NCBI RefSeq assembly: GCF_009914755.1
Contig: NC_060926.1
Length of the DNA stretch: 64,000 bases
Direction: 5' to 3' (one strand)
Origin: the human T2T-CHM13v2.0 reference genome, Homo sapiens
Below, one piece after another: positions 1 to 64,000 of the stretch. Both the position numbers and the translations under genes were made by a program. Positions within the stretch are counted from its first letter, which is position 1. Every line of letters begins with the position of its first letter. A model generated the notes under the pieces. The model saw nothing but the letters and a program-made list of their open reading frames with translations, ran no database searches and was not told the origin of the DNA.

Positions 1-357
1 GGTGATTATAGCCTAAGGAGAAGGGCAACTAAGACTCCACTATTAATCTATCTTATCACAATGGCCTCTATATGTGATGAACAGATGAACATATATATAC
101 CTGTGTCAAAAGAAGAAATGTAAGGCATTGTTTGAAAAAACAATTTCAGGAGTTTAATTGTTTTAAAAAAATTTAAGGAGTTGTTTCCCTTTTTGAATAA
201 AAAGGGAAAGCATTTTTTATGAAGTCCTTTTTAGCTGTTTGTAGAACGCATGATCATATTTAAGAATTCAATGATGGATTGAACCAAATCTAAGATTTCC
301 CTCATTGAAATGTTTAGAGGTGGTACAAAAGTGACTGTGACAGTAATGATCACCATT

Positions 358-470
358 GCTTTATGAGCACTCACGATGTGCCAGGCACCCTTCTATGCTT
401 TTCTTATCCTCAATATGATAGCTGAGGGAACTGAGGCACAAAGAGGTTATTAACTCAAGAAGTAATTAGC
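358..470 (-). mobile_element. MIR fragment
   Basis: gtgccaggcac...gaggGAACTGAGGCACAaagaggtta matches the MIR core in antisense. Confidence 0.6.
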
Positions 471-880
471 AGGGCAGGGAATGTTTGGATATTCTACAGC
501 CTCCTTTTAATCCTTCAGTATTAACCACTACCCTCTAGACAGTTTTATTCTCAATTATTCAAATCATCTGCCTGTGGAGAAGCAACAGCAGTGCTCAGCT
601 GTAAGGCAAGGGCAGGAATCCAAGACTGAGTCAGAGAAACTGAGGTCCACATCCAAACTATCCTCCAGGAAGGACCTTCTGTTTCATAGCATGTTGAAGT
701 GAGGCTTTCTATAATACCTGGAAGGCTGGGGCAGCGGTTTCTCAGCATCTTAAGAATCAGTTTCATAGTGGCACCTCTCCAACTAGGTGGTAGCTCTCTC
801 ATGGGCCTCTTGCCACCCTTTTTATGCCTACAGGACACATGGGCATTTTGCCTGGCACAGCTTAACTCTTTAGTCTTGGA

Positions 881-888
881 GTGTGTTT

Positions 889-927
<39 letters not shown>
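881..927. repeat. (TG)n microsatellite
   Basis: Direct reading of the sequence. Confidence 0.97.
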
Positions 928-929
<2 letters not shown>

Positions 930-3074
930 CATTCTTTTCATAACGCTGTATTTTTGGGAATGGAGGGTAGTAGGGGATGTATCGGAGGATTGATCTGTGC
1001 AGAAGACATGACCCTGAAATTTCCCTCTACTCTATATAGGACCATGTCAAGCTAATCCTTCATTTGGAAACAGATGGAATCTTTAAAAGCGCTATAACAT
1101 CTTTTTAAAAAAAAAAAAATATGTGGCATTTTTTTAATGAGGCCACAATTTTAAGAGAAAATTTGGCACCTGACATTAAGAATGTTTTTATTATACCACC
1201 TTGAGAATAATTTTTATGTGAGATCCTTCTTTTAGCACCCTTGATAATTGTGTGTCATCTGTTTCATGAATCTTGTGTATGTTGAGCTCATGTTTGTGAG
1301 GGGAGGATCCGTTCTTCTCGATCTTAAAGAACATGGACATAGAAGCCACAACCAATATCGCATCAGCTATAGATGAAAATATGAAGAGTCATCATATTTT
1401 AGGATAACTTCAATGGGATCAATTGGCTGAGGTTTTGATTTTGCTAAATTACTCACTTGAAAGAGACCTCTTCTTGAGACCCCTGGTTTTAGTGAAAGCC
1501 TAGAAAAAAAAAATGTGATTTTTGTAAATGGTGAGGCTAGACATAGACAGTGAATCTTCTCATTTTAAAAGCTGTAAAATTTTCTACGCACCATCAACCT
1601 AAACTGAAATTGGTGAGAGTAGGAGTAGGGAAGAGGGATTGAAAGTGGCAATTTATTGTACTCCACACAATCTTTACAGGGAGGGTATTTTATTCCAAGT
1701 GTTTTGTTGGAATTTAACACTGATGCCTTTCAATTGACATTATAATCCCTTACACAGCAGGTAACCTTGACCTTCTGTAGGAGCCCTCAAACATATGAAA
1801 GACATGGGGATCCCTGGAGAAGGTGCTTGTCAGAGCCCCCAGTTCAGTCAGTTCACTGTACCTGTAAATCCTTATAAGGACTTTCCTGATTTTGGTTCTC
1901 TTCTCTAACATGAGTCCCTACTCTACAGCTACATTCTGTGCATTCTCCAGGAATAAATAGAATTTTTTTTCCAATCCTGAAAACTCCAGAGTCCACATTT
2001 ACAACCTAAGGACTCAACCACCCTTTTTGCTTTTAATATTACCATGTATTACATCCAATAGAGTTAGGTTGTAATATTGCCCAACATCAGTTAGTACTTC
2101 TACTTTGTGACTTCTATTTATATAGAGTGAATTAATTGCCAACTCTATTAATCTTGCAAAATCCATGAATCCTTAATGTTCAGTTTGCTTAGAATGAGGA
2201 ACAGTGTATTTGTTTCTTCTTAGCTATGACTTCTTGCTGAGCTTCACATGAGCTCCTTTTAGATAACGTGCCTTCTATCTTGGACGATTTATTCACTTTC
2301 ATGTTCCCTGGAATTTATTGCTAAACGTTGACGTGAATGCTTACAGTTTGGGCTCTAATGTAATCTCCTGAATGGCAATTAATAAATAAAAGATGGTTAC
2401 TATTGCTGACAGAGAATCAGGGCTTTCTCAGATAGTTTTCATCTTCATGTTTTCACTAAACTTCATGTCAGACATCCCTAGGGGCTGATATTATAAAATA
2501 TTTTCTGTAAACTCCAAAGCTTTTACTATTGCTTCTATACACCCAAACCTCTGTGATGCCTTTTGTTTTCTTGTCAGAAATCATCTTATTCAATTTCTGT
2601 TTCTTCAACTTATCTTCCTTCCTGGGAATATAAAAAATATGCCTCTTTCTGGATTTAATAGTGACATATCCTCAGTATTTATGACTTGCAAGTAACACCT
2701 GAAATTTGTCCCTGAAATTTTTTGTATTTTTTTTTTTGCTTAGTCTTATCTCTGTTGCATTTATTGAATATACTCTGTTGAATTTACTGAATACTGAATT
2801 GCACTTACCCTACATTAATAGCCAGTAGGGTTTATAAAATCTAGTGTTTATTGTCATCCTGTATATTGTTCAAAGTGCAAAGTTGTCTCCTATAAGTTAA
2901 TGATGAAACTATAACGCAACATCCAATTTTTGCAGTTTGCCTACTTGACGAGGCTCCAGGGTTAATCTAGCCTAATATTCTTATTTTAGAAATGAGGACA
3001 ATGTAGGGCAGTTTAAGTTGTTTGACCATAATCAAATAGAGGGTGCAGAGCAAATACATCTTTAGACAGTAAAG

Positions 3075-3320
3075 TACATGGTACACAGCAGAAAAGCTGG
3101 AACTAGGCTGCCTCGGCCCAGCTCCTGGTCTGGATGCTTATTAAGTGTTTAACTTTAGACAAGTTATGTCAATGCTGTGTGCCTCAATTTCTGAATCTGT
3201 AAAATGGGGCTAAAAGTAGTACCAGTAGCACAACTATAAGGATTATAGTAAGTTACTGTGGGTGAGGCATTTAGAATAGTGCTTAACACAGACTAAGCAC
3301 TCCATGCATTATTAGCTATT
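3075..3320 (+). mobile_element. MIR
   Basis: MIR core gtgcctcaatttctgaatctgtaaaatgggg and 3' end gtgcttaacacag...attagctatta. Confidence 0.8.
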
Positions 3321-3780
3321 ACGATTATTCATTATGTTGACTATTTTTAACACGTTCGGATCATAGGTAAAGGTGTGTATTGCTATTTCACTTCACATAG
3401 GTATATATATACATCAGTGCTTTTTTGTACTTCTTTTGTATTCCTTAATGCTGTGTGCAGCTGCTAGTAGTAGTGTTCATAGTGGCAGTGATAATAGAAG
3501 CAAAAATAGTGATGATAGTAATAAAAGATAGTGCCGTTTATTGAGCCTTGCTAGGTGCTAGACATTGAAGTAGGTACTTTACATACATAATTCTTAATAG
3601 GTACTCTTGTCTATTGATAAATGACACAGTCGTTTTTTCCCAGAAATGCAAGTAGACTTCATGACAGTAGTCTCCTTCGTAACTGGAAAGGAACATGAGC
3701 TGTGGCCCTGGTGGAAAAGCTTTGACTGTAGAGACAAGAGCCCTGATAGAATTCCTTCTGTCTTAAAGATAATCCTGCTA

Positions 3781-3840
3781 ATATTATATATTATATATAT
3801 ATATATAATATATATATATAATGCTGCTAATATTTATATA
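3781..3840. repeat. (TA)n-rich microsatellite
   Basis: Direct reading of the sequence. Confidence 0.9.
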
Positions 3841-4737
3841 ACCTAATCCTGTTATTGATAATTGAGAGACTAGCTGGGGGTGGGAATGGAGGTCAAGGAA
3901 TGGAGTGGGAGGGGGCAGGTAGAGGGCAAGGCAAACCGCACAAATGAAAAACATTATATACCAGAAAAGCAATGATTCAAATTCAGTTGTGCTCTATATT
4001 TTCTGTTTTATAATTTTATATTGCATTAAAAGGTTGCCTCTTTTCTAGATACCAAATAGGAATACATTCAGAACTATAGCATCGACACAGAAAAGTTGTT
4101 TTCTTTCTTGCTTTGCTTGCTTGATTGATTGATTAAATAAATGGCAGTTACCATACATTAATAGCCAATAGGGTAAGGTAAAGTGTTTAATTAGAAAAAT
4201 CACAGTCACTTCAATGTTCTTTTATTTCCATGCCCAGTATGTTCCTTACTAATCATATGAGCAACCATGGCAATGATAAAAGCTGTCAGGTGTGGGAGTG
4301 CTAGGACGATACTGGAAGAGAAGCTCTCGTCATGTTAGGTGCTTGGTATGTTTGTGTGTGTGTCTGTGAGTATGCATGTGTGTATGTGGGTATTCTCACA
4401 TATGTGAAATCACTCTCATTCACATACATAGTCTCTATAAATAGCTACAGCCTTTCAAATTCATAGGTGTGTGTGTATATGCCTATAGACACACATGCAT
4501 ATACACTTCTGCATAGAGAGAAATGTACCTATAGTCATATTAAATTTTATCACAGCTTTAGAAAAGGAAACAGAGGCTCAGAGAAGTCAAACCACTTGTT
4601 CAAGGTTACAAAAGGTGGCAAAGCTGGAGTATAACCCCAACTCCCACCCACTTAACACCCCTTTTTTGGGATGTCCAGACAGAAATATTCTTAGAACAAT
4701 AGCATTACACCACACTGCCCCATTAGAAGAGGGGTGA

Positions 4738-5061
<324 letters not shown>

Positions 5062-5693
5062 TAAGGATCACAATTATATTTTTGATATTAAAAGTAATTC
5101 ATTTTCCTGATATGTTTTGCCCTTTGGCTTAATGAACATGGAATTGGAGAACACAATATGCAATTTATTTTACAGTGCAAGGCTAAATAAATGTTCTCCT
5201 TCACTTTTCTACAAGGACCAACTGTCATTTACCCTTAGGGTAGGAGCACTAAGTATGCATTTCTTGACATTCTCATTCGAGTCATTAGAGGCAGCATCAA
5301 TCCAAGGACTCCGACTGCATTAATTGGGTAGAAGCAGTTGGGATATTTTGTACTCAAAACTCTCTTCTCACCCTGTTTGTTTCCCAGCATGCAGGCTTTC
5401 TGAGCTGATCAAGGTTAACAAGGCAGCTTTCAGAGAGATTAGTGCTTGAACACATATCAAGCCTTTCATACTACCAGCTAAGCAACCGGTTGTCCCCACT
5501 CCCAGCATCAAGTCTTGCTCGAAGTAACCAGATTTAGGCAGTCAGATCTTCAAAGGGCGCACGTAACCACATAGAAGGGTAGAACTACAGAGTGCTGTTA
5601 TTCATTCTTTTGCATTTTACATGTTAGCGTTTCTCTGTATACTAACTGAGTGTGCCCCTGACCATGGGTATTGATTATTTTTTCTCTGTACAG

Positions 5694-5931
5694 ACGGTCT
5701 GTCTGATAAGAGCTCTCACTCTGGCCAAGGAGCTCTGAATTGTGAGTCTGCCCCTCAGGGGAATTCGGAGCTAGAGGACATGGAAAATAAAGCCAGGAAA
5801 GTCAAAAAAACGAAAGAGAAGGAGAAGAAAAAGGAAAAGGGCAAATTGAAAGTCAAGGAGAAAAAGCGCAAAGAGGAGAATGAAGATCCAGAAAGGAAAA
5901 TAAAGAAGAAGGGCTTCGGCGCCATGCTGAG
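5694..5931 (+). CDS. PARD3B: PARD3B internal coding exon (238 bp, phase 1-2; probably exon 18), Lys/Glu-rich polybasic region
   Basis: Acceptor ttttttctctgtacag|AC at 5693/5694 is in frame with the previous exon (G+AC=Asp); donor AG|gtatgg at 5931/5932. Translates DGLSDKSSHSGQGALNCESAPQGNSELEDMENKARKVKKTKEKEKKKEKGKLKVKEKKRKEENEDPERKIKKKGFGAML(R). Confidence 0.95.
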
Positions 5932-6166
5932 GTATGGGCCTGCTTTGAAGGCAAAGTTGGTTCTCATTTTGTCTCTCCTGGTAAAATCACTCCTTTGTCT
6001 GTACTCAGAAAAAAGCGCACGCTTTTCCTCGTCTTCAGCCAAATGCATACGGCTCTCAATTCTGTGCTCGTTCTCTTTCTGCAGAGGCAGAGGAGCTTTT
6101 TGGGGAAAGTTACAGTGATGACAGGACACTGTCTTAAGTTTGTTGTCAAAGAAAGGTCAACACTAT

Positions 6167-6720
<554 letters not shown>

Positions 6721-6964
6721 AAAAGAAAGGCCAATACTTAGTAGAGGCATGGACAATGCCTGCAGTCCTTTGTACCAAAGTGTTATGAAAATAAATACTT
6801 CCTCTGACACCACAGGGAAAGTGGGAAGTGGGGAAGCCCTATGTGTTACCTCTGGAATACCTCTTTTGAAGCAGGGGAGTCAGGGTAGATGAACCTCATC
6901 CCTCTGTGACTCTAGGTGTGCAGTGGCCGGGCCTCTGGGCACATCACTTGTCACCTCCAGAGGC

Positions 6965-7150
6965 ACTGTGGTACAGGGGAGATGTCACTGGGTCTGGGCT
7001 CTGATGCCCAAGTCTGGATCCATGACTCCCCACACATGAGCAATGGGGCTTCACACACATTGCTTAGCTTCCCTGAGCCTTACTTTCCTTACTTTTAAAA
7101 TGAGGCCAGCATACTTGCTCTACTGACCCAGCACAGTTGTGAGATATGAT
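6965..7150 (+). mobile_element. MIR
   Basis: ccctgagccttactttccttacttttaaaatgagg is MIR-core-like. Confidence 0.6.
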
Positions 7151-8558
7151 TTCATATGCTATACATTCATTGACTAGACGGGGCTCAACATGGCACAGTC
7201 AGAAAACAGCTTTGTTTCTTCTCTCCCCTTCAAGTATAAACTGTTGAGGCTGCCTCTTCCACACCCTGACATCTCAGCTTTCTGGCTGATAGCTTTCTGG
7301 TCACTTTTGGGTAAAAAAAAAAGCAACTTGTTTGTCGGGGGCTAAAATATGCAATCCAATATAAATGAAAGCTTTCTTCCTTTCTGCCTGTTGGACCTGA
7401 ACCACAAGGAGCATCCTATGGTATGGTGGGAGGCAGGATTCCACCTTCTCCTATTTCTCAGTCTTTGGAACCAGGAGACAAAGACAAGATTCAATAGGAT
7501 AGGATTTTACTTAACTGGCATTATCTGGTATAATCTGGCCATCAAGGAATCTTTGTGGCTACTTTTGTGGATTTTTTAGAGTGCTCCTTACTATACCAGT
7601 CACTAATGTAGGTGATTTTCCCACTGACCTATTTCCCTAAGCCTCTGACCTCAGACATATACCCCTGAGTCTCCTTACCCCGGCTGGTAGACTTCTTGGA
7701 CAGTGCCAGTTTGAGACAGCTCTAGCTTAACTTACAGCCACAGCATCTACCTGGCTTATTAGAGTTCCTGATCTCCCACCCTCCAAATGATGCAAGTACA
7801 GCTTGTTCCCACTGTACCGCTCCTCCTCACCCCACCATAGAGATGTTCCAACCAGCCTTGCATCTTCAGACTTCTCCAGCACATCCCACACCAGCTCTGG
7901 GCCTCCTCACTCCAGAAGCACACATCAGACTCTCCCAAGAATGCTGTCATGCATGGGGAAGGGAGGAGGCAGTCAATTTTTGCAAGTCACAAAATAAACA
8001 GGTAGGAAGTGGGGTGACAATCTCCTATTATACAATTACCTCCAAATTCCCTAAGGGGTTTACTTGTAGCCCCCTCACTTATTTTGTTGGGTGTTACAGG
8101 CAGAAGTACCCCTTTCTATTACTGTCTTTACTCCTATAATTTCTTCTCAAATCAATTGATCACTATACTTCTGTGGGCTGAAGGTGAATGATGGGAGATG
8201 ATGGTTTAGGGGCCAGTTTGGCCACCTCTTATGAAACCCTTAGGAGATACCTCATTTAAGAATGCTGCGTGTATTTATTACCAATTGTTCTCATTTTGTG
8301 ATCATCAGCTGAAATTTCTACATAGAAAAGAAAGTTCCATCATTCCATATATAAGTGACATTTAGGGAATACAAATAATCCTCTTAGCAGTGAGCCTTCC
8401 CGTTACATTTCCAGTGCTCATGAAATGCTAAGCAAGGTTCCTCATGCTCAAAATCTTGGGAGCGATGTTGCCCCTGGATGTGTTATGACAAGACTTGCTG
8501 CGGTCCTGCTATCACCTGGGGTGAGGTTACCCCAGCAGGCCTGATGTCATAATAGCTA

Positions 8559-8885
<327 letters not shown>

Positions 8886-9193
8886 CTAGGCATAGTGGCT
8901 CAGGCATGTAATCCCAGCACTTTGAGAGGCTGAGATGGGCAAATCACTTGAGCCCAGGAGTTATAAGACAAGCCTGAACAACATGGCAAAAACCCATTTC
9001 CATAAAAAAAGGAAAAAAACACAAATTAGCTGGGCATGGTGGCATGTGCCTATAGTCCCAGCTACTCAGGAGGCTGAAGTGGGAGGATTGACTTAGCCTG
9101 GGAGGTAGAGGATACAGTGAGCCATGATCCCTTCACTGGACTCCAGCCTGGGCAACAGAGTAAGACCCTATCTCAAAAAATTAAAATTAAAAA
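8886..9193 (+). mobile_element. AluJ
   Basis: Diverged full dimer directly after the AluS. Confidence 0.9.
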
Positions 9194-9617
9194 GAACAAA
9201 ATTTCAGCAAATTGAGTTCTAACAATTGAATTGGATTTTATTAGTGATTCATAAATTGGTCCACATCCCATCTACAGAATAGAAGGGCATTTGAGTGAGA
9301 TGAGCAGAAGGTGTGAGCTTCATAGGCAGAAAAAGACTGAAGAAAGCAGAAACAAGGAACAAAAAAAGGATTGCTCATTTCCAAATTGCATTCCTTATAG
9401 GGTTAAAGTAGAGGGACTTTATCATTCCAGCTCATGTCACTGGTCCTCCTTTGATTAGTTGCTGGGAATCTCCTATATTTTGGGAAACTGACCCATTTCT
9501 AAGTTCAGTTTGATTATGTGGCATGTAGCATGAGTGACTCCATTCTGGTTTGGTCTGGTCTGTTGTGGCCTAGTGCAGGAGCTCAAATAATGGCCTCCCA
9601 TACATTTTATTGAATAT
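9194..9617 (-). mobile_element. ERV1 LTR, MER31-like
   Basis: acaaaatttcagcaaatt...cataggcagaaaaagactgaagaaagcagaaacaagg...aataatggcctcccata resembles MER31 as recalled. Confidence 0.55.
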
Positions 9618-9854
9618 GATCTATAGTATAGTAAATGCCAGATTGGGACAGATGTCCCAATAGACATTCGTCCTGATGGCCTCTGTAGACTCTGTCCTTC
9701 CAGTTGCCATTTTGAATTTTAAACTTGCCCATATTCTAGATAATTATTAGGATTGCCAGAATTTATGAACTGTGAGTTAACCATCTTGATGATAATGACA
9801 ACATGTAATTGCAATATATTTAGATAAGAATTTTGTCTTTGAAGGGATGGAGTT

Positions 9855-10092
9855 GAGAGGTGAAAATTACAGGCTCTGCCTACAGACTTTCTGAGTTCAA
9901 TCCTGGCTTCTCTAATTTTCACTTCTGTAACACTGAGCAAGTTCTTTAACTTCTGTTGTCTCAGTGTCTTCATCTGAAACATGAGAAGCATAATAGAATT
10001 ATCATTTTTATGAGAATCATATTTTATTAGATGTAACATGGTTAGACCTGTGCCTGGCAAGCAATAAACATTCAATAAATGTTAATTATTAT
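9855..10092 (+). mobile_element. MIR
   Basis: gagttcaatcctggctt...gtctcagtgtcttcatctgaaacatgag...gtgcctggca...aataaatgtta. Confidence 0.8.
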
Positions 10093-10548
10093 AGTAAACA
10101 TAATAATGACCCCTGAAGGTGTCTGCATCCCAACCCCCAGTACTTGTGTAAATATTTTGTTACATGACAAAGGAAAATTAAGGTTGCGGGTGGAATTAAG
10201 GTTGTTGATCAGCTGACCTGAACATAAGGTGATTATCCTGCATTTTCCCCAATATACCCAATGTAATCACAAGGAGCCTTAAAGTAAAAGAAGACAAGGT
10301 GACTGTGGAAATGAGGTACAGAGAAATGTAGTGCTGCTGGCTTTCAAGATGGAGGGAGGGGACCATGAGCCAAGGAATGTAGGCAGCCTCTAGAAGCTAG
10401 AAAGGGCAAGGAAATGGATTCTCTCTGGGGAGCACTAGAAAGGAATGCAGCCTAACAACTCCTTGAACACCTTGGTTTTAGCCCTGTTGTGTTCTTTGAA
10501 CCACTGTTTGTTGTAATTTCTTACAGCATCAAATCAAAAACTAATATA
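10093..10548 (+). mobile_element. MaLR LTR, MLT1D/E-like
   Basis: ggaattaaggttg...gagccaaggaatgtaggcagcctctagaagctagaaagggcaaggaaatggattct...aaactaatata. Confidence 0.85.
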
Positions 10549-12555
10549 GTTATCATCATAATTACTTTTACTACTTTTATGATATCATAGTAATGTATAA
10601 GGAAGAGTTTTTTCTTTAAGGTGTTAACGAAAAACACTATTAAAATATTTAACTAAAATAGTCTGTAAATATAAAAACTGTTAGAGCTTCACATATCCCA
10701 TTTTCTAGAATATTACTAAATTAAACCTTAACTTTATATTTTATTTCAGATGATTTGATTTGGCATGTTCATACTTCATTGCCCATAATACAGTGCTGGT
10801 TCTTCCCTTTTATTGTCCCATATATTCTGTATTTTCATGTAGTAGAAATCACAGGTCCTGGATCCTTTAGACATTTAGCACCTCGGGCTTTGTTTCTTTC
10901 CACGATTTTAGCAAAGTTAAGATCTGAAAGGTGGTGTTTGATTTTATCTTCTGTGTAAAAATAGCAACTGTTTTCCATAGCCTTTTGCATCTGAGTTTGT
11001 GAGCATATTGGAGTTACTGCTACATGCACATTTTCAACAACAAAGAACACAAAGCTGTTACCATTAGCCAACAGATTTTGCTTTAATTCTCATCTGTTGC
11101 TCAGATGCTATTGACTTAGTTTCTTTCTTATTTAAAAAAAGATTGATTGCTTTAAGGTTCTCTTGGAGTTAGATGTGTGTTTTAAGTATGTATTATTTTT
11201 TCCGTTATCTGCGTTTCTCAGATGCTCTCCTGAAGATAGGGTATTGGGATGGGTCATGCAGTTATACCATGTAGAATGGCACCTGGCCAAGGGGGTGAAT
11301 GAAGATTTAAATCCTGCCTCCCTTTCCTCACCAAGGCTGGCATCATGAAAATGTGAATGCCTTAGTGGTGTTCTTGTTCTTGTTTGTGAAAAGCTAAGTG
11401 TTTGCACTTTTCTGATATTAGCTGGTCCATTTGTGTCAATAATATGTAGTAGCACAGTTTAACTTCTTAATTTAACCTACTCTTGATCCTTTTGAAAAAA
11501 TTACAGAGGATGTCTTTAATTAATATCTTTATACATGTTGTCTAATTCCAATATGCTTATACTTTGTTGATTTCAGAATTATCTCCTTGCATGATTCAAG
11601 TGTGATTCTTATATAGACCATGAATTATTATTATTATTGTGGAAAAATATGCAGCTCAAGAGCCTACCAATTTTGTAGTTTCTCTGTATGCTCTGTGCTT
11701 AAATTTTTTCATTATATGTTTGAGTTCCATACATATTGTGCTCTTTATGGCACTAACCTGCAGAAAGACTGTTCATGCCCCTTTCAGCCAAAGGGTGAAG
11801 CTCCAGCTCCTTTAAAAGACAAGCCCATTGCTGTCAGTCCTAGGCCACCTTCCTGGGGCCTAGCAGATTTTTCTAGGAGCCAAAGAGAAATATCCTTTGA
11901 CAAAGAAAATTTTACCTTGTCTAAAGTGGAAAACCCAGAGATTAGTTTCTGATTTCTTACTTAATAACCTTGTCAATCCTTATGTTACTTAAACTAAATT
12001 CTGTCATAGATTTATGTTCAAATCCATTTTTTTTATATAATAGCTGCTGTTGTCTCTTTTTGATATTATAGGCCACTCACTTCAAAAACCTTTGAACTGT
12101 CAACTTATTTTGGACACTGAATGGAAAGGTTTGATATGGTTCAGATTCCCTTATCTACAACTTTTATAAAATTTGATCCTAAGAGGAATTATGCCTTGCA
12201 AACTCCTTTTTACTAGACTAATGAAGAACCAAGTACAAACGCTGCCAATAGGAACTTCATCTTTGCTTTTAAAATGTGTTTGCCCATATCATTTGATTAG
12301 TAACATTTATTGAAAGCCTTGTCTTTGCCAAGCACATTCATAATTATTTTTATGCTATATCTATTAATTTATTGTAATCAATAATTAAACTTATCAGTTA
12401 ATTTATTAAAGCCCTATTTTGTATCAGGCACTGTTCTAGGCACTTGACACACAGCAACCAAGTCCTGCTTTAACAGCACTTTTCCTGTCTTAATAAAGGA
12501 AGGAAGGATAAAAACTTTTGAGTTCATTGTGGTGAGATTAAAACAAAAACAAGCA

Positions 12556-12850
<295 letters not shown>

Positions 12851-13854
12851 CCAAACAACAAAACAAAACCCCAAGACAAGCAAAATATTACATAAACATG
12901 TAAACTATTTGTAACAGTGGATTACCCAGGGAGTGAAGGGGATATTCACTAGATATTTCAGGGACAATCCAGTACCCCATCAGCTCGAGGGAATCAATGG
13001 TCAATTTACATGGTGTCAAGCAAGACATCCAGGCCATGGCTCTCACGGAATTTACATTCCAGTGAAGGGAAGAGAATAAACAACTAATCCAAAATAATTG
13101 ATACGATTCCAAATTGTAGTAGGTGCTATGAAAAAGGTAAAGCAGAAAGAATGGTGTCATCCCACCCTTGGTGACGGTCTAACAGCAGAATAGAGTGCAC
13201 ACTGCACACAGCCCAAGCTACACTGAATTTTCAGCAGATACGTTATCAGAATTTAGCACACTATGGTACTAAAGCCAAATCACTTTATGCCTGCTTTTGT
13301 TTTCTTTTTTGCAACTTATAAATATGGGAAGGTTATTTTTAAACCAACTCCACATAGAGCTATAACAAAAAACTAACCCAAACTGTGTCTGTTTTAGTAC
13401 ACAAAACCCTAGGATACCTGCAGTACACATTCTAAGACAGGTGGGCATTAATGTAAATGGTGAACTTGGTTTACAGGTGATTGGATCAACTCTGTTCCTC
13501 CTACCTCATCAGCTGGATATTCTTTATTGTTTCTTCTCAACTCAGATAATGCAAGCATACCTCAAAGATAGACTAGTTCGGTTACATAGTGGAGCATCAG
13601 ACAAAGCTAAATCATGAACCCTTGAGGCAAAGGTATTTTTAACAATCTAGAGGCATCAACTTTTTGTTCCTAAGCCTTACAGATTTTAAGGCATATATGT
13701 TTACTTCATTTTATTCTAAAATATACTATCTATTTTATTTAAACTAGGGGAATTCTATATAAAGACATCCTGCTGTGAATTATTTTAAAAAGAACACTCC
13801 TACACACACATCACACCTACCACTACCACCACAAACAACACACCACCAAATTAG

Positions 13855-13975
13855 CCAAATTAACACTGAACCTAGTTAAAAATCTGTCCCTTAGAAGCTC
13901 TGTGGCCTTCACTACCACCAAATTAATGCTGAACCTAATTAAAAATCTATCCCTTACAAGCTCTGCGGCCTTCAC
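13855..13975. repeat. Two-copy tandem duplication, period 63 bp
   Basis: ccaaattaacactgaacctagttaaaaatctgtcccttagaagctctgtggccttcac (13855-13912) recurs with a few substitutions at 13918-13975. Confidence 0.9.
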
Positions 13976-14119
13976 GAGTCCCTTTGAGTTTCAGTCACCT
14001 CCTCATCAGCAAACTAAGTATAATAACACATCCTGTCCAGGTTGTTGTAAAATTTAAGTTAAACGGTTTAGGTAAGCAAAGCTGTCAGTGTAGTGCCTAA
14101 CTTGATAGACATTACTTCT

Positions 14120-14124
14120 TATCC

Positions 14125-14159
<35 letters not shown>

Positions 14160-14165
14160 ATCTAT
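14120..14165. repeat. (ATCT)n tetranucleotide microsatellite at the L1 tail
   Basis: Direct reading of the sequence. Confidence 0.93.
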
Positions 14166-14295
14166 TTTTCATTGGAAAGTAAAAACTGTCTATATATGGT
14201 ATGCAACATGATGTTTTAATATATATACACAATGTGGAAGGGCTAAAACAAGCTAACATATACATTACCTCACATACTTATTTCTTTCATGGTGA

Positions 14296-14586
<291 letters not shown>

Positions 14587-14922
14587 AATCTACTCTTTTA
14601 GCAAGTTTCAAGTACAAGACATATTGTTTTTAACTGTAGTCACCATGGTGAATAATAGATTGCTTAAATTTATTCCTCCTGTCTAGCTGAAAGTTTGCAT
14701 CCTTTGACCAACATTTCTTCAACCCCTCCATAGCCTAGCCTCTGGTGACCATCATTCTATTCTCTCTTTCCATGAGTTCGACTTTTATACACCTCACATA
14801 TAAGTGAGGTCATATGGTATTTGTCTTTCTGTGTCTGGCTTATTTCACTTACATAATGTCCCCCAGGTTCATCCATGCTGCTGCAAATGACAAGATTTTC
14901 TACTTTTTAATGGCTGAAATAG

Positions 14923-15250
<328 letters not shown>

Positions 15251-18200
15251 GCTGAATAGTATTTCGTTGTGTGTTTATACCACATTTCTTTATCCATTCA
15301 TCTGCTGATGGGCACTTAAGTTGATTCCATGTCTTGGCTGTTGTGAATAGCGCTGCAATTAACATGAGAGTGCGGATATCTTCTCGACATACCAATTTCA
15401 TTTCCTTTAAATACCTAATGGTGATATTGCTGGAGTATATGGTAGTTCTTTTTAAATTTTTGAGTAACGGCCACACTGTTTTCCATGATGGCTGTAATAA
15501 TTTACATTCCCAACAGTGTAGAAGGGCTCCCTTTTCTTCACATCCTTGCCGACACTTATCTTTCATGTTTTTGTTAATAACCATTTTAACAAGTTTGCAG
15601 TGATGTCTCATTGTGGTTTTAATTTGCATTTCCCTGATGATTCATGATATCACTGAGCAGTTTTTCATGTATTTCTTGGCTATTGGTATGTCTTCTTTTA
15701 AGGAATGATAGACATTACCTCTTGTCTTCCCCCTCTGGCTCCACTTCAGACAGCCAAGACCGTCAAATATTACCTTTGTCTCAAGCAAGATACGTTTGGA
15801 ACCCACTAACTTTTTCTTTCAGATTTTAGATTACCTCTAACTGCTGTTTTGTAATGTAGTTGGGCATGATGCCTATTCTCTAGCCTAGCATAATAAACTA
15901 CATAAAGAAAAGAAATGACATAGCTAAAATCATTCAATCATTTATATTTTATAAGCTTTGGGTCACCCCTTTCTCAATGTAACCATGAACTGTTTTCAAA
16001 GGTTATTTAATCACTTGGTGAAAAGCAAAACCTTCTATTGCAGAATACAAATAGAAAGGGTCTCAAAAGGATAAAACAGTTTTTTGTTTTGTTTTGCTTT
16101 TCTTTCTTTCTTTATGTATTTCAGCCCAGAGTGTGTAGGTGGGTTTGGACTTGGTATTCTTAATGCGTGGCTCATAGTTATTTCATCAGGCTGCTCTGAG
16201 GTTGTCCTGTAATACATTACCCATAAAGATACATTTTGACTTGGTTTTTAAATTAGGTTAGATAGAGACTGAATACTTAAGTCACCAGGGAACATGACAT
16301 CTGTCATACATTTCTCCTCTTTACCTTGATCCCATAACAGCTGTTACAGGTCTCATGTACAATAAATGTAATGTGGCCGCAGCCTGTCATTACCTCTTTC
16401 CAGATAGTGATTGTAAAATGCCTGGGTATCCCTTCAACTTTATGGGTATGAAGGGTAACTGAGCCAATGTAGCCAGGCCAATGAAATTTTAACACTCATT
16501 TCCCCAAAGGCAAAAGGCCAACAACAGGCTAGAGTTAAGGTGCTTTGCTTCATGAAGTAGAGGCCGGTTTGAAACATGAAATTTCAGATGAAAAATGAAA
16601 GCCAAAGTGGGTCAGAGTTCTTAATTCAACTTCAAGCTAGGTGGAGAAATACATTGACAACAGAGAGCCTTACAGATCAGGGTAAGACGGCTGCATACAC
16701 TGAGACTGAGACAAATATATGACCATGGCAAAAAATAGAAATTTGCATGTCGAAGGCCACCACCCATGCAGCCATCCATTGTTCTCCATGGTTATCTACA
16801 ATTACAGAGGAAAAGAAATCGATGCTAAACCATGTTGGAATTGAGTTAGGCTCAATTTTTATCTCTTTGGTAACTCTGAATTTTCTCTCTTCAGCCCATC
16901 TTAAATTATTTACTTTCTCTTTCACAATGTGAGCCATGAATATTTTGTTTCTTCATTTTGTTAATTTGCCAATTTTCCTTTGAGCTAAATGCCCTAGCAA
17001 TTTTAATTTTTCATTCGGGTTGGAAAGAGCAATGACCCTTTTTTTTCCATTATTACTATCACAGGCCTGGGCCCAGAATACTACTTTTTATGACCAGCAG
17101 TGTTGAGCCTATAATGGAATTGCAAAGTAGAGAGTATAATATACTGATATTGACTTGTGTTAAACCCAGTGGTGTGATCACTGATAATATTTATATGTTT
17201 ATGTGTATACATCCTTGCTTTTGTTGGCTTGCAACTAAGCACCAGAGAGAAGAACTAGAACCATAATATGGATAGATTGTGAACATGAGAATGTAAAAAA
17301 ATGAGAGAGAGTGCTATGTGAATAGGGCAAGTGATATAAAATGATGGCGATAGATGCAAGTATGATAACTAAAAAGTTAAGTATAGATTAAATTTAGATC
17401 AAGCACATTTAGGATTGTTTGGTTGGCATTTATTTCTTAGCTAAAAGAGGACCCAGAGACAGATGGGCTACTCATCTGATGGGCTGAGTACAAAGACAGA
17501 TGAGCTGCCGTGGCACCCAGCACACAGAGTTCGCTTAATATCTGAGTTTAATAATATTTTCCAGCTGTCAAGCATATCTGCAAATGTTTGTTTATCCTTC
17601 TGTTTTTTGAGCACATGTTCATGGAGGGGCAAGGGCATGGATGGGGTTAATTGGTATGAAAATGTACAGGAACCTTGTTTTCAAAATCATTTAAAAATCT
17701 GATTGCTGCTGCCATGCCTTCCCCTCCTACCCTATGTAATCTTGATTGCTGTGCAACTCTGTTTACGGCTGTCCAAAGCGGTAAAATGATTTTGTCATAC
17801 TTATCACAATAAAAAATGACCACATAGAGTGTCAACCAAAAGGCTTATTTATTTGATTCAAACTCTCTTCTCCTAATATGCGTGCACAGCTCCCATTAAC
17901 GTTAATGTGAATTACAAAGAACACTGAAGAAGGATAGACCCCTTTATCTCATTACTTTTCTTGGATAATGAGGTTTAGATTTGTTAACAGATCAGAACAG
18001 AAGTCCAGTGGATAAAATATTGGCTTAACTTTTAAAGAAATGGATATGCTAAAAGGAACTTTCATAGGCACTAAGGTAGAAGATACACTTTAATAAATAA
18101 ACTTCATTAGCATTTGAGGTTAAATATGCTTATTTAAGATGCTGGATTAATAAAATGCAAAATATTTCCTAATGGACCTATTTGCATACTCATATTAAAT

Positions 18201-18989
18201 AACTAATAAAATATATTAATGATAGTTTTATTCATATACATGTAAACATTCCTGAGTTCCTGGTGGGACTGTATTTGCCTAATTTACCTTGTTCCGTGTC
18301 CAGGTCAATGTCATGTCCTTGTGGGATGTTTACTTAATACTATTAGATAATGACATGTATAGATTTAATAATTTGCTTGGGGGGCAAATGGAATCCGTTC
18401 TTTGTTTAGTACCTTTTATCTGAGAACTTCAATGTAATTTACTAACATCCATCTTCAAGATGCATGAGAGATGAATGTGGCAAATAGCTTTGCTTTGCGT
18501 ATAATAAAGAATGAGACACTGAGAAGTGAAGCAGCCTCCCGAGAGCCTGTGAACTGATAGTGATACAAAAACCCCTTTTGACTTTTGTTCCTATGGTGTC
18601 AGCATCTAAAAATGCATGGACACCAACCACGCTTCAGTGTATACTTTCTTACACTCTGTAGCACCCATACTTATTTTTGCCATCCGTTGGATTTTCCTGA
18701 CAAGGCAACATCAAACCAGCAATTTAGTAACATGAGATGGTTCCTAATGAAGCAAGGAGACCTGAATCTTTGAAATAATAACTGTAACTGTTTTCCTCAC
18801 AGAATAGAAAAGAGGTTTCCCAGAACAATTAAAAGCAGATAAGAGATACATACATTGAAAAATAGATAGGAGATATACAAATATTTCATTGCACATTGAG
18901 GACTATTATCTCAATCCTGCTAAATAATATCCACCAGGATTTTGGAGACAGTCCAATTTTGCTTCTCCAGCTAACTGCTGATCATTTCT

Positions 18990-19340
18990 GCACAGTGGCC
19001 CTGCCACAACCTCAGCTTCAACATGTCTAAAATCTAATTCAGAATCTACCCATCTAAGTCACCAGCTCATCCTGACTCTCCCAATTCTGTTTGAGGCACT
19101 GCCAGGAATCCCGTGATGTCCGGGATGCCTCCCCCTTCCCATCTCCACCCTTCCGTCAGTCAACAATCTTGATATTCACAAAATACTGTCTCTTATATCT
19201 GGCCCTTCTTTTCCACTTCCACTGCCACCACTCTAATTCAATTTGTCATTGATAACTGGATTGTTGCAATAACTTACTAACTGATTTGCCTGCTTTATTC
19301 ATTTCTTCATTCCTGTTCATTCTAGGCATAGCTACCAATC
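18990..19340 (+). mobile_element. L2 fragment
   Basis: ttcaacatgtctaaaatctaattc...ccacttccactgccaccactcta...ctggattgttgcaataactt resembles the L2 3' region. Confidence 0.6.
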
Positions 19341-19389
19341 ATTCGTTTGTTCAGTTATTAGATATTTAATGAATGCTTTCCACACAAAA

Positions 19390-19610
19390 ATGCAATGTAA
19401 CGTAGTAGCAAAGAGAGCAGCTCTGGAACTATTCTACTTAGGCTCAAATCCAGCTCTACTTCCTTCTAGCTGTTAGTCTTTCATCTTACCCACTCTGTGC
19501 CTCAGTTTCCTCTCTTGTGAAATTGAAATAATAGCATCTACCTAATAGAGTGGCCCCGAGACTAAACGAGATAATAGATGATAAATGTCTGGCACATAGC
19601 AAGTTCTTAA
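19390..19610 (+). mobile_element. MIR
   Basis: ctctgtgcctcagtttcctctcttgtgaaattg core. Confidence 0.8.
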
Positions 19611-19665
19611 AACATAATCCATTCATAGTATTCTGCCTTGGGAGCCGAGATGTTTCCCAGTTACC

Positions 19666-19820
19666 TAGTGGTTCTCAAAGTCTGTCTGTACCCTAGGATC
19701 ATCTACAGAGCTTGTTATAGATTCCTGGGTTTCATTATCAGAGACTCTAATTCATTAGGTTTGATATGAGGCCTGGGAATCGCTGATGATTGTAATGCAG
19801 CCAGTCCCAGGGACCTCTAG
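19666..19820. mobile_element. MER5A-like hAT-Charlie relic
   Basis: ctagtggttctcaaagt terminus and ...gactctaattcattaggtttg...ggcctgggaatc. Confidence 0.65.
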
Positions 19821-20479
19821 AAAAATCATACTATTTAGTTTGGCATTCAATGCCCTCTATATTCTCGTCCCAGTTTGTTTGTTTGTTTGTTTGTTTGTTT
19901 TAGCGTTTCTCTCTCCAACTTTCCACTCTAACCAGATTATTCACTCTTACTCTCTTCACTGTTACCCAAAACAAGCTTTGTGAAGCCTTAAGATAATACC
20001 ATCACTTAGAATGACCGTCTTCCCCTGAGGCCTGCCAGGCTTCTGAAAGCCACCTCAAGCCCCATCTCCTTTATGAATTCTTTGATTTGCATTTCTCTCC
20101 TTCCCATCAAATTTTTTCTTACAGTCTGAGTTTTTCCATTGAGTACTTCCTGTAGGCCTGCTTGGTTTTTAGTTTTGAGTTTACACATCTGTCTCGTGCC
20201 CTTAATGAAATTGTAAATTCCTCTAAGCAGAGGGACTTCCTCTGCAATGTTTTTCTCTGTTTTGGCCCCTAATAATCTTTTGCTGAATGACTGACTGGTT
20301 TATATGGTGTGCTAATTGGAGTAGATTTATTTGGATATTAATGTGTTGTGCCCCTTTAGTCATTCTTGGTAATAGTATTGAAAATAATGAAAACAGTGGA
20401 AGTGGTTCAAAAATAAGAAAGAGGGTGAGCTGCATTGGGAGTTAATTATTTTTTTTTAATTTCTGCTTGAAGAAAAGGT

Positions 20480-20700
20480 TGAAGGATGAGTTAACTGGCA
20501 ATAGTAACTAGCTGTTCTCCATTTCCACTGAGGACAGTGCTAGAGAAAATGGGCCAAAATCACTAACGGGAAGAAATGAGGTTAGATATAAAAAAGAAGA
20601 CAGTTCTTAAGCACTGGAATGAGGTTTCTGAACAGGTTGTAGAATTGACCTCCCTGAAGTACTTTAAAAATAGGAAGGATAAATATCCATCTAAAATGAT
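20480..20700 (+). mobile_element. L3/CR1 3' fragment
   Basis: agctgttctccatttccactgaggacag...gaggttagatataaaaaagaa...tccctgaagtactttaaaaatagg. Confidence 0.55.
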
Positions 20701-21741
20701 ATGAAAAAGATTTGCCAATCAGCTCATTATTTGAATATCTATTAAGCACTACTCTCTGGGAAAACCCAGAAAAAAATGTACAACATGATCCTTTTACTTA
20801 AACTCCGTATCTAATTAAGATGACCCATAAATATGAAATCATTAGCAGTGAAAATAGGATTTAAAAGTAAGAGCTAAACTGTTAGGTTATCACCATAATT
20901 GGAGTTTAAATTCGGATATGTGCCCTTCTCTACCTCTCTACTCCTGAAAAACCTACTCCAGGCCTTTTTTTCAATGAGTGAATTTTCAGTGTCCTCTTTC
21001 CAACAGCATTTCTAGGTAAAATGGAGAAATCTCTGATCTTTTCTGAAATAAGTTATTCAATACTATTGAGCAAACAACTGCTAAGTACACAGCAAGCATG
21101 TTGTGATAAATATGAAACTAATCTTTTATTTTTTTCTAACATCGTCTTTCATTCATCCAACAAATATTGATTACCTAATAAGTATAGTCTTAGTACTTGG
21201 TTGGGAGATACCACAGTGAACAAGACAGATGTCTTTTCATTATACTCAAAATCTAGTGCCCACAACCTTTCCTCAAAGTGTGGTAGGGCATATAAGTTGT
21301 AATATTAAAATGCCATAAAATTGACTAAACCCCTTTAGATAACCAGAGCATCCTTGAATTACATAAATGATGGTTAAACCACTTGCAGTGTACTCAGTAA
21401 AGATACTGAATAGTAAGATGTCTGGATTTCCAACCTTAATTCTGTAACTGCCTTCTTGAATGAAAGTTTTTCTTCATCTGGAAGATGCATACTTCTTACC
21501 TACCTGCAATATGTGTATAAATTATCATCATGGTCATCATGTATTTGGTCACTGATTGAAACTGATTACAGGGTAGATATGTCTATGGGCTAAAATAGAA
21601 TGGGATTGGTTAGCTGGAAAGTCAGTTTCACAAAGTGAAATGGCACTGAATTCAGGAAAATAGACCAAGACTATTAACTTGTCAAAATGGAAAATATAGC
21701 CTTTAAATATAGTCATACACATGGTGCCCTTTGGTTTGAAT

Positions 21742-21833
21742 TAGGGTAACCAACTCATCCCACTTTGAACACTGAAAATCTCTTCCCCAGGAAACTCCTC
21801 AGTTTAAGGAAAGTGGGCCAGTCGATCACCCTA
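21742..21833. mobile_element. hAT-Blackjack MITE (MER81/MER94-like)
   Basis: Terminal inverted repeats tagggtaacc ... gatcacccta. Confidence 0.6.
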
Positions 21834-24111
21834 TTCTGCATACCCAATTTTATCTGATCCTTCCTCTCTCTTCTTCCTTCCCTCACCATTCTTTGTTTAC
21901 ATGCCAGTGTATATAGTCATAAAAATTCTCTGAAAAATAAAATGAAAGTTAAAAGTAAATATTTTTAATGCTACAAATTTAAAAACCATATACAACAAAT
22001 TTAAAATGTATATGAAAGAGTGGACAGTATAAAAGGAAGCTTGAGTGAACTTTTCTGTTATCTGAGTTTTTTTGTGCTTTCTTTAACTTGAGCTGCTGTC
22101 TGTTCTCCTAAGGCTTTCTTGGTATTAGAAAAAGCCACATAGCTCTGGAAATTAAAGTAGAAATGTCTCAGCAGAGAATAACTAAAAGCAGCATCCCACT
22201 TGCCAACAAAAGAATTCTTAAAAATATTATATAATTCAAAACTCAAAAAAGAAAGAGCTGGAGGGAACATCGACCAGAAATAATGGTTGCAACTTTGATT
22301 GCAGACAAACCCACCAGCGAACAGTAAAAACCCTAATTCTAGGGCTTTTGGTATGAGGTTCCTCCCATTGATAGGTTTCTTCTCCCCCAGGGACTGTAAT
22401 TTTCCACTTTAAATTTGAACTCTAGTCAATGTATAGTAAAAAATCAATATCATAGATTTGTTCTGCTTTCTTTATGCCTCCTGGAATTTTCAAAGTATGG
22501 GAATGAACAGCTTTTATGAAAAAGATGGACTATAAAATGAAAGATGGAGGACTTTGACCAATTTCCTAGACCTTTGACCCAGAAACACTATACCAGACCA
22601 GGATGTCATTGTCCCCTCCCTAGCTCTGTCATGTCTTTGTTATTCCCATACTATGAGGGCATTAAATGTCGAGTGATATGACGACTATCGCACTTTTGGA
22701 AAGGATCTTTGACAGGTTAACTAGAACTTGCTACCAGAATATTTGTCCTGTGTATCCTACCTTTTCATTTTAATTTTACTTTGCTATTTTCAATACAGCT
22801 TCTTTCCCTATATTGTGATGGGGAGAGGGAGAAACTCACAGAAAACTAAAGGGTAATCCCTTTAGCATTTAACATTTATACAAACAATAGTTCTTGCATT
22901 GTTAAAAACGAGCAAAGGTGCCAAAGAATTATTCCAACAAATGCAGACATGGGGACATGGTAAGTAATTCTCATCCCCTGGGCTGATCAAACTCCCTTTC
23001 CTGAGAGTTGCAATCCTTTGATCAGCCTTCTAACTCCACCTCACCCAGCATCTTAGTGTCAACAACAAGCTCAGGCCACACTTTATGGAGAAGTCATGGC
23101 CAGGCCTGATTCCTCTAGACTGGCATTAGAGCTAGTCTGGATCATCTTGGTATTTTCCACCATTTTTGTCATCACTTGAAAGACAAGAACCACGTCTTAC
23201 CATTTTTGTGTTCTCCTCAGTACCTCCGCCTTTGCCACATTTTCCCTTCCTCTCATATCCTCTCACATATATGGCCTCATTTTCAGGTTCCTCCTGGTCC
23301 TCTGTGAACTAAACACAGAGACAGATTGATTTTCAATAGCCTCTCCCGTGACCTTGGCCAGCTTGGTATAAATGCTTTCTACATCTGGCATCTGGTCACC
23401 CAGCTACAGAATTCAATAAACCAGTAGAGCACTGAGCAACCATGCCTCTTAAACAAAGCACTACCTCCCTAGCATGTCGGCTTCTACTCTGGAATCCGCT
23501 CCCGTAGCATTGCCTAGAATCCTCAGTCCTGCATGAGCCCCACTCTGAAGTCCATGTTCTTAGACTAGAGCACTGGCATAGTAGAGCTTGCTTATTTCTG
23601 ATGGGCCATCTCTAGAACACTTGATTCTGTCTTTCAACCCTATACATCCACAGTTGTAGGACCTTTTTCTTTGAACCTTGTGTATCTTATCTGACTTTAA
23701 AGTATTTATCTGTCATTTGCCTTCCTTACTGCTATGGTCTGTGTAGCTGGCAGAGTATACCTGGATGGACTGCTTCTAGACTACCTGGCTGACCTCTCTA
23801 AGTCAGCCTCTGTGCTTTTGTGTGATTTTCCTCTCCATTTTTCATCCTGGTTAGTGGGACTCTATCTAATTCCCTTCCCCAGTGATTCTACAATGTTGGG
23901 CACCAAATTTGCTGCTGTTCTTGCCTTGCTCATAGTGTACATTCAACAATGGATTGCTGAGCTAATTCTTGATTGTGAGAAATCCATTCTGGAAATAGTA
24001 ACTAACAATCAGTTTTTACTTACAGCTGCTTCCATAGGCTCATGTGACATTCAAATGACAATTAATGTTTTTTCTCCTGTAGTTTTTTTTCTTTTTTGCC
24101 CAAAATATTTA

Positions 24112-24391
<280 letters not shown>

Positions 24392-24392
<1 letters not shown>

Positions 24393-24503
24393 GAAAGAAA
24401 GAAAGAGAGAGAGAGAGGAAGGGAAGGGAGGGAAGGGTGGGGGGGAGGAAGGAAGGAAGGAAGGAATGAAGGAAGGAAGGAAGGAAAGAAGGAAGGAAGG
24501 GAG
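24392..24503. repeat. Compound (GAAA)/(GA)/(GGAA)n purine tract derived from the Alu tail
   Basis: Direct reading of the sequence. Confidence 0.93.
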
Positions 24504-25529
24504 ACTCAAATATTAATTCTAAAAGAGAGGAACAAGTCCTTGAACACTACCTTGATCACTGGAATCTCTGCTGGAAGGAACCCTCTTAATTTTGGAAATA
24601 ATATGTGTTAGAATGTACTAGTGAGCTCTGCTCTTCAGTTTTGCATTTTAAGTGTTAAACTCTAAATCTAACTGTCTATCATGTTTTATTCCATAAGAGA
24701 CGTATCAGCACATAGGGAAATAGTGGTAGGTTATAGGATGTAATAGAAATTCTAATAGACTGTTTAACAATAATATGGCAGGCAGATGCCATTTTAATCA
24801 GCATTGTCATTAACAACTATCAATAGAGAGGATAAGATGTTCTTCTCTTTGTGAATTATGATTTATGGCTGGCACAGCAGTCACGCTGAAGTATATTTAT
24901 TTTACAATATAGAGACATTGATTAAATGCACATGGCATCTCAAATCCAGTTGACATTTTAAGTCAAAATTATTACAGACACACAGCCATTCATTTAAGCT
25001 GTTGCTTTAAAAATGTGTCTCAACTGATTGTTAATGGAAGAAAGTCTAGCTGGGCCAATATTTCAACAACTTGTTCCTTTATTTTGCTGATATACATACA
25101 CTGGGGGAAAGCTGCCTCTTTTGGCCATACCATTTCTGGTGTATAGGCACTAAAGAGAAGAATACTCTCTTAAATACATACACTCAGGGTTTCTAGACCA
25201 CTCAGAAAGCATTCTCTTACTAGTGTAAAATTATTTTTTGTTCCCTTTCCATAGTTCTCCCTACCTTCTCTGAAAATCTTGCTTTCTAGCCTAACAATCT
25301 GCTTAGGAAGTAGGTCTTAAATAATTGATGATAACTGTAGCTAAAACATTAATATAGTTTAGAGATGATAGTTTTTGTAATATATGTTGCCAATAGACCA
25401 GCCACATTAAACAATAAAAGTGTTTGAGTATTGATTGTTGATTTACAAGATTGAAGGAAATAGTAATTGTGTCTGAGAGTATATTCTTTGATTCATTTTC
25501 TTATTTATGTCTTTTTAACCTCAAAACTT

Positions 25530-25825
25530 AGATTTTTTTAAAGTTTGTATTATGAAATAATTTTAGACTTACAGTAAAAGCTACAAAAAATAGCACAAAG
25601 AATTTCCTTATACCTTCCGCCCAGATTCCTCAGATAGTAACATTTTTTCTGAATTAGCTGTAGCATTCTCTCTCTCTTTCTCTCTCTTCCTCTCTCTCTT
25701 TCCCTCTCTCTCTCTCTCCCCCCGCCCATATGAATGTATATGCACAAATGCAGGCATGCATGCATTTTTCTCTTAATAACTTAACAGTGGTTGCAAACTT
25801 GATGTCTTTTTATCCTTAAATGTAC
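25530..25825 (-). mobile_element. Old L1M 3' fragment containing (CT)n at about 25667-25718
   Basis: tgaaataattttagacttacagtaaaagctacaaaaaatagcacaaagaatt is typical of an L1MC/MD 3' end in antisense. Confidence 0.6.
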
Positions 25826-27107
25826 TTTGAAGCTAGGACTATCACTGTATCATTTTATTATACTTTTGAGATAAGTCAAGAGTTGGCCTCAAGTAAACCT
25901 CAAAATAGCAAAATCAGAAATTACAAACAAGGAAGGTGGTAATTTCAAATATGATTACAAGTCAAGAAAACCATTTTTGTGGGGTTTATCACTATCTAAT
26001 CTAAAAACATAAATTAAGTCAGTGTTGACTCCTGGTAAATGAGTACAGATTTCCAAGAGCGAGGTGTACTTCTTTGACAATTAATGAAACTTCAGAAGTA
26101 AACCTCTGTAAATAGGTGCAAATATCCTTGTGATAAAGCGTCAGTAACCATTAAATTTGGTGCAGAGTGCTTGAATGAAATGGTGAACAGGAAAATATCC
26201 TGCTTGTTATTGTTAAAATTGTGCTGCAGAAGGATCCTTAGAAATTGAATACCATCTCTTTCTCAGACTTGTTATATTTTCCATTTTACTGCAAATGATT
26301 TATTGATAAGACTGGAGGGAAGGCTGGAGAAGCCATACCAGTCTTTGATCACCTTAGGACTTTTTCTTTTCAACACCTATTCATTTGAAAACATATTTTG
26401 AAAACATAAATGCACAAAGATAAATGTATTATGAAAGTTATAGTGGATTCATCCAGGAAATTTATACTTTGCCTAGTCAGGAAGAGTGGTCTGGAGAAAC
26501 AGAGCATACTCTGCCAGTCTTTTTATTTACATCTGTTAGGTAGTCGGGGTGTATTATGTTGGAGTGACCACTCCAGGTCAAAGTCTTGTGTCTTGGGAAA
26601 GAAGATGAAGCACAGTAATACAGGTTAGGTGTAGCTGGTGGAGGGTGTTGGGATGCATATCTGTTGAGGACCAGCACTTTATTAAGTCCCCAATTCCCTG
26701 AACATTCACGCCAGCTCTTACAAAAAACAAAGCAGTAGTATCCATGTGTGTTCCTCATCGCTGGCCTGTCCCAAAATTTTATCAATGTGATGATAACAAC
26801 ACTCGTGCACATGACCACATATTGCTGAATTTGTCCATATAGCTAACTGGAGATAGTTTGATTCTGGGTGAAACAAACAAACAAAAATATGAAGGAGTAG
26901 TAACGTTCTACAGAATCCTTTTCTTCCTTCTCTGTGATGAGATTTAATTAGATAGAGCTGCTGAAATCTGTTCTGTGCTTGTGAGTTAAATATGTCTTTG
27001 AATGTCTGTGCCCCAAATATCTCCCATGTAAAATATAATACAACTTTATGAAGCACTTTGAAACTTTCAGCCAAAAGAAGGAACGTGTGTTGTTATATCA
27101 TTATTAA

Positions 27108-27413
<306 letters not shown>

Positions 27414-28789
27414 TAACACCCCCTTTTAACATTGTTAAAATTAAACAGGTAGATAGCACTGTAAGTGTTTTAAGAATGTGGATATGTCATCACTTTTACA
27501 GCTTAACTGTATGCTATCAGGGTTAATGGTAAAGACAATGTCTAGAAAACAAACCTTATGTTTCCATGTTCTTGGAGAATCCACGTGCAGTTACACAGTA
27601 TTTATGAAGCACATGTAGAGCTCAACTTCTAAGGTACAGTCCTGAGATTACCTAAAAATTATGTACAGAATTTTAATTATGAGTATGTGTATTTTTGTGG
27701 AGAAAGAATCCATAATGTTTTTCTAATACGCAAAGGGGACTATGAAAAGAAGCTAAGGACCATTAGATAATGTAATCTAGCCTCTGTAGACTATTGATGT
27801 TCCCTACCTGACAAGTGGCTGATGTTCTTATTCAGCCCTCTGATTCTTTCCACTAATGTAGTCAACATTTAGCCCTGAAGGATACAAATCTCTGTCATGG
27901 GAGTAAAAATGTAACCCTCTGTGGAAGGAATAATGAGACATAAGAGTGTCTATCTCAACACCTTTCATGTCTCAGGGACATCTTCGGGATAAATCCTGGT
28001 TTGGAGATAAGTGCAGTGTTATGTCTACTGCAGAAGGGTGTTTATTAAAGATTGTCTTCTTTCTAGTACTCTCTAGCTAGATCCCATCAAGTGTAAACCA
28101 AATATAGCCCTCCCCAACATAAGAATTATGTTTGTTTTTGGTGAAGACTTTTAATGTTTGTATTTACCCATGCTTTTCCAGGATATCGTCAATGCTGAGG
28201 TCTTCTCTCTGCTGTCACAACTCAGACCAAGGAAATTTTAAGTATGTTTAGATACTTTCTTGAGTTTCATACCCCAAGACTGTATTACACACCTTCTTTT
28301 GTCAGGGGCTTTACAGTGTCTAACATAGCTAGGCTGTAATATCATACCTGGCCATTAGGTGTTGCTACGTCACACACTATGCTGCAAACTGAAAAATGAT
28401 TTAGTTTAGAATTTAAGAATCTGTAAAATAAATTCTTCTATTACTTTTTTAAATTTATACATTTAACATCTTTAATATAAGTGTACTTGAAGTAAGAAGT
28501 GGGTATGCTAAAATAAATAAAATATATAGATAAAGGTTACCCATATAATTTCAGTGTGATTGACAATTTATGCTTAGCCTAGTAGAACAACACTCATTTT
28601 TATTAAAATAAAAGATTAATACTTCTTTAAAAACAAGGATGTCCTATTTGATGCAAATTACTGTTCAAGAAAGTAACTGAAATTTCCTTTCTTGAAAGGG
28701 CAGGCCATTAGAGATATAAATAGAGTTGCAGGTTAATATATCAACTTTCTCTTTAAAATTAGTAATGTTTAAAAATAAATTGTTTCATT

Positions 28790-29700
28790 TCCACCTAGAT
28801 CACTTCCTCCTTCTTGACACTATTCCAGCTGTCATATTCTGTGATATTGTTCTCTCAGGGCATTCCTGTTAGCTTTCTGGCAGCTACTCCTAGCTATTCA
28901 TCTTATTAAAAGTTGTCATTCCCTATACCTCTATACCCAGTCCTCCTCTCTTCTAACCCTCCTCTCTCTTTCTCTGGGAGAGAAAGAGAGTCTGTAAACC
29001 AGACTCCACCCAGACTCTGGACTCATAATACATGATGCTTACTAAACGGTTTTCCCAGATGGTCCGTAGGTACCCCAAAATCAACCTGTATATTATAGAA
29101 TTAACTTTGCTTGTTTATCCTTACCAAGGCTATCCAATAAATCAAGAGGATGCTGTGTCCTTTTCTCTCACCTGTGAAGACCAATCCATCAATTCGTTAC
29201 CAAGTTCCACAAATTCTACTCTCTAAGAATCTAAATTCTCTCTCCATCTTCACTGCACTTCCTTAGTTCAAATTCTCCTAATTTCTCCCCAAATTAAAGC
29301 AATGACCTTCTGAATAGTCTTGATATTCTCTCCCAGCCCACTTACTACAGTACTGCCCATCTGATCTTCACAAACATATATTTGATCTTCTACCAAAATT
29401 TTTGCTGTGGTTTCACAGTTTCTTGAAGAGCTTAGATTTCTGAGGTGTTATACAATGTTCAACCTTTATACTTTTATGCTGCCATAGATAAGTACATAAA
29501 ATTATCATAATGTGCCATGACAGCATTAAGGTAGTCAATGCCTTGGGCTTTTCATATTCCCTGTGACTACAATGCCCTTTCCCCATCCTTCAATCCACAC
29601 TAACCCCGTGGTCAACTCTTAGTGATGCTTAAATGCTGGGTTCAAGGGTTCTTTGGAAGCCTTGCTGACAACAATTCTCTCCACACTCAGTACTGATAAA
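28790..29700 (+). mobile_element. L2, degenerate
   Basis: gatcacttcctccttcttgacac...ccaatccatcaattc...tctccatcttcactgc...aatgccctttcccca. Confidence 0.55.
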
Positions 29701-29729
29701 GATAGTTTACTAATATCATCTCATTGTTT

Positions 29730-29903
29730 ATTAGTAGTAGTAGTAGTAGTAGTAGTAGTCTCAGAGTCTTCCTCTATTGCCCAGGCTGGAGTGCAGTGGC
29801 GTGATCATAACTCACTGTAGCCTCAGACCCCAGGGCTAAGTGATCCTCCCACCTCAGCCTCCCAAATAGCTGGGATTGCAAGTATGAGCCACCGTACCCA
29901 GCT
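29730..29903 (-). mobile_element. Alu monomer (FRAM/FAM-like) with (AGT)n tail at 29730-29759
   Basis: gcccaggctggagtgcagtggcgtgatc...gagccaccgtacccagc as a single monomer. Confidence 0.85.
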
Positions 29904-31609
29904 TCATCCTATTATTTTGAGTAATTAGACATCCTATCTAGTAATAAGATAAGTAATTTTACTGGTGTCACTTTGGAGGTAACTGGCTTCAGATAAGGTT
30001 ATTGAATTTCATAGTCCATTATTTCAATTTACCTACAATTATCAGGGCAAATATATAGAAGGAACAAAATTGAAAAACAAATAAAAATAAATAAAACAAT
30101 TGTGAGAGCAAATAAACACAAAAACATCCTATCATCGTAGACTTCATTGCCTGTGTATCTTAATGTGAATATCATGTACTGTTTTATCAAGCTTTAAATC
30201 TGAGGAAATGGAATCTGTGAAAACTGCCTAATTTGTTAATTTGCATGTGAAGTATACTGTTACCAGGGAAGGGTGAAAAACGGATTTGGCGCATGTAGTT
30301 TACTAACTCTGAGAGGATAACTGGTGTTAGTTTCTGCTGCTGTAACAAAATTGATTTGGCCTTTATTATACCTCCTATTAGAAAATTACTGTGAAAAACC
30401 GCATACTGAAAATGTGAGAGCGCTTTGTAATGAAGAATACATTTTATGTAGCAAAGCAGGAAGCAGTGACACCAAGTCTTAATGACACTTTATATTCTGC
30501 CAGTGTACTTAGACACAACTTTCTCAACTGCATAATCTAAAGTAAACAAAAATCTTATTCCATTAGGGACACAATTTGACAATTGAATTTTTTGGTGAAC
30601 TTTTGGCATCCATTGAAAGAATTGGCTGCAACCCCAGAGATGGGGTTAATCTTTTTAGGGCATCATTGCCTGGAAAGTGGAGGAGATGACCAAGTCAGGC
30701 TCTAGGAGTAAAAGCATTATCTCTATGAGCTAGAACGAAGGAGTTATTCAACAGTTATCATCTCTATGACCACTTTTTATTCAATTGCAAGAGCACAGAA
30801 AGGATATTATTTTACTCAAGAAAATTGGGGAAAAAATTTACAATCTTAGTATGCTGAGGCTTGATATAATTAAATGATTAAAAGGTAATTAAATAATTAC
30901 CTTTGTATTTTAATAATTCCCTATAGTCTTAGGTCAAATCTATGTGGAAGAATATCACATATCCTAATGCTGACAGTATTTGCTGTCACATCCACCCAGT
31001 TTGGAAAAGGGCTCTTCATTAGGGGAAATAAGTAGTACATTCTTGTACAGTAGTAAATACTTATCATGTAGCAAGACAGAATAAAAATCAATATTAATCA
31101 GACTAGACAAATGCTTCTAGTATAACTGAAATTCTCAAGCCCTAAGCCCTAAGTGTTCTCTTCGGTGCTATTTATTACTAAAACATTTGCTACTTCTGAC
31201 ACCAAATAGTTCTGTAATGTAGGGTCTTTAACTTTTGATATCTTAGTCTGATCATCAGAATACCCAGCTCTATCACTGTATGTGTTCTTAGGGAGAATAT
31301 GAAAATTTTATTTAAAGATCTTCAGCATATACATGACTGCTATTTTCTTACCTTGGCATCCCACAATGAAGCTAATGGAAAGGTTTAGCAATTCTATGCT
31401 GTTGCTCATTTCTCCCTGAAACTTTGACTATTCAGCCCACAATATGTCTACCTGTATGCTCCACTGCCCCACCTTTATGAAGATATGGCTGTATATTTCA
31501 GCTTTTCATTTTTATCGCTAACGGGGACACACCTGTTCCTAATGCTACCTAAGATTGTGCTGGTCTTTGGTACATTATAGAGGTAGGAATAGTATCTAAC
31601 TCCCTTATA

Positions 31610-31830
31610 TTATTAGTGTTTACTACTTTATAGGTATTGAAACTGTTCTGAGTTCTGTACATTTGTTAATTCATTTAATCTTCACAATAATCCTATGAAG
31701 TAGCCACTGTTATTATACACATTTGACAGATTTAGAAGCTGAAACATAAAAAGATTGCTTGCCCATGGGCAGATAGATTCTAAACGGACAGAACTGGTAG
31801 GATTTGACCCCAGCAGTCTGGCGCCATACT
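31610..31830 (-). mobile_element. MIR
   Basis: tcatttaatcttcacaataatcctatgaagtag...ggatttgaccccagcagtctggc. Confidence 0.75.
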
Positions 31831-31849
31831 CCTCCCTTTTTTTACTCTT

Positions 31850-32030
31850 TGGCTCTTAGCTAGCTGGGCAAACTTGGGTAACTTTAAGCTACTCAACTGC
31901 TCATTTTCCTTTTCAAACAAAGAGAAAGAGAGGAATAAGCTCCACCTCATAGAATTGTGGTGAGAATTAAATAATACAATGAATGTAAAATACCTCACTG
32001 ACTGGTACATAGTAAAGTATTCATGTTATT
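31850..32030 (+). mobile_element. MIR
   Basis: cacctcatagaattgtggtgagaattaaataa...tggtacatagtaa. Confidence 0.65.
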
Positions 32031-33918
32031 CTTTTTCTTATTACTATCAAGCAATCAATAAAAGTCAGATGAAGGAATTAACTCATGGAGAGGCATAACT
32101 CAGAATCACTAAGTTGATCCTTCCAGGGTCCATTTTTATTTTTTCTGTTGAAAAGCTCATTTATAAAGAATGGATTCAGTGGTCTAGCTTGGCCTCTTTC
32201 CTGAAAGCATTACGTATAGGGATCAAGCACTCTTATGCTTTCTTCATTAGGCTAAAGAAAAAGCTATTATAACAAAAAGAGATTGCATTTCTATTAAAGC
32301 AATTTTACCACCAAATTAGACATTTTAAAGAATATATAGAATGATACATGGAATGCTATCAGTTGTCAAAACCCCCAATATTTCCAAAGCATATATGAAA
32401 ATAAAAGTCAGAGAGAAACTCATTTTATCATCTTTCAATCCTAATGCCCTGGTTTTCCATTTATTGCATTATGAGATTGACATTATATCATTATCTCTTA
32501 TTGTCACCTTAGCCTTGTAAGCTTTAGATGTTGCTAATGTTATGGTAATAACTGCTACAATTTGCAATTTTCAGTTGTATTAGACCTTGATTCACTTTTT
32601 TAACTACCTCATATAACCATCACTGATTTTTCTTGCAGATAATAACCCCCTTAATGGTTTTTATAAGTAAATATCAGTACAAAATTATCAGAGCAAGAAA
32701 ATCAATATTAGAAAACTTCTTATATTAAAAATAACAGAAATAGAGTAATATTAAAGTAATTCTAAATATTCAAAAATCAAATGCATGAGTTATTTTGAAA
32801 CTAGTGTTAGAAATTTCATGATTTGGAACTTGCTAGTTCACTGTTCTTTTTCGATTTTACTACACTTTAAAAACACTGTAACCTATTTTTAAAAAGTTAA
32901 AAATAATAATACATATGGGATCACCACAGAGCTAGTGTTTTTTAGAATGTTTTCCTGTATTTCACACAAACCATCTCTTTCCTTATAATTAAAAGTTGTA
33001 TAATATTGTTCTTGAAGGAACCATATCATATGTCTTCTAAAAGGCCAGTATGTTGTGTTTTTATTTCTTTTGGTTAAATGGGCCCTAAAGATTTATCAGA
33101 TATTAGGAATATGAAGTGGCACAGCAGACGGTGAAATAGTATATCTTTTCTCAAACTTTTTCCTCAATGCATTTCTACTACCAATCAAAATCCTGCAGTC
33201 CAACCTCCTGTAGGAAATTAAATCTTTGCTAAATAACCCTATTGGCGAAGCTCTTCTATTTCTCATTCCCCCTGCTCCTTCTCTGGCATGCCATTCGTTC
33301 ATCTGATAAATATTTGTTGAGCACCAAGTATGCACAGGCACGGGGTACAGTGATGAATGAGATGCACTTCTACCCACAGAGAACTTAAAATATAGTAACT
33401 TGTCCCTGACTACCTTATATCACTAGTTATTTTTCATGTGCTTATGTCTTACAGAGAGCAAAGACTACAATTTAAAATTATTTTACTTTCTGTATACCTT
33501 TCATCTAGCAAGTGCTCGAGGCATATTTAGTTAAATGAGTGAAGTAGCTCCTATTCAAGAGAGAACAGTTTTGGGGCAATGTTCACCCACTCCTAAGCTA
33601 GAATTATCACATATGGTAAGACATTAGCACATGCCATTCGACTAGCTTCTTAGCTCAGACAGTGGATGACTTTCAAATAAGATAAAATATTAGATCACAC
33701 ACCATGAAGAACTCTTGCAAGGTAACTGCAGCCTCAGTGCATCTTTGTCCATCTGGGTTATGACTCTGTGAAAGTAAGTGTAATGACAGAGTTGAACAGA
33801 CATTCAGATGTTAAGAAGCAACATGCGGTAGGCTAGAGTTTTGAGAAGGAATTAAGGGCCCTCCTCATTGGAGTTTGCATCCTCAGAAGATTGAGGAAAT
33901 ATGTATAAGAAATAATCA

Positions 33919-34230
<312 letters not shown>

Positions 34231-34240
34231 CATTAACGTA

Positions 34241-34690
<450 letters not shown>

Positions 34691-35279
34691 CTAGACCTGA
34701 CTCTGTAGCTCCAGGGAAGCCCATCCTGTGTGTTTTCATTGGTTTATTTTCATTTGTTTGCTCAGAGGAAAGTTTCAGAAGGCATTTCTTTTGGGGCTAC
34801 ATTACAGCCCTTTTAGTTGTCATTTAAAAGAGTATGATTTCAATTTATGACAGACAATCAATCAAGATTTTTGTTTTAAAATGAGCCTATGTGACCTACA
34901 GAGGAAGTGGTGTTAGAGGTGGGACAGTTCTTAAAACTGGAATTTATAAACATTTCAGCTTTACTCCCAAGACAGTGCGGAGCAAGAAGGGTTAGAGAAA
35001 GGAGAGGAAGGAGGTAGGGAAGAGTTGGGTGTTAATTTCTAAACTATAATGTGGTTCCTTAGTCGTTTCTCCTAAAGCAGACATAGTTTTATTGAGGGCC
35101 ATTCATGGGCAAACCTAGACCAAAGCCAGTGACTTCTCTCAAATGGATGTTTATTTCTTTCTCTCTTCCTCGACGGAAAAGAAAAAGCAGAAAGAACAAT
35201 GGGGAGGAATAGGCATGCAATGTCTGATACTGCTTTAGTGTTGGCGAAAAAGGCAGCCTCCCTCCACGCCCACCACAAG

Positions 35280-35447
35280 TACATACACATAAACATATAC
35301 ATGTGACGACATATGCACAAAGACAGGGCAAACACAAGTTTACATACATGCAGGAAAATGGGCACACACATACAAACACACACACAGACATGTGCATACA
35401 AACGTTCACAGATTTACGTGCATATAAGCACACATGCACATATATTC

Positions 35448-35478
<31 letters not shown>

Positions 35479-35494
35479 ACACATACACACACAC
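35280..35494. repeat. Long degenerate (CA)/(TA) purine-pyrimidine alternating tract ending in pure (CA)n
   Basis: Direct reading of the sequence. Confidence 0.9.
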
Positions 35495-35685
35495 TCCATA
35501 GATGACAGATCAGGTATCAATGATCCTAGTCTCTTAAACCCCTGAGCAGGCAGTAGGAGTTTCCCTTTTCCTAGAAACCTAAGCCAGAAGTTCTCCTCAC
35601 AGCCTCATCTGGGCTAGGGTGGAGGTGTGATGTTCTCACAGGCCCTTTCCACCCATCTTTTCTGTTCTTAGAAAAGCCTGTGTTG

Positions 35686-35968
35686 GGCCGGGCGTGGTGG
35701 TTCACACCTGTAAGCCCAGCACTTTGAGAGGCCGAGGCGGGTGGATCACCTGAGGTCAGGAGTTCGAGACCAGGCTGGCCAACATGACAAAACCCCATCT
35801 CTACTAAAAATACAAAAAATTAGCTGGACATAGTGGTGGGTGCCTGTAATCCCAGGTACTCAGGAGGCTGAGGCAGGAGAATTGCTTGAACCCAGGCAGC
35901 GGAGGTTGCGGTGAGCCAAGAATGAGCCATTCCACTCCAGCCTGGGCGACAGAGTGAGACTCCGTCTC

Positions 35969-35997
<29 letters not shown>
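35686..35997 (+). mobile_element. AluS, first of a tandem pair sharing one TSD
   Basis: Full dimer and poly(A); preceded by AGAAAAGCCTGTGTTG at 35670-35685. Confidence 0.95.
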
Positions 35998-35999
<2 letters not shown>

Positions 36000-36017
36000 A
36001 GTAGAGCATTTATATTT

Positions 36018-36331
<314 letters not shown>

Positions 36332-37009
36332 TCATTGTAATATAAAAGATAGTATTTTCTGTGGGCCCTCTGTCAGTCTCCAACTTTGCTTGCCTTTTTA
36401 GCTAACACCCTTTTCTCACATCATCTTTGCTACTGTATAGAGAGGTGTATATGTTGTGAGTGTCTTTCTCATTTATAACAATCCATACTCGTAAACTGTA
36501 TTCCTCCATATTTCCTGAAATGGACTTGAAGTTTAAGGAGAGGTGTTAGAGATGGACAGTTCCAACTAGTTGAAGATCTCCCCAAGCCCCTTTTATGGGA
36601 GAAAAAGAGAAGGAAGGAAGGGAGAAAAGAAAGGAGGTGGAAGAGGAGAAGAAAGAGGGGAGGGAGAAAGCGCTCTGGAGAGAGGAAAGAGAAACAGAGA
36701 GAAATGAGGAGAAATAAGGAGAAACCAAAGAAAATATTTGTGGTCTTCTACTTTTTGCCATTCCCTACACTTTTCTGTTCATCGCCACCTATCCTGAGTA
36801 GTGGCTTGAGGAGCTTTTGAGGGGTTTGAGAGGGAGGTTGGGAAGCTAAGAGCATTCAAGACGGCTTCCCCTCTTCTCTCCTTCATCTGGATTAAATGCA
36901 TCCAGTATGAGGAGGAGGGTGCAGAGAGCTCTCCCTTCCCTACCTACACTAAATAGTAGTGTCCACTTTTCACTGAAAACCCACAGTGTGCAAAGTACCT
37001 AGTTAGGGA

Positions 37010-37150
37010 ATTGATACTATGTTTGTCTCTAATCCTCCCCACAGCCATATACAAGGAGGGTATTATTATCCACATTTTATATATGAGGAAACTGAGGCTT
37101 GAATTAGTGAGGTTAGTGATTCATTCCTTAGCTGTTATATAGCAGAGCAG
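37010..37150 (-). mobile_element. MIR
   Basis: attatccacattttatatatgaggaaactgaggctt. Confidence 0.75.
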
Positions 37151-37399
37151 TTTTTCTATTTTATTTTTATTTAAAAGATTTAATTTAATGAGTAGTAAAC
37201 AGATTAATAGAAATGAATAATAGTTAACTCATGAATGTGGTTTAAGTTTGTAAAGTAAAACAAAACAGAACAGTTTTACTTAGTAGAGGGGTTTTATGAA
37301 AGTACATACTACCCCAGACAAAGAAAAAAGGAGAGGGACTGAATCTGTTGGGTAGGTGAGAGGGGAATGAGAAAAGCTCTGGGGGAAATACTCTATACG

Positions 37400-37678
37400 T
37401 ACATTGTCTAATAGGGTAGCCACTAACCACATGTGGCTTTTGAGCTCTTGAATGTGACAGGTCTGAATTGAGGGGAGCTAAAAGAGTAAAAGACACATTT
37501 TAGTATAAAAAAAGAATGTAAAATATCTAAACAAATTTTCTATTGCTTATATATTGAAATTATAATATATTAGATATATTGCCTTAAAATATTAAAATTA
37601 ATTTTACTTGTTTCCTTTTACCTTTTTAATGTGCCTAATAGAAAATTAAAAGTTACATGTGTGACTCACATTATAGAA
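37400..37678. mobile_element. MER33/MER3-like hAT-Charlie relic
   Basis: tgtctaatagggtagccactaaccacatgtggc...aaaattaaaagttacatgtgtgactcacattata. Confidence 0.7.
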
Positions 37679-39784
37679 CATAAATGTTTATACTTGATTC
37701 CTAACCACCCTGGGCTTCTTCCTAGTGTGGCACTCAGAGAGGAGGATATAGGGACACAGCCAATTCCATCAGAGAAATTCCTCTTTTGTTTGTTTATCAA
37801 ATCAGGTTTCTGATATAAACTTCTTTGAGGGAAAGAATCTACAGCCAAAATGCTTGACAATTCTAGTCTTAGAATATTTTCCATGTACCCTGAAGACGTG
37901 GAATGAGAAGAAGAAACCCAGATACCTTTCTTTTCCTCTTATCACTGTATCCCATGCATTAACTAGAAGGGCCACTAGATCTCTCTATGATTCCCTCTAA
38001 GATGGTGGTGGGCCTGTTTTTTTTTCCTTGTTATTCTGGTATGTCAGGAGTTCATCAAAGGTATATTTGTTACTGAAATTTTACCCCTTTTCTGTAGGTT
38101 GCAGAAATATATTTGTGAAAGGGAATGTCTTTTAAGTATTCCTAATTGATAGCATGGAGAGAACCAAGTTACAGATGGTCTTTATTAGAAATTCCTTCTC
38201 TTTTGGAAAATGTAGACCTCTTTTTCCTACCCCGTTAGCAACAGTGATTGGAGGATGATTGAGTGGTCTCTTGTGGAAATATGTATTTACCTATGTAAAG
38301 ATCAGTTTCAACTCAGCACATTCTTCTTTAACTGGTGGACTAACCTGTAACCTCTAAAGGGTGTTGACATCTCTTCAGTTTATAACTGTGTGTATGTGTG
38401 CATGTGCTCGTGCATGTGTGCAAGAGTGTGCTCTCATGCTCATATTTATGTTTTTAACAATAAATCCAGCTGCTAACTTAGAGAAAAGCTTTTGAAGCTA
38501 CTTTGTAGATTTTAATTTTCTTAAGAATAAATAATAATCCTGGCCATTTGAACAACCCATCCCCCCAAAATGTTAGCACGTGGTCACATACCTGAATGTG
38601 CAAGATGAATTCAATTCAAGGGTGACAGAACTGATCAGAGGAAAGGTAAGAACAAATGCATGCTATGAAAAAGCCATTGATTTCCCTGACACTAATTGTA
38701 ACCAAAAATAACATTGTAACCTCAAAGGGTATTTGTATGTGTTTGTTGTCAGAGGGCAGATATAGGAACCCAAGATAGAGCCCAGACAGTTTCTTAGTTA
38801 GAATATCACCTCTGCTTTTTGAAGTCTTACAATGTTTCTTTCTCTATGGCCTTTTCATTTGGTCCTCCAAAAATGAGGGTCTGTTGAGTTTCCTCTGATG
38901 AGTTTTAGTTGTCCTGTGGAAAGGAGGCATTCTGATGTAAGAAAGTTTTGCTTATCATTAGTTGAATGCACTTTCCATCCTGCAAAATGTTAATCCTCAG
39001 ATCACACCAAAGTGAAGGACAAAGCATAAGTGAGAACAAACTACATCAAGTAATTCTTTCCTCATGTGTCTTTTACCTAAGGCAGATGTGCATACTTGGT
39101 GATACAATTGACACATTCCTCCCTCAAATGTGGGTTTCATACGTTTCTCCATGATCAAAAAGGAAATCATTTTATCTGGAAGTTGTAAGAGAAGCATTTA
39201 TTTTACCATCCTTTTAAAGGCAAGAGTATCTGAAATTTGAGATAAGGAACAAGCCTATAGTTTATGCCCCTCCCTTCCGTTCATCCTTTCCAAAGCACCA
39301 ACAGTTCTAGAGGCCATGGGGATTTATATATAAATAAGTCCCTCTCATGGAATTTATAATCTGTGTTGCTTTGATCCAATCCAAATATAAGCATTAGTAG
39401 CCATGCCACTAAATAAGTCAATTCCAAACAGTTATGCCTGCCCCATCTTTGGAACATGGTGGGAAGTCTCAGGAACAGACAGCAAATGTCTACAATGTCC
39501 ACTGGCTCTTGTATATCTCTAAGGCTTACCATCATGCTTTCTGAAAGTCCCTGCTCTCAGGAACTCACTATGCTCGTTGTAGAATTGTCTAGCATGTTGA
39601 CAGTCTCTTTTCTGTGTGTGTCTAAGTCCTACATGCCATGTGTATCATGGTACCTGTGTGTTGCACTGAAGTGCCATGAGCTGTAGTAGGAAGAGCTTTG
39701 GCACCAAGAGGCAAGAGATATATGTTTTAAACGTGGCTGTTCCAACATGTTGGATCATCTTGCAGAGCCACATAACACTGAGGT

Positions 39785-40226
39785 TTATAGAGTCCATTTT
39801 CATGCTGCTGATAAAGACATACACAAGACTGGGGAAAAAAAAAAAGAGGTTCGATGGACTTACAGTTCTACGTGGCTGGGGAGGCCTCACAATCATGGCA
39901 GAAGGCAAGGAGGAGCAAGTCACATCTTACATGGATGACAGCAGGCAAAAAGAGAGAGCTTGTGCAGGGAAACTCCTGTTTTTAAAACCATCAGATCTTG
40001 TGAGACTCATTCACTATCATGAGAACAGCACAGGTAAGACCCGCACAGGTAAGAACCATCAGATCTTGTGAGACTCATTCACTATCACGAGAACAGCACG
40101 GGTAAGAACAGCACAAGTAAGACTATAATTCAATCACCTCCCGCCAGTTCCTCCCATGACACATAGGAATTGTGATAGTTACAATTCAAGATGACATTTG
40201 GGTGGGGACACAGCCAAACTATATCA
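39785..40226 (-). mobile_element. THE1 (MaLR) LTR with internal tandem duplication
   Basis: gtccattttcatgctgctgataaagacatac...gaggcctcacaatcatggcagaaggcaagg...tgggtggggacacagccaaactatatca. Confidence 0.9.
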
Positions 40227-40345
40227 GTAGAGACAAGGTTTCACCATGTTGGCCAGGCTGGTCTCAAACTCCTGTCCTCAAGCGATCTACGCACCTCGGC
40301 CTCCCAAAGTGCTGGGATTACAGGTGTGAGCCACCGCATCCAGCC
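40227..40345 (-). mobile_element. Alu left arm only
   Basis: gtagagacaaggtttcaccatgttggccaggctgg...gagccaccgcatccagcc; no right arm or tail. Confidence 0.9.
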
Positions 40346-42060
40346 AACCCTTCTCTTTAATTAAGAATACTTCTCTAAGAACCAGCCTGAGTAATTTTGG
40401 GTAACTTCATATGAGTGAGAATATATGTGATATCAGGATTGTGATTATCATACCATTTGACCATGAGTTCCCTTTTCATCTGCAAGTCAAAGGATAGTTA
40501 TTTCTAGGGCCTTTTTCCCTTAAAGACTGGAAAGTCTGTACTTAAAATGAGCAACTCCATTCCTGATTTTTACATTGGACTTAGAATCTCTGATCTTATT
40601 TCCCCAGGGGCAACATTTATGCCACTTGGCTTGAATTTCTTCCTCTTTCCTTCTCTTCATTTCTTCACTATGTCTGCCTTTAAATACCACTTAAGGTAAT
40701 AACTTGTTGCACAGTTACCATTCTTTATTTCTTCTGCAAGAGATGGTCAGATCTTCTTTCTGGCTTCCACAGTCTGGTGAATTTGGGACACATTCATTTG
40801 TTCATGGCCCAAACATTTGCTAAGTGCCTATTATTTCCTGAGAAATGTTAGTTAATGAGCCCTATTCCTTGCTCTTAAGGAGTTTATTTTCTAATGGAAA
40901 AGGTAAACAAAAGCAGGTAATTATGTTACAGTGCACAGTAACCATTAAGAAGAGATGAACATGTGTGCAAGGACCCTAAATGCCTTAGCTGGGTGAAGAA
41001 AAATGGCCACTTTTAAGAACCAAGTTGCAAATGTAGGCCTAGGTGCAGGATTAAGACCATGTTCACTTTGCTCATTAGCCATATTGTCAGTATCTTAAGG
41101 AATACTTGTGGGGTTGGCTCTTTCCTTAGTGGAACATCTTTATTTCTTGTCTACTTTTTATTTCTTATAAAAAAAAAAAAAAAAGGTAATCTAACCTAAC
41201 CTTTTCTAATGTAACCTAACAAGTGTTATTTTTTAAAAGTATTTTTAGGTTCTTTGTGACTACATTTTTGTCTTTCCCTAGACAGTGGCTTCCTAATTAG
41301 ATAACCTGTATAGACAATTCCAAATTTAGCAGAAATTCAACCAAATACATGCTTCACAGTGCAAACACCAGCAACACCTTTCAGCAACACAGTTTGGTGA
41401 AGACATGCCTAGTTGAAAGATATTTTGTGACTTGAGGTTTATTTAAGCTAATAAGTAATAATAATTTTTGGAGCCTGAACAGATCCCCAGTTTTAGCATA
41501 CTTACATCTTCTTTATGTCTCTATGTATTTTAAGTTTCTAAGTAACTGTTCATAGATGTATTTGGAACATGGTTTCCTAGATATTGTCTCAATTCCAATT
41601 CAATATTTATATCTGTTGGAAAGCACATGCACTGGAAAAATGTTTTGGCAACTGTTTTCATTGACTGTAAATCATTTATTAGATAGAGTGTTGTTAAAGT
41701 TGAAATGCCAAAGTTGATCTACCCTATGCTCTTTGACTTTTTGGTTGTTACAGATAAAAAGAGATTACTCTGCTGAGAGTACTAATTTTACTTAAAGGTC
41801 CTTTTGGTTTGCATATTAAATATGTCATTCAGTCTCTCCCAAGTTAAATAGAGTGTGCCCTACTGTTACTTTGAAGTTAAATGAAGTTATTTTCTGTTTT
41901 GGTGCATAAGTAAATATAATCATAACTTACTTTCTTTTTGTAAATGAGGTTAATAAGTGCTTGTGTCAAAAAATAGCCAGTTTATGACATTTTAGTTCAT
42001 TTATTTTAGATATAATTACCAAATCAGTGTTCTGCTTTTTTCTTCAAATAACAAAATGCT

Positions 42061-42371
42061 GGCCGGGCATGGTGGCTCATGCCTGTAAGCCCAGCAGTTT
42101 GGGAGGCCAAGGCGGGTGGATCACCAGGTCAAGAGTTCAAGACTAGCCTGGTCAAGGTGGTGAAACCCCGTCTCTACTTTTAGTTTTAATACAAAAATTA
42201 GCCGGGCATGGTGGCAGACACCTGTAATCCCAGCTACTCGGGAGGCTGAGGCAGAGAATTGCTTCAACTCAGGAGGCGAAGGTTGCAGTGAGCTGAGATT
42301 GCAACAGTGCTCTCCAGCCTGGGCAACAGAGTGAGACTCCATCTCAAAAAAAAAAAAAAAAAAAAAAAAAA
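42061..42371 (+). mobile_element. AluS
   Basis: Full dimer with poly(A). Confidence 0.95.
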
Positions 42372-43611
42372 GGCTTCATGAGGTGTTTTTGTCATCTGTG
42401 ATGGGGAAAGATTGTAGCATCCAACCAAAGAGCTATAAAGAAGACAGTGTTGTACAGTTTATGTCTTGGTCTTAATTCTAAACTTCCCTTCCAATATGTG
42501 CTTATGGATGTTTTAACTCATTTTTCGTTTGTTTGTTTCCACTTTGTCATCTGTTCCCATTCTTTAATATTACTTTCATTTCCAGCTAAATTGTTAAACT
42601 CCAGTTACATGGAGAATATTACCATGGGAAAACATCATTTAATTTATATTCTATCTAGTTCTGGCAATAGCAGTAATACATAATGTAACTTCTCAGTGAT
42701 TCTCATGTCATAATTTAACTAGCTTTGACTTTTACTGGGAGTAAGCACCCTACTCTGGAAAATCCATTTCATAATTTTGTGTCTCAATGCTATCATGTAG
42801 CTAATCAGTTAATTGTAATTACTTCTGCTTAATTCACAAGAATTCTGAAAGGATGTATAATAATAAAATATTTTATCATGGAATTTGTCTCTGATAAGGA
42901 AGTAACCATGAGAAAACCTATTCAAGTGGGAATATAATTCTATAAACCTAACTTCCAAGTAACCAGTCTTTGTTGAATTATAGTGAATTTCCAGATAGCT
43001 TTGTGTCTCAGAGGACATGGGTTGGAGTTCTATAGCTGAACCAGCATTATTTTAGGTATTACATGAGGAAGCAACCATAACAAATTGAACAGGTGGTCCT
43101 GGGAAAATAAGTCTGGAAAAAGTCCAGAGATTGGTGGGGGAAGGGGGATAAAATTTAACTAATGGTCCAATGAAATGTATACTACCCTGGATAGGCATAT
43201 ATCTCTGGTAGCCTCTATTAACATGTAAAATTTGTAAAATTCGCTTGAAGTTTACTGAATATCATTTTGTTTCAAGTTGTTTCACTGAAATAATCAAACT
43301 TGAAGCATCTCTTGATGTAATGATAACTCAAGTTTATATAGTATTTTTTTGTTTTGAATATCAGTTCATCATCTAAGAAATATCTTAAGTCAAATATTAG
43401 TCTATTTTACCACAAAGGAAAATAAAATTTTAATGATAGTAAAGTTATCAACACAAAATAAGAAGAAATAGATCAAATGCAGTGTTATTGTATCAAGATT
43501 TAAAAATATAAAACTGTGAATTAATTTTAAAAAGGAGAAGTTTAGTAGCTCAAATAGATTTACAAAAATAATTGACACAACTCAGGTAGTGATTGAGGTG
43601 GTTTGGCCTTC

Positions 43612-43780
43612 AGTGGTTTACTTCTATGCTACTAAAAGTGTGGTCTGTGGACTAGCACCTGAGAATTGGTAGAAATTATCTGAGAACCCACCTCAAGCTT
43701 ACTGAATTAGAATTTGACAATTGGTTTTAACTAGTTTTTCAAATGGTCCACATGTAATTTAAAGTGTTGGAGGTATTGGC
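43612..43780. mobile_element. MER5A-like relic
   Basis: ctactaaaagtgtggtctgtggactagcacctgagaattggtagaaat...cttactgaattagaat. Confidence 0.6.
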
Positions 43781-43799
43781 TTGGTTAAATGTAATGTTA

Positions 43800-44280
43800 A
43801 TTTTAGTCAGTAGTGCAGCAACATGTCTGCTAAGAAAAATAAAGTAAGCATAGATGGAGTTCATAATCACATGGCATCCAGAGAGAGATAATTGGACTTC
43901 CTATCCTGCTGACTTTGTTCAGTTACGGGCGCTATAAGTTGTGCTTTAAGAACATGCAACAAGGACACCGACCGGGATGGTGACCAATTTTATATAGAGA
44001 ATAACTGAAGAAACAAAACATTTGACCTGGAGAAGAGAAAACAGGAGAGCTATAATTGCTGTGTTCAAAGATTCCAAGGCCTGTCCCTTGGAAGACAGGG
44101 GAGAAGGAGGCAGAAGTAAAGCAATTAATATAGACAATAAACAGGAAAATGTATCTTTTTAAAATCTAAGATGAACTTTGAAACAATTATGTGTGTCCTA
44201 AAAGAGATCTTCCTTATTCTAAGTAGAGAGTTATATTGCTGAATATTTTTAAGTAGAGACTGAAAAACCACTACCTAGAA
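43800..44280 (+). mobile_element. L3/CR1 fragment
   Basis: gggatggtga...catttgacctggagaagagaa...attgctgtgttcaaaga resembles the CR1 3' region. Confidence 0.45.
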
Positions 44281-44315
44281 TGAATCCCCCTGTTAAATGC
44301 TCTCTAAGCTCCTTG

Positions 44316-44393
44316 TCACAAGGTAACAATAGGAGTTGCATTGAATCTATAGATTGCTTTGGGTAGTATGGTCATTTTAACATTATTAATTCT
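44316..44393 (-). mobile_element. Inverted 5' segment of the adjacent L1 (ORF2 fragment)
   Basis: Minus strand encodes RINNVKMTILPKAIYRFNATPI, matching L1 ORF2 RINIVKMxILPKxIYRFNAIPI. Confidence 0.85.
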
Positions 44394-44432
44394 GAAGATC
44401 TTATACAGTATTATTCTGTATAAAGGTATAAA

Positions 44433-46080
44433 TGAAATAGAAAAATTCCTAAAATCTACGTAGAACCACAAAAGACCCTGAATAGTCAAAGCAATCCCAA
44501 GCAAAAAGAAAAAGCTGGAGGCATCACACTGCAACTTCAAAATAGACTACAAAGCTACCATAACCAAAGCAGCATGATATTAGTATAAAAACATACACAT
44601 AGACCAATGGAACACAATAGAGAACCCAGAAATGAGTTCATATATTTACAGCCAACTGATTTTCAACAACGGCATCAATATACATTCAGGAAGGGACACC
44701 CTCTTTAATAAATGGTGTGGGAAAACTTGATATCTGTGTGCAGAAAAATGAAACCAGGCCCAAATCTCTCACCATATACAAAAATTAACTCAAAATGAAT
44801 TAAAGACTTAAAGGTAAGATCCCAAACTATGCAACTACTTGAGGAAACCAGGGGAAACAGTTCAGAATATTGGTCTAGTCAAAGATTTTATGGCTAAGAT
44901 ATCAAAAGCACAGGCAGCAAAAACAAAAATAGACAAATGGGATTATAGTTTACTGAAAAGTTTCTGGACAGTAAAGGAAACAATCAACAGAGTGAAGAGG
45001 CCACTCCACTCTGGGTGAAAATATTTACAAACTGTTCATCCAACAAGAAACTAATATCCGGAACACCTAAGGAGGTCAAATAACTCAACAGCCGAAAAAC
45101 AAATATCCAATTAAAATGTGCACAAATAAGCTAAACAGACATTTCTCAAAAGAAGGCCTACAAATGGCCAACAATTACATTAAAAAATGCTTGACATTAC
45201 TAATCATCAGGGAAATACAAACCAAAACCACAGTGAGATTTCATCTTATCCGAGTTTGAATGGCTATGATCAAAAAAATAAAAAATAAAAAAATAAAAAA
45301 TGCTAAAGAAAAGGGAACTCTTAGACACTGTTGGTGGGGATGTAAATTAGTAGAACCATTATGGGAAACAGTATAGTGGTTTAAAATCTATATTAAAATT
45401 AGGACTGCCATGCAATCCAACAATCCCACTACTGGGTATTTTTAAAGGAAAGGAATCAGTATATCAAAGGGATACCTGCACCCGCATGTTTAATGCATCA
45501 CTGTTCACAATAGCTAAGATATGGAATCAACCAAAATGTCCATTAACAGATGAGTAATTAAAGAAAATGTGGTATATATACACAATGGAATACTATTCAG
45601 CCATATAAAGAGTGAAATTCTGTCATTTGCAGCAACATGGATGAGCCTGGAGGACATTATGTTAAACAAAATAAGTCAGGCACAGAAAGATAAATACTGC
45701 ATGTTCTTATGTATATGTAGAAGCTAAAAAAAATGTTTAAGCTCATGAAAGTAGAGACCAGAATTGTGGCTATTAGAGGCTGGGAAGCATGGGGGAAGGA
45801 GAGGGTAGGGAGAGGTTGGTTAACAGACTCAAAATCATAGCTTCTGACAGCACTGTTGGTTAAATGTGGTTAACTACAATTTATTGTATATTTTTCAAAA
45901 ACCTAGAGGAGAGGATTTTGAATGTTCCCAACACGAAGAAATGATGCATGTTTGAAATGATGGATATGCTAATTACCCTGATTTTGTCATTATACATTAT
46001 ATGTGCATATTAAAATATCACTCTGTATTACTCCTAAATATGTACAATTATTACACATCAACTAAAAATAAAAGGAAAAA
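44433..46080 (+). mobile_element. 5'-truncated L1MA-type element (ORF2 3' part and 3' UTR)
   Basis: gaaatagaaaaa...aaagctggaggcatcacact...gaatactattcagccat...ctaattaccctgatttt...A-rich tail. Confidence 0.92.
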
Positions 46081-46094
46081 TAGGTAAATAATAT

Positions 46095-46195
46095 ATAAAA
46101 GATACAGTAAAAATACAATATTATAATCTTATGGGACCACTGTCATATATGTATGTGGTCCCTAGTTAATCAAAACAGCATTGCATATGACTGTA
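46095..46195. mobile_element. Tigger3-like terminal fragment
   Basis: aaaaatacaatattataatcttatgggaccactgtcatatat...gcatatgactgta. Confidence 0.6.
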
Positions 46196-46214
46196 TTTCT
46201 CCAGTTTTAAAAAT

Positions 46215-46480
46215 TACTCATTGTTCCATCTGGGCATGGAACTGTGTCTGTTTTATCCACTGTCTGTTGTATCCTCAGCCTCTAGCACAGTGTCTGACAG
46301 AAAATGTTTCTGTATGACTAAAGGGAGGAAGGAATAGATGGGAGGGAAGATTGAATTCATTAGTATATTCAATTAATATTTACTGATTGTCTTTGATATG
46401 CAGGCACTCTGATAGGCATTAGGAAGATGTAAGTGAACAAAACAGATTAATATCCCGTCTCTACAATTTAATTTTTCTGT
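46215..46480. mobile_element. L2 3'-end fragments in opposite orientations
   Basis: tgtatcctcagcctctagcacagtgtctgaca (+) and atatttactgattgtc...tgcaggcactctgataggca (-). Confidence 0.6.
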
Positions 46481-48384
46481 GGATTAGTTTCAATAACCTA
46501 TAAGTAGTTTATACAGAAGGAGAATGAAGAACAAGAATCAGATGTCTACTAGAGCAACACATCTTTAAAGAAGTAAACAGCTTCCAAATATCTCAGAGCA
46601 ACCAGACCAACATGAAGTATGTTGAAGTTGACATAAAATAGAGATTTCATTTCTTTGTTTTAAAATTACCTTGAATATGAAGTTAAAACTCTTCATGTGT
46701 TATAGGCTGATGAAAAGCTTAGACAAATTACTAAAACTTTGGAGACTGCAAGACTCCAAATAGGAGCAACATGAGGTAGAGCAGCATATGCAGCTGTATG
46801 ACCAGAGAATTTCTGAGAATTTACTCTGATTTCATTGTCAGTGTTTTATGTTGTGATTTCTTTGATTACATCATGGTATTATTAGTGATGTTTTAGTATT
46901 TAATATTAGCACTACTTTGACCTGAAAAACGTGTCCTAAAATACCTTATTTTACCTGAGTTACTGTGTTCTTTGAACCTTATTCCATCCAGGTGTCAACA
47001 TTTTTTTCTCATCACCATGCATCTTTGATTTTATAATGTAAGTCAGTGAGAAAACAAGATTAATTTAACGGAAAATTGCTTTCCACAATCTTTTCTGGAA
47101 TCTCTTTTGTCTGTTACCCAGGCAATATCTATATTATTACTTTGTCCTCAAAAGCTTTTACCAATTTGGCAACACAGAATGACTAAATCTCTTTTCCTTT
47201 ATCTGGCTTTTCATTAGGAAGGAAACTCCCAAAATTCATTTCTATCAGCATTATCCTCAATGCTAAATCTTGTATGTCTCAAGTCTGTTTATAATAAATA
47301 TCCTCATTATGACTAAGGTCGTCTTACTTCTCTGCATTACTTCAGTTTCTAATGAAAGCAATGCCCAAGTGACTAAGTGGATGAAGCCCCCGACTGTAGG
47401 AAAGTGTTCCCATCAAATATCTCCTAATTGCCCTCAATGAATCAGCTTCAGGCTCAGCCTTATCTCTGGCACCTTCCCCAGCTTTGTGTTGATAGCCAAT
47501 AACATGTGCTCCGAGCATGAAGGAGATAAAAATGGTGTGACTCTTAGAAAGCCAGCCATAGAGTGGAGTTAGGGAGCTGTTTAGATTCTTGACTTCATGG
47601 TCCTGACGTGATTGATTTTCACCAATTTGCCTTCAGACATGCTTTGCTATCATTGCTTCAAACACGTAACTTCAGATCCTACAGGGAAACTTGTGCTCCT
47701 TCAATTGTTTCTGCTGCCTTACACATAGGTCCTGTGTTAAGACATCTTGTATTCATCAGCCTCCAATGGTAACTTTAGGCAAGTAACATAAGCACTTTCT
47801 CTGACCATCTGTAAAATTAAGTAGTAACTACAAAGCATCTGACACATTTCTTATAAAAGCACAGTCCAGTCACCCTGGCCTGGCTCACAGCTGTGGAGAA
47901 CAGCGTGCTTGTGTCTGAGCCTCCTGACGTATGTTTTCTTTTCAGTCCCTCTGCCCCCTGCCTTCCTTACCACCACCCCCCACCCACAATATCTTCTCTT
48001 TCTCTCTTTAACTAGTTCTCCTCCACCCTCACCCCCTATGCCTGACCCTACTCCTCACACCTGCTTTGGCCCCATATAATACAGGATGTTTTAATATACT
48101 ATGTACATGGAAGAAAACGGAAATTGAAGTTGCCAGCCATGAACTTTCTTTTCTTTTCTTCTCTTTTAAGTGGGGGAAGAGTATCGTCAACAGCAAGGAG
48201 GCTATTTTCTTAGTGACAGCAGAAAAGTGGTAGGGGGTTAGGGAAAGAACACTTAAGAAATTAGAGCTTCCAGCGGATACATGGTGTTTGATCTTTTAAT
48301 GGTGTTGCTGCTGGGCCTGGTATATATTTTATCATGGGAGATGGTTAGAAATCTGAGCTTTGAAGGTGGGAAATGTGTCAGTTG

Positions 48385-48387
<3 letters not shown>

Positions 48388-48423
<36 letters not shown>
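48388..48423. repeat. (TG)n microsatellite
   Basis: Direct reading of the sequence. Confidence 0.97.
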
Positions 48424-48425
<2 letters not shown>

Positions 48426-49247
48426 GTAACACAGAGTACGCCACAGAGACCAAAAGCCGTGGAACTGTTAAAAGACAGAGACATACAGGCATGTGGATAT
48501 GGAGTGGATGAGGCACACAGACACATATTAAATGAGAACCTACTAGTGACACCCTGAAGAGAGAAATGAGGTAAACAGGCATGATACTGGAGGGAGAGGG
48601 ATGATAGATCAGTGAAATGACTTCTATGCTTCAGCCTTCCAGTATCACACAGGCTGTGAGCAACTCACAGACTATCAACTTATGACATCAACTCCTTGGC
48701 ATGACTTTGGACACAGAATTCATGCAGTCTCCACCTGTCCCAGGTAGTCCTTGATTTTGTGTGTCTGACTTCAACCCTTTTCTATGGGCATTCCCTAGAA
48801 ATGCGGAACATACTCTTCAATACCTCAGCTAACAAATGAGCATTTCTGGTTCTCACCCAGGGGTACATACTGGGAGCCACCGGTTTTATTTCTGTACTGT
48901 CAGCCTTATGGTCTTTCCAGTAGAGTTTATGTATTTATTTGAAGCTTTTAGGGCATTTTGCCCTCACTTAAGCTAATTGGACTATATGTGAAATTGCGTG
49001 GGTATAGCGGGGGTAGAATGCCAAAGAACAGGCATAAAGAAAATGTTCTGAATTCTGGAAATATATTCTAAAAGCTCACGTCTGAAAGTTGGGTAACGAG
49101 GAATTTTATCTTTTAACTCTTCCTCCCCCTTCATAGCATTTAACTTTTGTTTGATTTTCACATTCAAAAAGAACAATTTTAATGTATTTTTCAGAACTAC
49201 CAACAGGGCCAGCATAACCATGGAGCTGAAAACAGATGGTTTGGTTT

Positions 49248-49754
49248 TGCAAAGGAGAAAAAGTGATATCTTTTCCTCACCCATTTGCAAGGTTCATGGT
49301 TGAGATCCCTAAAGCAAAAGACAGATTAACAAGAGAAAAGCATACATTTAGTATACATTTTATGTGACACAGGAGCCTTCAGAAGTGAAGACCCAAAAAA
49401 AACAAGGAACCTTATGTACTTTTATGCTAAGTATGACGAAGTGGACAGCCTTGGGGAAATATGATTGGACAAAGAGGGTATGATCTAATGGTAATAAACT
49501 TGGGGGTACTTAGCAAGACCTCTTTGCTCAGATTCTTCTCTTTGTCCCTGTGTCTTCAGAAAAATGGATGTCTCTTTCTTCTGGGTATAGGAGATATCTC
49601 TCGAATGAGAATTTTATGACCTTCTTCAAAGAAAGGTCAGAAAAAACATTTATGTCCTGCTTAAGGAGGGTGGGAGGAGGTCAGAGAGACCTTCCTGCTT
49701 CTGCTGTTTACTCAAGGTGCCATATTTTGAGGTAGCATGTCCTGAACTCCATCA
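49248..49754 (-). mobile_element. ERV1 MER4-group solo LTR
   Basis: acagattaacaagagaaaagcatac...gtgccatattttgaggtagcatgtcctgaactccatca is typical of MER4-group LTR ends; subfamily uncertain. Confidence 0.65.
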
Positions 49755-49983
49755 GTTGAATGTTTATATTTGAAGTTAGAACCTCCCCCAGTCCATGCTG
49801 CTAAGTTCACCCCCTTTCCCTATCTCCTCATGACCCTAGAGAATTTGAACAAAAAAGGGTCCAGTTTCAAAGACACTGAGCATAAGAGAAAGTGAAGCTG
49901 GACTGAAACCAGGGAATCAAATAAAAATCTACTCCCAGTATATTCTCTTCAGAAAATTATTCTCTGGAGAAACTGAATAGTTA

Positions 49984-50417
<434 letters not shown>

Positions 50418-52049
50418 TTTCATATAAATGCAGATTCCTGGCTTCTCCTAGAAAAATTAGGCTGCCTGGCCCCCCTGGAGCCATATTCCATCTGACAATA
50501 TGGCTTGCCCATTTAGCTGAAGCACCTGACCTCCAGCTTGTCATAGTCTCTACCTTGCCTCCTTGCCTCCCCACAGCTGAGGCTCAGGTGTTATTTAGTA
50601 TTGTGATTATTCAGTTATCTTACTTGTTTCAGGGTTGAGGAAAAAAGGAAATAATTTTATGCCTACATCAAAATTGGGACAATCAAAGAGGTTCCAAGAG
50701 GGCTTCATGCTTCCCCTGGCTTACTGTGCTAAGGTACCTTCCAGGCTTCTATGGGATTTAAGTTTTCTACCTAAAATTCCTGATGATATAGTACAAGCTT
50801 TCGTTAGCTCTGTTATGAGCACAAAGACCATCCTTCATATGGTCACCTTTTTATAAGAAGCTTATAAACTTTGTCACTCTGCAGCTATTCCTTCTCCAGA
50901 TTACTGTCTCCAAAGACTTCATTTTTCATTTATGTGATCACACCCATGTACTCTTGATCTTTGCCACATTTTTCCTGTCTCCACACAGTCAGGGCCTGAT
51001 CAATAAGGAATGACTATGTGTTGATGACTTCACAGCTCTCACCCATTATCCTTCAGTTCATGCATATGGGTGTCTTGTCTCCTTTTTAAATAGCGCCATT
51101 ATCCTAATGGCTAATGCTCGGTGGGTGGCCTTCTGTAACTCTTGTATATTTTTCTACCATGGCTGAACACAGTACATTTCCATCTTGTGTTTATGCACTT
51201 GGGTTTTCTTTTGTAAGCACATTGCCTTCCACTTATTTCCATTAAATTTCATATTCCTTATTCAAAAACACTTCTCCAAATTGGTCAAAGTAGGTTTTAA
51301 TTTTCCCACTGCTGCCAAAGGTGCTGGTTACCTCTCTTCAAATTGTTGTAGTTATCACACTTTATAATGATACTGTTTTATCATTCAAATCATTGGTTCA
51401 GAAATGAAATTATATAGAGTCTATGGCCGACCTCTGTAGAACACTGGTAAGGGGTCCAACTCAAGATGATCAGTGATCCATTGAAAATGGTGGTTGTCTT
51501 CTTTAAAAAATAAAAATAAAAATAAAAACTTTGAGTAAAATAACCCCTTAAAATTAAGTAGTTATTTGCCTGAATTAAGTATAACCTGTAACTTATTGTT
51601 AAGTAAACATGGTTAAGCTAACCTTTATATGAATACCCAGGCTGTAAAAATTTATGCTATTTGGTAGTCTTGGAAATACAAATTCCAAATAGCCTGAAAT
51701 AAGAAGCTACAATATAATGGGAGGCCAGTAGTTAAAAAATACTGCCACAGTAGAAGGGGTGAAGTGGATCAGGAAGAATCCTAGGATACTTTACTTAGAA
51801 CCCTTTGTACAAACAGCATGAAAGTAATGAGATTAATGAAAGATTTTTTTGTCAAATTTAGAAGAATCTGAGAAACAAACTGCAAGTTTTCCATTTCATT
51901 TGATGTCTTGGCAAACCTACTGATATGTGTGTTATTTGTCTCTGTCTTCTTAATATTTGCTACCTTGCCGGTTGCCTGGTGATTTAGGAAGACGTGGGGA
52001 GTATTTGTAAACAAAGGAAGCTTTTCAGAAGTGGGTAACAGTAGCCAGA

Positions 52050-52450
52050 GTTTGCTGGTTGGATCTTCCAGGAAGCAGGAGCTGAGAAATAGGAGTGCAA
52101 AAGTTTTGTTGAGGGGCATACCTGGGGAAGATAAAAAAGGGAGGAAGCAGGATTAGGCAGAGAGCCCTCAATCACAGGGCAAATCTGCTGAGTCTTGGCC
52201 AGCTCAACAGGAGCTCCCGACCAAAGATCCCCTGTTCTAGGAGCTCAACACTGGGCAGAAAACAGCCAGGTCCTATTGCACCCACTGTGCTCAATCATGA
52301 CCGAGAGCTGCCTCAGAAGAGTGTGGACTCAAGTCAGAAGCTGAGGAGGATCCTAAAGGCAGTAAGTAAGTAATAGCTACAGGCTGTGAGCTCTATTTGC
52401 ATTCCTCACAGCTGAATGCCAAGTTCTTTCTTGAAGGAAAAGTACAAGCA
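52050..52450. mobile_element. Old ERVL LTR (LTR33-like)
   Basis: ccaggaagcaggagctgaga...gaagcaggattaggcagagag...ccactgtgctcaatcat resembles LTR33 as recalled. Confidence 0.45.
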
Positions 52451-55400
52451 ATATATCTTCATCACTTGTGCTTAGAACATTTTCCTTATTACTGAACAAC
52501 AATTAGAGATGATCTTGACATTCTCCTCTCCGTATTCTCAATGTTTCAGCAACATGTGCAAAATCCATTCTTCTATACCAAAGTCACACACTCACGGAAG
52601 AGATGAAGCTCTCAATACCTGAAGTAATTCCCAAGTGTTGGTGAAGGAGTAAGACAAAAACATGCAGGATTAGAATGGGCAGGAGAGAGAGCAGATGGGT
52701 TAGGAAAGAGAATCACTGAACATTGACCCTAACTAAATATGAAAAGGAAATGGCAGGTAGGTGATCAAAGAATCAGGTGGGCAAGAGTTACCTAAAATAT
52801 CGGTTTCCCATTCACTGCACAAAATGATGGCATTTGCCCCTTTGGAAATGGTTAGCTCTTAGAACTCTGGAAATAATAGAGTAGGTTGGGAATTTTATTC
52901 CTCCAGAATAATGTCTGGTTTTGAAAAACATGCATGCTCTTTAATTCTCATAATACTGAATCTTGCCTTTGAATTCTGTCATTTAAGTGATAAACTAAAG
53001 CAGTTAGATAAGGGAGATTTTTATTGTACACTGGAATAGATACAAAATAGTGGAAAGTAAAGGATAATATAATAATAAAAGTCTTAGATGGTGCTACAAG
53101 GTGACTTGAATTTTGAGAAATCAAATCAACTCAAAGAGGAAAATTCAGGTAAGATAAAAAATATGTATGGTGATAGAGTGTAATCTTAGCATTGATATTG
53201 TATATGTACTGGCTCATTACCCACTGCATCAAAGATCATAATGTGTTTATTATATCATTTACCAAATGATAGCCATTTCCTGAACAACTGGCCTCTCCTG
53301 CACATCCTTGTGTGATGTCCTTTATTAATAAATGATGCCTGTACTTTGGGGCAGAAAGATAGAAAAAGATATCTGAAAAGGGTCTACAGGAAATAAGAGA
53401 GAAATTGGTAATCTCCTTAGCTTTTCTCTTTTGCACTGTTACATTGGCTGATTGTCTGGGGCATGCAAAATGTATCATAGGTACTACAACTAAATCTTCA
53501 AGGTAAAACCCAGAAAAAGTGAGAAAAGAGACCCAAACCACCATTTTATATGTAATCTCACTTGGTGTTTGTTTATCCTGCCTCTCCAAGCTCTCCTGGC
53601 ATGAGATAGGTCTGCCATGGTCAGATAGTAAGTAGCATCCAATTTGTTGTTTCTTACTTCATCAATAATTTTTTTCAAAATAAACTGTGGAAAGAAATCC
53701 ACTTCCTAGCATGATGCAAACATCACTACAACACAGGGTTTCTTAAACTAAATTTAAAAAATAAAAAAGGAAGTAGTGGTTATTAATTATTTATTTGCAT
53801 TTAAGAACTTCTTCCATAAGCATTTTCCAGAGATAAAAATCAAAGATATAATTAAACTTCAGAATGAAAGCTGAGGTTTAATTAATGAGTAGGTAACACT
53901 CAGTTACCTAACATCTTCCTAGTAATAAAATATAATATTAGGAAGGAAATATGTTAGCCAAAAAAGGAAGGAAATGTATCTTTTTCTTTTTCTCTTTTTT
54001 TTTTTTTTTTTTTTTTAAAAAAGAGGAAGCAAAAGGAGGAGAGTGATATTGTGTTTCAGGGCATTTAATTTGAATATATCACTTGATAGAGTGCAGACTT
54101 CCCTGAGTTCTATAACCTGTAGTGTAAACACACAATAAACAGGCACCAAAACGCACCCAAGCCAACACCAAGCAGCCAGTGGGTTTTGGCTGACATAAGG
54201 CCTCTGGTTTGTGGGGTTCATCTGGCTCCCCTTCAGCTCTATCCCAACATATGAATGTTTCTTTAGTTAGATCAGTAGTCTTTATATGCCTCTGTTATAT
54301 CAGAAAGACCTGGGTTTCTGGAGCAGCTTATAAAGATTGGGGTTTAGGTTAAAAGCACATCACAGGCAAACATGTGTTGAACATTATTCTGTGTGTGGAG
54401 ACTTTGAAGAGCCTCTCAGGTATATGTAGGATTTGGTATTATGAGGAGATGAATTGGATTCAAGGTACTCAATCTTATTGCCAATCTTTTTCAATAAGAA
54501 ACCATCTCCTTGGTTTGCACATCTGTGTTTGATAATGTGGGAGAATGTCTTTGATTAGACTTTCAGAGTAATCATTCAAAGGCAACTTTCTCCTCTGCTT
54601 TGCCGCATCTCATAAAGTTAGATTTTGTACATTAGTGAGGCACTGATTGCATGAAAATAATATTGGCTTTATGAGAGAGTATAATCTTGTTCAAATTATA
54701 ACTCTCCCCGCCATTCTCAAAGTACTATTTTTGTGTCAGATTCTCCTCCACTGCTGCTTTTATGAGCACTTTCCAAAATAGTATTTTCTTTTTTGTTTCT
54801 TCTCCTTTATTGTCTTTTTATAACTTTTAATCATATTTTTATGGTACCTTAATAGCCGAGGCAAAGTCACAGGTGGCCTTCACTAAATCATTTCTACTTT
54901 TCTATAATCCTAATGGCAGTGAAAGAAAAGAGGTCTCTGGGTTGTCCCCCAAAATACTTGTTTATATCTTCCGATGCTATTTTTAATATTTCTAAGGATC
55001 AAGATCTCTACCTTGTGTTAAAGTATACATACTACCCATTTTGTTTGGTTTCCTAGCATTTGAAAAAGTATATTCTTGACTTTTCTCGTTTTTAATTATT
55101 ATTAATACTTAATAGTTAATTACTTAGTTCAAGTTATGCTAAAAACTAATTATTTTATAACTTTTTGGCAATTAGTACTCTTACTAAATTTTACTAATTG
55201 CATATCAAAACAATGATAAGAGCAACTTCTAAAAAAATCTGTCTTCTTGGTTCAGTCTTGCTGGTTTTCTCTTCAAATTAAGTGAAATTCTCTTGATAGT
55301 TTTTCAAAAGGTGAATATTTTCTGGAATAAAATACAGAGTTGAAGTGAAATCATGGAAACTGCTGTTTGAACAATGGTCATTAAATGTTATTCTCTCTGT

Positions 55401-57819
55401 CACCTTGCTGTCTCCCCACCACATTTATGATGTGAAACTAAATAAATACGGGTACATCTTTGAAACCGGTGTTTTTGATAAGACCACTCCTTTGTGGAGT
55501 TGTATCAGGGAATAGTCTCTTAATCCCAGTTGGTTGCATTTTTTTCCTTTTTATCAGTCTAGATAGATTGAGCCTAGGTCATCTCTTTTGGGCAAGGATG
55601 GTGAGTTTTCAGAAAACTGAAAGGTTGCCCTCAAGCTAGGTGCTGGAGGGATTTTGCCAACTGCACCTGGTGCTGAGTGAGTGGTAGCATAAGCAATTTG
55701 GGCTGGAGTGAGAGGCGAGGAAGAAAGCCACAGCCAAGACTTGGGAGATTTCAGGAAATAAGAATCCAGCTGACCAAATAAGAAGGCCCATGGGCAGGGA
55801 GCAGCTGGGCACCAGGAGATCCAACACAGGAGCCACTGCCTTGGAAATTGGAGGCAGTTATTTCATTTCCGGTGATGTTTTCTGATTCTCTATATGATTT
55901 TAACTCTAGAATTGCTAAAGGTAGCTCTGTGAGTAAGGTGGGTTGCTAGCCTATCACCAGATTATTAAAGTAAGTGTAATGTAGGGCAGAAACAAGAAAA
56001 AAAAAAAACGTTGGCTTCCAGAGACCAGAGACTTTGCTTAAAGAGGTACGTGACAGCTTCTGAGGGATCTGTTTGTATACATAACATCCCAGTGTCTTTC
56101 TGTCAAGCTACCTGCCTCCCAGGTACACGCGTATTGCTGAGGAAACACAACCAACACCCACTGTTTCAAAGAAAACCATTCTTTTTGGAGTAGTAAGCTC
56201 TTTTATAAGGCTGAAATAGATGTGGAGTATTTTAAGATGAATAGTCTTACATCCACTAAATTCTACCCAGTTTACTCTCATTACACCACAAGAGCCTTGG
56301 ATTTTCTATGTGTATAAAGACGGTATTTGTCATTGAGCTTAGTGCTTTTTGTAGGGTCGGCATATTATAGGTTTCCCTCATAATGATAACAGAATCTTAC
56401 ATCAAGTGAACATGGAGGACTGAATATTTAAACCATGTGTGAAGGAGGGAAAAAAAACATAGTAGAGCTTTTCTTTTCACTGTACAGTTATGGATTATCT
56501 TTGCTGGCTGGATATTTATTTCAGATTTTTGTGGTTTCTCATGTCGTGGATTACAGGGACTCTTGTAAATGGGTTTCATATGGTAACTAGTGACCTTGAA
56601 GGACTCAATTTTTAAGATAATTAACTTCACAGTTCTAAGTCAGATCTATGCCAGTCACAGAATGAAATAATTTCTGTTTAGTTATCTGGGATTTCATTCG
56701 GTTGATTAATACCTATAGGAGAAGAGACTATTTGCTTTGATTTACATCTATATCACCTTCAATTTAATATTTCACGAGAAATAGAAGGCACGAAATAACC
56801 ATTTTGGAGCAGATACACAGGCATCAAATGAAGCTCTTTTGATGTGAGGTGTTGGAGATAAACAGGTAGTATCAGGCGTCCATAGCCTTGCGTTTTACTC
56901 ACCCCTCATGCTTTGCACCTAAAGTGTGCTCATAACTTTGCAGCCATGAGCCATCCCCTTGTCATTTTCAGCCCCTGACTTGTTCCTGGGGCTGCTGATT
57001 CATCTGTTTTCATTGCTGTCATGAAAACCAGTCTGCATTTCATCATAAAATTCAGAAGTGCCCTATTATATTAGGAAAGAATAACCCCCCACCAGTGGCC
57101 ACATCATATGGAGAAAGAACCAATGTTTCATCTTTCTGTTTTTCAGAAGTCTCCCCCAAAATGTTTTGAGACAAAAATCAGAATAGAATCTGCTTACCCT
57201 CAAAGCAATAGGTTTTCTCTAAACAATCTAATAAGGATTTGTCTAGACTAACATCCTTTGGGAATTTATCTACAGATGTCTTTAACTCGTTACTGTGTCC
57301 AGCCTGTGCCACCACTTGGGAGTAATGTGTTCCACAAATTAACTATAAAGGAAAGAAATGAAGAGGACCAGAAGGAACAAATGCACAGGAAACAGTGCAA
57401 ATATGCTCCTAGACAAGAGCAACATTTGTTACTGTTTATTACTACTTATCCAGAAAGCCTTTCTTAAACATATCCCCAGACCTGCACTGGGCAGGCTACC
57501 CCTTTTCTCCCCCTTGATAGTGCATTAGTACCGCTCCATGGAACAAATTGTCACAGAATATCAAAATATGCTATCTACTTAGCTAATCCCTATGTTGCAC
57601 TCCTGAGCTTAGAGACTAGGCCTTACTCATCGTAGTTCCATCAACATGAAGCACAATTTCTGAAATATACTGGTATACTCAGTAAATTCCTTAAAAAATG
57701 ACCTCTTTGTATCTCAAAAACTCTAGGTTATTCCTTGGTACATAGAAGGAACCCAATACATGCTTTGTCAAAGAAGTAAAGAAAATAAAATTATTTTAGA
57801 ATTGTTGAGAATCTTGGTG

Positions 57820-58195
57820 ATATGACTGAAACCTTTTGTTTCATGGATGACAAGACTGGGGCCTGGAGAAGTGAGGTCATTTGCCCACCATCCTGCAGCT
57901 AGAATTAAAACCAAATGCAGTGGTTTAAAGCTCAGTATTCTTTTCACTCCAAATTGGTAGCTGCCTGTAATTTGCTGGCATTGTAGAAACAAAAACATAG
58001 TGAAAATCACCAAAATTATATTTTACATTTATAAAGTGCTTTACAGTTTCCAAAGCATTTTAATAAACACTATCTGACCTCCCTGTGGTGTTATCTCAAG
58101 AAGGTTAATAGGGGAGATAGTATTCCTCTTTAGTATATGAGGAAACAGGGATTCAGAGAAGCTAAGTGACTTGCCCAGAGTTTAGAATTCAAATC
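57820..58195 (-). mobile_element. Two MIR fragments
   Basis: ggagaagtgaggtcatttgccc and atgaggaaacagggattcagagaagctaagtgacttgccca. Confidence 0.7.
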
Positions 58196-58424
58196 CTTCT
58201 TTCTTTTTTCTTTTCTTTTCCTTTTTTTTTTTTTTTTTTTTTTTTGAGACAGGGTCTTGCTCTGTTGCCCAGGCTGGAGTGCAGTGGCAGTGACATGAAC
58301 GTGGCTCACTGCAGCCTCGACCTCCTGGGCTCAAGTGATTCTCCCACCTCAGCCTCCTGAGTAGCTGGGACCACAGGCACATGCCACCATGCTCAGCTAA
58401 TTTTTAAAAAATCTTTTAAAAGTT

Positions 58425-58499
58425 CCCCTGGTGGTCTAGTGGTTAGGATTCGGCACTCTCACCGCCACTGCCCCCGTTCAGTTACCGGTCAGGGAACCA
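58425..58499 (+). pseudogene. tRNA-Glu(CTC) retropseudogene, full length with encoded CCA
   Basis: cCCCTGGTGGTCTAGTGGTTAGGATTCGGCaCTCTCACCGCCaCtGCCCccGTTCagTTaCCGGTCAGGGAA-CCA. By hand this has 9 mismatches in 72 nt versus human tRNA-Glu-CTC as recalled. Anticodon CTC at 58458-58460, CCA at 58497-58499; T-arm and B box are damaged. Confidence 0.93.
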
Positions 58500-58570
58500 A
58501 GAAATGGAGCAGGACGAGCTGCAGACAAAACCCCTCAGACAGCAGATTAAAGAAGGAAGAGGTTTTTTGG
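58500..58570 (-). mobile_element. HERV-E-type (LTR2-like) U5 terminus and pre-PBS spacer
   Basis: Reverse complement reads aaaaaacctcttccttctttaatctgctgtctgaggggttttgtctgcagctcgtcctgctcCA-tttct-TGGTTCCCTGACCGG, i.e. LTR end (CA), spacer, then a tRNA-Glu PBS, as in HERV-E. Confidence 0.8.
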
Positions 58571-58683
58571 GTGCAGCACACCAACATGGCACATGTATAC
58601 ATATGTAACAAGCCGGCACGTTGTGCGCATATACCCTAAAACTTAAAGTATAATAAAAAAAATGAAAAAAAGTAAAAAATTAA
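58568..58683 (+). mobile_element. L1PA (about PA3-PA4-like) extreme 3' end with poly(A)
   Basis: tgggtgcagcacaccaacatggcacatgtatacatatgtaacaa...cacgttgtg...accctaaaacttaaagtataataaaaaa; AATAAA at 58652-58657. Confidence 0.93.
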
Positions 58684-59269
58684 AAAAAATCTTTTTAGAG
58701 CTGGGGTCTCACTACGTTGCCCAGACTTTTCTGAACTCCTGGACTCAAGTGACCCTCCCACCTCAGCCTCCCAAAATGTTGGGATTATAAACATGTGCCA
58801 CCATGAGCAGCCAAATCCTCATTTCTTGATGAAGATTCCTTCTCTGATAACTATCTTCTGATGCTGTGAGAGTGAACTGATATTTCCAAGAAAGGTGTAT
58901 CCCAGAGATTACAAACAGTGACCATCCAAAAAATATTAGAACTGCGCAGGGATCTTTCCAGAGCATTCTAAAAATGAAGCTTACAATAGATTTGATTGGC
59001 TGTGAAGTTGAAATGGGGAGGGAGGTAAACCTTATGCAGGTTGTTATAGGATGTTAATCTCCTGGGACAGAATGGGAATAGGTAAGGTGACAACTTTAAA
59101 ACAAATCAGAGAATTAAGAACATGGTTAAGAAATGATAGATTTTTGTGATCGGGGTTAAAAAGAGAGGAGCCATCTTTGATATAAAATAGGACTTTGTTT
59201 AACATTCTTGGGAAGATACTTCTCAGAATGGTGCATCTCACCCTTCCCATTGGCCAAGAGCGTCTCTTG

Positions 59270-59438
59270 AATATGGCTGACTTCCTGGACATGCAACCTG
59301 TGTAGTTAGAAGGGCCCATAGAAGTGCTCACCATTGGATTAATACTTTGCTGTTGCTGTCGTGAAAGGCTTTATCATTTTTGAACAGTCCCAATGTTTTC
59401 ATTTTTCACCGGACCTCATGCATGACGTACCAGTTCTG
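59270..59438. mobile_element. MER91-like hAT-Tip100 relic
   Basis: agaagggccc...ttaatactttgctgttgctgtc...catttttgaaca...ttttcatttt. Confidence 0.45.
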
Positions 59439-59865
59439 GTGAAGCAAATGAGGCTTTGCCAAATTTTTTCTAATTAAGTGGGACTTTTTCCTCCTTTGCA
59501 AGTGATTATTCCTTCAGGATAAAAAAGTTTTGAACCATGATGCATTTGTTTTATAAAATGAAAACCAGAGAAGACTGCAAAGGTAGTAACAGAAATGAAA
59601 AAATAAGCAAAAATGATAAGGCCAAAATTATTATTTTTCATATCTTTATGATCAAATATCTTTTCTTTATGATAAATAATCATGTTTTGAGAATTAGGAT
59701 TTTTGAAAGGATCAATTAAATGGCCTTTTCTGACTCTCGCATGTTGCTTCAACTGTGTAAGGTGAGTGATTGATCTTTTCATATTGATAGAATGGTTGTG
59801 ACTGAACAATCATGAGAGCCTGCTGTGGGTGAAGATATTGGTTTTCTTCCAAATAATTTGCATAT

Positions 59866-60245
59866 TATATTAGTCAATTTTCATACTGCTATAAAAAAAC
59901 TGCCCAAGACTGGGTAATTTATAAAGGAAAGAGGTTTAATTGGCTCACAGTTCAGCATGGCTGGGGAGGCCTCAGGAGACTTACAATGATGGCAGAAAGC
60001 GAAGGGCAAGCAAGGCATCTTCTTCACAAGGTGGCAGGAAGGAGAAGTGCCAAGGGAAGGGGGAAGAGCCCCTTATAAAAACCATCAGATCCCATGAGAA
60101 CTCACTCACTGTCACAAGAAAAGCATGGGGAAACTGCCCCCATGATCCAATTACCTCCACCTGGTCTCTCCCTTGATTCATGGGGATTACGGGGACTATA
60201 ATTCCAGATGAGATTTGGGTGGGGACACAAAACCTAACCATATCA
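59866..60245 (-). mobile_element. THE1D/MSTA-type MaLR solo LTR
   Basis: tatattagtc...gagatttgggtggggacacaaaacctaaccatatca with 5-bp TSD CATAT at 59861-59865 and 60246-60250. Confidence 0.92.
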
Positions 60246-60534
60246 CATATTTACCCAGAAATTTCAGAGTCATTGTGAGGTTGGTAAGTCAGTGTGACAC
60301 TGAGCAAGCCACTGGTGCCCCTTCTTGCCTAATGTCTAAAAATTCCTTTTCCTACTGTTCTTCTTGCTGTACATCGATAAAGGTTTATCAAACTTTGTGT
60401 TACTCCTCAGTTCTATCTAGGGATGGTGTAGCCAAGAAGTTGAAGAAAATTGAAAAGCTGTTTGTATATTCAGTATTTGCATTTTATATATTTTATAGCA
60501 TATAGTAGGATAATAGAGAAAATGTTAAGATTAT

Positions 60535-60723
60535 TTTTATTTTTATTTATTTGTTTACTTATTTGAGACAGAGTCTTGCTCTGTCACCCAGGCTGGAGTG
60601 CAGAGGAATGATCATAGGTCACAGTTATCTCAAACTCTTGAGCTCAGGCAATCCTCCACCTCAGCCTCCCCTGTAAACCCTAAAAGTGTTGGGATTTTAG
60701 GTGTGAGCCACTGCACCTGGCTG
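60535..60723 (-). mobile_element. Alu monomer (FRAM/FAM-like)
   Basis: gagacagagtcttgctctgtcacccaggctggagtg...gtgagccactgcacctggc; TSD AGATTATTTT. Confidence 0.85.
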
Positions 60724-60799
60724 AGATTATTTTTTAAATTGATTTAGATAGTATCCTTCATTGAGAAGCTCTGCTGAGCGTACATATAAAAGAATATCA

Positions 60800-61174
<375 letters not shown>

Positions 61175-62329
61175 CTAGATTCAAACTATTATCTATTGTT
61201 TCTCATTTGCATAATAATTGTATGACTGCTTTCCACCTCTGCTCCACTGTGGTGTTTTCTGTTCTAGCTTCTTATAATACTGAATTTGGACCAGCATATG
61301 TTTATCTGTTCACTCATTCATTAATAAAACAAAGTATTGACTACCTGCTATTAATAAATATTAAGCACAGTGTGTTGTGGGAGGAGAGAAGGACATTTTT
61401 TCCTACTTAATCATAATTAGCCTTAAATAGTTCCCTAGGAGTTTCGGGTGTGTATGTTCACACTCCTTTGGTGATGCTGAAGCATTTTGAGGACATGACT
61501 AGGTCTTACACACTTCGGATTGGGTGTTGCACACAGAATAAAGTCCATGAAACTTCCTGAGTTGAATTATATTTGGAAGACAAAAATAATTTCTGTCTGG
61601 CTTAGAAACATTAAGAACCCAAAGTCTATGCGTTAGGGAAGAGAAACAGTCGACATGGGTGCAGAGGTGTTTGTAATTAAGTGGGTGAACTTGCTTAGAT
61701 GAATGAAACCAGATTATTTGAGCAGGGCCAATGATGCCAGAGAAAAAGAAAAATACCAATGGAGAGTAAAATAAGTACACAAAATGAAAGATTCTGAAGT
61801 TTTGGAACGAAAGTTTTAGCTCAGGAAATGGAAGAATACTTGAGAGTTTCATGAGAAAAAAAATAAGTGATAGTGATAGATTGTAATTATGCAGACTTCT
61901 CTGAAGTCAAACAGAGAAGGGAGAGTATGAGATCTGTAGTGGTTATTAGAAGAATGATTAAGAGAAAGACTATGGCTTAATGTTTCTCTTTTGCCAAAGA
62001 TGTTAGAAAGTACTCAATAACATTAAAGCAGAAGAAACAGCAATAAAATAAGAAGGCATAGATACAGTGATGTCATTGAAAAAGCACACAGTCATTGAAT
62101 CTTTGGCTTTGGAGGGATCTCCATAACCATTTGTCAACATCCCCACGCCTGGCTGAACCACAGAATCACCTGGTGAACTGTTGAAAGAGATTCTGACATT
62201 CCTCACCTCATATGGTGAATCTTTCAAAGATGAGAAGGACGTAAATTTCACATAAGCTGTTCTTAGCCCTTTTTGGTCCCTTAAAATTACCCCATTCTTA
62301 ATTTTTGTCTCCTGAGTTTCCATAAATTA

Positions 62330-63450
62330 TCTATGTATTCATCCAGCAACTTGAAATTCACTATTTTGCTGTTTTCAGAACTGTATACGTGCTTTCTTGT
62401 CCAATCACCGCTACTCTTTTAAAAATTGAGACCTTAGCCTGGATCTTCTGCATCTCTTATGTCTTCTAGGATTACTCAAAGATCCCCACAGAAGTTCTGC
62501 AGTCACATCTGTGAGTTCCTTCAGTGAACTCTGATAAGATTCATTTGGGCCTAGAGACACAAACTCATAAAGCGGCTAGATGCTCCCTTTTAGTTTTATC
62601 ACCTCTCTCAGGCTTCGGTTGCTTCTTAATCTGTTGTTTTGTGGCTTAGTGTGAAGATCATTCTCATTGATAGGGAAGATGGCAGCAAACAGAATGCTTG
62701 AGTTTTTGTTCTCTCTTACTGTCATCTGCTAATACTATAATATCTGCCCCAAGGGGCGTGTGAATCATTCTTTTCCTTCACTCTAAACATACGCTAACAA
62801 TTCCTTTTATTGTCCTCTGCATTTTTCTCAAGCTTGAGCTTATTCTCAGATTTAACCCTTCCTGACACTATTCTTACCCAGTTCTCTCTTGCATTCGTTT
62901 TAGACGGTGTGCTTTCCCACCCCCGTCTTTTGAATAATTCCTGTTTCATCAGCCACATGCCATTCTTTACATTCCTACCACCTCGGTGGCATTTTAACTC
63001 ATCTGTATAGTTTTTAGCATTTATCATTATCAAAATTTTATTGTTGAATGCCTTGCTTCCCCCTTAAGACATCTTTCTTGTCTTAGACCCTGGTCATGGG
63101 GCCGTATCATTCTTTCCTCTGAACTTGTAGAAATTTGTGCCCTTCCATTTTTGAGAAGTGTTGTCTGTGGCGCAGCTTGCTTTAAATTCGCAAACATTTC
63201 TGGATCCTCCCTAGACCTGTGAAATCAGAATTTTTGAAGGTAGCTCTTGAAAATGTGATAATTAGTAAATCTATAATGTTTGGGAATTATGCTGCCCAGC
63301 AATTTCATTCCCTGACTCTTACAAACACCAAGCAATTCTCTCAAGGTTTCCATCGCTTTAACTTTGCTTTATTGGTCCAGAGTAATAGCTCCTCTCATTA
63401 GTCTCTTCAACTTTCGAAAGATTAAATTGTCAGCAAGTTAATAATTCATC
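62330..63450 (-). mobile_element. Ancient L3/CR1 ORF2 remnant
   Basis: Minus strand gcagatgacagtaagagagaacaaaaactcaagcattctgtttgctgccatcttc resembles the CR1 segment encoding D-x-EKAELLN-x-FAS-x-F; highly degenerate. Confidence 0.4.
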
Positions 63451-63699
63451 TGTTCTGCTTTTAGGACAGTACAACTTTGGAAAATCACTTGAATTTCTCT
63501 AGATACTACTATATCTTGTCTCCACAATAATAACATGAAATATATAAGGGAAATCTTATGCATGTACTCTGGCTGGCTAGGTTGCCAGTAATCTGTTTCC
63601 ATTAGAGTCATACCATAAGCTTTCCTTTTTGTTTCCTCTTTTATTTTGGACTGAGTGCAAAGAGTTGGGTGAACAGTAATCCTCAGTTCATGGCTCTAT

Positions 63700-64000
63700 C
63701 GTCATTTGTCTATACAAAACTCTTTCCCTGTTTGATTTTCCCCTTTAATCCTTAATCTATACTCCTTTTACCCTCTGCATGTAGTGACTTAAGTGTTTGG
63801 GATATATCCACAAATAATTAGAGTTGTTTTGTGTAGATATATGTAATTCACAGAAATGGTATTGTGCTCAAAATATCATTGTTTTCTTTTTTCCACTCAG
63901 CATTGTTTTTAATATCTCTTTCACACAATTTTGTATCCTTTAATCATATTATATAGTATGTATATGGACATCTGCTTAGCTTCTAAGCACCCTTTACCGC
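63700..64000 (-). mobile_element. Old L1M(E)-like 3' fragment
   Basis: aatggtattgtgct...ttttttccactcagcattgttttt is typical of antisense L1M 3' UTR. Confidence 0.45.

What the first reader, a model, noticed from the sequence alone, without database searches (positions are those of the whole stretch)
58406..58700. Retroviral tRNA-primed minus-strand intermediate (tRNA-Glu + HERV-E U5) captured by LINE-1 as one chimeric insertion
Seen: between two copies of a 17-bp TSD (AAAAAATCTTTTAAAAG at 58406-58422; AAAAAATCTTTTTAGAG at 58684-58700; L1 endonuclease-type site TTTTT/AAAAAA) lie a complete tRNA-Glu(CTC) with CCA, then AGAAA plus about 65 nt antisense to an LTR 3' end, then about 85 nt of L1PA 3' UTR and poly(A). 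Established: eukaryotic tRNA genes do not encode CCA; HERV-E is primed by tRNA-Glu; a provirus keeps only about 18 nt of PBS, not the whole tRNA; the natural molecule with sequence tRNA-CCA-spacer-antisense U5 is the primer still attached to nascent minus-strand strong-stop DNA. Inference: L1 ORF2p began target-primed reverse transcription on its own RNA, then switched to (or was joined with) this RNA-DNA intermediate and copied it to the tRNA 5' end. That would be a fossil of cross-talk between ERV and LINE replication in the primate germ line, analogous to known U6-L1 chimeras but with a different partner. I cannot tell whether this locus has been described as a unit.
Basis: partly seen in the sequence, partly recalled or inferred. 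Interest (0 to 1): 0.93.

Follow-up and report, generated by a model that had tools for sequence, protein, structure and literature searches.

The report
tRNA-like HERV-E transcript fused to L1
One LINE-1-driven insertion carries a copy of a small RNA that came from a rearranged endogenous retrovirus which had copied its whole tRNA primer; it is a neat, already catalogued oddity and not a captured retroviral replication intermediate.

Summary
A 17-bp target-site duplication splits an Alu and encloses a decayed tRNA-Glu(CTC) with CCA, the spacer AGAAA, 63 nt of antisense HERV-E LTR end in exact PBS register, and an L1 3' end with an A-tail. The interpretation (L1 captured a tRNA:minus-strand strong-stop hybrid) does not hold. 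The same tRNA-CCA-spacer-U5 module occurs in 8 other genomic copies of a rearranged HERV-E provirus. In these, the full tRNA complement follows the LTR and joins gag-leader sequence at a site that resembles the tRNA 5' end. The window copy carries that family's marks: two flank T's before the tRNA, T1>C, G45>T, and two U5 variants that are rare or absent in ordinary proviruses. It therefore descends from such a locus, not from a cellular tRNA. It starts 2-5 nt before the tRNA-like sequence and ends in the first T-run (the antisense AATAAA). These are the expected limits of a Pol III transcript, which was joined to L1 as in U6/L1 chimeras. Pol III transcription is inferred, not shown. The locus is already listed (tRNA-Glu-GAG + LTR2C + L1PA5) in Supplementary Table 3 of PMC13174262, without this reading.

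The parts
58222..58405 (-). Left part of the host Alu (antisense; T-rich tail then body), interrupted by the insertion
   Evidence: sequence; Metazoa_SRP-like match at 58244-58397 (-); one search shows colinear Alu alignments after removal of the insert
58406..58422 (+). 5' copy of the target-site duplication, AAAAAATCTTTTAAAAG. Its last 1-3 bases (AAG) could instead belong to the insert, because the family flank also reads AAG.
58423..58424 (+). TT: two bases of HERV-E internal (gag-leader, antisense) flank that precede the tRNA-like sequence in the genomic family copies. They are not part of a tRNA.
58425..58499 (+). Decayed full-length tRNA-Glu(CTC)-like sequence with templated CCA (58497-58499). 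It has C instead of T at position 1, T at position 45 and C at position 52, as in the family.
   Evidence: not called by ARAGORN or Rfam
58500..58504 (+). AGAAA, the complement of the TTTCT spacer between LTR end and PBS in HERV-E proviruses
58505..58567 (-). Last 63 nt of an HERV-E LTR (U5 plus the end of R), antisense. Annotated LTR2C:439-501 of 501 in PMC13174262 Table S3. It ends in the T-run 58563-58568, which is the antisense poly(A) signal.
58568..58654 (+). 5'-truncated L1 3' UTR end (annotated L1PA5 in PMC13174262 Table S3)
58655..58683 (+). Interrupted poly(A) tail
58684..58700 (+). 3' copy of the target-site duplication, AAAAAATCTTTTTAGAG
58701..58811 (-). Right part of the host Alu
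   Evidence: 58696-58811, -

Best explanation
The explanation has two steps.

Step 1 (inferred from anatomy). In an HERV-E (LTR2C-type) replication cycle, plus-strand strong-stop DNA synthesis did not stop after 18 nt of the tRNA-Glu primer. It copied the primer to its 5' end. The extended 3' end then paired with a look-alike of the tRNA 5' end about 630 nt downstream of the PBS in the gag leader. The result was a provirus reading LTR-TTTCT-full tRNA complement-gag, lacking about 0.55 kb of leader. This element now exists in 8 diverged copies embedded in 76-bp satellite arrays.

Step 2. Read on the opposite strand, that element contains a tRNA-Glu-like gene with its internal promoter boxes. 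It is followed by CCA, AGAAA, antisense U5, and then the antisense AATAAA as the first T-run. RNA polymerase III (inferred, not shown) would make a transcript of about 145 nt, starting a few bases upstream of the tRNA-like sequence and ending in that T-run. During one L1 target-primed reverse transcription into an Alu in a PARD3B intron, synthesis began on an L1 RNA poly(A). After about 87 nt it continued on this small RNA, by template switch or prior RNA ligation as proposed for U6/L1 chimeras, and ran to its 5' end. That gave the insert flanked by a 17-bp TSD.
For: - Single L1 event: TSD, T5/A6 target and A-tail; the empty site restores the Alu; L1 identity. PMC13174262 Table S3 flags the tRNA, LTR2C and L1PA5 pieces as found by its multi-species alignment test for contemporaneous arrival (method passages).
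- The junction pre-exists in the genome: 8 full-length copies with shared flanks and 2 more solo fragments. A pattern search gave 12 hits and 0 in the control: 10 of these 11 loci (L006 was missed), one ordinary provirus and one plain tRNA retrocopy.
- Descent from that family: TT flank plus T1>C in 8/8 family copies; G45>T 6/8; G52>C 4/8; 58507 G in 6/8 family against 1/22 ordinary; 58542 G in 7/8 against 0/22. The exact 28-mer with TGGAG occurs at only 4 places, the window and 3 family copies. A tree puts the window in the type-1 group, nearest L002, but unresolved.
- Boundaries: the 5' end lies 2-5 nt before the tRNA-like start. The 3' end lies in the T6 run, which is the first run of four or more T's in 7 of 8 family copies and is the antisense AATAAA.
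- Origin of the family: 14 of 14 ordinary proviruses that hold the region read ...CTAAGTTT(C/T)C(C/T)TGGTGTCATAGT 583-875 nt from the PBS end. This matches the tRNA 5' end TCCCTGGTG exactly in 5 of them. After the tRNA complement the chr2:159 Mb copy encodes Gag_p30, protease, RT, RNase H and integrase.
- m1A58 as the RT stop, and read-through products becoming non-complementary: PMC8599865 passages.
- Control: a retrocopy of mature tRNA-Glu (L070) begins at T1 and runs CCA straight into poly(A).
Against: - No transcription data were available. Pol III initiation and termination are inferred from the boundaries only.
- The B box of the window copy is decayed. Only 1 of 8 family copies (L002) is still called a tRNA by ARAGORN.
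- No family copy is closer than 88% to the window module, so the source copy is not identified.
- T-runs of 5-7 also occur in some ordinary HERV-E LTRs, so the T-run itself is not family-specific.
- Of the two other solo fragments, L061 ends at an internal CAAAA and lacks the diagnostic 5' end. L017 is structurally ambiguous. Neither independently confirms the transcript limits.
- Primate orthologues were not examined here. Timing rests on one flag in a published table.
Confidence: 0.65

Rival explanations
1. L1 ORF2p switched from its own RNA to a primer tRNA-Glu still covalently attached to nascent HERV-E minus-strand strong-stop DNA and copied it to the tRNA 5' end.
For: The order tRNA-CCA-AGAAA-antisense U5 is exactly that of such a molecule, and the PBS register is exact. 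Reverse transcriptases pause in homopolymer runs (recalled), so an end at the T-run is conceivable.
Against: - The window copy begins with two T's that belong to the retroviral gag-leader flank of the genomic family. It has C at tRNA position 1, as do 8/8 family copies, and shares G45>T and G52>C with 6/8 and 4/8 of them. A mature tRNA cannot supply these.
- All genuine tRNA-Glu genes found match only from query position 3.
- Its U5 carries two variants seen in 6-7 of 8 family copies but in 1/22 and 0/22 ordinary proviruses.
- The DNA part covers 63 nt and does not reach the 5' end of R, although LTR homology continues at least 130 nt further in family and ordinary copies.
Confidence: 0.04
2. 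The donor was a fragment of a longer antisense (for example Pol II or read-through) transcript of a family locus. The two boundaries are accidents of template switching and of where reverse transcription ended.
For: Descent from the family is equally explained. No direct evidence for Pol III exists. L061 ends at an internal A-run and not the T-run.
Against: Both ends coincide with the limits of a tRNA-type Pol III unit. The start lies 2-5 nt before the tRNA-like sequence, after the RT had crossed the whole structured region. The end lies inside a 6-nt T-run, out of at least 195 nt of antisense LTR available downstream. For the 3' end alone this is roughly a few per cent by chance (my estimate).
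Confidence: 0.2
3. A tripartite chimera formed by two template switches: L1 RNA, then an antisense LTR RNA, then a mature tRNA-Glu-CCA.
For: PMC13174262 Table S3 annotates tRNA and LTR2C as separate pieces. Triple chimeras are known (PMC4476161 passages).
Against: The CCA-AGAAA-TG junction is base-for-base the proviral PBS-spacer-LTR junction, found at 203 places at up to 3 mismatches with 0 in the control. Two random switches would not recreate it. The same shared-flank and shared-substitution evidence applies as above.
Confidence: 0.02
4. Stepwise insertions or a DNA-level rearrangement (gene conversion or segmental copying from a family locus) and not one retrotransposition event.
For: Family copies have spread with their satellite flanks, probably by duplication.
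Against: One TSD pair encloses all modules, with an EN-type site and an A-tail. The Alu is restored exactly when the insert is removed. No family flank beyond 2-5 nt is present. The published alignment-based flag marks the pieces as arriving together.
Confidence: 0.03

Closest known systems
U6/L1 chimeric pseudogenes (PMC4476161, passages seen; Buzdin 2002/2003 only as cited there)
   Same: A complete small RNA in sense orientation, ending in its U-tract, sits directly before a 5'-truncated L1 3' end with poly(A). The whole is flanked by one TSD at an EN-type site.
   Different: The small RNA is not a housekeeping snRNA. It is the inferred transcript of a tRNA-like gene lying antisense inside a rearranged endogenous retrovirus, and its Pol III origin is untested.
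tRNA/LINE-1 chimeric insertions of PMC13174262 (Cell Genomics 2026), Table S3, 21 loci. This locus is the row chr2:205354373-205354474 (hg38): L1PA5, tRNA-Glu-GAG:1-75 (+), LTR2C:439-501 (-).
   Same: It is the same locus. The module lengths (75, 5-nt gap, 63, 102) fit window 58425-58499, 58500-58504, 58505-58567 and 58568-58669.
   Different: By the paper's account most tRNA/L1 chimeras are half tRNAs in antisense orientation, attributed to tRNA halves and twin priming. This one is full-length, sense, and carries an LTR piece. The main text has no occurrence of LTR2C or tRNA-Glu. No TSD or note is given in its row.
Defective retroviral DNAs made when plus-strand strong-stop synthesis reads past the normal stop in the primer tRNA. 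m1A58 as RT stop: PMC8599865, passages. Olsen and Swanstrom 1985, J Virol, is recalled and was not seen.
   Same: tRNA sequence beyond the 18-nt PBS is copied next to U5, and a deletion begins at the PBS.
   Different: Here the whole tRNA, 76 nt to its 5' end, is copied. The product is fixed in the germ line in 8 copies. The rescue site is a look-alike of the tRNA 5' end in the gag leader.
Strong-stop-DNA model for the origin of tRNA-derived SINEs (Ohshima, Okada and colleagues 1993, PNAS; recalled, not seen; my search did not retrieve it)
   Same: A tRNA joined to retroviral U5-derived sequence acts as a Pol III-driven retroposon that depends on a LINE.
   Different: The junction here comes most simply from plus-strand read-through inside a provirus, not from free minus-strand strong-stop DNA. 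The element reached at most three retrocopies, so it is not a SINE family.

Membership tests
L1 chimeric retro-insertion (U6/L1 type) | One target-site duplication encloses the whole composite | tested here: met
   17-bp copies at 58406-58422 and 58684-58700, 15/17 identical. Removing the insert restores a colinear Alu.
L1 chimeric retro-insertion (U6/L1 type) | L1 endonuclease-type target site (T-run/A-run) | tested here: met
   TTTTT (58401-58405) directly before AAAAAA
L1 chimeric retro-insertion (U6/L1 type) | The 3' module is a 5'-truncated L1 3' end with poly(A), in the same orientation as the small RNA | tested here: met
   39 of 39 other scored genomic matches at 95-97%. Copies L068 and L069 end in poly(A). 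L069 has L1 ORF1 domains upstream. The subfamily name L1PA5 comes only from PMC13174262.
L1 chimeric retro-insertion (U6/L1 type) | The 5' module is a discrete small RNA copied to its 5' end, and its 3' end abuts the L1 | tested here: met
   The module runs from 2-5 nt before the tRNA-like start to the T6 run that abuts the L1 at 58568. That these are real RNA ends is inferred.
L1 chimeric retro-insertion (U6/L1 type) | All modules appear together in related species | not testable with these tools
   No primate genomes are held here. PMC13174262 Table S3 gives found_by_msa_prediction = 1 for this row.
tRNA-primed minus-strand strong-stop DNA intermediate | The 5' end is the 5' end of the mature primer tRNA | tested here: not met
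   The window reads TT+CCCCTGG, as in the family flank. Genuine genes read TCCCTGG. The mature-tRNA retrocopy L070 starts at T1.
tRNA-primed minus-strand strong-stop DNA intermediate | The tRNA body is that of the cellular tRNA apart from private decay | tested here: not met
   Of 9 differences from the gene within the tRNA body (58425-58496), 3 are shared with 4-8 of the 8 family copies: T1>C 8/8, G45>T 6/8, G52>C 4/8.
tRNA-primed minus-strand strong-stop DNA intermediate | CCA, spacer and antisense U5 lie in PBS register | tested here: met
tRNA-primed minus-strand strong-stop DNA intermediate | The DNA part extends through U5 and R | tested here: not met
   It stops after 63 nt at the antisense AATAAA. 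LTR homology continues at least 130 nt further in other copies.
tRNA-type (type 2) Pol III transcription unit | Internal A and B boxes | tested here: inconclusive
   The A-box region is identical to the genuine gene in the window, L005 and L007, and differs by 1-2 bases in the others. The B box is decayed in the window. Only L002 of 8 family copies is still called a tRNA. The box consensus is recalled.
tRNA-type (type 2) Pol III transcription unit | The first downstream run of four or more T's acts as terminator and coincides with the RNA 3' end | tested here: met
   The first run of four or more T's lies at +126 to +140 in 7 of 8 family copies and at +138 in the window, where the module ends.
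tRNA-type (type 2) Pol III transcription unit | Transcription by Pol III | not testable with these tools
   No expression or occupancy data are available here.
SINE | Amplification to a multi-copy family with a LINE-derived tail | tested here: not met
   Only one L1-tailed copy (the window) and two other solo fragments, among 11 module loci in the assembly.
HERV-E provirus (the source family) | tRNA-Glu PBS after the LTR, and gammaretrovirus-type gag-pro-pol | tested here: met
HERV-E provirus (the source family) | Two LTRs flanking the internal region | tested here: not met
   In the chr2:159 Mb copy no second R-U5 is found. Both sides run into 76-bp satellite arrays.

The most novel reading that the evidence does not exclude
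The 8 rearranged HERV-E copies and their retrocopies are a proto-SINE caught in the act. A retrovirus copied its entire primer tRNA into its own genome. That fossil became a Pol III gene on the opposite strand, tRNA-Glu plus U5. L1 then mobilised its transcript, here by giving it an L1 tail. This would be a primate example of the long-proposed route from retroviral tRNA priming to tRNA-derived SINEs.
Probability: 0.35. Interest if true: 0.65.

Novelty: new variant of a known kind. Interest (0 to 1): 0.45.

Why it matters
The locus itself is not new. It is a row in a published table of tRNA/LINE-1 chimeras.

Three things appear to be unreported. My searches found no description, but the unreadable PDFs of PMC13174262 may bear on this.
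- Its tRNA and LTR pieces are one pre-joined unit.
- That unit comes from a small family of HERV-E proviruses that hold a complete copy of their primer tRNA, joined at a microhomology.
- The boundaries of the retrocopy fit a Pol III transcript of that fossil.

If Pol III transcription is confirmed, this gives a concrete, datable case of how retroviral priming debris can seed a LINE-dependent small retroposon. It also gives germ-line evidence that reading through the primer tRNA's RT-stop can yield an integrated provirus.

Tried and rejected
- ARAGORN and Rfam at E<=1 do not call the window tRNA. Similarity to genuine genes was used instead.
- The L1 3' piece has no other copy in the window or in earlier loci, so genome matches were used.
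- Pfam found nothing L1-like in L068. L069 gave ORF1 domains.
- A second R-U5 downstream of the chr2:159 Mb family copy was looked for and not found.
- The T-run is not a family marker, because ordinary LTRs have T3 to T7 there.
- TGGAG is not fully exclusive to the family. One ordinary provirus (L067, chr18) has it.
- The tree of the 148-nt module has no well-supported placement for the window, so the source copy is unidentified.
- L017 was first taken as a second T-run-terminated retrocopy. AAGGCCTTTTTT recurs about 95 nt upstream of it, which allows an opposite-strand reading, so I do not count it.
- Literature searches for a prior description of a full tRNA in HERV-E, or of the strong-stop SINE model, gave nothing usable.
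- PMC12220202 (abstract only) concerns a different tRNA-Gly event in HIV.
Full report
**1. What is in the window**

The sequence shows an antisense Alu split by an insert.
- The Alu gives 7SL-like matches at 58244-58397 and 58696-58811 on the minus strand.
- The insert lies between two 17-bp direct repeats, 58406-58422 and 58684-58700, which agree at 15 of 17 positions. T5 lies directly before the first repeat.
- Deleting 58423-58700 gives a continuous Alu. 12 other Alus of the window align across the join.

Inside the repeats, in order:
- TT (58423-58424).
- A 75-nt tRNA-Glu(CTC)-like sequence ending in CCA (58425-58499).
- AGAAA (58500-58504).
- 63 nt antisense to the end of an HERV-E LTR (58505-58567), closing with T6 (58563-58568).
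- 87 nt of a high-copy repeat (58568-58654).
- An interrupted A-tail (to 58683).

The tRNA is too decayed for ARAGORN and Rfam. It still matches genuine tRNA-Glu genes at 89% over 71 nt. The 8 genes I inspected are all called tRNA-Glu (6 CTC, 2 TTC), and none encodes CCA.

The high-copy repeat is the L1 3' end.
- 39 of 39 other scored genomic matches are 95-97% identical, mostly from the second query base, which is window 58568.
- Two copies that I fetched end in poly(A).
- One of them has L1 ORF1 RBD and dsRBD-like domains upstream.

**2. PBS register**

In a genome search with the 148-nt module (788 candidates, 40 scored, 44 matches), ordinary HERV-E proviruses match only from query 55-83 onward, at 87-93%. 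They read ...CTACA-TTTCT-TGGTTCCCTGACCGGGAA followed by the normal leader.

The 28-nt PBS-spacer-LTR junction occurs at 203 places at up to 3 mismatches, and at none for the reversed control.

**3. The module is not unique**

The same search found 8 other loci that match the whole module at 76-88%:
- chr13:40.67 Mb (L002)
- chr2:159.34 Mb (L003)
- chr8:7.83, 6.82, 7.80 and 12.98 Mb (L004-L007)
- chr3:128.42 Mb (L022)
- chr2:96.06 Mb (L062)

It also found 2 partial loci with tRNA sequence beyond the PBS: L017 on chr3:106.88 Mb and L061 on chr2:11.58 Mb.

A degenerate pattern across the T-arm, PBS and spacer found 12 places and 0 for the control. These were 10 of the 11 module loci (L006 was missed), one ordinary provirus, and one plain tRNA retrocopy.

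The 8 full copies share flanks on both sides for 1.7 to more than 2.7 kb.
- Downstream, the antisense LTR simply continues. It is homologous to ordinary LTRs for about 195 nt from the LTR end.
- Upstream lies antisense HERV-E internal sequence.

Read in proviral sense, the chr2:159 Mb copy runs as follows:
- a 76-bp satellite array;
- the 3' part of an LTR;
- TTTCT;
- the full complement of tRNA-Glu;
- Gag_p30, protease, RT, RNase H and integrase;
- a 76-bp satellite array again.

No second R-U5 is present.

**4. How the family arose (inferred)**

In 14 of 14 ordinary proviruses that hold the region, the antisense gag leader reads ...CTAAGTTT(C/T)C(C/T)TGGTGTCATAGT. This lies 583-875 nt (mostly about 630) from the PBS end.
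- It matches the tRNA 5' end TCCCTGGTG exactly in 5 of the 14, and with 1-2 mismatches in the rest.
- It continues to resemble the following GTCTAGT of the tRNA.

In the family the tRNA joins the internal sequence exactly at this look-alike.

The simplest account is this. Plus-strand strong-stop synthesis copied the primer tRNA to its 5' end instead of stopping after 18 nt. The extended end then paired at the look-alike, which deleted about 0.55 kb of leader.

Published work on HIV-1 (PMC8599865, passages seen) supports two parts of this:
- m1A58 is the RT stop.
- Without a stop, the plus strand runs on and becomes non-complementary.

Position 58 reads A in 8 of 8 family copies, so no misincorporation is recorded there. 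A similar class of defective avian retroviral DNAs is something I recall (Olsen and Swanstrom 1985) but did not see.

**5. The window copy descends from that family, not from a cellular tRNA**

The family flank before the tRNA reads AAGTT, and tRNA position 1 is C instead of T. The window reads AAAAG-TT-CCCCTGG, which is the same string. Genuine genes read TCCCTGG.

Within the tRNA body (58425-58496) the window differs from the gene at 9 positions. One search also lists 58423, but there the comparison is with the gene's own 5' flank.

| Position (window) | Change | Family copies sharing it |
|---|---|---|
| tRNA 1 (58425) | T>C | 8 of 8 |
| tRNA 45 (58469) | G>T | 6 of 8 |
| tRNA 52 (58475) | G>C | 4 of 8 |

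The other six are private or shared with a single copy.

In U5, the window's bases compare as follows.

| Window position | Window state | Family copies | Ordinary proviruses |
|---|---|---|---|
| 58507 | G | 6 of 8 | 1 of 22 |
| 58542 | G | 7 of 8 | 0 of 22 |
| 58565 | extra T | 7 of 8 | 3 of 22 |

Further points:
- The exact TGGAG 28-mer occurs only in the window and 3 family copies. One ordinary provirus on chr18 has TGGAG with another mismatch.
- A maximum-likelihood tree of the module puts the window in an unresolved group with L002, L003, L022 and the pairs L004/L006 and L005/L007. Its nearest copy is L002, at 88%.
- A retrocopy of mature tRNA-Glu (L070) begins at T1 and goes from CCA straight into poly(A) between its own TSDs. 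It is a single contrast case.

A primer tRNA attached to strong-stop DNA cannot carry two bases of gag-leader flank.

**6. What the donor molecule was (inferred)**

The insert starts 2 nt before the tRNA-like sequence. It could start up to 5 nt before, because the last bases of the 5' TSD copy, AAG, equal the family flank. That reading would also remove one of the two TSD mismatches.

The insert ends inside the T6 run. That run is the complement of the LTR's AATAAA. It is the first run of four or more T's after the tRNA-like start in 7 of 8 family copies. L005 has an earlier TTTT created by mutation.

A start a few bases upstream of a tRNA gene and an end in the first T-run are the expected limits of a Pol III transcript. 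This is established knowledge of type 2 promoters and is recalled. The donor was therefore most likely an unprocessed RNA of about 145 nt.

Its fusion to an L1 3' end within one TSD is the architecture of U6/L1 chimeras. Those are explained by template switching from the L1 RNA (PMC4476161, passages) or by prior RNA ligation, which PMC13174262 names as an alternative (passages).

No expression data could be consulted. Only 1 of 8 family copies is still recognised as a tRNA today.

**7. The other solo fragments**

L061 has a clear 10-bp TSD (ATCCTACTCA). It begins at about tRNA position 8 and ends at an internal CAAAA of the antisense U5. It is an independent retrocopy of the same kind of RNA, but it lacks the diagnostic ends.

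L017 begins at tRNA position 17 and appears to end at a T-run. However, AAGGCCTTTTTT recurs about 95 nt upstream of it, which allows an opposite-strand reading. I leave it undecided.

**8. What is known**

The locus is in print as a table row. PMC13174262 (Cell Genomics 2026), Table S3, sheet tRNA, lists:
- hg38 chr2:205354373-205354474, L1PA5
- tRNA-Glu-GAG:1-75 (+)
- LTR2C:439-501 (-)
- found_by_msa_prediction = 1
- no TSD entry and no note

The lengths 75, 5, 63 and 102 fit the window coordinates above.

Coverage of that paper:
- I read parts 1-2 of that file and passages of the main text.
- The main text has no occurrence of LTR2C or tRNA-Glu.
- It describes tRNA/L1 chimeras as mostly half-length and antisense. 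This locus is not like that.
- The other spreadsheets were only searched by term.
- Three PDF supplements could not be read.

HERV-E dating (waves after about 45 and 25 My) comes from passages of PMC4379568. The age of L1PA5 is only recalled.

Six literature searches found no description of HERV-E copies with a whole tRNA-Glu, or of a transcript from them.

**9. Verdict**

It is one L1 chimera, and it holds a fossil of tRNA priming. But the fossil was made by the retrovirus itself, sat in the genome, and reached this site as an RNA copy.
- I rate it a new variant of a known kind, of moderate interest.
- The open point is Pol III transcription of the family copies.

Noticed in passing
L065 1-2379 and 7454-9324 (chr2:159.34 Mb); also L063 (chr13:40.67 Mb): The rearranged HERV-E copies are embedded on both sides in arrays of a 75-76-bp tandem repeat, partly inverted. 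The copies on chr2, chr3, chr8 (x4) and chr13 share these flanks, which suggests spread by duplication of a composite unit and not by retrotransposition. The satellite was not identified.
   Followed up: partly
L070 (chr8:59,013,340-59,013,560): A retro-pseudogene of mature tRNA-Glu. It starts at tRNA position 1, has CCA followed directly by an interrupted poly(A), and is flanked by a roughly 13-bp duplication (AAAGATGTTTTTCT / AAAGACGTTTTTCT).
   Followed up: partly
L015 (chr8:10,494,354-10,494,590): An ordinary HERV-E provirus with three tandem copies of the spacer-plus-U5 segment; only the first also keeps the full PBS. It gives three adjacent matches to query 60-145, 73-145 and 73-146.
   Followed up: no
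L006 (chr8:7,804,266-7,804,408) and the downstream 45 nt: This family copy carries a local duplication of the antisense U5 segment (AAGCCCCTCA...GAAGAGATTTT appears twice) before the LTR continues.
   Followed up: no
L017 (chr3:106,879,136-106,879,242): A solo fragment running from tRNA position 17 to antisense U5, of the L062-like subtype (TGGTCTGGA). It is preceded by a T-rich/TTATTATAC stretch, and AAGGCCTTTTTT recurs about 95 nt upstream. Its mode of insertion is unclear.
   Followed up: partly
L067 (chr18:71,693,560-71,694,060): An ordinary HERV-E 5' LTR/PBS with the otherwise family-typical LTR end TGGAG (sense ...CTCCA) and a 5-nt insertion in U5. It may be close to the LTR lineage from which the rearranged family arose.
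   Followed up: no
window 58426-58625: NCBI's repeat mask, as given with the task, leaves the tRNA-like, LTR and most of the L1 piece unmasked between the two masked Alu halves.
   Followed up: no

What the first reader, a model, noticed from the sequence alone, without database searches (positions are those of the whole stretch)
58406..58700. Retroviral tRNA-primed minus-strand intermediate (tRNA-Glu + HERV-E U5) captured by LINE-1 as one chimeric insertion
Seen: between two copies of a 17-bp TSD (AAAAAATCTTTTAAAAG at 58406-58422; AAAAAATCTTTTTAGAG at 58684-58700; L1 endonuclease-type site TTTTT/AAAAAA) lie a complete tRNA-Glu(CTC) with CCA, then AGAAA plus about 65 nt antisense to an LTR 3' end, then about 85 nt of L1PA 3' UTR and poly(A). 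Established: eukaryotic tRNA genes do not encode CCA; HERV-E is primed by tRNA-Glu; a provirus keeps only about 18 nt of PBS, not the whole tRNA; the natural molecule with sequence tRNA-CCA-spacer-antisense U5 is the primer still attached to nascent minus-strand strong-stop DNA. Inference: L1 ORF2p began target-primed reverse transcription on its own RNA, then switched to (or was joined with) this RNA-DNA intermediate and copied it to the tRNA 5' end. That would be a fossil of cross-talk between ERV and LINE replication in the primate germ line, analogous to known U6-L1 chimeras but with a different partner. I cannot tell whether this locus has been described as a unit.
Basis: partly seen in the sequence, partly recalled or inferred. 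Interest (0 to 1): 0.93.

Follow-up and report, generated by a model that had tools for sequence, protein, structure and literature searches.

The report
L1 chimera carrying provirus-derived tRNA–LTR transcript
A single old LINE-1-made insertion inside an Alu joins an L1 tail to a short copy of an endogenous-retrovirus variant that already carried a whole tRNA-Glu next to its LTR, so it is a curiosity of retroelement cross-talk and not a fossil replication intermediate.

Summary
The anatomy is real. An antisense Alu is split at 58406-58700 by one TSD-flanked, poly(A)-ended insertion: a 72-nt tRNA-Glu(CTC)-like module, CCA, AGAAA, about 63 nt of antisense HERV-E U5 ending in a T-run, then about 100 nt of L1 3' end.

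The same locus is listed in a published table of tRNA/LINE-1 chimeras (tRNA-Glu-GAG 1-75, LTR2C 439-501, L1PA5).

The "captured strong-stop DNA" reading fails. At least 9 HERV-E-like proviral loci in this genome carry the same whole-tRNA–CCA–AGAAA–U5 arrangement as ordinary proviral DNA. In that lineage about 600 bp of leader is replaced at a 9-nt match to the tRNA 5' end.

The window's tRNA module shares derived bases with that lineage against all real tRNA-Glu genes seen: position 1 T>C (7 of 7 aligned copies), G45>T (5 of 7), G51>C (4 of 7). Its U5 shares lineage variants too. A full strong-stop DNA would also run about 100 nt further, through R.

Best reading (about 0.6): an RNA polymerase III transcript that starts at the provirus-embedded tRNA copy, ends at the first T-run (the antisense of the LTR's AATAAA) and was joined to an L1 3' fragment, as in U6/L1 chimeras. 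Pol III transcription is inferred, not shown. The junction is unique in the genome, so the chimera never amplified.

The parts
58217..58405 (-). 3' part of the host Alu, with its poly(A) read as a T-run on the + strand; left flank of the insertion
   Evidence: Rfam Metazoa_SRP hit 58244-58397(-); sequence; continuous with 58701-58811 once the insert is removed
58406..58422 (+). Target-site duplication, copy 1 (AAAAAATCTTTTAAAAG). The first 12 nt are identical to copy 2. The last 5 nt are ambiguous between TSD and insert.
   Evidence: preceded by TTTTT, giving a TT/AAAA-type L1 endonuclease site
58423..58424 (+). TT leader upstream of tRNA position 1. It equals positions -2 and -1 of the proviral flank (...AAGTT|C...) and is not explained by the TSD, whose copy 2 ends ...TAGAG.
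   Evidence: Caveat: an unrelated tRNA-Glu half retrocopy (L083) also has extra T's before position 1.
58425..58499 (+). tRNA-Glu(CTC)-like module (72 nt) plus CCA. It is a copy of the tRNA sequence embedded in a HERV-E variant provirus, not of a cellular tRNA.
   Evidence: 89% identity to real genes. It differs from the real gene at 9 of 72 positions; T1>C is shared with 7 of 7, G45>T with 5 of 7 and G51>C with 4 of 7 aligned proviral copies. Published RepeatMasker call: tRNA-Glu-GAG 1-75.
58500..58504 (+). AGAAA spacer, the antisense of the 5 nt between the LTR end and the PBS in HERV-E proviruses
   Evidence: The same CCAAGAAA junction is present in all but one of the 22 canonical proviruses (L021 reads CCATGAAA); the 3 solo LTRs start just after it
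58505..58562 (-). HERV-E U5 (LTR2C type), antisense on the + strand
   Evidence: 45 matches; published call LTR2C 439-501 of 501; the R/U5 boundary lies at about 399-435. It carries the lineage variants TGGAGCA and GACAGC, found in 0 of 25 canonical or solo copies.
58563..58568 (+). T-run (6 T), the antisense of the A-run of the LTR polyadenylation signal. Proposed Pol III terminator and junction to L1; the last T may belong to L1.
   Evidence: the first run of 4 or more T's lies at +139..+144 in the window and starts at +139 in L032, L033 and L034
58569..58662 (+). 3' end of an L1 (L1PA5 in the published RepeatMasker table)
   Evidence: 825 candidates; 40 of 40 scored at 95-100%; L1PA5; hg38 spacing equals window 58568-58669
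58663..58683 (+). A-rich tail of the insertion
58684..58700 (+). Target-site duplication, copy 2 (AAAAAATCTTTTTAGAG), continuous with the Alu
58701..58811 (-). 5' part of the host Alu; right flank
   Evidence: Rfam Metazoa_SRP hit 58696-58811(-)

Best explanation
The proposed history has four steps.

1. An ancestral HERV-E-like provirus acquired a complete antisense copy of its primer tRNA-Glu. The likely route (inferred) is plus-strand strong-stop synthesis reading through the whole primer and then re-annealing at a 9-nt internal match to the tRNA 5' end. This deleted about 600 bp of leader. The variant then multiplied; at least 9 loci remain.

2. On the antisense strand of such a provirus the embedded tRNA copy keeps its internal A and B boxes. 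RNA polymerase III started a few bases upstream of it. It read through CCA, the AGAAA spacer and U5, and stopped at the first T-run, which is the antisense of the LTR's AATAAA(A)n. The product is a roughly 145-nt RNA ending in U's (inferred).

3. During target-primed reverse transcription at a TTTTT/AAAAAA site in an Alu in a PARD3B intron, L1 ORF2p copied about 100 nt of an L1PA5 3' end. It then continued on this small RNA up to its 5' end. The join arose either by template switching onto the RNA's U-tail or because the two RNAs had been ligated beforehand. The architecture is that of U6/L1 chimeras.

4. The result is a dead single-copy retrocopy with no expected function.
For: One L1-type event
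- TSD, endonuclease-type site, A-tail, and the Alu restored on deletion.
- L1 identity.
- The locus is listed with tRNA-Glu-GAG 1-75, LTR2C 439-501 and L1PA5 and flagged found_by_msa_prediction=1 in the supplement of PMC13174262.

A DNA template exists
- The 85-nt tRNA probe found 7 other places that span the leader, the whole tRNA, CCA and AGAAA.
- All 7 share an internal proviral leader. Two more were found.
- All 9 abut the leader hits.

Origin of the variant
- In 12 of 12 canonical proviruses the same leader lies about 600 nt from the PBS and ends in a near-copy of the tRNA 5' end (exact TCCCTGGTG in 8 of 12).

Descent of the window's copy from that lineage
- T1>C is shared by 7 of 7, G45>T by 5 of 7 and G51>C by 4 of 7 aligned proviral copies. 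None of these states occurs in the real genes aligned.
- Among the 48 genomic matches to the 29-nt 5' motif, C at position 1 occurs only in the window and in 8 places that abut the proviral leader.
- The U5 variant TGGAGCA is in 5 of 9 full-tRNA copies. G in GACAGC is in 7 of 9 (6 read GACAG; L032 reads GATAG). Both are in 0 of 25 canonical or solo copies.
- The tree puts the window inside the full-tRNA group, nearest L033 and L032.

The ends fit Pol III
- The insert starts 2-5 nt upstream of the tRNA module, in sequence equal to the proviral flank.
- It ends in the first run of 4 or more T's, at +139..+144. That run starts at +139 in L032, L033 and L034 and is the first such run in 7 of 8 proviral copies parsed.
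- ARAGORN still calls the embedded copy of L033 a tRNA-Glu(CTC).
Against: - No direct evidence of Pol III transcription: no expression or ChIP data are available here.
- The present-day copies nearest the window (L032, L033) carry a G>C change in the A-box region that the window lacks, so neither is the source itself.
- The B box of the sub-lineage carries G51>C.
- The 5' boundary is ambiguous by up to 5 nt, because AAAAG could be TSD or insert.
- Extra T's also precede position 1 in an unrelated tRNA-Glu half retrocopy (L083), so the TT leader alone is weak evidence.
- ARAGORN recognised only 1 of 7 proviral copies scanned, and Rfam tRNA recognised only the same one (L033), at the threshold.
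- Tree support is modest (90/89; no starred fork).
- I could not inspect primate orthologues myself.
Confidence: 0.6

Rival explanations
1. The partner was an antisense RNA of a full-tRNA HERV-E provirus made by another polymerase, for example read-through from a host gene or an antisense promoter. Its ends in the chimera reflect breakage, structure-induced stops or microhomology at the U/A-run, not Pol III initiation and termination.
For: The evidence for proviral descent is the same as for the best explanation. ORF2p switching could favour a U-run. Most present-day embedded copies no longer score as tRNAs (1 of 7 by ARAGORN).
Against: It needs two coincidences: a 5' end within 5 nt of the tRNA module and a 3' end within the 6-8-nt T-run. 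A second solitary copy (L062) also has one end beside the same T-run.
Confidence: 0.2
2. One reading: L1 reverse transcriptase copied a cellular tRNA-Glu primer still joined to nascent HERV-E minus-strand strong-stop DNA.
For: CCA, the 5-nt spacer and U5 are in exact PBS register. The 5' end lies at or near the tRNA 5' end. For the 5'-truncated solitary copies L062 and L063 this origin cannot be excluded, because their informative positions are missing or read as in the real tRNA.
Against: - The same arrangement exists as proviral DNA at 9 or more loci.
- The window's tRNA carries three derived states of that lineage, two of them transversions, plus two flank bases.
- The LTR part covers only LTR2C 439-501. 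A complete strong-stop DNA would reach the U3/R boundary at about 298-337.
- It requires ORF2p to copy an RNA-DNA hybrid molecule, which the simpler reading does not.
Confidence: 0.05
3. Stepwise origin: an L1 3' fragment and a tRNA-U5 fragment arrived in separate events at the same spot.
For: None found here. I could not inspect orthologous loci.
Against: There is only one TSD pair, and it flanks the whole insert. The tRNA-U5 part has no tail or repeats of its own and abuts L1 directly at the T-run. The published comparative pipeline flags the pieces as one insertion.
Confidence: 0.05

Closest known systems
U6/L1 chimeric retrocopies. PMC4476161 was seen in a search listing and PMC6789731 by its abstract in a listing. 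The original Buzdin papers are recalled, not seen.
   Same: A small RNA ending in U's sits in sense orientation and is fused directly to a 5'-truncated L1 3' end. There is one poly(A), one TSD pair and an L1 endonuclease-type site. The join is by template switching or prior RNA ligation.
   Different: The partner is not a housekeeping snRNA. It is a transcript of a tRNA copy embedded in an endogenous provirus, carrying about 70 nt of antisense LTR as trailer.
tRNA/LINE-1 chimeras of 'Comparative genomics reveals LINE-1 recombination with diverse RNAs' (PMC13174262). Passages of the main text and supplement file 2, sheet 7, were read.
   Same: This very locus is one of the rows of the tRNA sheet: hg38 chr2:205354230-205354474, with tRNA-Glu-GAG 1-75, LTR2C 439-501 and L1PA5. 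The spacing equals window 58425-58669.
   Different: Most listed tRNA chimeras are tRNA halves antisense to the L1. This one is full length, in sense orientation, and the only row with an LTR piece. The main text has 0 hits for LTR2C, tRNA-Glu, 'endogenous retrovirus' or 'primer binding', so its proviral origin is not discussed there.
Okada-Ohshima model of tRNA-SINE genesis from tRNA-primed retroviral strong-stop DNA (J Mol Evol 1993). I saw it only as reference 102; the content is recalled.
   Same: A tRNA head followed by CCA and U5-like sequence, then a LINE-derived tail. The window's insert has exactly this tripartite layout.
   Different: Here the tRNA-CCA-U5 block came from an integrated provirus and not from a free strong-stop intermediate. 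The product did not amplify (junction unique).
TRIMp3 elements (Cassandra, Helenus, Ajax): LTR retrotransposons carrying small-RNA-gene-like Pol III promoters (PMC10886601, abstract read)
   Same: An LTR retroelement lineage that carries a tRNA-like sequence with a potential Pol III promoter as part of its own DNA.
   Different: In those elements the tRNA-like sequence lies inside the LTR, and the abstract proposes that they can originate through insertion of a SINE into the LTR. Here it lies between the 5' LTR and the leader, antisense, and derives from the replication primer.
Aberrant retroviral DNAs in which plus-strand synthesis reads past the 18-nt PBS into the primer tRNA and re-primes at internal homology (Olsen and Swanstrom 1985; recalled, not seen)
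   Same: It would explain the whole-tRNA copy plus the roughly 600-bp leader deletion at a 9-nt match.
   Different: That work concerned defective DNA forms in infected cells. Here the product became a germ-line lineage with at least 9 surviving copies.
L1-made processed pseudogenes of HERVs (Pavlicek et al. 2002; seen only as a reference)
   Same: L1 machinery copying retrovirus-derived RNA.
   Different: Those are sense-strand viral mRNAs running from R to R with poly(A). This is a 145-nt antisense piece fused to L1.

Membership tests
L1 3'-chimeric retrocopy (U6/L1 type) | A 5'-truncated L1 3' end with an A-tail at the 3' side | tested here: met
   58568-58683; 40 of 40 scored matches at 95-100%; L1PA5
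L1 3'-chimeric retrocopy (U6/L1 type) | A non-L1 RNA copy in the same orientation, fused directly to the L1 5' break with no tail of its own | tested here: met
   The junction GAGG-TTTTTT-GGGTGC lies at 58560-58574
L1 3'-chimeric retrocopy (U6/L1 type) | One TSD pair around the whole insert and a TT/AAAA-type cleavage site | tested here: met
L1 3'-chimeric retrocopy (U6/L1 type) | All parts arrive together in phylogeny | not testable with these tools
   No primate genomes are available here. The published table flags found_by_msa_prediction=1; the method is described.
   C at position 1, T45 and C51 are shared with proviral copies and not with real genes. TT precedes position 1.
   This is equally met by the proviral DNA.
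   9 proviral loci carry the whole tRNA + CCA + AGAAA + U5
   Only LTR2C 439-501 is present. The U3/R boundary lies at about 298-337 and the R/U5 boundary at about 399-435.
tRNA-type Pol III transcription unit (source locus) | Internal A and B boxes, i.e. a tRNA-like fold | tested here: inconclusive
   ARAGORN calls a tRNA-Glu(CTC) in L033 only (1 of 7 proviral copies scanned). Rfam tRNA scores 29.2 bits for L033 against a cut-off of 29.
tRNA-type Pol III transcription unit (source locus) | A run of 4 or more T's as the first terminator downstream | tested here: met
   First T-run at +127..+150 in 7 of 8 copies parsed. L061 has an earlier TTTT; L060 was not parsed by the script.
tRNA-type Pol III transcription unit (source locus) | Pol III occupancy or a transcript with these ends | not testable with these tools
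   No expression or ChIP data are held
tRNA-derived SINE | tRNA head, unrelated body, and LINE-derived tail with poly(A) | tested here: met
   Layout of 58423-58683
tRNA-derived SINE | Amplified to many copies | tested here: not met
   The 33-nt U5/L1 junction, allowing up to 3 mismatches, occurs once in the genome, and that occurrence is the window

The most novel reading that the evidence does not exclude
The tRNA-Glu copy embedded in this HERV-E lineage was a working Pol III gene in the primate germ line. Its tRNA-U5 RNA was mobilised by L1 more than once: the window's copy and perhaps L062 and L063. In the window one event assembled a complete SINE-type unit (Pol III tRNA head, LTR-derived body, L1 tail, poly(A)). 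That would be a natural, datable example of how a tRNA-SINE can be born from a retrovirus's primer region, close to the Okada-Ohshima idea but passing through an integrated provirus.
Probability: 0.3. Interest if true: 0.6.

Novelty: new member of a known kind. Interest (0 to 1): 0.35.

Why it matters
The locus does not record a retroviral replication intermediate, so the high-interest claim falls away.

What remains is modest but real.
- A published tRNA/L1 chimera gets an explanation: its partner RNA came from a provirus, not from a tRNA gene.
- A HERV-E lineage that carries a full copy of its primer tRNA is documented. In four full-text searches I found no description of it.
- This lineage is a caution for anyone who takes "tRNA + CCA next to an LTR end" as proof of strong-stop DNA.
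- It also shows how a Pol III promoter, an LTR fragment and a LINE tail can be joined in one step into a SINE-like layout.

Tried and rejected
- ARAGORN and Rfam on the window's tRNA module gave no call. The module is too decayed, so identity rests on alignment to real genes.
- Literature on a whole-tRNA HERV-E or Harlequin variant, or on Pol III at HERV-E: four searches and passages of PMC4724089, PMC4379568, PMC5753468 and PMC1693877 gave nothing on it. Repbase/Dfam consensus sequences are not held here, so I cannot say whether a library consensus (HERVE_a-int, Harlequin-int) already contains the tRNA copy.
- The TT leader as stand-alone proof of a proviral origin was rejected after L083, an unrelated tRNA-Glu half retrocopy, also showed extra T's before position 1.
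- Amplification as a SINE was rejected: the junction is unique.
- L032 or L033 as the actual source copy was rejected: both carry a G>C change at tRNA position 18 that the window lacks.
- The tree of the 150-nt module gave only moderate support. I rely on the shared derived states instead.
One leader hit (C1:19978625) and 8 of the 10 canonical-looking pattern hits were judged from the match table or matched string only.
Full report
**1. What is in the sequence**

The + strand at 58217-58811 is an Alu in antisense orientation, cut in two. Rfam SRP/Alu hits lie at 58244-58397(-) and 58696-58811(-).

Between the halves lie, in order:
- AAAAAATCTTTTAAAAG (58406-58422)
- TT (58423-58424)
- a 72-nt tRNA-Glu(CTC)-like module (58425-58496)
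- CCA (58497-58499)
- AGAAA (58500-58504)
- about 58 nt antisense to an LTR end (58505-58562)
- six T's (58563-58568)
- about 95 nt of L1 3' end
- an A-rich tail reaching 58683
- AAAAAATCTTTTTAGAG (58684-58700)

The two 17-mers agree at 15 of 17 positions, and the first 12 are identical. Removing 58406-58683 gives a sequence that aligns as single HSPs across the junction with all 15 other Alus listed from the window. The target site reads TTTTT/AAAAAA.

**2. Identity of the modules**

- ARAGORN and Rfam do not call the decayed tRNA module.
- A genome search with 58420-58504 matches genuine tRNA-Glu-CTC genes at 89% over 71 nt. The alignment shows 9 differences in 72 positions. Real genes have no CCA.
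- The 78-nt probe 58495-58572 gave 45 matches at about 88-94% identity.
- Of the 27 distinct other places I read, 22 are proviruses with an 18-nt PBS, 3 are solo LTRs that begin exactly after the AGAAA, and 2 are discussed in section 3.
- The L1 piece is a high-copy repeat: 825 first-look candidates, with 40 of 40 scored at 95-100%.

**3. A published listing**

Supplement file 2, sheet 7, of PMC13174262 (Cell Genomics 2026) lists hg38 chr2:205354230-205354304(+) as tRNA-Glu-GAG 1-75, chr2:205354310-205354372(-) as LTR2C 439-501 of 501, and chr2:205354373-205354474(+) as L1PA5. The row is flagged found_by_msa_prediction=1.

The lengths and gaps equal window 58425-58499, 58505-58567 and 58568-58669. 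I did not map the coordinates between assemblies with any tool.

That pipeline times insertions from a multi-species alignment. The main text has no hit for LTR2C, tRNA-Glu, "endogenous retrovirus" or "primer binding". The locus is therefore catalogued as a unit but not explained.

**4. The key new fact: a proviral lineage with the whole tRNA**

- Two of the U5 hits (C13:40.67 Mb and C2:159.34 Mb) match not only PBS + U5 but the whole tRNA module.
- The tRNA probe found 7 places other than the window that span the bases before the tRNA, the whole tRNA, CCA and AGAAA.
- All 7 continue on the tRNA side into the same internal retroviral sequence, and on the other side into the LTR.
- Two more copies came from a 29-nt pattern search.
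- All 9 directly abut hits of the 150-nt leader probe.

In canonical proviruses the same leader lies about 600 nt further from the PBS: 603, 611 and 615 nt in L027, L012 and L007. In 12 of 12 canonical loci read, it ends in a near-copy of the tRNA-Glu 5' end...AAGTT TCCCTGGTG, before diverging. The 9-mer is exact in 8 of 12 and has 1-2 mismatches in 4.

The variant is therefore a recombinant. The rest of the tRNA replaces about 600 bp of leader, joined at a 9-nt match.

My inference, from recalled work on aberrant retroviral DNA, is that plus-strand strong-stop synthesis read through the whole primer and then re-annealed at the internal match. The copies differ by up to about 23% from the window's module and carry two U5 types. 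The variant therefore spread as a lineage. The three copies in the chr8 6.8-13 Mb region may include segmental duplicates; I did not test this.

**5. The window's insert descends from that lineage, not from a cellular tRNA**

- Of the window's 9 differences from the real gene, T1>C is shared by 7 of 7 aligned proviral copies, G45>T by 5 of 7 and G51>C by 4 of 7. The last two are transversions.
- Among all 48 genomic matches to the 29-nt 5' motif, C at position 1 occurs only in the window and in 8 places that abut the proviral leader. The other 39 have T.
- The two T's before position 1 equal the proviral flank. An unrelated tRNA-Glu half retrocopy (L083) shows that extra T's can occur anyway.
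- In U5, the window's TGGAGCA and GACAGC are seen in 0 of 25 canonical or solo copies. One further canonical provirus, L069, has TGGAGCA. TGGAGCA is in 5 of 9 full-tRNA copies. G in GACAGC is in 7 of 9 full-tRNA copies (6 read GACAG; L032 reads GATAG).
- The window is 88-89% identical to L032 and L033 over 149-150 columns. In a tree it sits inside the full-tRNA group, with modest support (90/89).
- As a rough estimate, three specific substitutions matching by chance at about 10% divergence is of order 1e-5. This is my inference, not a computed test.

**6. Why not strong-stop DNA**

Besides the points in section 5, a review of HERV-E LTRs places the U3/R boundary at about 298-337 and the polyadenylation signal and R/U5 boundary at about 399-435 (PMC4379568, passages). 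The window holds only LTR2C 439-501, which is U5 alone. A finished minus-strand strong-stop DNA would run about 100 nt further.

**7. Why Pol III (inferred)**

- The non-L1 part begins 2-5 nt before the tRNA copy.
- It ends in the first run of 4 or more T's downstream, at +139..+144. In L032, L033 and L034 that run starts at the same +139.
- It is the first such run in 7 of 8 proviral copies parsed. L061 has a mutational TTTT in the anticodon loop. L060 was not parsed by my script, but its alignment row shows the run.
- This T-run is the antisense of the LTR's AATAAA followed by A's.
- A tRNA-type internal promoter with a downstream T-run is a Pol III unit by textbook definition. ARAGORN still calls L033's copy a tRNA-Glu(CTC).
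- A small RNA ending in U's and fused to a truncated L1 3' end is the U6/L1 architecture. Both template switching and prior RtcB ligation have been proposed for that architecture (PMC13174262 introduction; PMC6789731 abstract). I cannot tell the two mechanisms apart here.

**8. Other solitary copies**

- L063 (C2:11.58 Mb): between 11-nt direct repeats it has the tRNA from about position 8, CCA, a spacer and about 25 nt of U5 ending at an internal A-run.
- L062 (C3:106.88 Mb): the tRNA from about position 17, CCA, AGAAA and U5 up to the same T-run, inside a complex A/T-rich insertion whose orientation I could not settle.
- Both are 5'-truncated, so the diagnostic position 1 is missing. For these two, a strong-stop origin cannot be excluded.

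**9. Outcome**

The 33-nt U5/L1 junction, allowing 3 mismatches, is unique in the genome. The insert has the layout of a tRNA-SINE (tRNA head, body, LINE tail) but never amplified. It lies in a PARD3B intron inside an Alu, and I expect no function.

**10. Limits**

- I had no primate genomes, no Dfam or Repbase, and no expression data.
- L1PA5 and LTR2C are the published RepeatMasker names, not my own classification.

Noticed in passing
L032, L033, L034, L060, L061, L064, L065, L084, L085 (contig places): A HERV-E-like proviral lineage carries a complete antisense copy of its primer tRNA-Glu plus CCA between the 5' LTR and the leader. About 600 bp of leader is missing, and the join lies at a 9-nt match between the tRNA 5' end and the internal sequence. 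I found no description of it in four full-text searches.
   Followed up: partly
L063 about 1495-1605 (G000:C2:11584662-11584734): A solitary retrocopy flanked by 11-nt direct repeats (ATCCTACTCAG). It holds tRNA-Glu from about position 8, CCA, a spacer and about 25 nt of antisense U5, and ends at U5's own A-run with no real poly(A) tail.
   Followed up: partly
L062 about 1400-1600 (G000:C3:106879177-106879242): A 5'-truncated tRNA-Glu + CCA + AGAAA + antisense U5 that ends beside the same T-run as in the window. It is embedded in an A/T-rich composite insertion with a possible AAGGCCTTTTTT repeat. Its orientation and mechanism are unresolved; an inverted (twin-priming-like) copy is possible.
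   Followed up: partly
L010, L011, L018 (G000:C8:10494367-10494590): In one canonical provirus the roughly 75-nt unit 'last 5 nt of PBS + AGAAA + U5 up to the T-run' is present three times in tandem.
   Followed up: no
L085 (G000:C8:7804180-7804430): This full-tRNA provirus copy has an internal duplication of about 40 nt within U5, just before the T-run.
   Followed up: no
L083 about 105-170 (G000:C4:88652417): A tRNA-Glu 5' half (about positions 1-37) with no tail, flanked by imperfect 11-nt repeats (AAAATTAGTAG / AAAATAAGTAG). It is a small tailless tRNA-half retrocopy unrelated to HERV-E.
   Followed up: no
window 58426-58625: According to the hub's annotation, NCBI's soft-masking covers the Alu halves (58191-58425 and 58626-58807) but leaves most of the tRNA-U5-L1 insert unmasked.
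   Followed up: no
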